This document shows, one piece after another, positions 1 to 64,000 of a DNA stretch of 64,000 bases. The position numbers and the translations under genes are program-made. The notes under the pieces are model-generated. The model saw only the letters and a list, made by a program, of their open reading frames with translations. It was not told the origin of the DNA and ran no database searches. Numbering within the stretch: the stretch's first letter is position 1; each line of letters begins with the position of its first letter. Source of the DNA: Eledone cirrhosa (taxonomy: Eukaryota); NCBI GenBank assembly GCA_964016885.1, contig OZ024740.1, forward strand, positions 333,560,001 through 333,624,000. The letters run 5' to 3'.

Positions 1-59
1 CAACTGATAAAATAAGCGGACAAATGTTAAGCTCTTACAGGCGGTCCGGTTTATTGTAA

Positions 60-1440
60 ATAATTCTGAGGTTACATTCACAATTAATGTTTTCAGACGC
101 ATACCAATGGGCAGAAACTGTAGATCGCTCCTGGTGGATTTACATTTATCCGCACGTGAATTTGACTAACTAGAGCTTTTAAAGAATAGACCTAATTAGG
201 CAATTACATGGATGCTGTAGCTATGTCGATGATATATTTATTGTTAATTACAGTTATTTCTAGGGTTTTCTGCGCAAATTATATGAAATAGTTTAGAAAT
301 GGATGTAAGCCAAGTTAATTATTTAGACCTCACTATGAAAATAGGTGGTGAGATGATAGTTACAACGGTCTACAATAAAACTAAAAAGTTTAGAATTAAA
401 TTGGTTAGAATGTCCAACGTGCTTTCTATTCAAATTATACGTTACGGTAGGATAGGCAGCGAGATAAATGTTTTTAAGGAGGTAGTGAAAATGTTAAAAT
501 ATATAGTAATACAGTGATACAATAACATATGTCTGGTACTGGATTTTCGTTGATGGCTCTGCGCTGAAAGGGAGGTTCTGGGAAAATTTCAGAGTATTTC
601 TAGTTTGCAGAACTAGAGATATAGGACTTCGAAATTAAATAATTTGTATTAAGGTAGTAGAGGCTTAGCGTATTTAACCAATTAATGTACAAACCGACCA
701 CAATTGGCCAGAATTCTCCACCTCCTTCTGTTGAAACTGGCTGTAACTGGTCTCTCAAACTGACGTTAAGGTATTGTTCTCAAAATAAATACTTTCAAAA
801 TCTCATACACACGATATTATGTGAGATGATTATGTGAGGTAAAGCCTTTACCATGAACATATAATAGTATATATAGAGTAATGTGAATACTAAAGGGTTA
901 AGAGAGGTTCTAAAAGGATCTTTTGGGTTTGTTTCAGTTTGGTTTGAAAAGCATATGACAGTTTAATATAATGTAATCTTAATTCAATTTATTTGCTTTG
1001 AGATCTAGGACATTTTGTATATTTGCCTTGAAGTAGTAATTTTCATAAAATAAAGGGGATGGGAAATTTTACATAGGACCTGTAGAAATTCATCCTATTT
1101 TCACTGAAGTAGTAATCAGAAGGATAGGCCTATTACTGTCTGATTTTACCTTCTTTGGGGAAAATTAGCATTATTAGAGCTAATGAACATTGTTCGTCTT
1201 TTAGTTTGACCGATAATTTACTGGACTGCCATAGCAAGTGAACTCTCTGTCTTTGTCTTTTAGATTCTCTGCTTCACATTTGAAGGATGGTCACAATCTC
1301 AGAACGGTTAAGATTGGTATGTCATGATTTTGTTAATTGAGTTCACAAATCACTGATTAACTGGTTGATCTTATTTGTGTATGTGTGTATATATTTAATC
1401 TTGATTATGTTTTGCATTCGTGTGTACATATTATAATTAT
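60..1440 (+). mobile_element. Decayed Penelope-like element: RT fragment plus AT-rich 3' region
   Basis: Broken reading frames give IPMGRNC..LLVDLHL, YVDDIFIV and VNYLDLTMKI...TTVYNK, matching PLE RT motifs (GxPMG, YxDD, YLDL). The 3' boundary is approximate. Confidence 0.6.
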
Positions 1441-1450
1441 ATGTATGTAA

Positions 1451-1635
1451 ATAATTGTTTCTATTTTAGGCACAAGGCCAGCAATTACCCAGTGTATTAC
1501 TGGTACTTTATTTTATCGACCCCGTAAGGATGAAAGGCAAAGTCAACCTCGGCGGGATTTGAACTCAGATCGTAAAGGGACGTAACTATGCTGGAAAGCA
1601 TGGCGTCCGACCCTCTACCGATACTGCCAATCCAC
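1451..1635 (-). mobile_element. tRNA-derived SINE
   Basis: Reverse complement has an A-box-like TGGCAGTATCGGTAGAG, a B-box GAGTTCAAATCC and the body GCCTTTCATCCTTACGGGGTCGATAAAATAAAGTACCAG. Same family as 1766-1954 and 38089-38300. Confidence 0.85.
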
Positions 1636-1765
1636 AATAATGACATTGAGGAATATAGCTTTTGCTTCACCTTTTGTTGTTCTATATTCTGATGTCATAT
1701 TCATATTTTCATCTAGTATTCATTTCGGTTATTTTTTTAGAGTTTGGAAATTTTCTTTATTATTA

Positions 1766-1954
1766 TGGATTGGCAGTATCAGTAGAGGGTCGGACGCCAA
1801 GCTTTGCAAGCAAAGAGTTACGGCCCTTTATGGTCTGAGTTCAAATCCTGAGGTTAACTTTGCCTTTCATCCTTACGGGGTCGATAAAATAAAGTACCAG
1901 TAATACACTGGGATAATTGCTGGCCTAGTGCCAAACGTAGAAATAATTATTATT
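1766..1954 (+). mobile_element. tRNA-derived SINE (same family)
   Basis: TGGCAGTATCAGTAGAG ... GAGTTCAAATCC ... conserved body, then a short ATT tail. Confidence 0.85.
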
Positions 1955-2253
1955 TGGGATGTTATGTTATGTTGAAAAAAGTAGATTTCACGTTGCAGAC
2001 CATCATGTCATCAAAGTGGATAGTTTGAGGATTTAAGGCCGAAGGATTATTGGAAAAGATGGAGTACGGCCTATTATGTAATCGGATGTTTGAAACTTCA
2101 GATAATAATAGGTTTGGCATTATTATATACAAAACGACGTAATTTGAACGTTGCAGCTTGAAATACGGTATTGCAAGTCGATTTGGGGAGAATAGGGGGA
2201 TGTCCACGTTTGATATAGCGATAACGATTTAATATGCGTATATATATATATGT

Positions 2254-2370
<117 letters not shown>

Positions 2371-2449
2371 TGTTGTTATTGCTACAGCTGACACCTATGC
2401 AGGTTTAGCTGGCCTCCTCCAAGGTATATCTCGTTGGAGGTGCCTTGGG

Positions 2450-2566
2450 TTATTTACAGCTGAGTAAACTGGAGCAACGTGAAATAAAGTGTCTTGCTGA
2501 AGGAAACAACACATCACATGTTGCGAGAATTGAACTCACAACCTTTCGATTGCAAGTCAAATACTC
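2450..2566 (-). mobile_element. Fragment of a second SINE family
   Basis: The reverse complement has a B-box-like GAGTTCAATTCTC followed by a CORE-like TGTTTCCTTCAGCAAGACACTTTATTTCAC segment. Flanked by microsatellites. Confidence 0.55.
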
Positions 2567-2640
2567 TCTCTCTCTCTCTCTCTCTCTGTATATATATATA
2601 TATAGATAGATAGATATGTGTGTGTGTGTGTGTGTGTCTG

Positions 2641-3008
2641 ATGGTAGCTAAGATACTTCCATAGGCGGTATACCGGTGTATCACTCTATGCTCTTTCAGA
2701 GCAGAGTATGATATAATAGAAAACGAAAAATCAGTGATGCATCTGAACTCAATTAATTGTGTTACAATTTTTTCGCCGGCAGACAGCTCTCAACGCGATC
2801 ATTGGGTGGATCTGTCTAATTCTGGACCCTCAGGTTCGACGGACACGTCTAAGGATTTCGGAGCATCGAAATCATTAGACGTGTCCGTCGAACCTGCGGG
2901 TCCAGAATCAAACAGATCCACACAATGATCGCGTCTAGTTGTCCGCCGGCGAAACAATTGTAACACACAATAAATTGAGTTCAGATGCATCACTGATTTT
3001 TCGTTTTC

Positions 3009-3016
<8 letters not shown>
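2641..3016 (-). mobile_element. Fold-back PLE-end element (family A)
   Basis: Inverted arms 2711-2860 and 2867-3016 around the loop GAGCAT, with a unique tail at 2641-2710. Contains an HHR-like GAAA-CAATTG-TA. Homologous to 26155-26435. Ends in (TA)n. Confidence 0.8.
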
Positions 3017-3079
<63 letters not shown>

Positions 3080-3451
3080 TATAGATATATATGTATATTT
3101 ATGTATGTATGTATATATATATACATTTGAATGTATGTATGCATGTATATATGAAGCGTTCACGGTGTGGGAAACGGACAAAAATCAGTAATGAATACAG
3201 TACTTGATACATGATGCCATGCAGAGTAGGTTTAATAAAAGGTAAAATCTAAATGAACATTCTGAAATGGCTGATGGTAAATGGAATCTACGCCAAAGCA
3301 ACTGACTAAAATGTATATCAATAAGTCAGTACCATATTGATTCTGATTGAAGACGATATTCCATGGTTGAATAATTTAAAGGTAACTAATTAGCAGTTGC
3401 AATTAGGGAGGGCATTGACAAGAAAGAAATCTGAAAGAAGATTAATATATA

Positions 3452-3649
3452 CGAGTTGCAGCTGAAAATTTCATAGGCTGACAACGATGCTCTCATGGAA
3501 TGACCAAATGATATATAGTTTTCAACTTAGTCTCTGGAAAGAAGCATAACAATTATCAATAGAAAAGTTTGAATTTAATGCCTGAAAAACTTCACAGTTC
3601 TTGAAACATACCATGAAAGTCAAACTATGAAATATTTAGCCGGCCCTCT
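3452..3649. mobile_element. Tc1/mariner-type MITE
   Basis: Imperfect TIRs of about 30 bp (CGAGTTGCAGCTGAAAATTTCATAGGCTGAC and GTCAAACTATGAAATATTTAGCCGGCCCTCT), each flanked by TA. Confidence 0.65.
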
Positions 3650-4680
3650 TACATATCATGTATTCCTTCCACGTTGTTTATATATGGAAATTATTATAAT
3701 TTCAATTAGGTTTTTCCATTCATCATCCAATCCATGAGTTATTTCGTTTCATATTGCCTTTCATGATAGTACTGTGGTCACAAACTTTAAAATGCCCAAG
3801 AAATTGTATATTAGATACAACCTCGTAGGATACCATGAACTCCTGCATATGTATGTGTTGTAAATTTATTTTCTTTAAAATAATATGATAGAAAACAGGT
3901 TATCTAGTCTATGATATAGTGTAATTTTTTTTCTAGAAGAAGAATCATGTATTATGTGAAAGCCGATGCAATGTTATGGATTTACCTGTTATTTATTTCT
4001 CGTTCATAACCAAATTTAACGGTTTTTAAGTAACATTAATTTTACAGCTGGTCAGATGGAAGTTTCTTGCTCTAATCATCGCCGCTGTTATAAAATAGAT
4101 AAATTTGATATCATAAATATGATGTTATGAATTATAGATGAAATTTGGGACGACCATCTTATATATATGCAGTAAATCATTACGATAAAATTTGAAACCT
4201 TTTAGAATTCCATTTGAATTCCCTATTAAATCATATTGTCGCAGCGACATAATGTGAGTTATGCAATAGAAATAACTCATGTATTTCAGCTACAAAGGAT
4301 ACTTGTAATATCTTTTTAATGTTTAGGTGAATCATCACGTTTTTTTCAATGTCAGGAACAAAGCATCTAGAAAACAGCTGGTTACAGCAAAATATTATAG
4401 GATATACATTCTGAATGTAAATTGAATACATTGTGAGAAGAGAACGGCTGCAATATATTCCGCAATATACTTTGAATTTGAGTGAAAAACAGAATGGAAG
4501 CATCTATTCTTGCGGAATGCAACAGCTAAACTCTAATCGATATGGGGGTATCGACCTATGAGCAGTTAAGGCATAAATTACGGAGACAGAACTAGGATTT
4601 TAGGACTATTAGAACTCGCTTTAGTTACTCCATCTGATTTTGTTTCTGTACTCATCTCTTCTTTCCTCCTTCTGCCTCTC

Positions 4681-4727
<47 letters not shown>

Positions 4728-4814
4728 CATTTATATATACGTGTGTATATATGTGTGCGTGTGCGTCTTATATATATACAATACACGCACCAAAAAACCC
4801 CCACCCACATACAC

Positions 4815-4852
<38 letters not shown>

Positions 4853-5167
4853 GTGCGCATTTTCTCTAAGTGTACATGTGCAATTGTGTAATTTTCTGGG
4901 AACTAAACTATATGTATCAATGTTCACATGGTTATTTATTGCCTATACTGAATAGGGTCGTTGTATTTTATCTATGGAAATATACGGAAATACGCTTCGA
5001 GAAAAAAGCTCCAGAAACAATGTTATAGAAGTTTCCAGTTAGGTTTTATTTTCGATTCTTAGTCATGCATACATCATTCGATGACAGTAATTCATTGAAG
5101 CACGAAGAGATAGGCATACATTGATTATTACAGGTGTGCGTATTGTGCATGTATGTGTAGTCAGAAG

Positions 5168-5216
<49 letters not shown>

Positions 5217-5407
5217 GAAAATGTTTGACCCCGACGGCAGAGCTCAAGCCGTTTCGACGGCTATTTCTGGAGTACAGAAATAGCCATCGAAACGGCTTGA
5301 GCTCTGCCGTCGGGGTCAAACATTTTCCTATTTCCCACTCTACTACTCTAAGTATTGAGTAATCTGGTGTGTTTTTGTCCATCTGGTTCCTTACCACACT
5401 TCCTTCG

Positions 5408-5410
<3 letters not shown>
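5217..5410 (+). mobile_element. Fold-back PLE-end element (family B)
   Basis: Near-perfect hairpin 5217-5269 / 5275-5327. The tail 5328-5410 is homologous to 26515-26590. (TA)n on both sides. Confidence 0.8.
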
Positions 5411-5457
<47 letters not shown>

Positions 5458-5884
5458 TATGTATAGAAATTTCGTATTTCTAAAGAAATACGGTTTTAGG
5501 AAGCCGTAGCTATGCAAACACCGGGGTCTAACGCCCTCTGGTGATGTACAGCAAAAGCAGGGGAACAACCGTCTATGTATTTCATGCTTAACTGGCCTTC
5601 GTCAGTTCGATCCTTCCCACCGCTTGCTACTGTTGGACTTGAAAACAGCCGAGAATATATAGTTTTCTCGTCTGTGTAAATGAGGTGATTAATCTCATTT
5701 GCATATGAAGCTATATATATATATAAGTGTATGTGGTGTGGTGTGGTGTAATGTGGTGTAGTGTGGTGGAGTGTATTATGGTGGGGTGTGTTGTGGTGTA
5801 GTGTACTTTGGTGTAGTGTGGTGTGGTGTAGTGTAGTGTTATGTGGTATGGTGTGGTCTAGTGTGGTGTAGTGTTTGTATACGT

Positions 5885-6163
5885 TTATTTGAAATGGAAT
5901 ACTCAACATCTGCTTCGGCTGTTGTGGCCTCTTTCAGACATTTAATTTTTTCCTCTCTGTACAGTGTTTCACAAGTTTTACCCATGTACGAGAAGCGGCT
6001 GAATAGTCATGGTCTGACAAAGATACTCTCATGGAATGTCCAAATGATGTATATTTTCAAAAAATATTCACTGCGAAGAAACACTGCAATTGTTAATGAG
6101 CTGAAATTAATGCTTCATTATTCCTTCAAACTCTGCCTATGAACTGTTCAGCCTACTATCGTA
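5885..6163. mobile_element. Mariner-like remnant with one TIR
   Basis: GCCTATGAACTGTTCAGCCTACTATCG-TA resembles the TIR of the MITE at 3452. The left boundary is uncertain. Confidence 0.45.
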
Positions 6164-6641
6164 TATGAACGAACATAATAGTCTTTACTCTTCTACATTC
6201 ATGTAATAAAGTAAGGTGTGCAAGTAGAATATATTCTTATGACGATGAAGCCTCACCTCTATACGCACAAGAGAATCGTCCAATGATACTGTCTGAACAC
6301 AATAAAAAAAAACCCCAAAACATCCATCACTTAAGTCCTAAAAACCATTAATATACTCTTTTTTTTAAATACTATTTTCCATATATATTACATTTATTTC
6401 CAATTCATGTTTATAACTCATTTTTATTTTTATTTCTATTTTGCACGTCCTTTCATGTTTTCCCGCTAACTCCCCCCTCACTCCTTCTCGGAGTCCCATC
6501 CCGACTCTCCTCATGAAGGGCTTATATCAGAAACGTCATAACAATCGCCCCCACTCTCACCAAGCGTAAAGCTAATAATACCATGTAACATTTACTCCTG
6601 CGTCTGTGTGTTTATTGTGTATGTATGTAGTTATTTCGAAC

Positions 6642-6675
<34 letters not shown>

Positions 6676-6704
6676 TAGAGAGAGAGGGTTAGAGAGGGAG
6701 AGGT

Positions 6705-6998
<294 letters not shown>

Positions 6999-6999
6999 T

Positions 7000-7518
7000 A
7001 ATGAGATTAATATCCCCACAGGTACTAAGTACCCCTGGAAATATATAGGGTGTCTAAGATACAGTTTTTGTTCATTCGTATTAATTTGACATACCAGAAC
7101 TATAAAATTGAGATGAGCGGAATAAGTAAAATTCAAACAATCTTTCAAAATAAATTCAAAAAATATAATTTAAATATTTACCTATCCATATTTCTCTTAC
7201 CGACGGTTTGCCTCACAAAAGATTGGAAATCCGAGGGACTTCCAATGGAAAGTTCGGCTCTTCAGAAAGCATTTTTCCTTACATAGGGCAAATACAGCCT
7301 TCAGCCAGCTAGTACAGGATCGGATTGGGCCGTAAACGTGACCTACACGTGAACTGGTCGTTAGTATAAGCGGGAGTAGCATAGACGTGTTGTCTGCCAC
7401 ACCACTAAAGGCGAAACAGTCGGTAAAAGAAATATGGATAGGTAAATATTTAAATTATATTCTTTGAATTTATTTTGAAAGATTGTTTGAATTTTACTTG
7501 TTCCGCTTAACTCAATTA
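7000..7518 (-). mobile_element. Fold-back PLE-end element with HHR
   Basis: Inverted arms 7106-7213 and 7409-7517. The minus strand reads CTGAAGA-GCC...GGC-AAA-CCG-TC (7199-7265); the plus arm keeps GGCGAAACAGTC. (TA)n on both sides. Confidence 0.75.
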
Positions 7519-8589
7519 TATATATATATATATTTCTGTTCCATGCTTATGCATATGATTTCATCAGATTCTTATTGAATCAGTCGGATATATCGCTGGA
7601 TATGTATTACCACCCAGTGGCGATGCCAGCAGACATATGTCTGCTGATATCGCAATGCCTGCTGGCCTCACAACAGGATGGTAATACATGACCAGCGACA
7701 AATCATATGATTGCATAACTACACTACCGATAGCTTAGGGATCTGGGCATGTCATGGATAACCACATAACGGAAATATATAACATGCAATAAAGTTATTA
7801 TAGTGACATAACCCTGTCTTAACTATTCTTATTTGTTAAATGAATACTTTGTCACTCCTACACATCCACTCTAAACTGGGTTAAACTATTGGCGTGAAGG
7901 GTTCTTGGATAGTTCGGACCGGGCTATCCGCAAGACGTTACGAGGTAACAGCCATTACTTATACGCAACTTATTTATACATATATACTTTTATTCAATTG
8001 AAGAAAGTTGTTTGATTGAAAATTCGCCGACTTTTATTAAACAGATGTAAAGCACTCCACGTATTTGTTCATCCGGAACTTTATAATAATAATAATAAAC
8101 AAGAAAGACGATTTAATTTGTATATCCCTGTTTATTGTGTTATACGCATTTCAAAGACGTTGGTCAGTTCATATATATGTGGGGGAGAGAGATATTCATC
8201 GTGCGTTAGATCTGTTAAGAAAAAGTCGGCAGATTTCTAAGGCATGTATGAACTGTTCACTAGGAATCAAGCGACCAATCTAGTAACTTGAAATCCTAGA
8301 CAGTTAAATAAGCATTAACGCCAATTGGAGTATCTATCTCCCACACATATAAGAAATGCCAATTGAAAATATCCGACATATTCTTTCTGGTTAGCGAAGT
8401 GAATGACACGGATGATCGGTAACATATCAAAGGATATTTTCATCTCGTTTGGATTTTTGTCTGAAGAGAACACTTAGGTCAGCTGTTATACAACAGCCTT
8501 ACGTCTTTGAAATACACATCATAAAATAAATAGGCATGTACAAATGAAGCCCTCTTTCATGTTTTTTATTATTATTATTATTATTATTA

Positions 8590-9485
8590 CAGTTGCATTT
8601 ATCTTGTTTTATGTTCATACGGGTTATCACCAAGTCACAACCAGTGACCTCAAGAGACAACAAGGTCCGCGATGTTCAAGAAAGAACACACATACACACA
8701 CACATGCATCTTTATGTGTTTAGACTTGTGATGTACTTATATTGACAGAATCTTCCTTAGTATATATGCAATTCCCATTAGTACTATCGTTTGTATTTCT
8801 CCTGTACGCGGGTTTCCTGGCATTTGCGATAAGTAATGATTAGCCCCCTTAGGTATCATTCCTAGTGCGCCTACAACCACTGGTATTGTTTTAGTTTTCA
8901 ATTTCCACATTTTTCCAATTTCTATCTGCAGGTCCTTATACTTGCTCAATTTTTCAAATGTTTTTATAGATACATTCTTGTCTATTGGAACGGACATATC
9001 TATTAGCAGGCATGCCCTCTTTTTAAAGTCCTTCAATATTATATCAGGTCTATTTGCATCTATTTTTCGGTCTGTTTGGATGCTAAAGTCCCACAATATT
9101 TGAGATGTGATCTTTTTCAAGTACGGGAAGTGGTTGATGTTCACACCAATTCTTTTAATGGAGTAGACCAAAATGCTTACACATTATTCAATGTATGTAT
9201 TGTGCAGCTCTGTCGTGCCTGTTTAGGTATTCGGTTGGAGCTACAGGACTGCACATTTAAATTATATGATCAATGGTCTCTGGTTGTTTTTTTACACACT
9301 GATATAATGTGCTGATATAACTAGTCCTCCAGTCTCGGATTTCAGTCCAGAGGATGCCAACCACTGATGGGTTTAAGTTTTGTCAATATCAGGATTGTTA
9401 GCTCTTTCTGGGTATTTTCCATACAGAAGCTTTTCTTGACATTTCTTAGCCAGATTCTGTAGCAGTTCTTTCTTTGTAGTTACTA
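8590..9485 (-). mobile_element. 5'-truncated R4/Dong-like non-LTR retrotransposon (RLE endonuclease end)
   Basis: ORF 8737-9171 contains ILWDFSIQTDRKIDANRPDII...LIDMSVP...EKLSKYKDL...PVVVGALG, a PD-(D/E)xK RLE domain. Bounded by (TAA)n. Confidence 0.88.
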
Positions 9486-9509
9486 TCATTATTATTATTA
9501 TTATTATTG

Positions 9510-9925
9510 TTCTTTGAGTCTCGGTCATTGATGTAAGTTAACTGGAAATTTTGTTGAAATGAATATCAAGCCACTACCTGCAGCATCAGATATTCAGGAC
9601 ATATCGGATGGTTCTTGCTGTTTCCAGCAAGCATGCCTTTTGAAGCGTTCCAAAAAGCGTGGCGGGGCCAATTTTCTTTAACCATCCCTGGAAACCTTTT
9701 GAGATAGTGCCTAGTGCGTCTATGACAATCGGGACCACTTTGACTTCATGGCAGTTCCAAATCCTTTTTACCTCCAAATTTAAGTCCTGGTATGGGTTAA
9801 TTTTCTCCCTCTCCATTTCTTGCACTCTTGTGTCGAATGGGCAGGCCACATCCACAATCAGGCACGATCTTTTTTCCTTGTCCAAAACCAACAGGTCAGG
9901 TCTATTGTGTTCCAGTTTCTTTAGT
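9510..9925 (-). mobile_element. Second RLE-type LINE 3' fragment (different family)
   Basis: RPDL-VLDKEKRSCLIVDVACPFD...EKINPYQDL...VVPIVIDALG. The 3' end abuts (TAA)n. Confidence 0.82.
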
Positions 9926-10253
9926 GTACACAGAGGAGTGATGGGATAGGTGGTGTATCTAGTTTATGGTGTTGGTGAAATTGCTGTTATTTGGCTGTTC
10001 TATATAGTGTAGACAGAGGGGGTTTTCTTCCATTCATAACCATTTTCTTTTTTTAATATAAAATGTATAATACAAAATTAAATATTTGAGCGATAACAGG
10101 ATATTATGGATCCGAAATTCTGAGAGTTGAGTCTGATGCTTTATGTATCATTTGTACTAAGAATTGTTATTTCACAATTGATTTAAATATGTTAAAAATC
10201 AAAATCTTACGGGAGCGATTTCATGACCTTCTATCCACGTGCGTCTTCTTCCC

Positions 10254-10316
<63 letters not shown>

Positions 10317-10317
<1 letters not shown>

Positions 10318-10552
10318 AGTTGCATTTATCTTGCTTTATGTTCATACGAGTTATCACCAAGTCACAACCAGTGACCTCAAGAGACAACAAGGTCCGCCAT
10401 GTTCAAGAAAGAACATACATATTCACACATGCATCTTTAGTGTTTAGACTTGTGATGTACTTATATTGACAGAATATTCCTTAGTATATGGGCAGTTCCC
10501 ATTAGTACTATCTTTTGTATATCTCCTATACGCGGGTTTCCTGGGATTTGCG
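10317..10552 (-). mobile_element. Short 3'-end copy of the 8590 R4/Dong-like family
   Basis: Highly similar to 8590-8830 and inserted within a (TTA)n tract on both sides. Confidence 0.88.
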
Positions 10553-10606
<54 letters not shown>

Positions 10607-10608
10607 GT

Positions 10609-10667
<59 letters not shown>

Positions 10668-10875
10668 GTATATTTATTAAAATAACAGATTAAAGTTTAA
10701 GCAAAGAATCGCTGCTTTCACTCTTAATGGGATCTTCTGAAACTGCTCTACGGTTTTTATATATTTGATATGTATTTATCCTTATCGAGCCCTCTTTGGA
10801 TTTTAGTCTTCAAATTTATTATTATTACTATATATATGTATATATATATAATAGACACACACACACACACACACA

Positions 10876-12860
10876 GAATCACAGAGCTTAAGGAATCTAC
10901 AGGAATACTCGTCCATGCCGACAAAACCAACAACCTTTACAGCATGGACGTTCAACTTTACCATGAGCAAATCCTCAGGGAATTTAGAAAAAGCTACAAA
11001 AAACGCCCGCGGCTACCCTGGAGGATATCAACATCAAGGTTTATGAGATCGTATCTGGTCTTAGCTTAGATGATAGGACGGCCCCACTCCTAGCGATGGA
11101 GCCGAGGTTTACCATTAAGGACCACAAACCAAACTTTGTGTCTAACCTGCCGGTCAGACTGATAACACCCTCCCGGTCAACCATGGGGGTTATCAGCAAA
11201 AGCGTTTTAGATAGGATCCTGCCCACACTTAAGAGGAAAATAAGGTTACAACTCTGGTCCTGAACCAACCAGGTGCTGGACTGGTTTACATTTTTACCAG
11301 ATAAACATAGGACTAGCTTCATACATTAACAATTACTCCTCTTCTATCTCGCTCATAGTCCTGAACAAGGCTCTCATTTTCGCGATGAATAGAACAGACC
11401 TAACGCGTGACGAGGTCCAAATCATACACGCCGCCAGAAAGACCCTGATTCGATTCGGTGGGGACATATGGACCGGGAGAGACTGGCCAAATAATTTTGA
11501 CAGTACAATGGGCTCCAGTGACTCCGCACAGCTAACGGACTTGGTTGGGATATACATACTCTACGAGATCAGGAGCGAAATACCCAACCTGGGTGGCGGG
11601 CTGTACCAAGACGATGCACTCTTCAACGTCGTGGACCACAGCACCACAATGGTCGAAAATATGAAGAGGAGACACTTCTTTAGCAAGGTAGGACTTAAAG
11701 TAGAGATGGAACCCAATAGAAAAGTAGTGAATTTTCTGGACACCACCCTCAACCTCAACACCAAGCTACACCACCCATATCATAAACCCAATGAGAAGCT
11801 GGTGAATATCAACGCTAGGTCCAATCACCCTACATCTATAGTTAAGGCCGTAGTAAAGAGTGTCTCTGACAGGATCTCTAACTTGTCTGCCAATAAAGAG
11901 ATCTTCAATAGTAATGCTGATTACTATAACTCAGCGCTAGTTAAGGCATCCCACATCCATAGGATCAGCTATAACCCTAAGGGACATGATCGTGATGACC
12001 CAAGGGTACTCCGGGCCAATACCCTCTGGGGCAAAGATCGCCCACCTAACATCTGGCTGACCAGTAGTAACACTCCCAATCCCCTATCCGTCACCACCCC
12101 CGGTAGAGGGTCCCGCATACCCCACCGATCTAATACCAACAACGCTGAAGACCACTGCGGTACGGGGCATAGGCACCCTTGAACCAGCCCCACCACCCAC
12201 CGAACCCTAATTGAGCAGGGAGGCCGCACCGCGCAGGGCTATAGCACCAAGGTGGGCCCTTATAACCCTCATGATAGTCACCGCTCCGCACACCTGAGTG
12301 ACACCAACCGAGCTCGACCAGAGCAGTGCACAGCCCCGTGATGGACCACGGCGGACCCCCAACAACCGCGCAAGCTTAGGACCAGGAAGGTCACATGGTA
12401 TAACGCCCCGTACTCGGTGGGTCTACGTACCAGCCTGGCTAGAACATTATTTAGAGTACTGGATAAATATTTCCCTAGGGCCACAAGTACCATAAAATAT
12501 TCAACAGGCACGCGGTGAAAATTTCCTACTCAACCACACGCTCCCTAGCCCAGCACAAAGCCGGCATAAATAGGAATAGGTTCACTTCCTCTAATCCAAC
12601 CGTAAACCCCGAAGCCACCCAACGGAACCAGCACGCGGGACACTCCAGACCCTGGACAGGCCCATCTAGCACACTGGAACCCAACGACCCTGTGCTGATT
12701 GCGGCGGCTACCCAGCCAACCCCGAGTGATGGTAACCACGCGGTACATGTGCTGGGTGTTAGGAAGTCATGCAATTGCAGAGACCCATCACTATGCCCCC
12801 TTAGTAATGAATGCATGACGAAAAACGTAGTCTACAGGTGGAAGGTCACAACCCCTTTTT
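10876..12860 (+). mobile_element. Penelope-like element, GC-rich and frameshifted (tentatively Naiad-like)
   Basis: Motifs ADKTNNLY, TIKDHKPNF..NLPVRLI, TMGSSDSAQLTDLVG, GGLYQDD, FLDTTLNL, YHKPN...SNHP, RKVTWYNAPYS and CNCRDPSLCPLSNECMTKNVVY. The clade assignment is from recall of motifs. Confidence 0.85.
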
Positions 12861-14732
12861 GACGTCTCTTATCAACTGTTGGGCCTAAAAGGTCATAAAG
12901 GTTTATAAAACTTTAATAATACTTTATCTTCTAATCATTTATGATAGAATTAATGTTAGAATGAAGGATACTCTTTTGATAACTTGTTTACTTGATAAAT
13001 ATGCACACCTTAGGTTTTTTTTTAGATATTTATAATTTTGATTCAGATTTTTATTTATCTGTCTATGTTTTAAATATATAATTTTGATATTTAACCTGTA
13101 AATTTACCGATTATAATTGAACTGCAGATCTTTCATGCCTTTGTATATTTTACTCATTTTGAGTATGTTTTGGGGACTCAGAAAGTTAGATTTGCATTTA
13201 TTTCTTTTATATATATCTAGGTATAAATATAACGAACCATAATAGTCAACAAATATTGGTATCTTTCCCTCTCTCCACTGAACTGGAGGTAAAACTATAA
13301 TTATAGCATTACTAATAATGATTATAATTATTTATTTATTAAATATCTCTATATAGTTGTACAAATATGTTTATCTAGTGTAATAACATACTCGTAGTTA
13401 CATTTATAAATAATTTAGATACTCAAATGACTCTATATTGTTATAAGTGTTCGATATACCCTGGAAGTTGAATTTATATAATGATTTTTACTTAATGTAA
13501 TATAATTTAATTTAATTTAATTTATTTTAATTAAATTTAGATTACCTTCGACTTTTTCAAATATTTAGCTCCTCTTTCTATCACATTAGCTAAAATATTT
13601 TAGACGTATCTTTTGTCTACTATATATTAAAACCCTATTACATTTATAATATATTTTTAATATTGGGCATTTTTAAGTTTCGCAAACAATTCATTATTTA
13701 TTTTTTATTTTTAACTTTATATTTATTTTGTATCTAGCCCCTATCATTAGGACTCATATAGTTTTGACTTATATGTTTATAGTTTATATCAACTAAATGA
13801 AAATAATTAATATAAAACATTAATTTTTTAATAATATTTTTTAACAATATATTTTAACTATATATATTTTTTTAACAATATTTTCAGTAACTTATTTACT
13901 ATATTGTATTATTGTATTATATTGTATATTGTATACTTCTTTGTATATTTTTTGATTAACACATATATATAATTATATATTCAGAACTCTTTAAGTTTAG
14001 TTATAAGGCCGGTTGATCCTTAAGGCACTCAAACTATTTAACCATAAATTCTTTAATAATTATAACTATAATTATTTTATAAATTATATTATATAAACTG
14101 TGGTCAATATTATAAATAATGTTGGTAAAGATTACCTTCGTGAGGGTATAAAAGCATTATATATTTTCTTTCTCGTGTTTCTTAAATGCTTTAAATTTGT
14201 TTTCATAAAATTTGAATTTTAGAAATTAAACTTGATAGTATAATTATAATATTAATACAAATACCTATTAACTTTTAAAACCTAAAATATTACTCATTAC
14301 TCTGAAATAACTTAAATTAAATTGTTTGAATATTAATGGCCAAATAAATAATTTTGGATATATATTGCATATATGGGTAATTGTCTATAAACTTGAACAT
14401 AAATTACTCCCTTTGTCTCTCTCTCTCTTTAATCATCTTTCATTTGTTTTTCGAGCCACCTACGAAATATTTTATCACATTAGATGTTTCTTCCTCTATA
14501 TTTTCTTTTGTTACCTCTTTCTTTAGTAGTTTTTTAAAAAATTGTTTAACTATTATATTGATGCCATGTATTTTTTAAGCTGTATTACACGCAACCTCTC
14601 TATTGTTTGTATTATATACGTTTCTCATGTTCTCAATATTAGTGTATAAATATTGAGTTTTTGTCATATGTTAATCACTACCATGACTGAATCTTAACCA
14701 TCTACTATGACAGGGTATGTCATGCATCATCT

Positions 14733-14800
14733 TATTTTATCTGATGAGGACGTACTGTTGAACTGAACTCAGTACCTCTGAAATACGTATAAACAAATAT
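14733..14800 (+). ncRNA. Minimal type I hammerhead ribozyme at a PLE 3' end
   Basis: CTGATGA (14741), stem II GTACTG/CAGTAC, GAAA (14780) and palindromic ATACGTAT-A. Stem I is degenerate. Homologous to 46067-46132. Confidence 0.7.
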
Positions 14801-14852
14801 AATTGATCACAAGAATATCTGTTTTGTTTTGTTAATATTATATTTTGAATTA

Positions 14853-14967
<115 letters not shown>

Positions 14968-14992
14968 AATATATATATATATATATATATAT

Positions 14993-17500
14993 TTAATAAA
15001 AATAGAGGTGTGACACACGAGTTGTGATATATTAGTAAAAAGGAAGAGAAATGCTGACAAATGTTTCCCAGTGAAAAAATAGTTTAATTAGTAATAAGTA
15101 TTAGTTAGTATTCAGTTTTAGTTTTAAGTGTTTACCGGTTACGCATTTCTTATGCTTTTCAAAAATAATTTTGAGATAGAATAGTAGTAGTAGACATTTA
15201 ATTTGGTGGTAGAGGAATGCAGACTTCAGTTTTGAATGGAAAGAATTCTTTGAATGAAAATATTACTTTTACTAAAAGAGGTCAAGCCGGTGAAAGGTAC
15301 ACGAACATTTGATGTTATTAAAGAATAATGCTAATGTTAAAATCGAAGGAGAATAACATTTTTAGCATAAATGTGTTAGTGAGAAATACCAATCTTATTT
15401 AAAAGATAAACAATTTAGATCTATAAAAAGAAATTAAATTAATTTACTTGATAGGTATACATATAGAGATAAATTTATATTAATTCATATAGATGTTTTA
15501 AATAAGAGTTAGATGTTATTAAAGAATAAAGGTGTTAAAAACGAAGGAAAAAAAACGGAGGAAAAAAATGTTGGGGGGATAAATGTATTAGTGAGAAATA
15601 ACAAACTTATATAGACTACAAGGAATTTAGATTCATAACAAGAAATTAAAATAGTATATATGTATACTTACAGGTATTATATTTAGGAAAAGATAGCTGT
15701 AAAAGGGAAATAAAATTATGAATTTCTCAGTAGTAAAATACTAATTATAGGTTAACTAAATAAAAAAAAAATAATTATAATAATTTGTAAAATATAAGTG
15801 TATATTAATTAGGTTTATGATATTTGAAAGTTCTTCTAATTCTATGATTGCACGATATAATTAATTCTGTCGCTTATTTAATAAGATATATTTAGATTTC
15901 ATTATTTCAAAAAGTTCCTGGGAACACAATCTACACTCATTTCTGTTATTTTGATAAGGGGTGGCCCTTTTGAGCACACTCCAGGTCAGGTTATAATCGA
16001 TATTCTTTTTTCTATAATTATTAATTATTTCAGCTCAGGATGTTGTATTAGCTAATGCGGCCTTTTAAAACTATGTTTGTGGGTATTAAATCTTACTTTA
16101 AATTGGTTAGAAGTACCTCCTATATATGAATAAGTTGAGTCCTTAGTGCTAATTTTACATTTATATACTATGTTATTAAGAAGGCAATTTCCTTTTAATG
16201 GGCAATCTGATTTATCTCTAAAGTTACAACCATTCGTGAATATTATAAGAGGGGAGTTAGTAAAATTAGGTATGGAATTTACTCGACTTGTATGTGAAAG
16301 AGATGGTGGTTTGCTGCGGTTTATTTTAGTATTATGGTTATTTTGATGTGTTGGTGGTATATTCATGGTTTTTTTACATTTATATGCATTGTAGGCTCTT
16401 ATATTTTGTTGTATATTTTTGGTAGTGGAGTAGGAGAATTTGACCGTTGATCTATTTAAAATTTGATGGTATTTATGGTTTGCTGGAAAGTTTTTCTCTA
16501 GTATAGTAAAAGATTTTTTAGGGATATTATCTTTAATTTGTAGATTAAATGGAGCATTATACCAAGTAACTCATCTATTACGGTTTCGATGTTGTTTTTT
16601 TTTATTTTTATACGATGTATCCTGATATATCCTGATGTTTACTAAGAGAGTTAGTATTAGTTTTATCGAATACATTCTGGTTAGATGAAAGGTTAGACAT
16701 TCTGAGTGAGATATTATATGCTAGGTTTTTAAGGATAGATCTAGGGTGATTGGATTTTGAGTGTATGTAATATGAGTTTTGGTTAGGTTTATGGTAAGGT
16801 TGGTAGATACCCGTAGATAAGTCTAAAGTTATATCAAGGAAATTAACTACTTTACTGGTGTTTTCAAATGTAATAGTGAGACTATAATAGTCTTTGAGGA
16901 AAGTTCTAATAAGTTTTTTTATTTTGTTCAATTTCTGATAGGCTAAGGTTAGTGGAAAGAAGACAGTCATCACGATATAAACCACCTTTAAAGTGGGGAA
17001 AAGAAGCATTAAATAGAAGAAAGAGGCCCACAATATAGGTAATTTGGGCAGAATCACTAGAGCCCATAGTAATGTCGAATAGATTACTATATGTATTTCT
17101 GGTCAAGTATTCCTTCTGAAATTCCAGTAGTGTTTGTCTAGGGTGCGTGATAATATTAATGTCATCCATAGTTAAATTTGATCTATTTTTGGCAAATATC
17201 AAGGCTTTGTTCAGGAGTATGGGTGATATAGAGGGATAATAAGCATCTATATCGAATTGTAGAAATGAAGCAGATGATTTATTTCTAATATTAGTAAACC
17301 AGTTAATTACCTGGGATGTGTTTTCCAAGAGTGGTAAATTAACGTGTTTTCTTAATTGTGCGATGACTCTATCTAACATTTTTTTTACTAATGATGCCAA
17401 TGTAAGATTTGGAAGGGCATATAAGTCTTATAGAAGGATTAGAGTTAAAATTAGATTTGTGATCTTTCAGGTTAAAATGTGTTTTTTTTTCAGTGTGAAA
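14993..17500 (-). mobile_element. Penelope-like element, AT-rich, RT plus GIY-YIG (tentatively Naiad-like)
   Basis: Motifs FLQFDIDAYYPSI, ITMGSSDSAQIT, GGLYRDD, FLDITLDL...YHKPN...SNHP and GCNFRDKSDCPLKGNCLLNNIVYKC...SYIGGT..FKVRFNTHKHSF. Contains frameshifts. Confidence 0.9.
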
Positions 17501-18766
17501 GCTACTTCTAACCACTTTAAAGTAAGATTTAATACCTACAGACACAGTTTTAAAAAGGTCGCATTAGCTAATACAACATCCTTGGTTGGAAATAATTGAT
17601 AATTATAGAAAAAAGAATATCGATTATAACCTCACCTGGAGTGTGCTCAAAAGGGCCACGCCTTATCAAAATAACAGATATGAGTGTAAATTATGTTCCC
17701 AGGAACTTTTTGAAATAATGAAATCTAAGGATATCCTATTAAATAAGCGACAAGAATTAATTATATCGTGCAGTCATAGAATTAGAAGAACTTTCAAGTA
17801 TTATAAACCTAATTAATATACACTTATATTTTACAAATTATTATAATTAGTTTTTTTAAATTTAGTTAACCTATAATTAGTATTTTACTACTGAGAACTT
17901 CATAATTTTATTTCCCTTTTACAGCTATCTTTTCCTAAAATTAATACCTATAATATTAATACATATAATATTAATACATAAAATTAATACATATAAACTA
18001 TTTTAATTTCCTGTTATGAATCTAAATTCCTTGTAGTCTATTTAAGTTTGTTATTTCTCACTAATACATTTACACCCCAAAAATTTGTTTTCCTCCGTTT
18101 CTTTTTTTTCCTTCGTTTTTATCAACATTCTTTAATAACATCTAACTCTTATTTATCACATCTATATGAATTAATATATATTTATCCCTGTAAGTATACC
18201 TATCAATTAAATTAATTTAATTTCTTTTTATAGATCAAAATTCCTTATGTTTTAAATAAGATTTGTATTTCTCACTAACACATTTATCCTAAAATTTTAT
18301 TCTCCTTCGATTTTAACATTAGCATTGTTCTTTAATAACATCAAATTTTCGTGTACCTTTCACCGGCTTGACCTCTTTTCATCCCCAAAGTAATATTTTC
18401 ATTCAAAGTATTCTTTCCATTCAAAACTGAATTATGCATTCCTCTTTCCCTAAAATAAATTTCTACTACTACTATTCTATCAACTTTACAACTTACTACT
18501 TTTCTATTGGACAATTAAAAACCTGTTCCCAAACAGACCTATTATAATAAATCTTTGTTGGTTTTTTTCAATAAACAAATATCATTATTTCTGAAGACAG
18601 CATATATATGTGTAGGTATGAATATTCCTTCTGATAGTTTGTAAAACTTTTACATAGATCTATTGATATACATACCAACACACACATATATATCCTAGAA
18701 ACGATCGTAAAATGATGAATTGTTTAATATAAGGAACTGTTTCTTTGTTTTTATTCATTGCTTTTA

Positions 18767-18772
<6 letters not shown>
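17500..18772 (+). mobile_element. Inverted partial 3' copy of the adjacent PLE
   Basis: 17500-18481 is the reverse complement of about 15175-16115 (GIY-YIG end plus UTR). It continues through an HHR into (TA)n. Confidence 0.9.
18581..18716 (+). ncRNA. Type I hammerhead ribozyme with ~100-nt stem II
   Basis: Stem I ATCATTATTT/AAATGAT, CTGAAGA (18591), a long stem II, GAAA (18698), palindromic ACGATCGT, and UA cleavage site after 18709. Confidence 0.78.
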
Positions 18773-18850
<78 letters not shown>

Positions 18851-18870
18851 TACATATATTATATATATAT

Positions 18871-18983
<113 letters not shown>

Positions 18984-21029
18984 TGTGCGTGTATGCACAT
19001 ACGCCATTACTCTGGATCATGCAGCGATTGTTGTATTCTTCATTGGACAATTTTCCAGGAAATTAAAATACACCTTCACCAGTTATTGTTTGTTTCCGAG
19101 AGAGATCTGATATGAAAATATTAGCTTCAATACATCACCCTCTATGCGTATATGAGTACGTGCTCTTTATTGGTACAGACAATGAAATTCATCTGTTGGT
19201 TTTAACTTGGGTGCTGTGGCATCTACATCATATTCGTTGGTTTAAATCGCACAGTGTTATTAGATAATTAAATATATTCTCCATGGCTCCCTATATGCAT
19301 TTTCCTCTGAATCACACTGTGGTATTTCTATGGCTAATACTATAAAACCTGTGTTACCTATTTATAATCAAGTTAAAAACAACTACAACTAAACAGAAAC
19401 ACAAATAAAACAGATGCTAATATATTCTAAGGTGAAATGCAAATTCTAGCGCTCACCATGCAGGCAGTGTTTCTGCTTATAATAATAATAACGTCTGATT
19501 GTTAAGGTTTATTGAATAATATAATTATATAAGAGCATACTTATAACAATTCACATTAAAATAATTGCCTTTTTAGAGATATGTTTTTCTAATTGATTAT
19601 TTTGAACAGTGTGGAAAGCATGGAATATGGAAAGTAATTTGAAGTGTTAGGTAGTGTTCGAATTTAGCGTCAATCCTATGTTATACGCGTGGCTGCTGTG
19701 TTTTCACATAAATCAGTCGACAGAAAAATAAGAAAGAAAATAAAACGGAGTGACGCCTTGGGTATATAACGATGTATTTCAATATGTAATCATTAATCAA
19801 TCCTATACATTTGAATTAGAAAAACGCGAAGAAGAAATATATTCCTGCCAGAAAAACTTTGCATGAAATAAGTCAGTTGACAGATCGATGATGGAAATAT
19901 TAATGGAAAAAATAAAAACCAAATGATTGAAGGCGTACATTGTGTCTTTCCAAATGATTGATATGTTCTTTAGTACTTTCCTCATTCATTAATATATACT
20001 ATGCTATGGATTAACTTTGTACTATGTGTCAGGTATGTAGAAATACATGCCCATATGTTACAAAAATGTGTTACATAGATATACCCACTGGTATATTTTA
20101 TTTCGTATTATAGATTACATATTTGCAGTATTTCTAAACATCTCGGATAAGTACACATGTAAGATAAAGATATAATTCTGTTTTTCGATGTTTTTAATTA
20201 TTATTTACTTTTTAATAACGATTTTTTAACAATAACTTCACTCGTTATAGAACTGACTAATCCGTATTTTGTTGGAATTGTTTTTGAAGATATAAATTCA
20301 ATGAAATGTATTAAGTTTGATATTCTATAATTCTGACAGGTCCTTTCTTTCACATAAAAATACACTTTTAGTTCAAAGGAATAATAGTTCGATTTCACTG
20401 AGTAACATTAAGGATCTCATGTTATCATTGAGTTGGATCACCGCAAAAATACTAATGGAGGTAGATAAAAGTTGGCTCTGGCAATGTTAGATAGACACTA
20501 AATAGGGCTGTGTTTCGAGGAAGCGGCGTCATTACACATTTGAAAGGTTCCTTATCATTATTATTACGTTAAGGATACAGATCTCATGAAAGCCAGAGCA
20601 ACATGCTTAATAATATAAAATTATGATCTTGGAAATAACAAGAAATTATTTGAATTACTTTATAACTAGTGATTTATTACTCATGCATCAATTACGTTCC
20701 CATCACGAATTTCTTTCCTCGTAACACCGTCCTGCCAACGTATGCTCCTGATAGCTCATAGAGTTATGTGATGGAAGCGTTACAGCATTTTAGTAATTTG
20801 TTAACTATGTAAAACGTTTTAAAAACAAATTAGAATTGAAAACCTAAATGATGGAGAGTAAAACAAATTGCAGAAAAAACCTATTACATTTCAATATGAA
20901 TATGCGGAGACTTGAGTTTGAATCATACGGTTGATTATTTTATCTGTTACTCCTAAATGTGAGTATCTGTTACTCTTAAGTGTGAACACCCAGTCACATA
21001 CACGCACACATGCCTCTTGAAGCTTAAGC

Positions 21030-23550
21030 TGAAAGCTAGGTTTCTGTAGGTGGTGTAACTTTATGCACCAAACAAAAGTGCAAATACCGGCTCATCCTTG
21101 ATGAAGACACTGCAGTGTTAGATGTAGTAAAGGTTGTGTCATATATCCTGATGGGAGACGACAATGCACATGTTGTCAGTGACCATCTGATATGGAAAAG
21201 AGAGATAGGATGGAATGGTGACCCCGATATAAATACGAATGGAGTTGCCTTATTAAACTTCTGTTCTAGTAATGGATTCTCTGTTATGGACACCTTCTTC
21301 CAACAAAGAGACAACCATAAATATACATGGTATAAGCGGAATCAGTGACAGAAATTCATATTTAATTTTGTAATTGGCTGTGATATCTTTGAAACATGTG
21401 TGACATTTATGTCAAGAGAGCGGCTGAGCTGTCAAGTCATCATCATCTATATATCTGAAAATTGAAACTACCAAAACCCAAAGAAGCTCTCAAAACTGAT
21501 AGGTTCTGGGTGACCTACAAAATGATGTGGGAAACATTGGTGTATAAGGGAGTCAGGACCAGGTATGTGGATACTATTTCATCCAAATTTAGAGAACTCC
21601 ATGAGGGAACTGAGGATGTTGATACAGAGTTGAGATGGTTCAGCTCAGCTGTCTCTGTTTCAGCTGTTACATTCTGCGAGGTGGGGTTGTGGGGCTTGGC
21701 ATGGTGCCGATAGGCAGCAAAACCCCTTGGTTACAGCAAGAGTTCAAAGATGCGATCCGGGCCAAGATGGTAACCTAAAAAGCCTGGCTTGTAAATAAGA
21801 CCTTATTTCTTGCACTAGCGGTAAGAGACGGCACGGAAAATTGCAACAGAGACAGTAAAGGTTTACAAAGTTAAGACATGGAAGGACTTTGGGCTTAAGC
21901 TGGAATACGACATAAGAGCATCAAATAAAGTACTGAGGAAGACTATCCACCAACATAGACATAAAGAGATCTCCTCCACACCTGCCTTCAAGAACGCATC
22001 TGGGCTGCTCCTAAGCTTAGAAAGGTACATCCTCGTGAGGGGGAGAAAATAATTTGCTCGTCTGCAAGAGCCGGTCACAAGAGCAATTTCTGATGTTCAT
22101 GAGAAGCATCTGGGAGCGGTGACTATCGAAGGCTGAGGTCACAAAGGCAATTAATGTGCAGTTAAAGGGAACTGAGGTAGATGAAATCCGTCTCCAAATG
22201 TTAAAAACCTTAAATACAGAAGGTACTCCCTGAGTGAATCGTGACTGCCGATTGGACTGAGTTTCTGGAAACGAATCGAATCAATGGCAATCAGGAGACT
22301 AGACATATTGTTCTAATTACCGAAAGATCACAAAGTCTGGTAAATAGATGGAAGGAGATTGTCGAGTCCACGGTAGACGTTGAACAGTGCAGATCTTGCC
22401 CCGGGCGCAGAAGAGTCAACTAAATATTCACATTGTGGCAGGTCCTCAAGATATCGTAGGAGTATTTCCAAGAGGACTATTCTTCTTTTGTAGATCTTGA
22501 AAAGGCATCTGACCGCGTTCTCTAGGACATGCCGTGGGTTGTAGTGCAGGATTATGGGATCGATGGTCATATTCTTGCTGCCCATACGAATACCCGATTA
22601 TTTGTTTTCGGATGAATGATACTAAATCGAAACTGTCAGATGTGGGAATTGGACAACGCAACCGGTGCGTACTGTCTCCTATGCTTTTGCCTGTTTTGCG
22701 AAACAGGATTAACATGCTCAGGCTGACTGGAAGTGAAATCATGACTGGTGGGTGCAAAATCACGAATTTGCAGACGTCTAGGTGTTACTTGACTCGAGCG
22801 AAGGTAATTTCCGACTTACACTTAATAAGTTTTACACCGAGTGCGGCATTGCTGGATGGAAAACCAATGCTGTGACAACTGAACACTCATCCTCTCAAGG
22901 AAACCAGTGCTGTGTACTCTATATGTGAATGGAATTCCACTGAAGCAGGTAGACAAGTTTAAGTATCTCGAGATCGAGTAAACGAGTGATGGAAGGAAGG
23001 AGGCTGTATTAAATGCATGAAATTCAAGAGTTCATACAGCATTCGGTAACCATCAGAATGAGATAGATGTAAAAGCCAAATTCGCTATCCTCAATTCGGT
23101 ATTCGTGCCAATCTTTAGCTAAGGTTGTGAATCATGTGTAATGTCCGATAGAATACCATCGCCAATATAAGTGGCCAAAATGGGGTTCCTTCGAATGGTC
23201 TTCGGAGTATCGCTACTCGATAAACGGCGTAGCTCGGAGATCAGAAAGTCACTCCAGGTAGAGCCTCTTCTTCTCTGGATTGAGAAATAAAAGCTCCGAT
23301 ACTATGGGCATGTGATTAGAATGCTCCTGAAATAATCGCAGGACATATTTTACGGACAGAAACAACCGGATAATCCCCGAGTATGATGGTTGGATAACAT
23401 CCAAGAGGTTTGCTGGGCTCGCTTGGTGTTTCAATCGGATCTGTTGGAGACGGTCGCTTCTGACAGGACCCACTTGCGGGTATGTTTGAGGACTCTGGCT
23501 CCATGATCCTCTGATGAATAAGTGAGGGAAGAATAAGAATAAGAAGATTC
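21030..23550 (+). mobile_element. Decayed RTE-type LINE (APE plus RT)
   Basis: MGDDNAHV...NTNGVALLNFCSSNGFSVMDTFFQQRDNHKYTWY, FVDLEKASDR and QVDKFKYL, ending in a GAA-rich tail. Many stops. Confidence 0.8.
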
Positions 23551-25409
23551 TTAAGTGTTAACTAAGTAATAACATATATAATATTGTTTAGAATAACATG
23601 CCTATAAGCCCTATTTAAATTTAATATGATTAAATGTGTTATTTAAAATTGTTATGTGCGTCAAATACCGAAGTAAAATTCCGAATGTGTTCTGTTCATG
23701 AATTTAAATGCACTCTTATCTCGGTCAATTCTGCCTCTTATTCCGTATTTAGATAAAACAAATATTGATATTACATTACCGTTTCAACTGACTTGAAACG
23801 TATTTTAAATTGGCATTATGTCTTTTCTTGCCAGAAGTCACCAGAATCATTTAAACCTGGCTTAGTAAGCGTTTAAGAAAATCTATATGTTTGTGTAAAG
23901 ATTTTTAAGAGGAAGCAACATTTGCTTTCCTCATGATTGTGGTTTTATAAAACTTTCAACGATAAATAATTGTAATTTAAAACAAAGAATTATCCAAATG
24001 ATCAGAAAAATTTACAATATAAATCATTAATTAACAATCGTATTATTGTTTTAAAAAATCTCACTGCAGTATTGATTCAAGTACAAGTAATGGCAAAATA
24101 AATAGAATTACACCAATCTTCTGACATTTATGCGTCAATGAAATGACCAATAAATTCCAGGCTGGAATAAAATTACAAGAAATAAAACATTATGCAAGAC
24201 AAAATTGTTTAATCGTAATAAACCAGGAAATAATTCACATCAATATACGGAAGAAAACAAAACTAGAAAAAATTATATATAGGCAAATAGTAGACTTATA
24301 CATAGAATACACAGAGCATCACACGTATCTATTCACAAATATTTATTAGTCTTTAATTCATTTTATTACAATAATTAACGCCATTAAATTGTTTTAAATC
24401 AAATTAAATTGAAAGTGCTATGTAATTACTTTAGATTAACTTGCCATTTTAGTTTTATTAACATCATAACAATAACTAGAGGAACCATTACTATATAAGT
24501 ATATCCTACACTCTAATAAATAATTATCCTTTTTCTTGTTGCCCCCATAACTCTATCATTATATAGAGAGATCGGAGGGGTGGAACACGTTGTGCATGTA
24601 AATAGAATATTTAGTTCGCTTTAATTATCCTTAGCCTTTCTTTAAATTTTCCTACAATTCAATGATTATATATGTATATGTGTATATATATGTATATATG
24701 TATGCATATATGTCAAGTCGCTCTTCAGCATCACTGGCTCGTCTGGGACGAAAGCGTCAAGACTATCAAACTTGCTTGGTGAAGATGGTGATTTTCGATA
24801 CCCTGTGGGATGATAAAAAAAAATGTTAAAGAGTGAAGGAACTCAAAAGATCAATGGCCATCCAAAAAAGTTTTTTTTTTTAGCAGAGCAAGAAACCACT
24901 AATCTTCAATAAGACTTTTCCCTATGCTCACTATATTGTCAGGTTTGTATTTCTAATTATATTCAAATATTTAAAATTCAGGTTTTCCCGGTTGAATTTC
25001 TGGACTGGAATTGGTCTTTCGGATATTTATTTTCTTTCATACTAAATGATTTGTATCCAAATTTATTAGAGCCTCATGCGGTTTTTTCTGATATTCTGGA
25101 ACAAAGTAATTAGTTATGAATATGAAGTTGCGTTTATCTCAACATGGAGGAACATTTAATATTTAAATTACTTGACACACTTTAGTAAGTGTCATGCATA
25201 TAATTTGATAAAACCTTTAGTTTAATCATTAACTTTATTTTTCGCGTGTAAGGGTTCGTGTATGTATTTCAATAAATTAGGGAGTTGAGTAATCTTTTTT
25301 CATTTCATTTTTATTTTATTATACATATAAATACTTATATCAATTCATGCAAAATGACCTTCCACTTTTAAGAGAGGTCACATGATAATACACGAGAATG
25401 AATGACTAC

Positions 25410-25730
25410 CGAATAATGCTTCCCTTTTTCATCATACCAGAAACAATACAGGTATCAATGATCAAACACCTGCTGACGAACGGTCCTCTATTTCGCCTGA
25501 CTGCCGAATCCACTTGGGATTTGCATATACATTTTACAATTCAGGATGCACTGTTCGGGAAGCCCGAAAAACCTGTCGAATATTTTCAACTATTTGTATT
25601 CATTATTATCGATTCGAGATGGCCCAGATTAGTCACCTACCTGTTCGTATTTATATTTGTGGCTATATACTATGGCCACATACACCTGGTCGATTTATTC
25701 ATGGGGCCACAATTTTACAACTTTCTGTTT
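25410..25730 (+). mobile_element. Possible highly decayed Gypsy integrase fragment
   Basis: Weak motifs IIPETIQ, HLG...KTC, IIDSRWP and HLVDLFMGP, spread across frames and not in clean order. Confidence 0.25.
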
Positions 25731-25876
25731 ACTCTAAGAGATAAAAATGTATTAACTTTATGGACCATTGAGTGTGCTTTGTGACGGCCTCAAACAATTC
25801 GATTGCTCCCTGACCCACCGAAATTACGACTTCGATTCATACCTTATATGTGTATATGTATGTATGTATGCATGCA

Positions 25877-25995
<119 letters not shown>

Positions 25996-26154
25996 GAGGT
26001 TTTTCTACAAAATGAATAAAAACGAGATGTCCTACACGAGTGAAAGTTTAAGGAAAAAAGATGAAATCGAAAATGCAAATACATATTTAAAAAAAAAACT
26101 CAAGTTGCATTTTTGATTTCATCTTTTTTTTTTCCTTATATATATATATATATA

Positions 26155-26434
26155 AAATGGAAAACGAAGAATCAGTTATGAATCGGAACGCAATTTATTA
26201 CGTATTACAATTGTTTCTCACTAGACGTATCTGAGGAACTTGCAAATCCAGAGTCAGGTTCGATCCACAAATAGATCGCACCTTGAGCTGTTCGGCGGAA
26301 AAATAATTGTGATCCGTAATAAATTGTGTTCCGATGCATCACTGATTCTGTGTTTTCCATATTATCATTCTCTTCTCCGAAGAAGCATAGTGTGTTTAAT
26401 TGGCATACCGCCTATGGACGCATCCTAGCAACCA

Positions 26435-26435
<1 letters not shown>
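26155..26435 (+). mobile_element. Fold-back PLE-end element (family A, second copy)
   Basis: Inverted arms at about 26155-26220 and 26297-26352. The tail is homologous to the reverse complement of 2641-2725. (TA)n flanks. Confidence 0.75.
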
Positions 26436-26475
<40 letters not shown>

Positions 26476-26512
26476 AATTCTACTACCCTATATATATATA
26501 TATACATATATA

Positions 26513-26588
26513 TAGGAATTCTACTACCCTAAGTATTGAGTACTTTGGTGCGTTATGGTCCATATGGTTCCTTACCACATTTCCTTCG

Positions 26589-26591
<3 letters not shown>
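26513..26591 (+). mobile_element. Family B 3' tail fragment
   Basis: Matches 5338-5410 and lies between (TA)n tracts. Confidence 0.75.
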
Positions 26592-26636
<45 letters not shown>

Positions 26637-26830
26637 TCAGGTTTGAGGTTCACCACTGTATAGAGCTGGTTTTTTCCGTATGGTCAATCGTAATGCAATA
26701 ATATAGAGAGTACTCAACGTAAAGCAGTTCAACCGTCTTTGTTATTGTAGTTGGTGATGCTATTACGGAGTTAAATATTATAATGAAATGACAGGAGGCT
26801 GGATTTGTATAAATCCTTGAAAGGTTTATT

Positions 26831-26888
26831 ATACTATGATAATTTCAATGACCGGGTTCCGTATGAATCCGGTGATATCATCAGGTAT
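26831..26888 (-). ncRNA. Type I hammerhead ribozyme (minus arm of family C)
   Basis: Reverse complement of 28323-28380. Confidence 0.8.
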
Positions 26889-28322
26889 TCGAAATATAAT
26901 ACGTGAATGTAATAGGTAAAATCCATGGGGCTGAAAATCGAGACCCGAGGGCGACCACTATTCTGTTCCTTCAACCTCAGCCGGTCGCCCTGGAGTGACG
27001 TGGCTAAATTTTATAGTATGCTACTACCGGTCAGATAAACGAAAACAGAAAGGGATGGGAGCATAAGTTAACGTCGATCTCATGACACAAGGTAAAAGAA
27101 AGAAAGGAAGGAGAGAGAAGAAGGGGGAAGAAAGAAGAAGAGAAGCCAGGGTTAATGTCAGCTAAAAGAAGAAAGGCAACTACTACCGGTCAGATATAGG
27201 CAAGCAAGAGGGGGAAGGAAGATAAGTCGGCGGGAGGAAGACAGGAGGAGGGGAGAAGAGAAGGAAGGGAAGAGAGAAGTAGAAAAGTAAGGGTTGATGG
27301 CTACAAGAAGGAAGATAGAAAGAAAGAGGAAGAAAGGTCGATATTAATGTCAGTCCACAGTCAAGCCAGGAGTGGCGCGAGAAAATGTTCACAGGGACCC
27401 GCATCTTAGCAGAGGTGAATATATTGGGAGTCAGTGTGTTACAGTGTTTAGACTTCTAGGATGAAGTTAAAAATGTTTTAATCGCGGCGCAACCAGCTCC
27501 CTGGCGAACGAGCTCACCTGGAGTGCTTGGAAAAATAAATTTCCCCTTCTTTCAGTAAATGAAAATACTCGGCGTAGCTTAATTCGCCATGGGGCCCGGG
27601 GCGCGGCCGGTGTTTTAACCGCCACATAGTACCTTTAAATTACAGAACAAATCGGAACTATTATATAATTAAATGTTAAACTGTTGAACTTTAAATTTTC
27701 TAACCTCTTTAATATTGAATATTGATTATAAATTTTTTAACTTCATCCTAGAAGTCTAAACACTGTAACACACTGACTCCCAATATATTCCCCTCTGCTA
27801 AGATGCGGGTCCCTGTGAACATTTTCTCGCGCCACTCCTGGCTTGACTGTGGTCTGACATTAATATCGACCTTTCTTCCTCTTTCTTTCTATCTTCCTTC
27901 TTGTAGCCATCAACCCTTACTTTTCTACTTCTCTCTTCCCTTCCTTCTCTTCTCCCCTCCTCCTGTCTTCCTCCCGCCGACTTATCTTCCTTCCCCCTCT
28001 TGCTTGCCTATATCTGACCGGTAGTAGTTGCCTTTCTTCTTTTAGCTGACATTAACCCTGGCTTCTCTTCTTCTTTCTTCCCCCTTCTTCTCTCTCCTTC
28101 CTTTCTTTCTTTCGTTTACCTTGTGTCATGAGATCGACGTTAACTTATGCTCCCATCCCTTTCTGTTTTCGTTTATCTGACCGGTAGTAGCATACTATAA
28201 AATTTAGCCACGTCACTCCAGGGCGACCGGCTGAGATTGAAGGAACAGAATAGTGGTCGCCCTCGGGTCTCGATTTTCAGCCCCATGGATTTTACCTATT
28301 ACATTCACGTATTATATTTCGA

Positions 28323-28380
28323 ATACCTGATGATATCACCGGATTCATACGGAACCCGGTCATTGAAATTATCATAGTAT
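28323..28380 (+). ncRNA. Type I hammerhead ribozyme (plus arm of family C)
   Basis: ATAC-CTGATGA-..ACCGG..CCGGT..-GAAA-TTATCA-TA-GTAT, with stem I ATAC/GTAT. Confidence 0.8.
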
Positions 28381-28434
28381 AATAAACTTTTCAAGGATTT
28401 ACACAAATCCAGCCTCCTGTCATTTCATTATAAT

Positions 28435-28502
<68 letters not shown>

Positions 28503-29651
28503 CGAGTACTGTACCAAGAATAAAATATAATATAAACATCGTGAAAAAAGAAAATTAGGAATATATTTGTTTTAACTTACGTCTCTATCTGTTATAATTG
28601 TTACATACGCTGACTACAATATATATTGTTCAATCGTATTCAATACTTAATTATTTATCTCACTTCATCAAAAAGCTTATAGTTATGGAAGGGAATATTC
28701 ACTAGAGGGTATATATGAGTGTGTCAATCTGATTGTTTGCGTGTGTCTCAGTGTATATATGTATATGCAAATGTATATATATATATTCCTATATATATTC
28801 ATATATATATATGGGATAGCAGGTTATCGATACCCACTACTTCGGACCAAGGATTTATATCTCTCATTAGCACTCATGATGAACCTAATTCTAAGTACCT
28901 AATTCTAAGTACATTATGAACCTAATTGTAAGTACATTATCTTATTACTCCTACACCCCTTGAAATCTCACTTTCCTCTTATTATTCTTATTATTCTTAT
29001 TATTCTTATTATTATTATGAACATCTCAATATAGACCTAATATTATTAATCATGTTCTATATATCTACCATGCACATTTTCTACTTTACTACCTTCTATT
29101 ATTGTTGTTATCACTCTCTTATTTATACACGATTTGTTATTGATCCTGTGAAAACTAAACCCCCACGATTCGAACTAACAATCCCTACCTCTAGTATTGG
29201 CCACTTAAATAACGAATCTTCAACTCTATTTAACACCACATAAAAACTGTCATCATCACTAAATTAATCAAACGAAAATGTTTATCTGTCAAATAATAAA
29301 AAAATAAAAAGTAAATCTCCGGTTTATTGCTAGAATACCTACAGCACAGTGGATACCTCATAAATTCTGTCTCCAAGTACATCTTAGTGGTTACTGTTAT
29401 CTAGTCGCTACCCCATTACTATATCTAATGTACCCTATAGTAGTTTTCACACGTCAATTCCATACATTTGTATCATATCAGTCTGTTTAACCTGCTAGAT
29501 TCTTCATTATACTCTATATCTTACTTATATTAATGTTATTATTTTAATTGTCTGCTATCTAGTTATTTTATTTTATCATTGATATTATTATTCTGGTTTA
29601 ATACCACACTGATATAAAAACCATGCCTTATGTATTTTCCCCATTTCACCC

Positions 29652-29759
29652 GCTCCGATGAACTCGACTGGTTATAAACAAAGTATTGGAGTACGATTGG
29701 CGCATAATTAGTCGTATAGCAAACTCTAGACCTGCCAGATCAAAGAAACAATTGTCAGC
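29652..29759 (+). ncRNA. Hammerhead-like motif (U4C, long stem II) near the end of a probable PLE 3' fragment
   Basis: GCT-CCGATGA...GAAA-CAATTG-TC-AGC, followed by AATAAA and then (TA)n at about 29815. Confidence 0.6.
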
Positions 29760-29812
29760 AATGTGAATAAAGCCTTTATTGTATAGCGAACCATGTCAAT
29801 CTTCTTTCTTGA

Positions 29813-29876
<64 letters not shown>

Positions 29877-31654
29877 TGAGTCTGTGTTGGTGTCTGTGTT
29901 GGTGTCTGTGTCTGTGTTAGTGAGTATGTTGTGCCTGTGTATCTTTACATATAGCTGACTGTGAACTTTAAAAAACAACAACTTCGAGAATTAGCAATGT
30001 ATGGATATTATATTCATTCCGAAAATATCTAAATCAGGAGTAAAGAAAATTGTTTTTTTTACCAATATTCCAAAGACTCCAAATAAACTTAATAACATGC
30101 AGACTTGTATGCATTTAGTCTAAATGAAATATATGTCTAATTGAACACGCAATTCCCATTTTCATGTTTCATTGATTATATCTCTTTTAAAATTATTTAC
30201 TGTGTCCACCTTTCTCCGAAATTTTTCTTTTATTCAATAGGAAGCATTTGACCATATATTTTACTCAGGTGAATTATCAAGATTCCCCATTAGATTAAGA
30301 TTTTACACTATCGTAATAATCTGGTATCACCTAATAGGAATCTAGAATAATATATATTCATTCAGATGTTTGACACATATTTATTTACAGTGTGACGGGA
30401 TAATGTATCCAACGGAAAAGTGTAACTGTAGTACAGCATTCACATCCGAAGGACACAGAATGTTAATATATAAAACAACGTAAAAGAGGTGTACTGAGCA
30501 GTTAGATTTAAATAATAAGTAGTGGGAAATTACATATTTCAACCATTCTATTTTTTATGGCAACTAAAGAAAAACATAATAATTATGTTTTTTGACACAA
30601 GGAAGAAGACGAGGAGAAAAAGAGGAGGAGGAGGAGGAGGAGGAGGAGGAAGAAGAGAAGAAGAAGAAGAAGAAGAAGAAATGTGGCTATTCTCTTCGCT
30701 CCATGAACTAATGTCCTTTACGAAGCTTGTTTTTGATTGATATAAATATAAAACGGCATGAATTTGAAACCAAAAATAATTATCTCTATCGTCATCATCA
30801 CTGTAATAATTACTATTGACATCTTAATTATTCAGTTAAATGTGATAGATTGCATAACAGATGTATCTCTTGTGTACAATTTGAAAAATATATAACATAA
30901 CCTTCCAACCTCATTTGATTGTCAAAAAGACACCAAAACCAACAAAAGTTTCAATTTCGAACATCTTTTTCCACCTTAATTATCCCTTCTCGTATTAAAG
31001 AAATTGTTGTATTATTATATTTAATTGAAAGTCCTCCGTGTGTAAATTCTAATTACTATGAAGCATTTATATCTTAATGAATGAAATTGAAACGCTTGTG
31101 AAGAGAACAGAAGATATGACTGCACTACGTGATGCCGTATTTATAACACTTATTCATATAACTTTTGTTTCAATGCTTTCACACTGATTAAATGTATTTT
31201 ATTTATTTTCGTCCTATAATTTTGAAATTGAGAAGCTTTCATTATATCATTTTTCATTTAAGAGTAAATTGCTCTGCTTTGTAATTTCCGGTTTTAATTA
31301 GTAAATTCATAATTAAACTGAAATAAGCACGACGTAATTAATTTGATATGCGGAAGATTTTGTTGCAATTTTGCTCTTGTGAAATAACTGTTTTTTCGAG
31401 AGAAACTATATAAACTTATAAATATATGTTCTTCTGGTTTTATAATTTCACAAATGTTTTCCCAATAGAGAGAGAGTCGGTTTCTAACATAGACACAAGA
31501 CTCTCTCATTGGAATTTACACAACATCAACTAGGTAGGTATGTATGTATGCATGCATGTGTAGATATGGATGTTATTGTATGTGTGGATGTGTATATTTT
31601 GAGTTGTATGTGTGCATATGTATATGCTTTGTATCTATACATGTGTATATGCAG

Positions 31655-33213
31655 TTATTAGATGTAAAATATTTTGAATGTTTTACATAATTTTACTGTT
31701 CCATGAATGGAGTGTACCTGTAATTTCCTAACTAGTTGTGTTCTTTCTTTTCCTGTGAAGCCTAGCGTCTCAAGATTTGTGTTGAGTCAGTTACTAACAT
31801 ACCCCAGTGCCCCAATAATCACATGCATAAATCTGAAGGATTATTCAGGGTGGAGTATGTGCAGATTTCTCATCAGTTTTGCATAAATATTCTCCTTTTC
31901 GCTAATCATTGATATTATATTGGCATCTGCTGGGCAGCTAATTTCCACTACTGTGCATGCTTTCTACTCCCTGTCCCATATGATAATATCGGTCTGATAT
32001 ATCTGCATTTTATTGGGGTTTTTACTGGAACATTCCACCATTACTCTTTCATATTATATACGTGAATGTCTTCCACATTGCTGTAGCTTTTAACGTGTTT
32101 ATTATCGGGGCTATATTTTTCACGAACTGTATTATACAGTGTTTTGGCCACTACATCATGCCTCATAGGTAAATAGTATCGCGATGACATCTTTGGACAG
32201 CTGCTGATGACATGGGTGATATCTTCGATGTTAGTTCTGCAGAGTCTGCACTTGTTATCACATCTAGGTGTTTTGCCTGCATCCCTATCTCTTTTGTGAA
32301 TCAGGTATTTCGTGTTAATCTCCTGTTCTTGGATTGCAAAAGCGTATCCTTCAAAGTGGGAGCTAATATAGCGGTTGTTGGTCCAAGATAGACTACTTTC
32401 CTTATCTATATTACTCTCACTCTGGAGCTTCCTGGCAACATATCCATGCATGATTTATTGCTGATAAGCAAACAGTTTTTCATCCATGGATTCACTGCGA
32501 TACTGCTGAGCGACTTCCCTGGGTGTGAGTTTTTGATTATCACACAGGGAATATCTCTCGAGGAGTTCCTTCCCAACTCTCATGATCTTGTCTGATTCAT
32601 TTAGATAGACTTGTTCGAGAGACAGGCTCCTACGCTTCGAGGTGTGTAGATGTTGTCGGAGAGATATGCTGCGACATTCAAATGGTGTCTGGACTGATGT
32701 TAGGCCTCTGCCTCCCTGCTTACGTTTCAAGTAAAGGCGGTCTATGTCACTGTTGATGTGAAAGTTTCCGGTGTTGTTTAGTATTTGTCGAGTTCTAACA
32801 TCAACTGCTCGGATTTCGTCTATCGTCCAACTGAGTATTCCAAACGTTGGTGTTACGATAGCCACTGTTTTGTTTTGCGCAGAGAGTTCCGATGTCCAAA
32901 TCTTTCTTAATTGGGTGTAGTATTCCCTGTTTACGCGTTCCTTATTACAGATACCCTTATAGGATATGTTCTTATCTATCCCCAGGTATCTGTAGCAGTC
33001 CTCATCAGATATCGGTGAAACAGTTAGGCCATTGATGACAATGTTGCGAGATTGAGTTGTTGTTTTTCCCTGTTTTACAGTAAGGTATAAGCATTTATAT
33101 TTGACAAACTCCATTCCTATATCCTTTGAGAACCTTGTAACCAGGTCAAGATTTTTCTTCATCCCATCCATGTTCTTAGCATAGAGTTTCAGATCGTCAA
33201 CAAAGAAATTATT
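31655..33213 (-). mobile_element. 5'-truncated R4/Dong-like LINE (RT C-terminus, CCHC, RLE)
   Basis: FFVDDLKLYA, YRYLG, DIDRLYLKRKQGGRGL, AIQEQEINTK, CRLCRTNIEDITHVISSC, RHD and VEISCPAD. Confidence 0.9.
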
Positions 33214-33297
33214 TATGTATGTATGTATGTATGTATGTATGTATGTATGTATGTATGTATGTATGTATGTATGTATGTATGTATGTATGTATGTATA

Positions 33298-33682
33298 TCA
33301 AGGCAGAATTCTAGGAGAAGGAAAACTCAGATATAACACCTGCAACCCTGATTGTATCCAATGATGTTGACTTGTTCTTCTTTTTGGTAAATATCATCTT
33401 GGTTAAGAGAGTGGGACTGGCTTTGTGCAGTGCATTTGCTCACTATAAAAGCTTCACGACACAGGCATTGCTTTATATCTGGAGATCTCTCTGCACTTGT
33501 CGTCACATGGTACCATGGGCCCAGCACTATGTGTCAATAATTGTCACAAGTGTAGTGTTTGTACCAGTTTTGAAGTCGCTGGCTGGACTAAAAAGTCACA
33601 CTCGTTCAGCCCATCGGTAGGGGTTCTCCTACATGGATATAAAGTAGTAGCCGTACTCGAAAACGAGTTGGCAGCCACCATG
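33298..33682 (+). mobile_element. Short RTE-related element with a C2H2 remnant and RTE-type 3' end
   Basis: CSVC..LKSLAGLKSHTRSAH (frameshifted). The 3' end GCCGTACTCGAAAACGAGTTGGCAGCCACCAT matches 41139-41170. (TATG)n on both sides. Confidence 0.7.
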
Positions 33683-34179
33683 TATGTATGTATGTATGTA
33701 TGTATGTATGTTTGTATGTATGTATGTATGTATGTATGTATGTATGTATGTATGTATGTATGTATGTATGTGTGTATATATGCATGTAGGTAGGTATGTA
33801 TATATGATTGTGGTGGTGGTGGTGGTGGCAGTTGATTATGTGTTGTATGCGTGTTTTTTCTATTTTTTTTTTGTTTTTTTTTTATCGTTTGGCGCCGCTG
33901 TAGTAAATGTTCATTTCATTTAATTCTGAAGCTGTTGTTGCTGTAAATATTAGTGCCGGTGTTGTTGTTGTTGTAAATGTTGGGGCTGAAATCTGGTCGT
34001 TTGACTGAGTGATGTATATACACACATATACATACATATATTTATATATACACATACACATTCAACACAGAGTAGAGAGTTTGACAACAGGTCAGTGACT
34101 TTAGTCTACAAGGGTAATCACATGTGTAAAAGTAAATGTGGTAGTAGGGAGAGGGTGGTGCTCTCTTTTGTTCACTCCG

Positions 34180-34252
34180 TGGGGATGAAAGGCAAGGTTG
34201 ATCTCGGCGGGATTTAAACTCGGAGCGTGGAGGGCCATAACTTTATGCTGTA
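34180..34252 (-). mobile_element. SINE fragment of the 1451 family
   Basis: GGATGAAAGGCAAGGTTGATCTCGGCGGGATTTAAACTC. Confidence 0.7.
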
Positions 34253-34254
34253 CA

Positions 34255-37200
34255 CGAATGGCTTCAACTATACGGAAATGAGCACTTTTTGCGTGTCAGA
34301 AGATTTGCTTCTGGTCCGAATGTCACTCGATTCCTTCAAAGAAATTTGGGAGAGATTTCCTCAAGACGTGGGAACCCCAAATGTGAAACCCACATCGAGA
34401 TTTTAAAGGGGATCCCAGAAGAAACACCACCAACCATAGAGGTCTTAAACCACCCAAACTTCACCAGACCACGGGGGGTAAGTCAACCTTCCATCTCTCT
34501 TTTAGCTCTCCAACATGTCCATATTAAGAGTAGGAAGTTTAAATGTTCGCGGCCTGGGGCCACCCTGGAAGCAGAGTCGCCTGCTCAACGACCTCATACG
34601 CTGGAACTGGATGTGATTGCCATCAGCGAGACCAGTATTTCTGACACGCGCGCACTAGCCCCCATTTTCAACGACTATCAGATCTTCGCATCAGTTAGCA
34701 GGCAGGGAATGGGAGGAGGGGGGGGGCAGTGCTGTTTAGGAAAGGAGTAGATCTCGAGGTAAGGTCGATTTTCCCGGAACCGGACGGTAGGTTGGTGGTC
34801 TTGGATGTGAGCAGTAGCGAAGGTGGTGGCTTTAGACTACTGGCCGTCTACGCCCCTACAGGGGCCGGACGACTGGACTTCTTTAGGCGCCTGGAGACCT
34901 TTCTGGTTACGTCTCGCCCTTTATGGTTAGCGGGGAACTGGAACGGCATCTTAGACGAACGTTGGGATTGTGTGTGAGTAGCTGATAGGAGCGGGGGGTC
35001 CAAAAGTCTCAAGCCCCTACTCAGCCAGTTCCAACTGTCTGACAGTATCGACTATATTTCCCCAATGCGCCAGTATGGATATGGACCAACCGAGTGAGGT
35101 CATCTAGATCGTATATAGACAGGAACTTCATTAGGAAAATAGAGACAAATAGTGTAGGCTGCCCATTTTTAAAACTGTCGCCTATTCAGATCACAAATTT
35201 CTGATCTGTATGGTTGACCTAGATAAAACGCGTAGGTTGGGACCGGGTTACTGTAAACTGAACATGGTATTTCCGGCACGTAAGGCTTACAGGGACCGAG
35301 TCAACAATTTAGTTAAGCAAAAGTTGACAAGGGGATCATCAACAACAGATGGTGTGGGGCTCTCAAAAGTGAGATTAGAGTAACTTCGATAGAGTTCATC
35401 AAAGAACTAGCGTTAGAGAAAAATAGAAAGGAGGGGAGCTGGTAGTTAAATTAGACGAGGCTATTTGTAGTGACATTGCAACTGACGTGCTAACGGCGAG
35501 AATGGCACCATTTCTTCAATGCGAAACAGGAAGATTGCATTTTCAGAGCTGTTCGATGGGGCCACGTGGCGGATGCGCAGAGCGTGGAAATAAAACCACA
35601 ATTCCGTCTTTGGCAGACCGAGACGGACACGACATAAGCGATTCCAAGCGGCGTTTGAGGCCTTTCGCCAGCACTTTGCTCGGTTGTTCGGGGAGAGTGA
35701 CGAGTGAGAGAGAGTAGCGGGTTTCAGTCCCCACCTTGACGGCTTGTCGCGCATCTCAACGGTCGACGCTGAGCGCTGCGTAAGACCGATTACTTCAGCC
35801 GAAATTCAGGACGCCCTTGTCGGCTGCATGACTTGCAAGTCACCCGGTTTGGATGGCCTGCCCTACGAGCTTTACGGAAATATGCCAGACTTGTTCTACG
35901 GTGATGCTGATGAGGAAACACGAGAACAAGAGGGATACATTAGACAACTCCAGGCCCATAACTCTGCTCAACACAGAGTTTAAGATTTTGGCCAAGGTAT
36001 TAGCAAAGAGATTGGCGCTTGTCGTCTAGGATTTGGTTGGGCAGGGGCAAACTTGCGCAATCTCTTCCAAGGTCCATACACGACAATTCCCACCTCATGC
36101 GATGCATCATAGAGAGGGTAGGGTGTAAACCTGGCTTCAGTGGGGAACTCATCAATTTAGATCAATCGAAAGCATTCGATAGGGTCGACTATCGGTATCT
36201 GGAGTTTGTCATCAAAGCGCCTGCCTTCGGCCCTGTATTCAGAAGCTGGATCGCTGCAATGCATAGTGGCACACGCTCAGTGGTCATGGTTAAAGTGCAC
36301 CTCTCGGAACCATTTAGGCTCTCCCGATCTGTCCGTCAAGAGTGCCCTCTCTCTTCCCTTCTGTACGTATTGACTCTCGAGCATTTACTGCGGGAGCTGG
36401 AGATGTTGCAGGGCATCCCGCTCGAACCGGGACGTGGAAAGGCGGTGTCGGACCCCTCTGAAATCGAGGTGGTCGGCACCTTATTGAAGGAATATGAAAG
36501 GTTGACAGAGGTCAAACTTAACCCGGAAAAGTCGATGGGCTTGCAGCTCTGAACCTGGAGAGGCAAGCCTATGCCGTCCAATAGCCCCGCGGGGCACTGG
36601 ACAGTCGAACCGGTAAAGTTTCTCGGGGTTTGATTCGGACCAGACCTCCAGGTGGAAAAGTATTTGTACGAGGTAACGAACAGAGAGGCCAGTCTCACCC
36701 AAAAATGTGCTGGGAGGAAGCTATCACTGAAAGGTCGCGCGGCAGTGACCAATGCGTACATCGCGTCTGTCATCTACTACCGCCAGACCGTCGTGCCTTG
36801 CCCGCGTCTGCGCCTCGTCAAGTTGGAACGGCGCCTCTTCAAATTCTTGTGAAGTGAACAAGTTCCGTTGGTGAGACGGTCCATCTGCTGCCAGCACCCT
36901 CTACGCGGAGGGCTCGGCATGCCGTGGCTAGTGATGCGCCGTCATGCGTTGAAGCTGCGACATCTCCAGATATTCTGCCTAAACGGTGAACAGGTGTGGT
37001 CGCCGTTTATCAGACGGGTCTTTCCGCAGCTCGTTTCTTTGACTGATATGCAGTCCTGGGTCAAGAAGAGACCAAGACTGGGTGACCGGCACCTGGAAGG
37101 TTGCCAGGCACTCACTTCCGTCTACCAAGCGGGCAATGCGATCAGTGGAACTCCCACTCTCGTGTTCTATAGAGGATTAGTGGTGGGCAAGTTCGACGAC

Positions 37201-38052
37201 GCACTCGGAGAAGCTTTGGGCCTCGACGAAGTCGAACTGACCAGTCTGTACCGGAGGACTTTCGAGCCGGGTACGATGGACAATTTCCATAAATCCTTCG
37301 CCTGGCAGTGCTACCGGAGGGCTCTGCCGGTTCGGAATAAACTCTATAGGCACGGAAGTGCTGTCAGATGGACCTGCCCAAGATGCGCACAGAACGACGA
37401 AACCATTTTGCACGCACTCGTCCAGTGTCCGTGCATTACTGACATGTGGAGTTATGTCGAACAGCTACATTCGCATGTGGAACAAATTCGGCTATTGGCC
37501 GAGTCCATAGTGAAGATCGACCCGCCACCTTCCTTATTTCAGGAAGAGCAGGAAATTTTCCTCTGTCTGGTGGCCGTTGCGAAAGAGGTAATATGGTGGA
37601 CCAGATTAAAAGGACTGAAGACAGACACATCTCTCTACGGTCAATCCCTCATCAACTTGGAAAGGAAGGTGAGGATGGAGAGAGAAATGCTGCCCACCAG
37701 TACATTTGCTAAAAGGTGGATGAATGTGGCGAATATAGCCCGTGTGAATGGGCCTACTCTGACCATACGCCTATAGGCTATCTAACTTGAGCAGAGGGGT
37801 GCTCTCCCTGAGGGCCCTAGAAGCGCAGGGTCGTTCAGGGTTGGTGGGGTACATGAGTCACCCCAGAGTCCACCTCCTATCGGGTAATTTATTTTGTTAT
37901 ATTTATGCATAGTTTATTTTGTATTTTTGATATCTATATTGTTAAATTAGTCTTGGGAATTGTGCACTTTTACTCGACCTTATTGTAAATCCCCACTGTC
38001 CCTGTCATTGTATTGTCGCCTACATGTCGGCCCTTGTGGTTAATAAATGCAT

Positions 38053-38056
<4 letters not shown>
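34255..38056 (+). mobile_element. L1/Tx1-like LINE: APE endonuclease, RT and C-terminal Zn finger, decayed
   Basis: VGSLNVRGL, LDVIAISET, AVYAPT, AGNWNGI, SDHK, KSPGLDGLPYE, LDQSKAFDRVD, VRQECPLS, GGLGMP and CPRCAQNDETILHALVQC. Ends with AATAAA and an (ATT)n tail. Confidence 0.9.
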
Positions 38057-38088
<32 letters not shown>

Positions 38089-38300
38089 GGGCGGTGGATT
38101 GGCAGTATCGGTAGAGGGTCGGACGCCATGCTTTCCAGCATAGTTACGTCCCTTTACGATCTGAGTTCAAATCCCGCCAAGGTTGACTTTGCCTTTCATC
38201 CTTACGGGGTCGATAAAATAAAGTACCAGTAATGCACTGAGTAATTGCTGGCTTTGTGCTTAAAGTAGAAACAATTATTATTATTATTATTATTGTTACT
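38089..38300 (+). mobile_element. tRNA-derived SINE (1451 family)
   Basis: Full head (A and B boxes) and body, inserted in (TTA)n. Confidence 0.88.
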
Positions 38301-38344
38301 ATTATTATTCATTTTTTTTCTTTCTCCCCAATTCAATGATGTTC

Positions 38345-41170
38345 CAAAACAATATAAACAAGATAATTGGCAATAAGGGTTCTGGAACAAAAGATATAAT
38401 TGGCAATAAGGGCAGGGGCCCCAGGTTATCACCGCCTGGGTCCGCTCGTCATCCTGCCACTGTAATAGAGCCAAACAAGGCATTTAGTCTTGGCTGCTGG
38501 AACGTACGTACGGACGCTGCTTGACAGAGATTCCTTGGAACGTCCTGAACGAAGGACCACTCTTGTTGCAAAGAAGCTTCGACGTTACGCCTTGACATCG
38601 TAGCTTTATCTGAGACGAGTTTAGCTGGAGATGGTCATCTTACAGAATTTTGTGGAGAATATACATCCTTCTGGAAAGGAAGAGATGAAGGAACCAGAAG
38701 AGAGGCGGGGTAGCATTTACTGTTAAGACTTTTCTTGTGAATAAATTAGAAGAATTCCCAATAGGGATTAGTGAGCGTCTTATGTCCATGAGAATTCCGC
38801 TGGACAAAGGATATGTGACTCTGGTGAGTGTGTATGCACCAATAATGAATTCTGTCGATGAAGAAAAAGTGTCCTTTACGATGCCTTGAAAGGTGTTTTA
38901 AGAAATATCCCTCAGGCAGACAAAGTCATAGTGCTTGGTGAATTTAATGCTAGAGTGGGTAGGGATTTTAACACATGAATTGTAATCGGAAGGCATGGGG
39001 TGGGAAAGTGTAACAACAATGGTATGCTCCTGCTGCAGATGTGTGAGAAGCTGGATCTGTTAGTTACCAACACCATGTTCCAACAAAAGAACAAATTTAA
39101 GACCACATGGATGCATCCTGCATCTAAGAAATGGCATCTTTTGGACTACGTCCTAGTCAGGATGCGTGACAGACGGGATGTGCAGAGTGTTCGTGTTCTT
39201 CGTGGAGCTGAGTGCTGGACGGTCCACCGCCTGGTACGCGCAAAATTGAAACTAATCACTAAACGTAAAATCCGGGCTCCTGGTGTTGCTCTGCCCAGAA
39301 GATTGATGCTGCTCGTCTTAGGGATAAAATATGTGAAGAGGACATTGCGAGAAGAGATGCAGGTTGCAGATCTTGGTGAGAATTGGCCGACCCTTAAAAA
39401 GTTGGTTTATGATGTAGGCAGGCGTGTTCTGGGATTGGTGCAGAGAAAACATCGAGACTGGTTTAATGAGAATGATGAACCTATAGAAGACTTGTTGGCT
39501 GATAAGAGGCGTGCTCTCTCACGCTACTTGACTGCAAAACCACAGAATATGTTGCATAAGGAACTCAAGGATGTGAAATCACGTGTTAGGCGGAGTCTTT
39601 CTCAGATAAAGGATCAGTGGTGGAGTGAGAAGGCTGATGAAATACAAACTGCATCAGATTCCAATAACACAAAGCTGTTGTACAGTCTCTTGCGTGAAGT
39701 TTATGGACCTTCTTCTTCTCTGGTGACACCGCTTCGCAGCAATGATGGCAAATAACTTCTTCGTGACTCACAAGGAATTCTACGAAGGTGGCGAGAGCAC
39801 TTTCATGAGCTTTTGAATCAGCCGTCTGTCGTCAATGAAGATTTCCTCAATCTCATTCCAGAAAGTCCTCTGAAAGTAGCTCTCGCTGACCATCTGACGC
39901 TTGTGGAGGTTGCTGTGGCTATCTCGAAGCTGAACAGTGGGAGGTCTCCAGGTATGGATGGCATACATGCAGAGCTCCTACAATATGGTAGTGAGAGACT
40001 CCTGCAATATCTTCACTCTTTGTTTGGCAGGAAGAATCCGTACCCTCTCCTGGACCGTCTGCTGATAATGAAATCCCACTCAGGATTAGGAAAGCAAGTG
40101 ATGCTTTCGGAAAGCTAGAAAGGCGACTCTGGGGTCGGCGAGATATATCCAAGAAGACAAAGGTAAAAGTGTACAAGGCATGTGTGCTCTCTTCTCTTCT
40201 TTATGCCTGCGAGACCTGAGTCACATTTCGACACCACCTTAAGCAATTGGAGCGTTTCCATCAGATGTGCCTCAGACGGATCCATGGCGTTCACTGGAGG
40301 GACCACATCAGTGATGTCGAGATTTTGGAAAGCTCTCTGTGTGACAGTATAGAAGCTCTAGTGCTTAAGCAACGACTCCGTTGTAGTGGTCACCTTGCCA
40401 GGATGAAGGATTCTAGGATACCAAAACAAATCTTTTATGGAGAGTTTGTTAAAGGAAAACGACCGCCACATAAACCAAAAAAGAGGTATAAGGATTCCTT
40501 GAAAGCCTCTTTGAAAGATGCTAACATCTCTGCTGATACATCGGAAAATATTTCTGCTGATCGTAATGAATGGAGAAAGACTGTATATGAGAGGAAAGTT
40601 GCCTTTGAGGCATCTCGAATCGCATACGAGAAAGTAAAGCGGGATGTGAGGAAGGGCATTGCTGGTGTATTTCCAGACGTCGAAGGTCCTCCTATGGCGC
40701 TGAAATGCAGCGTCTGTGCGAGACTCTGCCTAAGCAAAGCTGGACTCAAATGTCATCTTCGCAGTCATAAAGTAAGACCAGTGGATGACTACCAGGCTGC
40801 TGTTGGAGATGCTACTCATCATGCTTGCCAAGCATGTGGTAGAGAATGTAAATCAGCAGGAGGGCTCAAACGACATGCAAAAGTACATGAACTCCAACCA
40901 CAGCTGGCTATTCCAGTGAATGTTTTGGTTGCCAACTCTGTGCAAGACATTTTAGATCAATGGCTTGGCTAAGCTAAAAAGCCACATTCGATCGCAGCGC
41001 TGTTAATTGGTATCGTGTGTGTAGATATGTTTATGTGTGTGGGCGTGTGGGTATATGTATATATGTATATTATTATTGTTGTTATTGTTGTCGTTATTAT
41101 TATTGATGTTATTATTATTATTATTGTTATTATTATGTTTTTTTCTTCTCGTTCAATGGCCATACTCGAT
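38345..41170 (+). mobile_element. RTE/BovB-like LINE with the RT core deleted and C-terminal C2H2 fingers
   Basis: LGCWNVRT, DIVALSET, VSVYAP, GEFNARVG, TWMHPASKKWHLLDYVL and SPGMDGIHAE. The sequence then jumps near 40045 to IRKASDAFG, RIPKQIFYGE, CSVC...HLRSH and CQAC...HAKVH. The 3' terminus at 41135-41170 follows a microsatellite. Confidence 0.9.
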
Positions 41171-41210
41171 AACGAGGGGGCAGCCATCATGCATGTATGT
41201 ATATATGTAT

Positions 41211-41267
<57 letters not shown>

Positions 41268-44200
41268 TCTTGACGATGGTGTATAATGGTAAAACTAATA
41301 ACAATAAAATAATTCTTTAAGTACGAACGTTTCTCAACTGGATGTGATTTATTGCAAATGTTCAACCAATCTATTATAAGTATTATGATATGAACAGTTG
41401 GATTTTGTATGCCAAAAAATAATTCTAAAATTAAATTCTTCCGATTGGGTGGAAAAGGGAAATTACAGAAACTGGTGGCAATTATAATAGACTCGGAAAG
41501 AAAACCTCTCATGCTTTGAGAAACGAAACGTTGAACCCTACTGGCAGGCAAGGGATAACGTTCGGTTAAGTTGCGTTTGTTTACTAAATCCAATCGTACT
41601 GAGCAGATGAAAGAGTTGTTTACAAATAGACAAATAGACAGAACTAATAATTACACTACATAATTTGCATGAATGAATTTACAATTAAAATAGAGATTCC
41701 CTATTTATGGCCTGGACTTTAATGATTCATAAATTGTTAGTTATTTCTGAAGACATCACTACCAATTTTGAAACAGGTGGAACATTTCAAACATTTGGGA
41801 TATAATTTGGGGGTGCCAAATGTATATTGAAATATGTCTATTTTCCACCATAAGGTTAATAAATTCAAATGTTAAGGAATAATATAATTATATTATTTTA
41901 TCTTTTGATAACATTTCTGAGGCTGGTGAGAGCATAATGGAACGTAAGTGGAAAAATGTTAAATAAAAATAAAAATATAAAATAGAATATCTTTAAATAC
42001 AGTGAGAGAGTGTGCGTGTGATAGATAATTTAAAGCGTAATTCAACAATACCGTGATCTCATAATAACAAATTGACATATTCCAATATCTATCTAATGTG
42101 GTTTTTTCAAAACGATTTTCGTTACAACCATAAGATTTACGATCGTGAGACGCGTGACGTCTCTCTCAGGAACAAGCATGGTAATAATATATGTCAATCT
42201 ACAAATAGGACAACGACAATGTGTTCTATATTGTTGAACATCTGTATACAACAACTACAACGGTACGCGATGGGGCCCACCCACAGCCCCGGCGGACAGA
42301 AATTATATATTAAAGAACTATATTCATGCGGTTTTAGAATGTTGAATCATACTTTCAGGGATAATGTAAGGCAGAATATTTTAAAGCAAATTTGTTTGAT
42401 GTTTAACCAATTCTCTGCATCCATTAAAATGCTTGAGACTTCGACTCTGAATCCAATATTGACGTATCCGGCTTCACCTACTATCATGTCACTACCGTGC
42501 CGGCCGCCTACCACGCGATGTCACTTTGAACGATATCATTAAGTATAACTTCGACACCAGAAGCTTTCATTGCAATTTCTAGCTGGCGTGGCTGGCCCGC
42601 GGGTACTACAGAAGTCTGGAAGCCATCAATATATTTCTGTTCCCTCATTTGGGATGTATCATAAGTCCCTCATTTGGGATGTATCATGCAGTGATACGTC
42701 CTTGTATATTAGGCGAAAGCTTCAGGCTTCTTTACACATGGATAAGTCTGTCGTCGAGCATGTAGTTAGTGCATATTTCAGTTCTTTGACCCCTGTCCAT
42801 TTCTCCACTCACAACTATCATGGCAGAATTGGACACTCACACATGCGAGTTGGAATGCCTATTTCAACATGTCTCATGCACTGTCATCCGCCCGCTACCA
42901 CCACGAGGCATCTAACAACTTGTGTTTTTCACCCTTGTCCCCACACACAATGGTTCAATATATATGACGTAGTGGTTTTCGTACTGCTTAGCTTAACTAT
43001 TTACATGCATTTTCATGACCACTTCTTGACTGCTACTATTTTTGTGGATTATTTCTTCCTTTCACGTTTTTAATTTGAAATCTCAATAACAAATATTATC
43101 ATCCTACACTGGAACTTTATATCTATGTTATCTTATTGTCATATATCTAGCTGACACATTTTTGTCTGTATATTCTATCTCTAGTCTAAAATATCGTGCA
43201 GATCAAAGATAATATGTAGATATGTTTCATACTCTGCCCTATGTCACTACTCATCTAGTCATTCGATCAGCTAACAAAGACAGATACATCAAAACCGACC
43301 CATTTGACTATAAATATATATTGCATAATGCAGTATTAAATCGTACATTCAATACTTTTGATGATAGTTTTCCTCGATATTTTAAGACTAAACAATGGAA
43401 CATATTTACAAGCATATACTCACAAGTGCACACTCACACACATACAAATACACACAAGTACGCTTACAAAGACACTCACACGCTCACACACACATACAAA
43501 CATATATACCTTGCTATTATGACATATCTAGAGCTTAGTGCCCGCATCAGACTATGTTTCATCGTTTCAATGATAAGAATGCACATTTGTGCAATGATAT
43601 ATTTCGAAGGTGAACAGTTATACATTTACATTGATAAAATCACAATAAATGAATAAATATATAAATGGAAAAAAGGAATAATAAGCACATCATCATTTTC
43701 ATTCAAGGGGAAAAACAGAAGGTGCTTGTGAGCTGAACACAAAAGATTACAATTTTTATTTATAAAAGAAAAAACCTGATGCAATAAATACAATTGTAAG
43801 ATATATAGATATACAGGCGCATTTACGCAAACATACACATCCACGTGTGTACATATGAATAGATATGTGTGAGATTAGGGGACATAAAATGCTTTAGAGA
43901 AATTGAATATATATTTGCTACAATAGAAATAACTACAATAATATTTGAAGATATAAAATGCCAAGTAACACACACTGTTCACATATTTGGTCCTTTCACG
44001 ACAGATTCTCTGTTTCATTCCTAAAATATGATACAACGACTTTTCTACTTTCTTCAAACAAGGAATTCAATTCTCATTACATGTTTATTGTTTAGTTTAT
44101 CTGCGCAATATGTTGTTCATATTTAAATAACATTCACACTTTCAATAATATAAATATGTCTATTGAAAACATGGGATTCAATGTATACATTCGTTATGTT

Positions 44201-45893
44201 AAGTGAGGATTCAACCATCGTCCAGGATGGGAGACACAGTGATATATATTACGCTATAAACCTTGCCTTTTTGTCTGTTCTTTTCCGTGTATGTGAAGGA
44301 TAATGTATTTAAGACAAATCAACCACTGTTTCAAATATATGCCTGTATATCATGTGTTTCATAACACATTTCAGTCGTGTGGTAGTAACACACAGACAAT
44401 ATGGTATCCATTACGTATAGTCGTTATATTTTTGGTAGTCATCATTTATCATGATTCACCTAATAGAATGCAATATAATTAGATCGTTTTGAGTGAGAGA
44501 TACTGGGAGAACAATTTCATTGATCAAATTTGTCCGTATATTTTGTCCGTATATTTTTACACTCAAATTAAGTGAAAATAGAAATTATCAATCATTTGAA
44601 TTTTGCAAAGAATAAGGAGCATTTAAGTATGTGCAACAGTGAATCACGATCACCTAGCCATTCATTGGAAATCGTTATAAGATACAGACATAAATTGAAT
44701 AGTAGTAGATATTAAAAGTCAGAGCTCTATGGCAACTAGGACTCCTTTCTGAGATTTCATTGAATTTCTGATTTCAGTAAATAATTAAGTGCATGGTGAA
44801 ATTATTAATAACGATCAAGATACAGATAAGCACCTCATTTTCATTGATACTGATGTTCTAGCATTGTCATCTCATTGAAGTTATAACATGTCATCACATA
44901 TTGTTTCGATTTGCTCTGGCATATAATATCGGGAATTCCTATTGCCAATACTAATCTGAGCTGACATCTCGAACTAGCCATTTGTTCGGATGTGAATTCG
45001 ATTGGAAATACATTTCGAAATTAATGCTGGTCGAGAAATTCTTATGATTTAAATTGCATATCTCACTAAATGTGATACTAATGGAAATTCTCCCTGCGGG
45101 AATTCGTAATAATTATCCATAGAAGAATAGGCAATTTATTTTTAGCCTACATTAACATGAGTCATCAAGCAAGTTGGTAATATTAAGTTCTGTTCCGCCT
45201 CCTATAATTTCTAATGTGTGTTTATTAGTATTATTTTGGAAATTAGTTCAATATTGATCATTGCTTCATATACTCATTTGCAGGTCAATAAATCACCAGC
45301 ATATGACAAAATTGCAAATATATATACCATATCCCAGCTTGCTCAGACAGATATACGATTTCATATTCCTTATTTGTCATTCCACCGCATTGATACATAT
45401 CATATATCTCAGGAGCCACTTCAGCAGCAATCGTTTCCCTATCTAATATAATATAGATTTGACAGCTGTTTCACAACCATAACAATTGTAATGCACAATA
45501 AGAAGAAGCGCATTTATTCTTGTATTGTAAACGTGAATATCAGTGTTCGTAACACGGAAATCATTAACGTATATGTGAGAGATATTTCGACTAATTTCTA
45601 CATTGTTTGCTACAATTTCCAGTAAAGTATATACGAATATATGGCGGAAAATATTTTTTCAATGTTGATATTCGCAATAGATATTTTTACATCATTGATT
45701 TTTCCTGCCTATAAAAAAGGGAAATGTTCAAAAACGTACGCTTATATCTAAAATAAGATCTCCTTCAATATTTCTTATTTTCAAACGGACTGATTAATTA
45801 ATTATATTCGTCAATAAACATTTGTTAACTATATATATATATACTTTTATTCAGAATAATAATAAATGAAGACATTCACATAATCAAATTATA

Positions 45894-45960
45894 TGTTTTA
45901 TTATATATATTTCGAACGTTCTGTGCTGTGTTTTTCAGTACGTCCTCGTCAGATAAAATA
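45894..45960 (-). ncRNA. Type I hammerhead ribozyme (minus arm of family D)
   Basis: TATTTTAT-CTGACGA-GGACGTACTG...CAGAACGTTC-GAAA-TATATA-TA-ATAAAA. Confidence 0.75.
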
Positions 45961-46066
45961 CATGAATTGATGTTGACATACCTAAACGGTCTTGATAATT
46001 CAATTCCAGTATTGGGAGTGAATTGGACTATCAAGACCGTTGAGGTATGTCATACATCAATTCGTG

Positions 46067-46132
46067 TATTTTATCTGACGAGGATCTACTGAAAAAACAC
46101 CACAGTACCTTCGAAATATATATAATAAAACA
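46067..46132 (+). ncRNA. Type I hammerhead ribozyme (plus arm of family D)
   Basis: TTTTAT-CTGACGA (46075), stem II TACTG/CAGTA, GAAA (46113), TATATA-TA-ATAAAA. Confidence 0.78.
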
Positions 46133-46267
46133 TATATTTTGATTATGTGAATGTCTTCATTTATTATTATTCTGAATAATAACTCCACAAAACGTTCCCG
46201 TAGACAGCTTTTAATCTATTGTAAAACTATATTCATTGAGTAATCAATGAACCATATTAATCTTTGG

Positions 46268-46317
<50 letters not shown>

Positions 46318-46485
46318 TTTCTACAGGATTGTTTCAAATGAAGCAGTTCTTGTCCTGTAAAGGCCATTTCTACATAAAATTTTATGTTTGCACTCTACTG
46401 AAGTATTGAGTACCTTATTTATTGTGGTTACCCCTGCCTGATTGAACTCGGGATTGACACGAGCACACAATCATAAATGTATATA

Positions 46486-46523
<38 letters not shown>

Positions 46524-46524
<1 letters not shown>

Positions 46525-46628
46525 GGTGATTTCTTCTGAATGAAACAGTTCTAATCCTATAGACGCTATTTCTATATCAAACTTTACACACACACGCTCA
46601 CACACACACACACATACATATATATAAT

Positions 46629-46664
<36 letters not shown>

Positions 46665-46803
46665 ATTATATATATATATAAATATATATATAGGTGGGTG
46701 TGAGTGTGTATGTGTATGTGTATGTGTGAGCGTGTGTGTGTAAAGTTTGTTATAGAAATAGCGTCTACAGGATTAGAACTGTTTCATTCAGAAGAAATCA
46801 CCA
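46524..46803. repeat. Inverted repeat pair around a (TA)n tract
   Basis: 46524-46605 is the reverse complement of about 46722-46803. A related diverged copy lies at 46340-46385. Confidence 0.75.
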
Positions 46804-47249
46804 GGAAAGCCGACTGTCCTCATAACACTTGTATTTATCTTCTCTAGTTGTTGGGGAAGATGTAATTTTGGAGATGGGTGGTGGTCATTGGCAAAGAGAT
46901 TTTAAATGAACAGGGATTCTTTGAAAAAGCTACTTTCGATGTTTACGCATTAGTAAAATGACAAATAATATCAAGGTTAGCACTCACGCTCACGAACACA
47001 TACACACACACCTACACACGACCGCCCAACTTATTAAACGATTCATTTATTCTAAGCATATATCTATGCAAATGAGATTTATGAGAGACTGATAATTGTC
47101 AAGCTCTGGATAAATAATTTGTTTTTTGTATAGAACTCTGTCAGTGTATAATAGAAAATCTTACTATCTAAGGGAGTAGAAAGAGTATACCATGAACATT
47201 TGCATATTTACCACTACTGAGGATATATGCAAAAAAAATATGAGGAATA

Positions 47250-47700
47250 ATTCTCAATCATAGGTATTCCAATCATGCAATCACAGATGGGTTGCGAAAA
47301 CAATCTCTGGCATGCAATAATCTGAGAGGATCGTATGCCTGTGGTCCCAACGGAGAGATTTGAGGGAGTGTTGCCCCGGAGAGTAGCAAAGGAGATGTAT
47401 AGAAACAAGCATTCCAAATCGCTGGTTTCACTCCTGCAAGTGGTAAGTCAATTCCGCAGGGATAGCAGTCAGTAGAGGTGGTATTGGGACGAAGAATGCG
47501 GGGACTATCCACCACTACACTTTTAACAACAATCCTATTGGAAAACCTTCGATAATTCAGTAATTTATGATATTCCAGTTGTAGTGCAACGAATATTGGG
47601 CCTGTCCCTGAATATACCAGGTTTACACTTTAGGGTGTGTCACTGCATTTGTGTCTCAGGTAAGGGGCTTATCAACATGGAAATAAATGGTGATGCCCAA
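47250..47700 (+). mobile_element. Possible Gypsy integrase C-terminal remnant
   Basis: Weak SNHAITDG, YRTSIPN and VLGRRMR motifs with frameshifts. Confidence 0.3.
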
Positions 47701-48464
47701 AACGGATACATATACATGAATCTTTCTAATATATAATATAATATTGCATGACAATTTATATATTTTAAACATATATCTATCTATTAAATATTAGAAAAAA
47801 CACATGCTTCACTTGCAATTAATAAGATGAAAAAAAAGAAGACATTTATCCTATATGATATGAGTGTAATTAAAGTGAGTATATACATTATATCGAAATA
47901 TATGTAATATTATTGAAATGTACAATATGTACAAATTCATATTCTCTGAAAATATTAATTTTTCATTATCATTCTTCAAGCTAGCCATATGATAAATAGG
48001 ATGAAATATTTCTAGGTATCTAGTGATACATATCAATATAACAATGTTAATGTTTATCATATATGCATATATATATATATATATATATATGTATATCATC
48101 ATCATCATCATCATCAATTCTAATGACAGATTAACGAATAAACGCATTAAGGGTAAATCAAACATTTATATCGGGACTTTTTCTATCGTATCTATTATTC
48201 ACTAAATTCGAAGACACCTCTTTTCTAGTAGCATGAAGACATAATGGGATACTTATCCTTAATGTTTTCCATTAACAGTGTTTTGTTTTTATGGCGCAGA
48301 CAATGGACAACCTATTTCGAATATATATATATATGTATTTATTTATTTGTGTGTGTGTCTATGTATGCGTGTGTATATATATATATATATATATACACGC
48401 ATACATAGACACACACACACAAATAAATAAATGTGTGTGTCTGTGTGTGTGCATATATATATAC

Positions 48465-48511
<47 letters not shown>

Positions 48512-48518
48512 TACACAT

Positions 48519-48612
<94 letters not shown>

Positions 48613-49401
48613 GAATATATATAAATGGGAGTTGTACACAATCTATACACCTATACGTTCTCTATTAGAGAATCAATACTTGTAGGCCTCAAGTTCCTTT
48701 TATGGTTACCAAAATCAATGAGTTTTTATGGCACAGTACCAATGCTGCCAAATTGCCAAGGTTTCTGGAAAGCGAACACTTTGTGATACAATGGTTTGAA
48801 TTTTAATGCATAACGTGTCAATAATTCAGTAGAAAACTGATTATGCATTTTTAATTTAAACTTTGAAAATGATAATATTCACTGATTCAATAAAGAAAAA
48901 AAATTACGTGTTTTTCAAAAATTGTATTGAAAGGGGAAAGGGTTCACTATACCTTATCGTTTAGCTCCAGTAGTTTCACCGAAATAGGTGATTAAATAGT
49001 ATGTTCTCATTGGATAGTGTTATCATCTGTGAAACTTAATTGTTTGCTGTGGTTCTATTGTCGATTTTAGATTTCATTTCATGGATCACATAACACAAAA
49101 GCAATTTTATTTCAACATTATAGAGAATGAATACCATAGCTACAGTAGCATATCATACATATCAAAACAAATACCAAGGACATGAAAAAATAGTATATCT
49201 TTCAGTAAAATTAATGTCGACATCAGACGATTATTAAAAGCGGTATTTTGTATCAACTATATAGAAGACCTATTTTAAGTGAAGCATTAAGTTAGTGTTC
49301 TAGAAAGATGATAAGATAAACACAGCTTCGATCATCTCGTATGGATATATATATATACACACACACACACAAAAGTATATATCTCTCTCTATATATATAT
49401 G

Positions 49402-49650
<249 letters not shown>

Positions 49651-49658
49651 ATATATAT

Positions 49659-49691
<33 letters not shown>

Positions 49692-49695
49692 TATG

Positions 49696-49784
<89 letters not shown>

Positions 49785-50189
49785 ATATGTGTGTATGTGT
49801 GTGCATGTGTGCGATTGTAAACCAGAATAAGAATGATGTGAGAGAGAGTATGAGGAAGGAATCGATAGATATATGCATATGCATTTATTATTTTACCAAT
49901 TTCACTCGCCGGGTTGGGAGCGTATCTGGGTACACCTCCTACTATTTTAAACAATTATACCTATCTATCCTAGTACAGAGTCTAGAACTAGAATTTCGTA
50001 TCAAAACGAATGTATTGAAAGAATTACATCCCTTTTCTGTAAAAAAACAACCTCACGGTGATTAGGAATATGCATGCACACAGACACGCACACACACACG
50101 TTGAAACACCCCCCAACACACATGCACACACTCACACACACACACACACACAAACACACACACGCACACACACACACATATATATATAT

Positions 50190-50219
<30 letters not shown>

Positions 50220-50221
<2 letters not shown>

Positions 50222-50663
50222 TATAAAATAACAGGAGGCTGGACTTGTGTAAATCCTTGAAAGGTTTATTATACTAACCGGTGACATAATCAGGTATTCA
50301 AAATATAACAAAGGAATATAACAGATAAAATCCGTGGGGCTGAAAATCAGAGACAAGAGGAAGACCGACTATTTAGCAGCTTCTTCCTCAGTCGGCCGCC
50401 CTTGTTATATTTTGAATACCTGATGATGTTACGGGATTCATACTGAACCCGGTTATTGAAATGATCATGGTATAATAAACCTTTCAAAGATTTACACAAG
50501 TCCAGCCTCCTGTTATTTTATAATAATTAAATCCGTACTCGCACCACCAACTACACAAACGAAGACGGCCGAGTTGCATTACGTTGAGTGCTCTCCATAA
50601 TAGTACATCCAGATTGACCATACGTAATGACCAGTTTTATCGAGTGGTGAACCAACAAAGCTA
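50220..50663 (+). mobile_element. Fold-back PLE-end element (family C, second copy) with HHR at 50416-50473
   Basis: Inverted arm 50220-50400. ATAC-CTGATGA...GAAA-TGATCA-TG-GTAT, where H17 is G so it is probably inactive. Confidence 0.85.
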
Positions 50664-50680
50664 AATATATATATATATAT

Positions 50681-52553
50681 ATGAAAAAGTGAGTCCTTCA
50701 TCAGTGACTCTCCAACCGTCCTCGGCATTTCATCGCTTTAAGGGCCATATGCCTCAGGTTGGTGCGAACAACGGCTAAAAAAAGTCGTTGGGACACGTAA
50801 ATAAAGGGGGACGCTAGAGTAACAACAAAAGGGTTTAAGCAACGGAAAGTGAGTAGAAATAGACAAGTCCCAGATCTCTATGAATATAAACTCTGTGAAA
50901 TCGTGAACAAGAGACGAAAGACCATCGAACCTGGTAGAAATGTGAGCAAGGAAAGAATTTCGCCCAAGTTTGACGGGGGGGGGGAAAGAGAGAGAGAGAG
51001 AGAGAAAGAAAAAGGAGAGAAGAGGAAGAAGAAGAAGAAGAAGAAGAAGAAGAAGAAGAAGAAGAAGAAGAAGAAGAAGATAAGGTGGTCTGGTCTACGA
51101 ATTCGGTAAACGCAAGTTTTGTGAAGTCGCAGACGAAAGAGAGAGAGAAAAAAATGTTTCATACCAGCTCGGTCAAGACTGCGCGAGAAAAGAATTACAC
51201 ACAGGTCAAACTTGAAGGAGGAGGAGGAAATAGGAGGAGGAGAGGTAGTGAAAGAGAATGAGTGAGTGAAAGTTGAGGAGAGAGTAACAGAGAGGGAGAC
51301 TGCTAGAAGTGGTAAAGATACAAGGAACGAAACAGACAGGCAGCATGGAAAAGTAATATGTGTAAATATGATGATAATAATGGAGCTGCGGCGTTGCAAA
51401 TGGGATACATATGAAAAAGTGAGTCCTTCATCAGTGACCCTCCAACCGTCCTCGGCATTTCATCGCTTTAAGGGCCATATGCCTCAGGTTGGTGCGAACA
51501 ACGGCTAAAAAAAGTCGTTGGGACACGTAAATAAAGGGGGACGCTAGAGTAACAACAAAAGGGTTTAAGCAACGGAAAGTGAGTAGAAATAGACAAGTCC
51601 CAGATCTCTATGAATATAAACTCTGTGAAATCGTGAACAAGAGACGAAAGACCATCGAACCTGGTAGAAATGTGAGCAAGGAAAGAATTTCGCCCAAGTT
51701 TGACGGGGGGGGGGGGAAGAGAGAGAGAGAGAGAGAAAGAAAAAGGAGAGAAGAGGAAGAAGAAGAAGAAGAAGAAGAAGAAGAAGAAGAAGAAGAAGAA
51801 GAAGAAGAAGAAGAAGAAGAAGAAGAAGATAAGGTGGTCTGGTCTACGAATTCGGTAAACGCAAGTTTTGTGAAGTCGCAGACGAAAGAGAGAGAGAAAA
51901 AAATTTTTCATACCAGCTCGGTCAAGACTGCGCGAGAAAAGAATTACACACAGGTCAAACTTGAAGGAGGAGGAGGAAAGAGGAGGAGGAGAGGTAGTGA
52001 CAGAGAATGAGTGAGTGAAAGTTGATGAGAGGGTAACAGAGAGGGAGACTGCTAGAAGTGGTAAAGATACAAGGAACGAAACAGACAGGCAGCATGGAAA
52101 AGTAATATGTGTAAATATGATGATAATAATGGAGCTGCGGCGTTGCAAATGGGATACATATGAAAAAGTGAGTCCTTCATCAGTGACCCTCCAACCGTCC
52201 TCGGCATTTCATCGCTTTAAGGGCCATATGCCTCAGGTTGGTGCGAACAACGGCTAAAAAAAGTCGTTGGGACACGTAAATAAAGGGGGACGCTAGAGTA
52301 ACAACAAAAGGGTTTAAGCAACGGAAAGTGAGTAGAAATAGACAAGTCCCAGATCTCTATGAATATAAACTCTGTGAAATCGTGAACAAGAGACGAAAGA
52401 CCATCGAACCTGGTAGAAATGTGAGCAAGGAAAGAATTTCGCCCAAGTTTGACGGGGGGGAAAAAAGAGAGAGAGAGAGAGAGAAAGAAAAAGGAGAGAA
52501 GAAGAAGAAGAAGAAGAAGAAGAAGAAGAAGAAGAAGAAGAAGAAGAAGATAA
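50681..52553 (-). repeat. Tandem array of ~2.5 non-coding units (730 and 749 bp), retrozyme-like
   Basis: Units start at 50681, 51411 and 52160. They are nearly identical except for G-run, (GA)n and (GAA)n lengths, and each carries the 102-nt structured motif. Confidence 0.92.
51423..51524 (-). ncRNA. Candidate permuted/pseudoknotted hammerhead ribozyme (other copies at 50693-50794 and 52172-52273)
   Basis: GTCC CAACGACT TTTTTT AGCCGTTG T TCGC A CCAACC TGA GGCAT A^ TGGCCCT TAAA GCGA T GAA ATGCC GAG GAC GGTTGG AGGGTCA CTGATGA A GGAC. Confidence 0.7.
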
Positions 52554-53248
52554 AGTGAAGTTGGGCGTTGTTTGTTTGGTGTCCCGAACTTGCAGGCTAC
52601 ACGATTCATCCGATTTTCATGAAACTTCACACATATATAAAACTCGATCCTTAGATTGGCCACGTGAAATTTTCGAAAAATCGATAATCAGGCCCCCACA
52701 AGCCAAAAAACGATACTTTTAAAAATCGTCCGATTTCGATGAAATTCGACGCAAATGTGTATTTTCATCGGACCCCCAGAGGCAAACATCAATCTTTTTT
52801 AGAATTCCTCCGATTTCAATGAAATTTGATATTGCCACAATAATAGATCCACTAGGAGTTATTCCAAGGCAGCAAAAATTCAGAAAGTTTCTTTAAACTC
52901 ATAAATCATGCGTTAAATGAGAGCGTTAAGAGTTAGGGCAGACAATTATTCATAGTTTAATTATCAATCGACTTTTTCACCCTGCTTTAAAAATCAACTG
53001 AAAATTCAATTTCAAGTGAATTTGACTTCCGTCAGTCGTGCAAAGAACAATTTCAACGATACACTCTATACCTACTATTGATCCATTATTTATGCTCAAT
53101 CACACACCTGCGTCTACTAACCTCTGTTTTTTTTTCCTTGAGGTTCGAAGGTTTTTGCAACTGTGATGCGCGGGAAGTAACTTTCACACATTTTAATAAC
53201 AGAGCAAAGGTCGACTTACACCCGGGCAACGCCTGGTACTTCTGCTAG
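52550..53248 (+). mobile_element. Non-autonomous Helitron
   Basis: 3' hairpin ACCCGGGCAACGCCTGGT followed shortly by terminal CTAG|T (53245-53248). Internal repeats CCGATTT..ATGAAA.TT. The 5' TC end is not visible. Confidence 0.75.
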
Positions 53249-53270
53249 TATATATTATTATTATTATTAC

Positions 53271-53377
<107 letters not shown>

Positions 53378-53806
53378 CGTGTGCGTGTATCTATGTGTGA
53401 ATGTGTGAGGATGTGTACCTACATATTTATTACTAAGACCTACTACCTTAATGTAAACGACAATGCTACTATATTAATTCAACTACGAACTGAAGCAAGC
53501 ACAAATTATACACTTACATTTGAAGTCATTCAACAAACTCTGGCACCAGGGAAGATTTAAGCAATATCCATTTCAACACACCGTAAAAGAAACGCAATAC
53601 ATATAACAGATTGCATCAATCTTCAATCTCATATAATAATAATGTAAACTACAGCACCCATTAAAATTTCTATTAAGCAAAATTCTCTATCATACCAATC
53701 TAGGGAGTCACTCAGTCAGCTGTTACATACATGACATAGACATATAGATATTTACATATGAATGAAAGTACAGACACACACACTCACAGACACACACACA
53801 CACTCA

Positions 53807-53866
<60 letters not shown>

Positions 53867-53870
<4 letters not shown>

Positions 53871-54387
53871 AAAGAATAGAGGTGTAACACACAAGTTATT
53901 ATATATTGGTAAACGGAATAGAAAATGCTGACAAATTGTTCACAGTTGAAAAATGGTTTAATTAGGAATAAAAGAGTATTAGTGATTGTATGGGTTAGTA
54001 ATCAGTTGTGGTTTTAAGTTTTTAAGTTTTTACCGGTTGCGCATTTCTAAATGCTTTTCAAAAATAATTTTGAGATAGAGTGTCCGTGCTGTTTGCTCTG
54101 ATCTGATTAGTTTTGGGAATTCTACCTGTTTTTATGTTAAAAAAGTGGCTCCAATTTGCAAAAATTCTTGTGGTCAAAACAATTTTGATTGGTCGGTAGA
54201 GGTCATGTGAATAAAAAGAGGTCATGTGAATGTAAAAAATTGATTTTGCGCCAAGACTGTTTTTATGTTAAAAAAGTGGCTCCAGCAAAAATTCTTGTGG
54301 TCAAAACAATTTCGATTGGTCGGTAGAGGTCATGTGAATAAAAAATTGGTTTTGCGCCAAGATTGAGAAATGACTCTTTCACAACAA

Positions 54388-54451
<64 letters not shown>

Positions 54452-56321
54452 TAGTAGTAAGGTGTTCGATGTTGTGATAATGGTTAGCAGCGATGTGTGT
54501 CAAATGGCTATTAAGATAAGTGTGTGTGTGTATGTGTGTATAGCAGAGTAATTCATGGTGGCAGGGATGGTCAGTAAGAATGTGTCTGAAAGCAATGGGG
54601 GGTATTTTAGCATGTCAAAAGATATTTTTCAGCTTTTGTCTTATACGGAGAAGTGTGTGTGTGTGTGTGTATATATAAGTCTATTTGTATGTTGATGTAC
54701 GCGTGTGTATGGGTGTGTGTATATATATGTGTGTGTGTGTGTGTGTGGGTGGACCAGTATTTTTTCCCCCTGGTAAAATGGTGTACATTATTCAATTTTT
54801 TCAGTAAAATCGGTTCTCTTAAAAGAACATCAAAAATCTTAACAATAAAAGGTGTGAAATGATATTCACTATATATATATACACATACATATATTCACTA
54901 TATATATATATACATACACATATACATATATATATACATATATATGCACATATATTATTTTGTGTTGCACCATAGAGCATGTGTGTTTACGTATGTCATT
55001 GTGTTTATATGTGGGTAGAGATGTGTGCTGATGTAGGTATGTATGTTGACGTGTGTATGTTGTGGGTTCGTCTTAGGGAGAAGTGTTTAGACGGGGTCCG
55101 TATTTGTTAATGTAGTAAGATTCCTTGCTGATGCGCTGGGTGTGGGTGGCATTATCTTTAAATTTGTAGAGGGGAAAGATTCTGAAGTTGGGAAGATTTT
55201 GGGCGGCACAGGTATCAATGTGTTCACTCAGTGGTATTTTCCTGTATTCCCGTATTTTGATTTGAGATCTATGGACAGTCATGCGTTGGCGGAGGCTGTT
55301 TTTGGTCTGGCCTATGTATTGTTCTCGACAACCTGAACAGGTTAATGCATATATTAGATTTTCCGATGCACATGTGAAATTGTGTTTTGCTATAAAACGT
55401 TGTCCATCTTTGAAATAGAATTCCGAACCCTCTATTAGGTTGATGCAAATGCCACAGTTGGGTCTATCGCATTTTTTTACTGTGGGTTTCGTTGTTGTGA
55501 TTGGCAGTACTTTGGCATGTGTTAAGATGTTTTTCATTGACTTGGATTGTCTTTTGCTCTTTATTATATCGTGTGTTCGTAGAATTTGGTTCATTCTATG
55601 GTCCTTTTTCAATACAGGGATGTTCTGGAGGATGGTGTCAAAGGCCTCATTGTTGAGGGGGTTGTGTGTGGAGATGTATGGAAGAGCTTTTAGTTTTGGT
55701 TGATTTATTTTAGGGTGTCTAAGGTCCTGGGTACTGAGTTTTAGGGCACGTTGGATTCCATTGTCAATTAGTGATGCAGGGTAGTCCCTGCCTATGAGTG
55801 TGTCCTTTAGTTCTTGTAGCCGTAAGTAGCAGATGTTTTTATTGGAGACTATAGTACATATTCTCTTGGCTAAGTTGTAGGGAATATTAATTTTAACGTG
55901 TCTAGGGTGGCAAGAGTTGAAGGGGAGATATTGCTTGGAGTCTGTGGGCTTGTAGTATATGTCTGTTTCTATTTTTTTGTTATGGGTTTTAATGAGGATG
56001 TTGAGGAAGGGGAGTTGTTGATGGCTGTATTCCATCGTGAAGTTAATATTCGTGTTGAGCCCATTTATAAGGGTGTGAAATTCTTTAAGTTTCTCGATGT
56101 CTTCGTGCCAAAGGATGAAGCAGTCATCTAGATATCGCTTCCAGTTCCTTTCAATGTGTAAGTGGAGGGTGTTTCCAAATTTGTTTAGGACTTTAGTGTG
56201 GAGGGTGATTTCCAGGTATCCCATGACTAGGTTGGCATAAGTGGGGGCTGTTTTCGTTCCCATAGCGGTCCCAGATTTCTGCCTGTAGGGTTTGTTATTG
56301 AAAACAAAGTAATTGTTCTCC
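53867..56321 (-). mobile_element. 5'-truncated Penelope-like element (Neptune/Poseidon-type) with RT C-terminal half and GIY-YIG
   Basis: Open frame GTAMGTKTAPTYANL, WKRYLDD, YYKPTD...SCHP, CDRPNCGIC, NLIYALTCSGCREQYIGQT...RQRM. Long 3' UTR ending in (TA)n. Confidence 0.93.
55073..56320 (-). CDS. PLE RT/GIY-YIG ORF, 5'-truncated
   Basis: Uninterrupted part of the 448-aa track ORF. The first ~33 aa come from the inverted UTR arm and are not genuine. Confidence 0.85.
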   Translation of the reverse strand, partial: ENNYFVFNNKPYRQKSGTAMGTKTAPTYANLVMGYLEITLHTKVLNKFGNTLHLHIERNWKRYLDDCFILWHEDIEKLKEFHTLINGLNTNINFTMEYSHQQLPFLNILIKTHNKKIETDIYYKPTDSKQYLPFNSCHPRHVKINIPYNLAKRICTIVSNKNICYLRLQELKDTLIGRDYPASLIDNGIQRALKLSTQDLRHPKINQPKLKALPYISTHNPLNNEAFDTILQNIPVLKKDHRMNQILRTHDIIKSKRQSKSMKNILTHAKVLPITTTKPTVKKCDRPNCGICINLIEGSEFYFKDGQRFIAKHNFTCASENLIYALTCSGCREQYIGQTKNSLRQRMTVHRSQIKIREYRKIPLSEHIDTCAAQNLPNFRIFPLYKFKDNATHTQRISKESYYINKYGPRLNTSP

Positions 56322-56698
56322 ACTGGAGCCACTTTTTTAACATAAAAATATTCTTGGCGCAAAATCAATTTTTTACATTCACATGACCTCTTTTTATTCA
56401 TGTGACCTCTACCGACCAATCAAAATTGTTTTGACCACAAGAATTTTTGCAAATTGGAGCCACTTTTTTAACATAAAAACAGGTAGAATTCCCAAATCTA
56501 ATCAGATCAGAGCAAACAGCACGGACACTCTATCTCAAAATTATTTTTGAAAAGCATTTAGAAATGCTCAACCGGTAAAAACTTAAAAACTTAAAACCAC
56601 AACTGAATACTAACCCATACAATCACTAATACTCTTTTATTCCTAATTAAACCATTTTTCAACTGTGAACAATTTGTCAGCCTTTTCTATTCCGTTTA

Positions 56699-56706
<8 letters not shown>
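56322..56706 (+). mobile_element. Inverted partial 3' repeat (pLTR) of the adjacent PLE
   Basis: Reverse complement of about 53901-54285, ending in (TA)n. Confidence 0.9.
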
Positions 56707-56734
<28 letters not shown>

Positions 56735-56739
56735 TATAT

Positions 56740-57835
56740 AAAGGCGTCCAGTACGCCTACCTCCTAATAAATGTCCCTCTGCCACTCCTGTTAAGGAACG
56801 CATCTGAGATTCTCCTCATTTCAGAGAGGTGCATCATCGCAAGCTGGATAGAATATTATGCTGATCTTCCAAACCCGATCACAACAATATCGTCTGATGT
56901 ACACGAAGTGCATCTAGGCTGAGGTCAGAAGAACAAGAGCTCAAACATGGCAAGGCCGCCTGGGGAGATTTAATCAGCCTTGACATGTCAAAAGCTTGAA
57001 ACACGGAACATATTCTCTGGTTGACTCGTGTGTGTCGGGAAGCCAGTAACTTCGGAAGGGCACCTAAACAATGTCAATCCCAATTTCCAAAACGGCAGAC
57101 AAGAGAGATTGTTCCAATTATAGAGGGAACTCTTTGTAAGTTTCCTCGTTAATGTCCATGTTAAGTGTCTGGCAAAAGGATCCAGTGAGATGTTCGAGTA
57201 CAAGCTATCTGATGAAGTGCGCAGATCTTTCAAGAAATTGTGGAATTATTGTCAAAATGTATATCTTTGTTTTGTAGACCTCGAAAAGGCATCTGGCCGC
57301 GTTCCTTGTGATATGCTGTGGAAGGTCCTGCAGAAGTATGGGAACGATGGTCATCGCCTTGCGACACTGATATCTGTATACGAATGACCAAGTATTTGTA
57401 TTCAGATAAATGCTGGTAAATCGTAACCGCCTAATGCGTACTGTCAACTCTCCTGTTCATTATTTTCATGAACAGGATTGTCATGCGTAGCCGGCAATCA
57501 GGTGGGGAAGATCAAGTATATCGGGGGCGTGTTCACGAGTGACGGAATGCAGGTGGCCGAATAAACTGAAAGAATTGCAGTAGCTTGTGCACGAATGAAA
57601 CAGTTTCAGGATTCGTTAATCAGACGAAGGGGAGGAGTTGTAAAGGCCAAGCTCGCAATGTTCCTGCCAAACCTTACATATTGTCATGAGTCTTGGGAAA
57701 TGACCGAAATAATACGATCGCGAATAAAACAGCCTGAAATGGTTTCCTTCTAAAGGTGTTAGAATGAACGTTACTCGAAAGACTGCGTAGATCGAAGGTC
57801 AGAGAACCACTCCAGGTAGATCTGCTACATCTTTT
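56740..57835 (+). mobile_element. Decayed RTE-type fragment related to 21030-23550
   Basis: CFVDLEKASGRVPCDMLWKVLQKYG, and shares the GTCAGAGAACCACTCCAGGTAGA-like segment with 23240-23260. Confidence 0.7.
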
Positions 57836-58221
57836 TGATAGTAAGTGTTTAATTAGTACGATGCCGAATGATATCCACAGCTTAAGTTATTAATTTCTGC
57901 GAATCATTGACGTAAACAATCATTAACATTTAAAATAATCCAATACGTTACATATAGAATCGTGCGACATATCATATGGCAGATAAATCTAGAAGCATAA
58001 CATTTTCACACTAAATAACAATAGGTAAATAAGTAAAAAAACCTATATGTATATGAATATGAGCATTCATAAATATCTAAATGTAATTACTACATATGTA
58101 ACATTGCAAATATTCTATAAATACTTATGTGTACAAATAGATCCTAGGATTAACCGGATATCTTACCACACGTATATATATATATATACGTGTGGTAAGA
58201 TATATATAATCTGGGACCACT

Positions 58222-59412
58222 ATGGGAACGAAAACAGCCCCCACTTATGCCAACCTAGTCATGGGATACCTGGAAATCACCCTCCACACTAAAGTCGTAA
58301 ACAAATTTGGAAACACTCTCCACTTACACATAGAAAGGAACTGCAAGCGATATCTAGATGACTTCTTCATCCTTTGGCACGAAGACATCGAGAAACTTAA
58401 AGAATTTCACACCCTTATAAATGGGCTCAACACGAATATTAACTTCACGATGGAATACAGCCATCAACAACTCCCCTTCCTCAACATCCTCATTAAAACC
58501 CATAACAAAAAAATAGAAACAGACATATACTACAAGCCCACAGACTCCAAGCAATATCTTCCTTTCAACTCTTGCCACCCTAGACACGTTAAAATTAATA
58601 TTCCCTACAACTTAGCCAAGAGAATCTGTACTATAGTCTCCAATAAAAACACCTGCTACTTACGGCTACAAGAACTAAAGGACACACTCATAGGCAGGGA
58701 CTACCCTGCATCACTAATTGACAATGGAATCCAACGTGCCCTAAAACTCAGTACCCAGGACCTTAGACACGCTAAAGTAAATCAACCGAAACTAAAAGCT
58801 CTTCCATACATCTCCACACACAACTCCCTCAACAATGAGGCCTTTGACACCATCCTCCAGAACATCCCTGTGTTGAAAAAGGACCATAGAATGAACCAAA
58901 TCCTACGAACACACGATATCATAAAGAGCAAAAGACAATCCAAGTCAATGAAAAACATCCTAACACATGCCAAAGTACTGCCAACCACAACAACGAAACC
59001 CACAGTAAAAAAATGCGATAGACCCGACTGTGGCATTTGCATTAACCTAATAGAGGGTTCGGAATTCTATTTCAAAGAAGGACAACGTTTTATAGTAAAA
59101 CACAATTTCACATGTGCATCGGAAAATCTAATATATGTATTAACTTGCTCAGGTTGTCGGGAACAATACATAGGCCAGACCAAAAACAGCCTCCGCCAAC
59201 GCATGACTGTCCATAGATCCCAAATTAAAATACGGGAATACAGGAAAATACCACTGAGTGAACACATTGATACCTGTGCCGCCCAATATCATCTCAACTT
59301 CAGAATCTTTCCCCTCTACAAATTTACAGATAATGCCACCCACACCCAGCGCATCAGCAAGGAATCTTACTTTATTAACAAATACGGACCCCGTCTAAAC
59401 ACTTCTCCCTAA
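58222..59412 (+). CDS. PLE RT/GIY-YIG ORF, 5'-truncated (396 aa)
   Basis: MGTKTAPTYANL...RYLDD...NLIYVLTCSGCREQYIGQT...ESYFINKY. Confidence 0.85.
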   Translation: MGTKTAPTYANLVMGYLEITLHTKVVNKFGNTLHLHIERNCKRYLDDFFILWHEDIEKLKEFHTLINGLNTNINFTMEYSHQQLPFLNILIKTHNKKIETDIYYKPTDSKQYLPFNSCHPRHVKINIPYNLAKRICTIVSNKNTCYLRLQELKDTLIGRDYPASLIDNGIQRALKLSTQDLRHAKVNQPKLKALPYISTHNSLNNEAFDTILQNIPVLKKDHRMNQILRTHDIIKSKRQSKSMKNILTHAKVLPTTTTKPTVKKCDRPDCGICINLIEGSEFYFKEGQRFIVKHNFTCASENLIYVLTCSGCREQYIGQTKNSLRQRMTVHRSQIKIREYRKIPLSEHIDTCAAQYHLNFRIFPLYKFTDNATHTQRISKESYFINKYGPRLNTSP

Positions 59413-60037
59413 GACGAACCCACAACATACACACGTCAACATACATACCTACATCAGCACACATCTCTATCCACATATAAACACAATGACATACGTAAAC
59501 ACACATGTTCTATGGTGCAACACAAATATACACAAATTTGCATACCTTTTGATGTCTATAGATATAAACGTGCCGACACACACACATACATAAAAGCACA
59601 CATGCATTACACACTGATGGGCACATACATATTTGTACACAAGTATTCCAATACAGCAAGGCCTAATGGATTCCCCTTGCAGTACGTACAATCTGGACAC
59701 TCACACAAACCTTGGTATTATGCCAATACTATATATCATTTTGCACCTTTTATTATTAAGGTTTTTGATGTGCTATTGAGAGAATCGTTTTTACTGAAAA
59801 TATCGTATGATGTACACCATTTTACCAGTATCACAAAATTACTGCCCCCCCCCCCACACACACACACATATACACACACACATACACACGCGTACATTAA
59901 CATACAAAGAGACATATACACACATACACTTCTCCGTATAAGACAAGAGTTGAAAAAATCTTTTAACATATTAAAATATCCCCCACACACCTACAGACAC
60001 ATTCCTACTGACCATCCTTCTACCACGAATTACTCTG

Positions 60038-60097
<60 letters not shown>

Positions 60098-60490
60098 ACA
60101 CACACAATCACACACAAACTTGTCTTAATAGGCATTTGAACTGTCAACAGGCTGCGGTTCGCACACACATGCCTGCTGACCATTATCACAACAACGAACC
60201 TCTTTATTACTACTACTACTACACACACACATATTTGTTTTGAAAGACTTATTTTTCAGTGACTTCTCAATCAGCCGACACAAAGCTACATTTGGCGCAA
60301 AATCAATTTTTAACATTCACATGACCTCTACCGACCAATTAAAATTGTTTTGACCACAAGAATTTTTGCAACACGAATTGGCGCGAAACTTATTTTAATA
60401 CATCTGGAGCCACTTTTTTCACATAAAAACAGGTAGAATTTCCAAAACTAATCAGATTAGAGCAAACATCACTGGCGCTCTATCTCAAAA

Positions 60491-60530
60491 TTATTTTTGA
60501 AAAGCATTAGAAATGCGCAACCGGTAATAC
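60491..60530 (+). ncRNA. Variant minimal HHR-like motif in the PLE 3' module
   Basis: TTGAAAA-GCAT-TAGAA-ATGC-GCAA-CCGG-TA. Related copies near 15135-15165(-), 54030-54065(-), 56541-56580(+) and 62788-62822(-). Confidence 0.55.
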
Positions 60531-60637
60531 TTAAAACAAAAACTGAATACTAACCAATACTATTACTAATTTTCACTTATTCCTAATTAACCTATTTTTC
60601 ACTATGAACAATTTGTCAGCATTTACTTTTCCGTTTA

Positions 60638-60675
<38 letters not shown>

Positions 60676-60676
60676 A

Positions 60677-60780
<104 letters not shown>

Positions 60781-60790
60781 GTATATATAC

Positions 60791-60846
<56 letters not shown>

Positions 60847-60975
60847 GTGAGAGAGAGGGGGTGAGAGAGAGTATTAGGCTAACCGACATGAATTCGCTGA
60901 ACACATTGAGGTATGTTGGTTGTGAAGCAGATAAAAAGAAACGCTCAACAATCTAAATAAATGGTTCATCAAATG

Positions 60976-61249
60976 GACTATCAGTTGTCATAGCCTGAGC
61001 TCTTGAGGTTGCAAAATCGATAAAAACTTAAAGTTTCAAACATAACCTTTACATTTGGAAGATCCCAATAATTTATCCGAGATATATTTTTTTCCATTGA
61101 TACAGTGTCCGACTGTCTCCCTGTATCAATAAAAGAAAATTTTTGATGGAGAAATAATTTGATTCCTTCAAATTTGAAGGTTACGAACTTTCAATGTTTT
61201 TATAGGTTTTTGCCGTCTAAAGAGCTCAATCTATCATAACTGATAGTCC
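60976..61249. repeat. Long imperfect hairpin
   Basis: GGACTATCAGTT..TGAGCTCTT..ATAAAAAC..TAACCTT..ATTGATACAG pairs with CTGTATCAAT..AAGGTTA..GTTTTTAT..AAGAGCTCA..AACTGATAGTCC. Confidence 0.75.
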
Positions 61250-61321
61250 TCAGTGAAATATGTATAACTGTGTTTTAAAGAAACCTTAATCAACTGAATA
61301 TGGCCTCCGGTCTTGTATTAA

Positions 61322-61400
<79 letters not shown>

Positions 61401-61407
<7 letters not shown>

Positions 61408-62660
61408 TACTTGTCCCCCTCGCCTTACGCGAATTCTGGTCCCATTAACTATTTTTAGTTATTGCTCGCACCAACCTTAGGTATCTGATTTTTAATGCGA
61501 TGAAATACCAATGATGGTTGGAAAATCACCGACAAAGGACTATTTTTATCATATGTAACCCATGTGCAAACCACGCAGTATTCTTCTTTCTTCTCAGGTT
61601 TTTATATATATTTACCTCGGCTGCGTTTGTCTGTTTCTCTCTTACTGCTTCCCCGCTCTCTTTGTTTCTCTAACCTTCTTTCGCCCCCTCTGTGAGTTAC
61701 AATTTCTCTCGACTGACCTCTTCCACACACTTCCACTCACTCACTCCCTATTTCTCCCCTTCTCACTTCCTCCCGTTTGGCTTGTGTGGGTCTCTTCTTG
61801 CTCACATCTCACACACTTCAACACGGTCTGTACTTCTCTCGCTCATGAAATCCACCCAGCTTATGATGACCGGACAACCATGTTGCTTGTTTATTTTCCT
61901 ATCTTCGGTTTGCTTTTATCCTTCTATGTTGCTTACTTTCCCCCCTCGCATTACGCGAATTCTGGTCCCAATAACTTTTTCTAGTTATTGCTCGCACCAG
62001 CCTGAGATATCTGATTTTTAATGCGATGAAATACCAATGATGGTTGGAAAATCACCGACGAAGGACTATTTTTATCATATGTAACCCATGTGCAAACCAC
62101 GCAGTATTCTTCTTTCTTCTCATGTTTTTTATATATATTTACCTCGGCTGCGTTTGTCTGTTTCTCTCTTACTGCTTCCCCGTTCTCTCTGTTTCTCTCA
62201 CCTTCTTTCGCCCCTCTGTGAGTTACACTTTCTCTCGACTGACCTCTTCCACACACTTCCACTCATTCACTCCCTGTTTCTCCCCTTCTCACTTCCTCCC
62301 GTTTGGCTTGTGTGGGTCTCTTCTTGCTCACATCTCACACACATTAACACGGTCTGTACTTCTCTCGCTCATGAAATCCACCCAGCTTATACTGACCGGA
62401 CAAACATGTTGCTTGTTTATTTTCCTATCTTCGGTTTTCTTTTATCCTTCTATGTTGTTTACTTTTCCCCCTCGCCTTACGCGAATTCTGGTCCCAATAA
62501 CTTTTTTTAGTTATTGCTCGCACCAGCCTGAAACATCTGATTTTTAATGCGATGAAATACCAATGATGGTTGGAAAATCACCGACGAAGGACTATTTTTA
62601 TCATATGTAACCCATGTGCAAACCGCGCAGTATTCTTCTTTCTTCTCATGTTTTTTATAT
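61401..62660 (+). repeat. Tandem array of ~2.4 non-coding 526-bp units, retrozyme-like
   Basis: Motif copies at 61439, 61965 and 62491 (period 526). Pyrimidine-rich body with (TA)n on both sides. Confidence 0.92.
61965..62066 (+). ncRNA. Candidate permuted/pseudoknotted hammerhead ribozyme (other copies at 61439-61540 and 62491-62592)
   Basis: GTCC CAATAACT TTTTCT AGTTATTG C TCGC A CCAGCC TGA GATAT C^ TGATTTT TAAT GCGA T GAA ATACC AAT GAT GGTTGG AAAATCA CCGACGA A GGAC. Confidence 0.65.
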
Positions 62661-62669
62661 ATATATATA

Positions 62670-62862
62670 TATTGGTAAAAGGGAAAGGAAATGCTGACAA
62701 ATTGTTCCCAGTGAAAAATAGTTTAATTAGGAATAAGTAAAACATAATAATAAGTATTGGTTAGTATTCAGTTTTAGTTTTAAGTATTTACCGGTTGCGC
62801 AATTCTAATGGTTTTCAAAAATAATTTTGAGATAGAGCGTCCGTGATGTTTGCTCTAATCTA
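62670..62862 (-). mobile_element. Solo 3' module of the Neptune/Poseidon-type PLE
   Basis: Homologous to 53903-54105, between (TA)n tracts. Confidence 0.85.
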
Positions 62863-62873
62863 ATTTATATAAG

Positions 62874-62947
<74 letters not shown>

Positions 62948-64000
62948 AAGAGAGAGTGAATGCGTGCGTGTGGTGAACGTATATTCAAGTGATGCTTATC
63001 TAATGATAGTAACTTATGTTATTCTATGAACATGAGAAATTTAAAATATTTCTTTGTGTTTCTATTTAATTTAAAATAATATATTGACTGGACAGAATAC
63101 GTACACGAAGTATATATTTTCCTAAATATGAACAACCCTCTTTATTGTATTTTGAGGAAACGTGCCTCAATCTGTTGTCCCTAGCATGCAGCTGAAATCT
63201 GAGATTTTTGTTGTTGTTTTTTCATTACACATTATTTAAACTATGCAGAATTGGTACTACACATATTATCTACTAAAATGTATTCAGTCAACAAACACAA
63301 GTTAATTACTTTCCTACACTATATGAACAGTAATATTAGTGTAATATTAATGTACACACTAGAAAGATATATCTATTTTCTGGTTACTTTCTATCATTGG
63401 TGTCGGTAGACATTATGCAATTTATGTTTCATTCAATTCTGCAGTCACTGATGCTACACAAAGTACTATAGCTGGCATTACTCCAGGGTATAAACTGGCA
63501 AAATTAAATTATTGAGCTGTAAATGCATTCAGTTTTGCAGATGTTTTAGGCTTTCGCTTTTGAATCAGTATTCGTGTTCTTTTACGTGTGAAATAATTTT
63601 GCATCTATTCCATATGATCTGATGACTTGGACATTCATGTGTGTTAGCAATTAAAGTATTATAGAAGCCAATTTGTAGCAGGAGGAATAAAATAATAATG
63701 ATGGAGAGAAACATAGCATTAGCTTAGAGGTATTAAGGTGAAATGTTATTACACATTTTGTACTCTGTTACCAGTATGTGCCAAAACTACGCGTATAGTG
63801 TATATTTATGGGATATACATACACAAACCATATAACTTTCATTGACAGGAGTTATCTTTTCAGATTTTGTTTTCGCTTTGAATCAATGACAAAATCCAGA
63901 AAAAAGTACATTGAACAACAAATGCTTAACGTTTGTTAAACTCGACAAAACCAGCAAATATATGCGTGATATTCAGCATTAATGTTTGACAAAATTGCAT

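Follow-up and report, generated by a model that had tools for sequence, protein, structure and literature searches.

A hammerhead motif of SGC order with a split helix II in retrozyme-like tandem repeats of Eledone cirrhosa

Eckert et al. 2023 divided the hammerhead ribozyme into blocks S, G and C (PMC10085705). According to their account, type-SGC is natural, is known from metatranscriptomes only and cleaves at the predicted site in vitro, its monomers acting in cis. The other non-circular order, type-CSG, was previously represented by two metagenomic sequences only. The published SGC descriptors demand CGAAA, CUGAUGAG or CUGAUGAUG, and at least two further stem II pairs (PMC10085705). PMC13725137 cites Eckert et al. 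and its accessible text holds nothing more on the topic. A literature search that took in few subscription papers found no SGC or CSG hammerhead placed in animal genomes or Naiads, and no description of a hammerhead with a split helix II.

Hammerheads of a different order are carried by the animal non-LTR retrozymes, which are dispersed non-coding tandem repeats with one type I hammerhead per unit of ~300 nt, a GC content below 45% and a proposed PLE origin (PMC7229834; 10.64898/2026.07.22.740005). Among PLEs, Craig et al. 2021 reported Naiads as lacking canonical hammerheads, and marked an unexplained 'HHR_core' or 'HHR_half_core' in some of them, with half the core on either side (PMC8557442). 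The same authors regard cephalopod Naiads as old remnants and describe (TA)n bias, tails and inversions as general PLE traits. The PLE tail has been explained by two internal reverse-transcription starts, and internal priming has been shown (Frangieh et al. 2024, PMC11167929).

We analyzed a 64,000-nt stretch of the Eledone cirrhosa genome, referred to here as the window (Table 1). It contains a minus-strand tandem array, family 1, with one ribozyme motif in each of three units spaced 749 and 730 nt apart. The hammerhead core of each motif (CUGAUGA, GAAA and UH, with H17 = A) lies in register with stem III, which has 5 bp including A15.1-U16.1, and with the 7 bp of stem I. Read 5' to 3', the blocks follow the order S, G, C. 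The motif resembles type-SGC (HRIMA-1 motif, SGC variant) in this order, in its complete core, in the pseudoknot formed by stems I and III and in the 3-4 nt linker from stem I to the strand before GAAA (PMC10085705). It differs in helix II. In the published SGC ribozymes, stem II forms directly over several pairs and is connected to stem I by a further helix (PMC10085705), whereas here helix II is split by a bridging strand that contains a hairpin. Stem III is also lengthened by an apparent bend and an added helix, P-d, and the motif is chromosomal and multicopy, unlike the published form.

Table 1. Positions of the SGC-order motif, its helices and neighboring elements in the window.
Feature	Position	Strand	Remarks
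Ribozyme copy 1	52172..52273	-	same sequence as copy 2; predicted cut 3' of 52227
Ribozyme copy 2 (reference copy)	51423..51524	-	SGC-order hammerhead, split helix II
Ribozyme copy 3	50693..50794	-	single G>A giving a C.A mismatch in stem I; predicted cut 3' of 50748
Copy 2 bridging strand	51494..51524	-	
Copy 2 P-a 5' strand	51524-51521	-	partner is the strand after CUGAUGA
Copy 2 hairpin P-b	51520-51499	-	within bridging strand
Copy 2 P-c 5' strand	51497-51494	-	partner is the strand before GAAA
Copy 2 P-d 5' strand and non-bulged strand of k-turn-like loop	51484..51492	-	P-d 5' 51492-51487; loop strand 51486-51484
Copy 2 block S	51471..51483	-	stem III 5' 51483-51479; H17 = A 51478; stem I 5' 51477-51471
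Copy 2 block G	51454..51466	-	P-c 3' 51466-51463, U11.1, GAAA, stem III 3'
Copy 2 bulged strand of k-turn-like loop and P-d 3' strand	51442..51453	-	loop strand 51453-51448; P-d 3' 51447-51442
Copy 2 block C	51423..51441	-	stem I 3' 51441-51435, CUGAUGA 51434-51428, A10.1, P-a 3' 51426-51423
Family-1 tandem array	50675..52553	-	~2.5 units of 730-749 nt
Family-2 tandem array	61399..62667	+	526-nt unit, between (TA)n tracts
Family-2 ribozymes	61439-61541, 61965-62067, 62491-62593	+	~75% identical, compensatory changes
Broken Naiad-type RT remnant	1-~2200	+	IPMG motif at 101, interrupted 3' UTR; also locus L199
Two long RT + C-terminal GIY-YIG ORFs (PF01541)	55073-56419 (-), 58210-59412 (+)		opposite orientations, 5'-truncated
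Fragments of another PLE clade	11244-12182 (+), 16052-17427 (-)		
CUGAnGA...GAAA, conventional order	28327 (+), 26884 (-), 50420 (+), 46075 (+), 45952 (-), 5605 (-)		
386-nt inverted repeat	53900-54285, 56323-56708		98% complementary; holds 127-131-nt direct repeats

The three copies had been called at 52273-52172, 51524-51423 and 50794-50693 in an initial annotation of this DNA, and our coordinates agree. Stem III, stem I, CUGAUGA, GAAA, UH and the A10.1-U11.1 pair are all where that annotation put them, and cleavage 3' of 52227, 51478 and 50748, as it predicted, is what the register implies. Its proposal of a non-circular, pseudoknotted hammerhead order is supported, with stems I and III both in register; stem I is intact in copies 1 and 2, but the copy at 50794 carries its mismatch there. 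The annotation also took the strand order X-Y-Z to be new unless a published model already described it. X-Y-Z is S-G-C, an order that is published and cleaves (Eckert et al. 2023, PMC10085705), so the novelty of the topology falls. The expectation that standard descriptors would miss the motif was borne out. The window contains no Rfam family at gathering score, the motif region gave no match to a hammerhead model at E up to 10, and the published SGC descriptors would also pass over the motif because it has UGAAA, CUGAUGAA and one direct pair. A match to the Rfam family ceN56 was dismissed as chance (16 bits against a cut-off of 60). What appears to be new is the split helix II, the genomic, retrozyme-like retroelement setting and a connection to Naiads, the last two of which the annotation did not name.

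Several helices stand in for stem II. A direct stem II between the strand after CUGAnGA and the strand before GAAA is absent, and P-a, P-b and P-c take its place. After at most one direct pair (10.1-11.1), the strand leaving CUGAnGA pairs upstream to form P-a; the bridging strand then folds into hairpin P-b and pairs with the strand entering GAAA to form P-c. The hairpin and the two helices of the initial annotation, GUCC/GGAC and UCGC/GCGA, are all present, although its '8-bp hairpin' includes one A.C mismatch, which is an A-U pair in family 2. The annotation left out the 6-bp helix P-d (CCAACC/GGUUGG) and its k-turn-like joint to stem III. In the k-turn consensus, two helices are separated by a 3-nt bulge and then by G.A and A.G pairs. 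The joint here has this arrangement, and its G and A positions are kept in families 1-5. The 3' strand of P-d leads directly into stem I, so the far ends of stem I, P-c and P-d meet again. This motif lacks the helix that connects stems I and II at their free sides, a role that the far-end junction may fill.

In a nested-only fold, a method in which pseudoknots cannot form, the core of the motif was drawn into a competing hairpin (mean pair probability 0.89), with pair probabilities of 0.08 for P-a and 0.01 for P-c. A circular monomer folded by the same pseudoknot-free approach retained P-b alone. The isolated motif folded no better than shuffles (z = -0.3 to -1.7).

Comparison among families provided evidence for the helices. 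The second tandem array in the window defines family 2, and three more families were found in flanks, giving five families in all. Using one copy from each, we scored 35 proposed pairs. Across the five families, 94.9% of cells were paired and 14 of the 35 pairs showed two-sided (compensatory) change, including 6/7 pairs in stem I and 3/6 in P-d; pair 10.1-11.1 was seen as A-U, U-A and G-C. Slid controls were 29-47% paired, and 0/500 shuffles scored as high, a count that is not a probability because the five families are related. The core is invariant over the five families except at N7 and H17, in keeping with the expectation of the initial annotation that homologues would keep CUGAnGA, GAAA and UH. 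P-c does not vary among these related families. Distant families, represented by majority consensuses of seven older groups with 3-12 copies each, rewrite P-c as GGCGC/GCGCC, GACCC/GGGUC or ACGA/UCGU, every version being accompanied by a distinct P-a, P-b and P-d. All seven groups keep the helix order with new letters; weak spots are P-a in group B4, which is weak, and stem III in group F, which has decayed.

Direct stem II is short throughout. Among 57 parsed sequences, 56 have 0-1 bp, and the exception, a mutated copy, has 2 bp. Some families have A.C, U.C or C.C at 10.1/11.1, and both bases are then able to pair with the bridging strand. Families 1-5 and F have a k-turn-like joint where stem III meets P-d; the other families have a simple bulge or loop there. 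Since the form of the joint varies in this way, a bend between the two helices seems to be the feature that is conserved. Substitutions in the ribozyme numbered 13/3916, compared with 169/18026, a deficit that is inflated by subfamily variants and carries no weight in our argument.

The arrangement occurs more often than chance predicts. A permissive parser recovered the whole periphery in 46 of 63 distinct cores, against 84 of 460 upstream shuffles, and our descriptor found no match in 1.92 Mb of Markov-resampled window sequence. Two patterns with GAAA before CUGAUGA gave 539 and 262 matches in the genome, against 8 and 47 in the control. Stems I and III were in SGC register at 13/30 and 6/29 genome sites with GAAA before CUGAnGA. 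The same register test returned 1/84 viral sites (drawn from the 80 loci listed among at least 124) and 1/69 metagenome sites; motif model R2 matched none of the 79 stretches in the metagenome scan.

Family 1 is dispersed through the host assembly (3.0 Gb). The unit gave 99 matches in the 40 scored of 2314 candidates, and the motif alone gave 546 candidates. Among motif matches at 30 overlapping loci, 56/93 were identical to that of the window, and 45 monomers diverged from their own consensus by 0.83%. These identical copies and the low divergence indicate that family 1 is very young. The array in the window is 5'-truncated in a (CTT)n run and stops 15 nt past CUGAUGA in (TA)n. Of the 18 3' ends listed, two continue into another unit and the remaining 16 all end in (AT)n; 14 of these true ends stop 15 nt after CUGAUGA and two after a further tail. 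The 5' ends examined (n = 17) fall at scattered positions, three of them with an inverted piece. Partial tandems, 5' truncation, an inverted 5' copy, an optional tail and a microsatellite target are all PLE traits. Within arrays, 32 variants are common to all monomers and 81 are not, a mixed result as regards a circular template. Dimers on C19 and C23 (L013/L019, L018, L020/L021) carry identical monomer-specific variants, a coincidence indicating that these dimers were copied as dimers or duplicated. At L078/L079 (C1:18735549-18735638), a 5' inversion breaks in the ribozyme linker and leaves a perfect palindrome of blocks G and C. Families 1 and 3 also have in common a pyrimidine tract ending in CAG (~51660 on the minus strand of the window; L061-L075), which looks like a retained 3' splice site of the kind found in PLE 5' UTR introns.

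Family 2 gave 1326 candidates in the genome. Its majority core is intact, with U4 in 42/52 full-length rows and C4 in 10/52. The window copies are among the C4 group; all three carry U4>C, and one also has a change at G8. The listed family-2 ends stop ~75 nt past the core in a TA-rich microsatellite in 27 of 29 cases.

These elements resemble the animal non-LTR retrozymes: they are non-coding, form dispersed tandem arrays, carry one hammerhead per unit, and have a GC content below 45% and a proposed PLE origin (PMC7229834; 10.64898/2026.07.22.740005). They depart from that class in hammerhead type, which is SGC rather than type I, and in unit length, ~490-790 nt rather than ~300 nt. Retrozymes are expressed as monomeric linear and circular RNA (PMC7229834). 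Like Naiads, the elements described here favor (TA)n, are 5'-truncated, sometimes have an inverted 5' copy and can carry a tail; unlike Naiads, whose ORF combines an N-terminal GIY-YIG, CxC and a DKA-type RT, the units carry no ORF (Craig et al. 2021, PMC8557442).

We compared the motif with 54 published Naiad consensuses (PMC8557442 supplement), which were parsed by eye around the core motifs and without a computed alignment. The counts are lower bounds, the other 34/54 consensuses lying outside the parse, and the records called Clytia, Morbakka, Pristionchus and Ascaris are named by their order in the file. At least 10 of the 54 clearly show, by eye and in SGC order, the complete P-a, P-b, P-c, P-d, III, H, I architecture, namely Beroe (with a stem I of just 2 bp), one Clytia, three Acropora, two Morbakka, one arthropod (a part 19 record), Octopus bimaculoides and O. 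vulgaris. The Euprymna Naiad has a looser version, and one further record (part 17) is ordered S-G-C and includes a long insertion. The ribozyme lies at the 3' end of these Naiad consensuses. The octopus Naiad motif matches family 3 in its k-turn-like loop, in a 12-nt stretch of the hairpin loop and in the letters that follow the core. Read by eye, SGC-type Naiads and the families described here appear to share a fold.

Type-CSG, the other non-circular order (PMC10085705), is not the form found in the window. Eight nematode Naiads (two Pristionchus, three Nippostrongylus, Haemonchus, Heligmosomoides and Ascaris) show it by eye in clean form, and their stem II is canonical. An extra long helix flanks block C in these nematode hammerheads. 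Several arthropod Naiads (PMC8557442 File S5, parts 16-19) have CCCC before CUGAnGA and are possibly a further variant.

We searched the genome for an autonomous Naiad. Of 13 fetched Naiad RT-motif matches, 12 were broken Naiad RTs resembling the octopus element. Searches for an intact Naiad ORF with two RT-motif patterns gave no match, and two more patterns were at or below control (17 vs 16 and 21 vs 54). Model R2, blastn and pattern scans detected no ribozyme near the broken Naiad RTs, and tblastn of the window's PLE proteins against the loci detected no RT upstream of the ribozyme. No N-terminal-nuclease element was recognizable among the best 150 phmmer matches to the window's GIY-YIG domain, seven of which were read. 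Loci L128, L158 and L159 were considered as autonomous Naiads and rejected as ORF-less old remnants.

We consider it likely, from comparison of sequences, that the unit is a protein-less, retrozyme-like PLE derivative, most likely of a Naiad, and that it carries near its 3' end a hammerhead of SGC order with a rebuilt helix II. Such a fold would rebuild the normal hammerhead active site, and the far-end junction of stem I, P-c and P-d would substitute for the contact between loops I and II. The RNA is predicted to be cut 3' of H17 (51478), perhaps only with the help of the element's protein. Multimeric transcripts would be reduced to monomers, which might circularize, as animal retrozymes do. 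In trans, a PLE reverse transcriptase/GIY-YIG nuclease could nick (TA)n DNA and begin to copy from an internal position ~60-125 nt 3' of the cut. The fixed 3' end is also downstream of the cleavage site, near the 5' end that a cleaved monomer would have, so the template would be a circle or an uncut multimer. An enzyme passing through this template and dropping off at random could generate head-to-tail arrays.

Other readings of the motif were weighed against this model. A chance arrangement of short motifs inside a repeat would be compatible with isolated motifs that fold no better than shuffles, but the covariation, the controls and the conservation across phyla all oppose it; we regard this reading as refuted, with a negligible probability, because compensatory changes occur in independent families. 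Alternatively, the fold may be conserved while being dead for cleavage or dependent on protein, serving mainly as an RNA handle by which a PLE protein sets the start of reverse transcription. The 3' end is fixed 15-75 nt past the core, a competing hairpin is predicted in family 1 and helix II is non-canonical, all of which would suit a handle. The Anolis PLE hammerhead provides a precedent, as it needs protein and is dispensable for insertion in vitro (PMC11167929). We nevertheless find this explanation unlikely. The catalytic positions, including an H17 that is not G and the A15.1-U16.1 pair, are kept across families and phyla while the helices are otherwise rewritten, a pattern that suggests selection on catalysis.

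The active form might instead be a dimer of neighboring units, with S and C of one unit and G of the next restoring a type-III order. The elements are tandem, and axolotl retrozyme hammerheads perform better as dimers (PMC7229834), yet P-d and P-c covary inside one unit and so fix G beside its own S, and canonical helix II would still be absent after the swap. SGC monomers cleave in cis (PMC10085705), and Naiad_Ovul is annotated 'no pLTR' and has one ribozyme copy in the published supplement (PMC8557442, by eye). A dimeric form is accordingly very improbable in our estimation. A reading to which we give considerable weight, though somewhat below even, accepts the ribozyme as described and has the young arrays moved by another PLE clade of the Neptune/Nematis type, the Naiad ancestors being long dead. 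All Naiad RTs that we found are broken, yet family 1 is only ~0.8% diverged; cephalopod Naiads have been called old remnants (PMC8557442), and the window itself holds long RT/GIY-YIG ORFs with a C-terminal nuclease. We saw no sequence link between the arrays and those ORFs, however, and an active Naiad could have escaped exact patterns or the assembly, or be present in few copies.

Returning to the model of a Naiad-derived ribozyme, the comparisons tilt slightly in favor of a broader view in which Naiads carry active non-circular hammerheads across animals, of the CSG type in nematodes and of the SGC type with split helix II in ctenophores, cnidarians, arthropods and molluscs. If this is true, the split SGC form falls outside the six-permutation scheme, which takes helix II as directly formed, and is a new, cage-like way of folding a hammerhead that dates back hundreds of millions of years and gave rise to retrozyme families of its own in the Eledone cirrhosa genome. 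Metatranscriptomic SGC and CSG ribozymes would gain relatives in cellular genomes, and, within a literature search covering few subscription papers, these would be the first SGC and CSG permutations in animal genomes. The model also offers an answer to the stated puzzle of a large PLE clade seemingly without the hammerhead that other PLEs keep. A multi-helix junction would be able to replace helix II, held indivisible in the permutation scheme, with implications for hammerhead structure and for the engineering of ribozymes. Since a split helix II escapes both descriptors and Rfam, surveys based on them probably undercount hammerheads and retrozymes in invertebrates.

The window contains other PLE sequences. 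The two PF01541 ORFs (55073-56419 and 58210-59412) have what we take to be a Neptune-like linker, and the fragments at 11244-12182 and 16052-17427 are presumably Nematis-like. The six sites with CUGAnGA...GAAA in conventional order are probably ordinary type I PLE hammerheads, and some of them are arranged as inverted pairs. The 386-nt inverted repeat overlaps the 5' end of a PLE ORF.

Follow-up and report, generated by a model that had tools for sequence, protein, structure and literature searches.

Kink turns, type-SGC hammerheads and Naiad elements

Standard simple k-turns, such as Kt-7 and those of SAM-I, box C/D and U4, resemble the junction described here in having a 3-nt bulge next to G·A and A·G pairs, a C:G pair at position -1, a purine at L2 and a non-Watson-Crick 3b·3n pair (PMC4382518, PMC8191799, PMC5689011, PMC5061560, PMC4914095). 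The commonest non-standard type has U at 2n, as in Kt-23 (PMC5061560), and the same variant was found here in one family (F5) and in two single copies. RNase P, with a k-turn or pk-turn, and the lysine riboswitch have a fixed kink site occupied by interchangeable motifs (PMC5061560), as is the case here; those are different RNAs, and here the swap is among sister families inside one genome. Unlike in known k-turns, the C helix here is stem III of a hammerhead ribozyme, two pairs past the cleavage-site helix. A search of titles and abstracts for hammerhead together with kink-turn, in a collection that mostly excludes subscription journals, returned no natural hammerhead with a k-turn.

Type-SGC hammerheads, i.e. 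HRIMA-1 and its variants (Eckert et al. 2023, PMC10085705), share with the repeat the S-G-C order of blocks, the CUGANGA / GAAA / UH core, a short linker from stem I to the stem II side and an extra helix that ties stems I and II. They are metatranscriptome RNAs with a linker of 0-44 nt after stem III, and the available parts of the text and supplement mention no kink, whereas the ribozyme described here belongs to an animal genomic repeat, its linker pairs 5′ of block S through the k-turn, and its stem II opens out to form a junction with a strand that lies upstream. In the literature searched, the term 'type-SGC' was used only in that paper, where the connection from the far end of stem III to stems I and II was called not obviously compatible and was left open.

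The repeat also has relatives among retroelements. Naiad elements, which are Penelope-like elements (PLEs), target (TA)n and reportedly contain no canonical hammerhead, with half cores occurring in some of them (Craig et al. 2021, PMC8557442). Common to these elements and the repeat are the (TA)n targets, tandem or inverted truncated copies and, in several consensuses, a 3′ layout of helices a-b-c-d followed by the S-G-C blocks; the repeat differs in having no assignable coding frame, and other Naiads use other junctions or, in nematodes, the ordinary block order. Non-LTR retrozymes (bioRxiv 10.64898/2026.07.22.740005) likewise consist of non-coding tandem units with one hammerhead each and originate from PLE ends. 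In the available part of that source they are defined by, and treated only for, type I hammerheads, and the S-G-C order places the present repeat outside that definition.

The repeat arrays and the predicted ribozyme

The window, i.e. the whole 64-kb stretch that was analysed (C1:333,560,001-333,624,000 of the 3.0-Gb, microsatellite-rich genome of Eledone cirrhosa), contains two tandem arrays. Array A (50681..52553, minus strand) has three ribozyme copies spaced 730 and 749 nt apart, with (TA)n at the ribozyme-3′ end. The junction at 51442-51492 belongs to the middle copy, and the k-turns of the other two copies have 1b at 50720 and 52199 on the same strand. Array B (61400..62655, plus strand) comprises three decayed copies with a spacing of 526 nt and (TA)n on its flanks. 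Units of the repeat measure ~490-770 nt and occur both in tandem and as inverted pairs, and the open reading frames listed for the unit are low-complexity read-throughs. Comparison of the 64-kb window with Rfam gave no match. Outside the window, family A forms a long tandem array of ~730-nt units (G000:C2:54,547,255-54,566,338) with at least 16 ribozyme copies identical to the query. The window further includes inverted, near-identical stretches encoding a Penelope-like reverse transcriptase and GIY-YIG (448 and 400 codons at ~55075-56420 on the minus strand and 58210-59410 on the plus strand), and other PLE and LINE fragments at 11.2, 16.1-17.4 and 36-41 kb.

On the minus strand of array A, the segments follow in the order helix a strand, hairpin b, helix c strand, A, CCAACC, UGA, GGCAU, A and stem I, and after stem I UAAA, GCGA, U, GAAA, UGCC, GAG, GA, C, GGUUGG, AGGGUCA, CUGAUGA, A and GGAC. 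The cleavage block is followed by GAAA and then by CUGAUGA, which is the non-circular order S-G-C of the type-SGC hammerheads, and the core is intact. The 5′ domain at 51494..51524, made up of the helix a strand GUCC, hairpin b and the helix c strand UCGC, is predicted to form a four-way junction replacing a simple stem II, and its layout matches, by eye, that of published Octopus and Acropora Naiad ends (PMC8557442). Next come the helix d 5′ strand CCAACC (51487..51492), which is the NC arm of the k-turn, the non-bulged k-turn strand (51484..51486) and the stem III 3′ strand GGCAU (51479..51483), which is the C helix of the k-turn and ends in U16.1. By analogy with the hammerhead core, cleavage is predicted at AUA/U (51477..51478), with A at 51478 as H17; in 17/17 hand-picked copies H17 is A, C or U and never G.

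The 5′ strand of stem I, UGGCCCU, lies at 51471..51477, and three pairs of this stem are changed on both sides between arrays A and B. Block G (51454..51466) consists of the helix c 3′ strand GCGA, U11.1, GAAA and the stem III 5′ strand. It is followed by the bulged k-turn strand (51448..51453), by the helix d 3′ strand GGUUGG (51442..51447), which has no linker before stem I, and by block C (51423..51441) with the stem I 3′ strand AGGGUCA, CUGAUGA, A10.1 and GGAC, the last being the 3′ strand of helix a. A stem II formed directly between the flanks of CUGANGA and GAAA would have at most one pair (A-U or G-C), and these flanking strands pair with the upstream strand instead of each other. In an F1 subfamily (L435-L446, L451 and L458) the pair beside the core covaries, being G10.1-C11.1 there and A10.1-U11.1 in most F1 copies. 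F2 and Acropora have A at 10.1 and C at 11.1, so stem II is wired differently there.

Pairing is retained in 99/102 cells of stem I and 81/85 of stem III among the 17 hand-picked copies, and in 97/102 cells of helix d with 21 pair types (shuffle mean 55, maximum 67), even though the helix d sequences of these copies share little. Each of the three helices exceeded all 2000 shuffles, a margin that related sequences can also reach. One subfamily (L144, L154 and L159) has a fixed C·A mismatch in helix d, and another group (L137, L138, L147, L158 and L162) has A·C at 4b·4n plus A·A at 3b·3n fixed; both may represent ribozymes that are weak or dead and yet continue to spread.

The 3′ ribozyme layout, as in published Naiad ends (supplement of PMC8557442, by eye), and the insertion into (TA)n link the repeat to Naiad elements. 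A motif scan of the fetched loci found no Naiad-type open reading frame beside the ribozyme, so that the RNA layout and the (TA)n target are what ties the repeat to Naiad. Among metagenome and viral contigs searched with loose patterns, 8 of the 238 matches listed pass a crude stem filter, most look coding, and none has the layout; thus, these matches provide no outside homologue. Of 45 non-full rows considered for insertion ends, 7 (from 6 loci) start at 51477-51481, which is confounded by AT microhomology with (TA)n, and the rows include some internal indels. Exact fold-backs at the predicted cut occur at only 2 loci genome-wide. Neither the ends nor the fold-backs were counted as evidence for cleavage.

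Hammerhead motifs of the ordinary order occur nearby as well. A Penelope-like element (L162 -4102, L163 -4055, L074 -2679, L175 -1553 and L124 -1512) carries an ordinary-order mini hammerhead, CUGAUGA-A-GGAC ... GUCC-GAAA, whose letters match those at helix a of the SGC ribozyme, a likeness that may reflect chance or a shared origin. By a crude scan, hammerhead-like motifs in the ordinary order (CUGANGA, stem II, GAAA) also lie close to Penelope-like frames in the window, at +14741, +46075, -45952 and +6869.

The k-turn signature and alternative junctions

The initial annotation had placed a standard k-turn between stem III and the CCAACC/GGUUGG helix, and the minus-strand sequence from 51492 to 51442 fits the published definition (PMC8191799), in that two helices flank a 3-nt bulge and the G·A and A·G pairs after it. 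One strand reads CCAACC (51492-51487), UGA (51486-51484) and GGCAU (51483-51479), and the other AUGCC (51458-51454), GAG (51453-51451), GAC (51450-51448) and GGUUGG (51447-51442). In Lilley numbering, stem III is the C helix, -1b:-1n is C:G, L1-L3 are G, A and G, 1b·1n is G·A, 2b·2n is A·G, 3b·3n is C·U and 4b-4n is G-C.

The complete motif of 5 bp, k-turn and 6 bp occurs three times in the 64-kb window, always on the minus strand (1b at 52199, 51450 and 50720) and never on the plus strand, and it was absent from 300 dinucleotide shuffles of the 749-nt unit. Looser patterns of 3 bp, k-turn and 3 bp are common in the window (99 and 75 on the two strands), and the motif therefore carries weight only in its long form and in its context. 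No k-turn pattern is present on the plus strand of 51400-51540, and the assertion that the k-turn is confined to the strand with the hammerhead core was thus borne out. Minimum free energy folding recovers helix d and stem III with a 3x6 loop (z -2.07 for 51440-51495); for the 113-nt region, z is -0.96 under a method that cannot model the pseudoknot.

Block C has 13,891 exact matches in the genome (control 167). When the six positions of the bulged strand were left free, 8617 matches were obtained, 8441 of them with GA at 1b-2b, and GA on the non-bulged strand was counted by eye in 97 of the first 100 listed of 3983 matches. All four G/A positions are intact in 134 of 146 distinct copies from the fetched loci (2n is G in 139 and 1n is A in 141), and the adjoining pair is conserved too, with C at -1b in 143 and G at -1n in 136. 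The positions L1, L2, L3, 3b and 3n have two to four common states each, 3n being U, G, A or C. This is the signature expected of a k-turn, in which the G/A positions are kept and the loop and 3b·3n are variable. Contigs of four sequencing runs, of unrecorded kind, vary at L1-L3, 3b and 3n and, among the rows listed, at none of the four G/A sites; these are a lead only.

Conservation in a young repeat may simply be inherited, with the G and A residues kept by some other contact or by chance and no k-turn fold being formed. Indeed, 70 of 105 columns are invariant within F1, so the invariance of the four positions taken alone is weak (p near 0.2). Each of the five free junction positions is among the 35 columns that vary at the subfamily level, and the four G/A positions all lie outside them; this five-versus-four split, with a chance of 1 in 126 by permutation within those nine positions, is stronger. 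Inheritance is also suggested by family F2, which keeps GA on the bulged strand inside Watson-Crick pairs. However, free and fixed positions divide exactly as in k-turns across families with unrelated flanking helices, and the rules of k-turn prediction held for four new k-turns (PMC8191799). Inherited conservation with no k-turn fold is regarded as very unlikely.

Sister families were recovered with the pattern CGAAA-N23-CUGANGA, which gave 3578 matches (control 2149), 2601 of which have GA at 1b-2b (control 26), and which includes families with unrelated helix d sequences. The 5/3/9 register is partly built into this 23-nt pattern, the spacings covered overall being those of 18-23 nt. Among the 17 hand-picked copies, 13 have G·A at 1b·1n and 16 have a purine at L2, and the 2b·2n pair is A·G in 9, A·U in 5 and A·C in 3; the pick that represents F1b is a mutant (2n = C), the majority of family B having UGA. 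Families F2, F3 and F6 were sorted by patterns that fix the 1b and 2b letters, and for them the non-bulged strands only are unbiased. Family counts refer to copies with an intact 5′ part (10/22 in F2, 8/24 in F3, 8/10 in F5 and 2/3 in F6).

Standard k-turns are present in F1, F3 and four single-copy lineages, and U at 2n in F5 (8/8 intact copies) and two single copies. The F6 junction has A·A and A·C, with the two key adenines kept and both guanines lost. In F2, AUC pairs with GAU in Watson-Crick fashion, leaving a plain 3-nt bulge in the same register (9 AUC and 1 AUU in the 10 intact copies of 22). A reading of F2 itself as a k-turn was rejected, as it needs a 5-nt bulge and a 3-bp stem III. 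Other F2 branches have a bulge on the opposite strand, and the F14 junction is a 3x4 loop. Reverse-polarity k-turns were also considered for the F2b and F2c branches and for one Naiad record (PMC8557442), and by eye they do not fit. Searches at spacings of 18-22 gave 528 matches (control 228), mostly F2 branches with the opposite-strand bulge, plus F14. No k-turn family at another spacing was found among the loci read from these searches, and lineages without a k-turn have spacings that vary from 21 to 25 nt.

Published Naiad ends show a comparable range of junctions (PMC8557442; all by eye). In Naiad_Ovul and in the record that precedes it, which by table order is Obim, the a-b-c-d-SGC layout recurs, together with a k-turn of UGA and A(A/G)U-GA-U, a 5-bp stem III and the 23-nt spacing, but the helices are different. 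Other records with the S-G-C order have a 7-nt bulge (three Acropora records), a 3-nt bulge lacking tandem G·A and a 5-nt bulge on the opposite strand (two records), three-way junctions (Beroe and one further record), a 1-nt bulge (one record) or a decayed loop (Euprymna), and in one arthropod record stem III and helix d are almost straight. A k-turn was thus seen in ~2 of 11 SGC-type records read, a subset of 54 ends, and nematode Naiads have the ordinary block order. An arachnid-range end in File S5 has the S-G-C order with a post-stem III linker that pairs downstream of the C block, nearer to the HRIMA-1 arrangement.

The same register is kept in families with unrelated helix d sequences and in the Octopus Naiad ends, and for this reason the junction at 51442-51492 is very likely a real k-turn by its sequence signature and a hinge that closes the pseudoknot within one monomer. 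Conservation of GA/GA among homologues, proposed at the outset as the check on the k-turn, was found in several families with unrelated helix d as well as within F1, with exceptions: F1, F3 and the four single-copy lineages retain both pairs, whereas F2 and F14 lack the motif. F2, its branches and F14 have no fixed kink of this kind, so such a kink is not needed in all relatives. On this reading, the hinge position is general in the ribozyme lineage and the k-turn is its commonest form here, though not the sole one. The suggestion that the k-turn is what makes the permuted hammerhead possible is not supported, since sister SGC families have a plain bulge, an opposite-strand bulge or a 3x4 loop, most Naiad ends have other junctions, and the validated SGC ribozymes have a 0-44 nt linker with a kink unmentioned in the available parts of their description (PMC10085705).

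Ion folding, protein binding and closure of the fold

By the rules of McPhee et al. (PMC4382518), the values for 3b·3n are 0.56 for A·G and C·C, 0.51 for C·U and U·G, 0.41 for U·U and 0.24 for A·A. Among the 146 copies, 3b·3n is C·U in 46, U·G in 32, U·U in 31, A·G in 15, A·A in 9, C·C in 6 and others in 7. Pairs that fold in Mg2+ alone (good or moderate by these rules) are present in 132 copies (101 if 3b and 3n were independent) and Watson-Crick pairs in 3 (38 if independent), counts that are suggestive only, since the copies are non-independent and only ~5 changes separate the six states. The A·A subfamily is a poor ion folder by the same rules. A C:G pair at -1b:-1n favours ion folding, and a G:C pair, as in archaeal box C/D, blocks it (PMC5689011); the repeat has C:G and not the G:C of protein-dependent box C/D k-turns. 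A G-C pair at 4b-4n lowers ion folding (PMC5689011), and the junction at 51442-51492 has this pair. The look-up for 3b·3n assigns U·U and A·G to N3 and U·G to N1 (PMC4914095), so the exact k-turn class is not conserved among copies. Taken together, the k-turn at 51442-51492 is likely to fold in Mg2+ without protein.

The initial annotation had further described the loop of the 61-kb family, array B, as box C/D-like. AAU-GAU is present in all three copies of this array, and none is intact on both strands: in B1 (helix d and k-turn at 61471-61521, plus strand) UUA replaces UGA and the core is altered, in B2 and B3 stem III is mismatched, and all three have CCGAC where CUGAN is expected. The commonest B sequence genome-wide, found in 28 of 163 segments from overlapping loci, is intact and reads CCUGAGG ... 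AAUGAUGG followed by CUGACGA. The box C/D consensus comprises box C (RUGAUGA), box D (CUGA) and a U·U pair at 3b·3n. The B majority agrees with it at 6/7 positions of box C and 4/4 of box D, and to that extent the B loop resembles box C/D. The copy at 51442-51492 has a GAG loop and C·U, and U·U is the state of 31/146 copies.

A protein-gated switch would be another reading of this conservation, Snu13/15.5K or another L7Ae-family protein binding the k-turn and raising or lowering cleavage in the cell. G1b and G2n, which L7Ae contacts, and the purine at L2 are kept in most families, the box C/D-like U·U at 3b·3n with L3 = U occurs in B, F3 and the Octopus Naiads (PMC8557442), nearly all standard k-turns bind L7Ae in vitro (PMC8191799), and a helper protein was suggested by Eckert et al. 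for slow SGC ribozymes (PMC10085705). However, C:G at -1b:-1n and the 3b·3n pairs favour ion folding, i.e. the protein-independent pattern, F5 lacks G2n (8/8 intact copies), F6 lacks both guanines, and F2 and F14 lack the motif. In addition, L3 is G in the 51442-51492 copy and varies among U, G, C and A across the repeat. These features give no support to dependence on Snu13/15.5K, and protein gating is considered quite unlikely as the main role of the k-turn.

Stem III (5 bp) runs through the k-turn into helix d (6 bp). Between the 3′ strand of helix d and stem I there are 0-2 unpaired bases, and on the side of stem II a single nucleotide separates the 5′ strand of this helix from helix c. 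A monomer would therefore require the stem III-helix d arm to come back with its end at the distal ends of stems I and II. With a toy vector model, which is rough and uses generic helix angles, the remaining gap is 14-23 Å at a bend of 50 degrees (best azimuth), 29-40 Å at 90, 42-52 Å at 120 and 57-65 Å when straight. Within this geometry, a sharp bend at the stem III/helix d junction would be needed to close the fold in cis; of the original claim, the bend would remain and the k-turn itself is replaceable in relatives.

We consider it reasonably probable that a protein-independent k-turn is the hinge that lets this type-SGC hammerhead close in cis within one repeat unit. Stem III would be directed away from stems I and II, and the 9-pair NC arm would have to fold back by ~130 degrees. 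The k-turn would fix this bend, and helix d would then brace stems I and II, like the loop-loop contact of ordinary hammerheads. Transcripts of a tandem array would be cut once per unit to give unit-length RNA, which a Penelope-like (Naiad-type) reverse transcriptase may then insert into (TA)n. In families that lack a k-turn, a flexible bulge may be forced into a tight bend, or the ribozymes may form domain-swapped dimers that need no kink.

Such dimers of neighbouring units could also be the main mode of the ribozyme in this repeat. Pairing would then join blocks S and G of one copy to block C and helices a-c of its partner, antiparallel rods would be formed by stem III with helix d, and the junction would be flexible or vestigial, the k-turn biasing folding or permitting a monomer route. 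The occurrence of units in tandem and in inverted pairs is consistent with dimers, as is the failure of the straight or weakly bent junctions of relatives to close in cis in the toy model. PLE mini-hammerheads reportedly cleave as dimers (Lunse 2017). However, straight rods would favour neither tandem G·A pairs nor a single register, and both are kept in several families and in the Octopus Naiads (PMC8557442). Dimerisation as the main mode is judged unlikely, and closure in cis through the k-turn is preferred.

By its sequence signature the k-turn at this locus is real; it probably folds with ions alone, and other motifs can take its place. The ribozyme would be a natural hammerhead that contains a k-turn, of which there is none in the literature searched. 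A hinge at a fixed place offers a concrete answer to the question left by Eckert et al. (PMC10085705), and the ribozyme reported missing from Naiad elements (PMC8557442) is now tied to a known architectural motif. The sister families provide a natural panel of variants, with a standard k-turn, U at 2n, A·A/A·C, a plain bulge and an opposite-strand bulge, and they raise the question whether a host k-turn-binding protein touches the self-cleavage of a retroelement. A bolder proposal, which we hold to be speculative and rather doubtful, is that the k-turn was the evolutionary switch from a dimeric, domain-swapped to a monomeric permuted hammerhead and in addition provided a handle for L7Ae-family proteins on retroelement RNA cleavage. 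If true, the sister families in this one genome would form a natural series of monomeric, dimeric and protein-tuned ribozymes.
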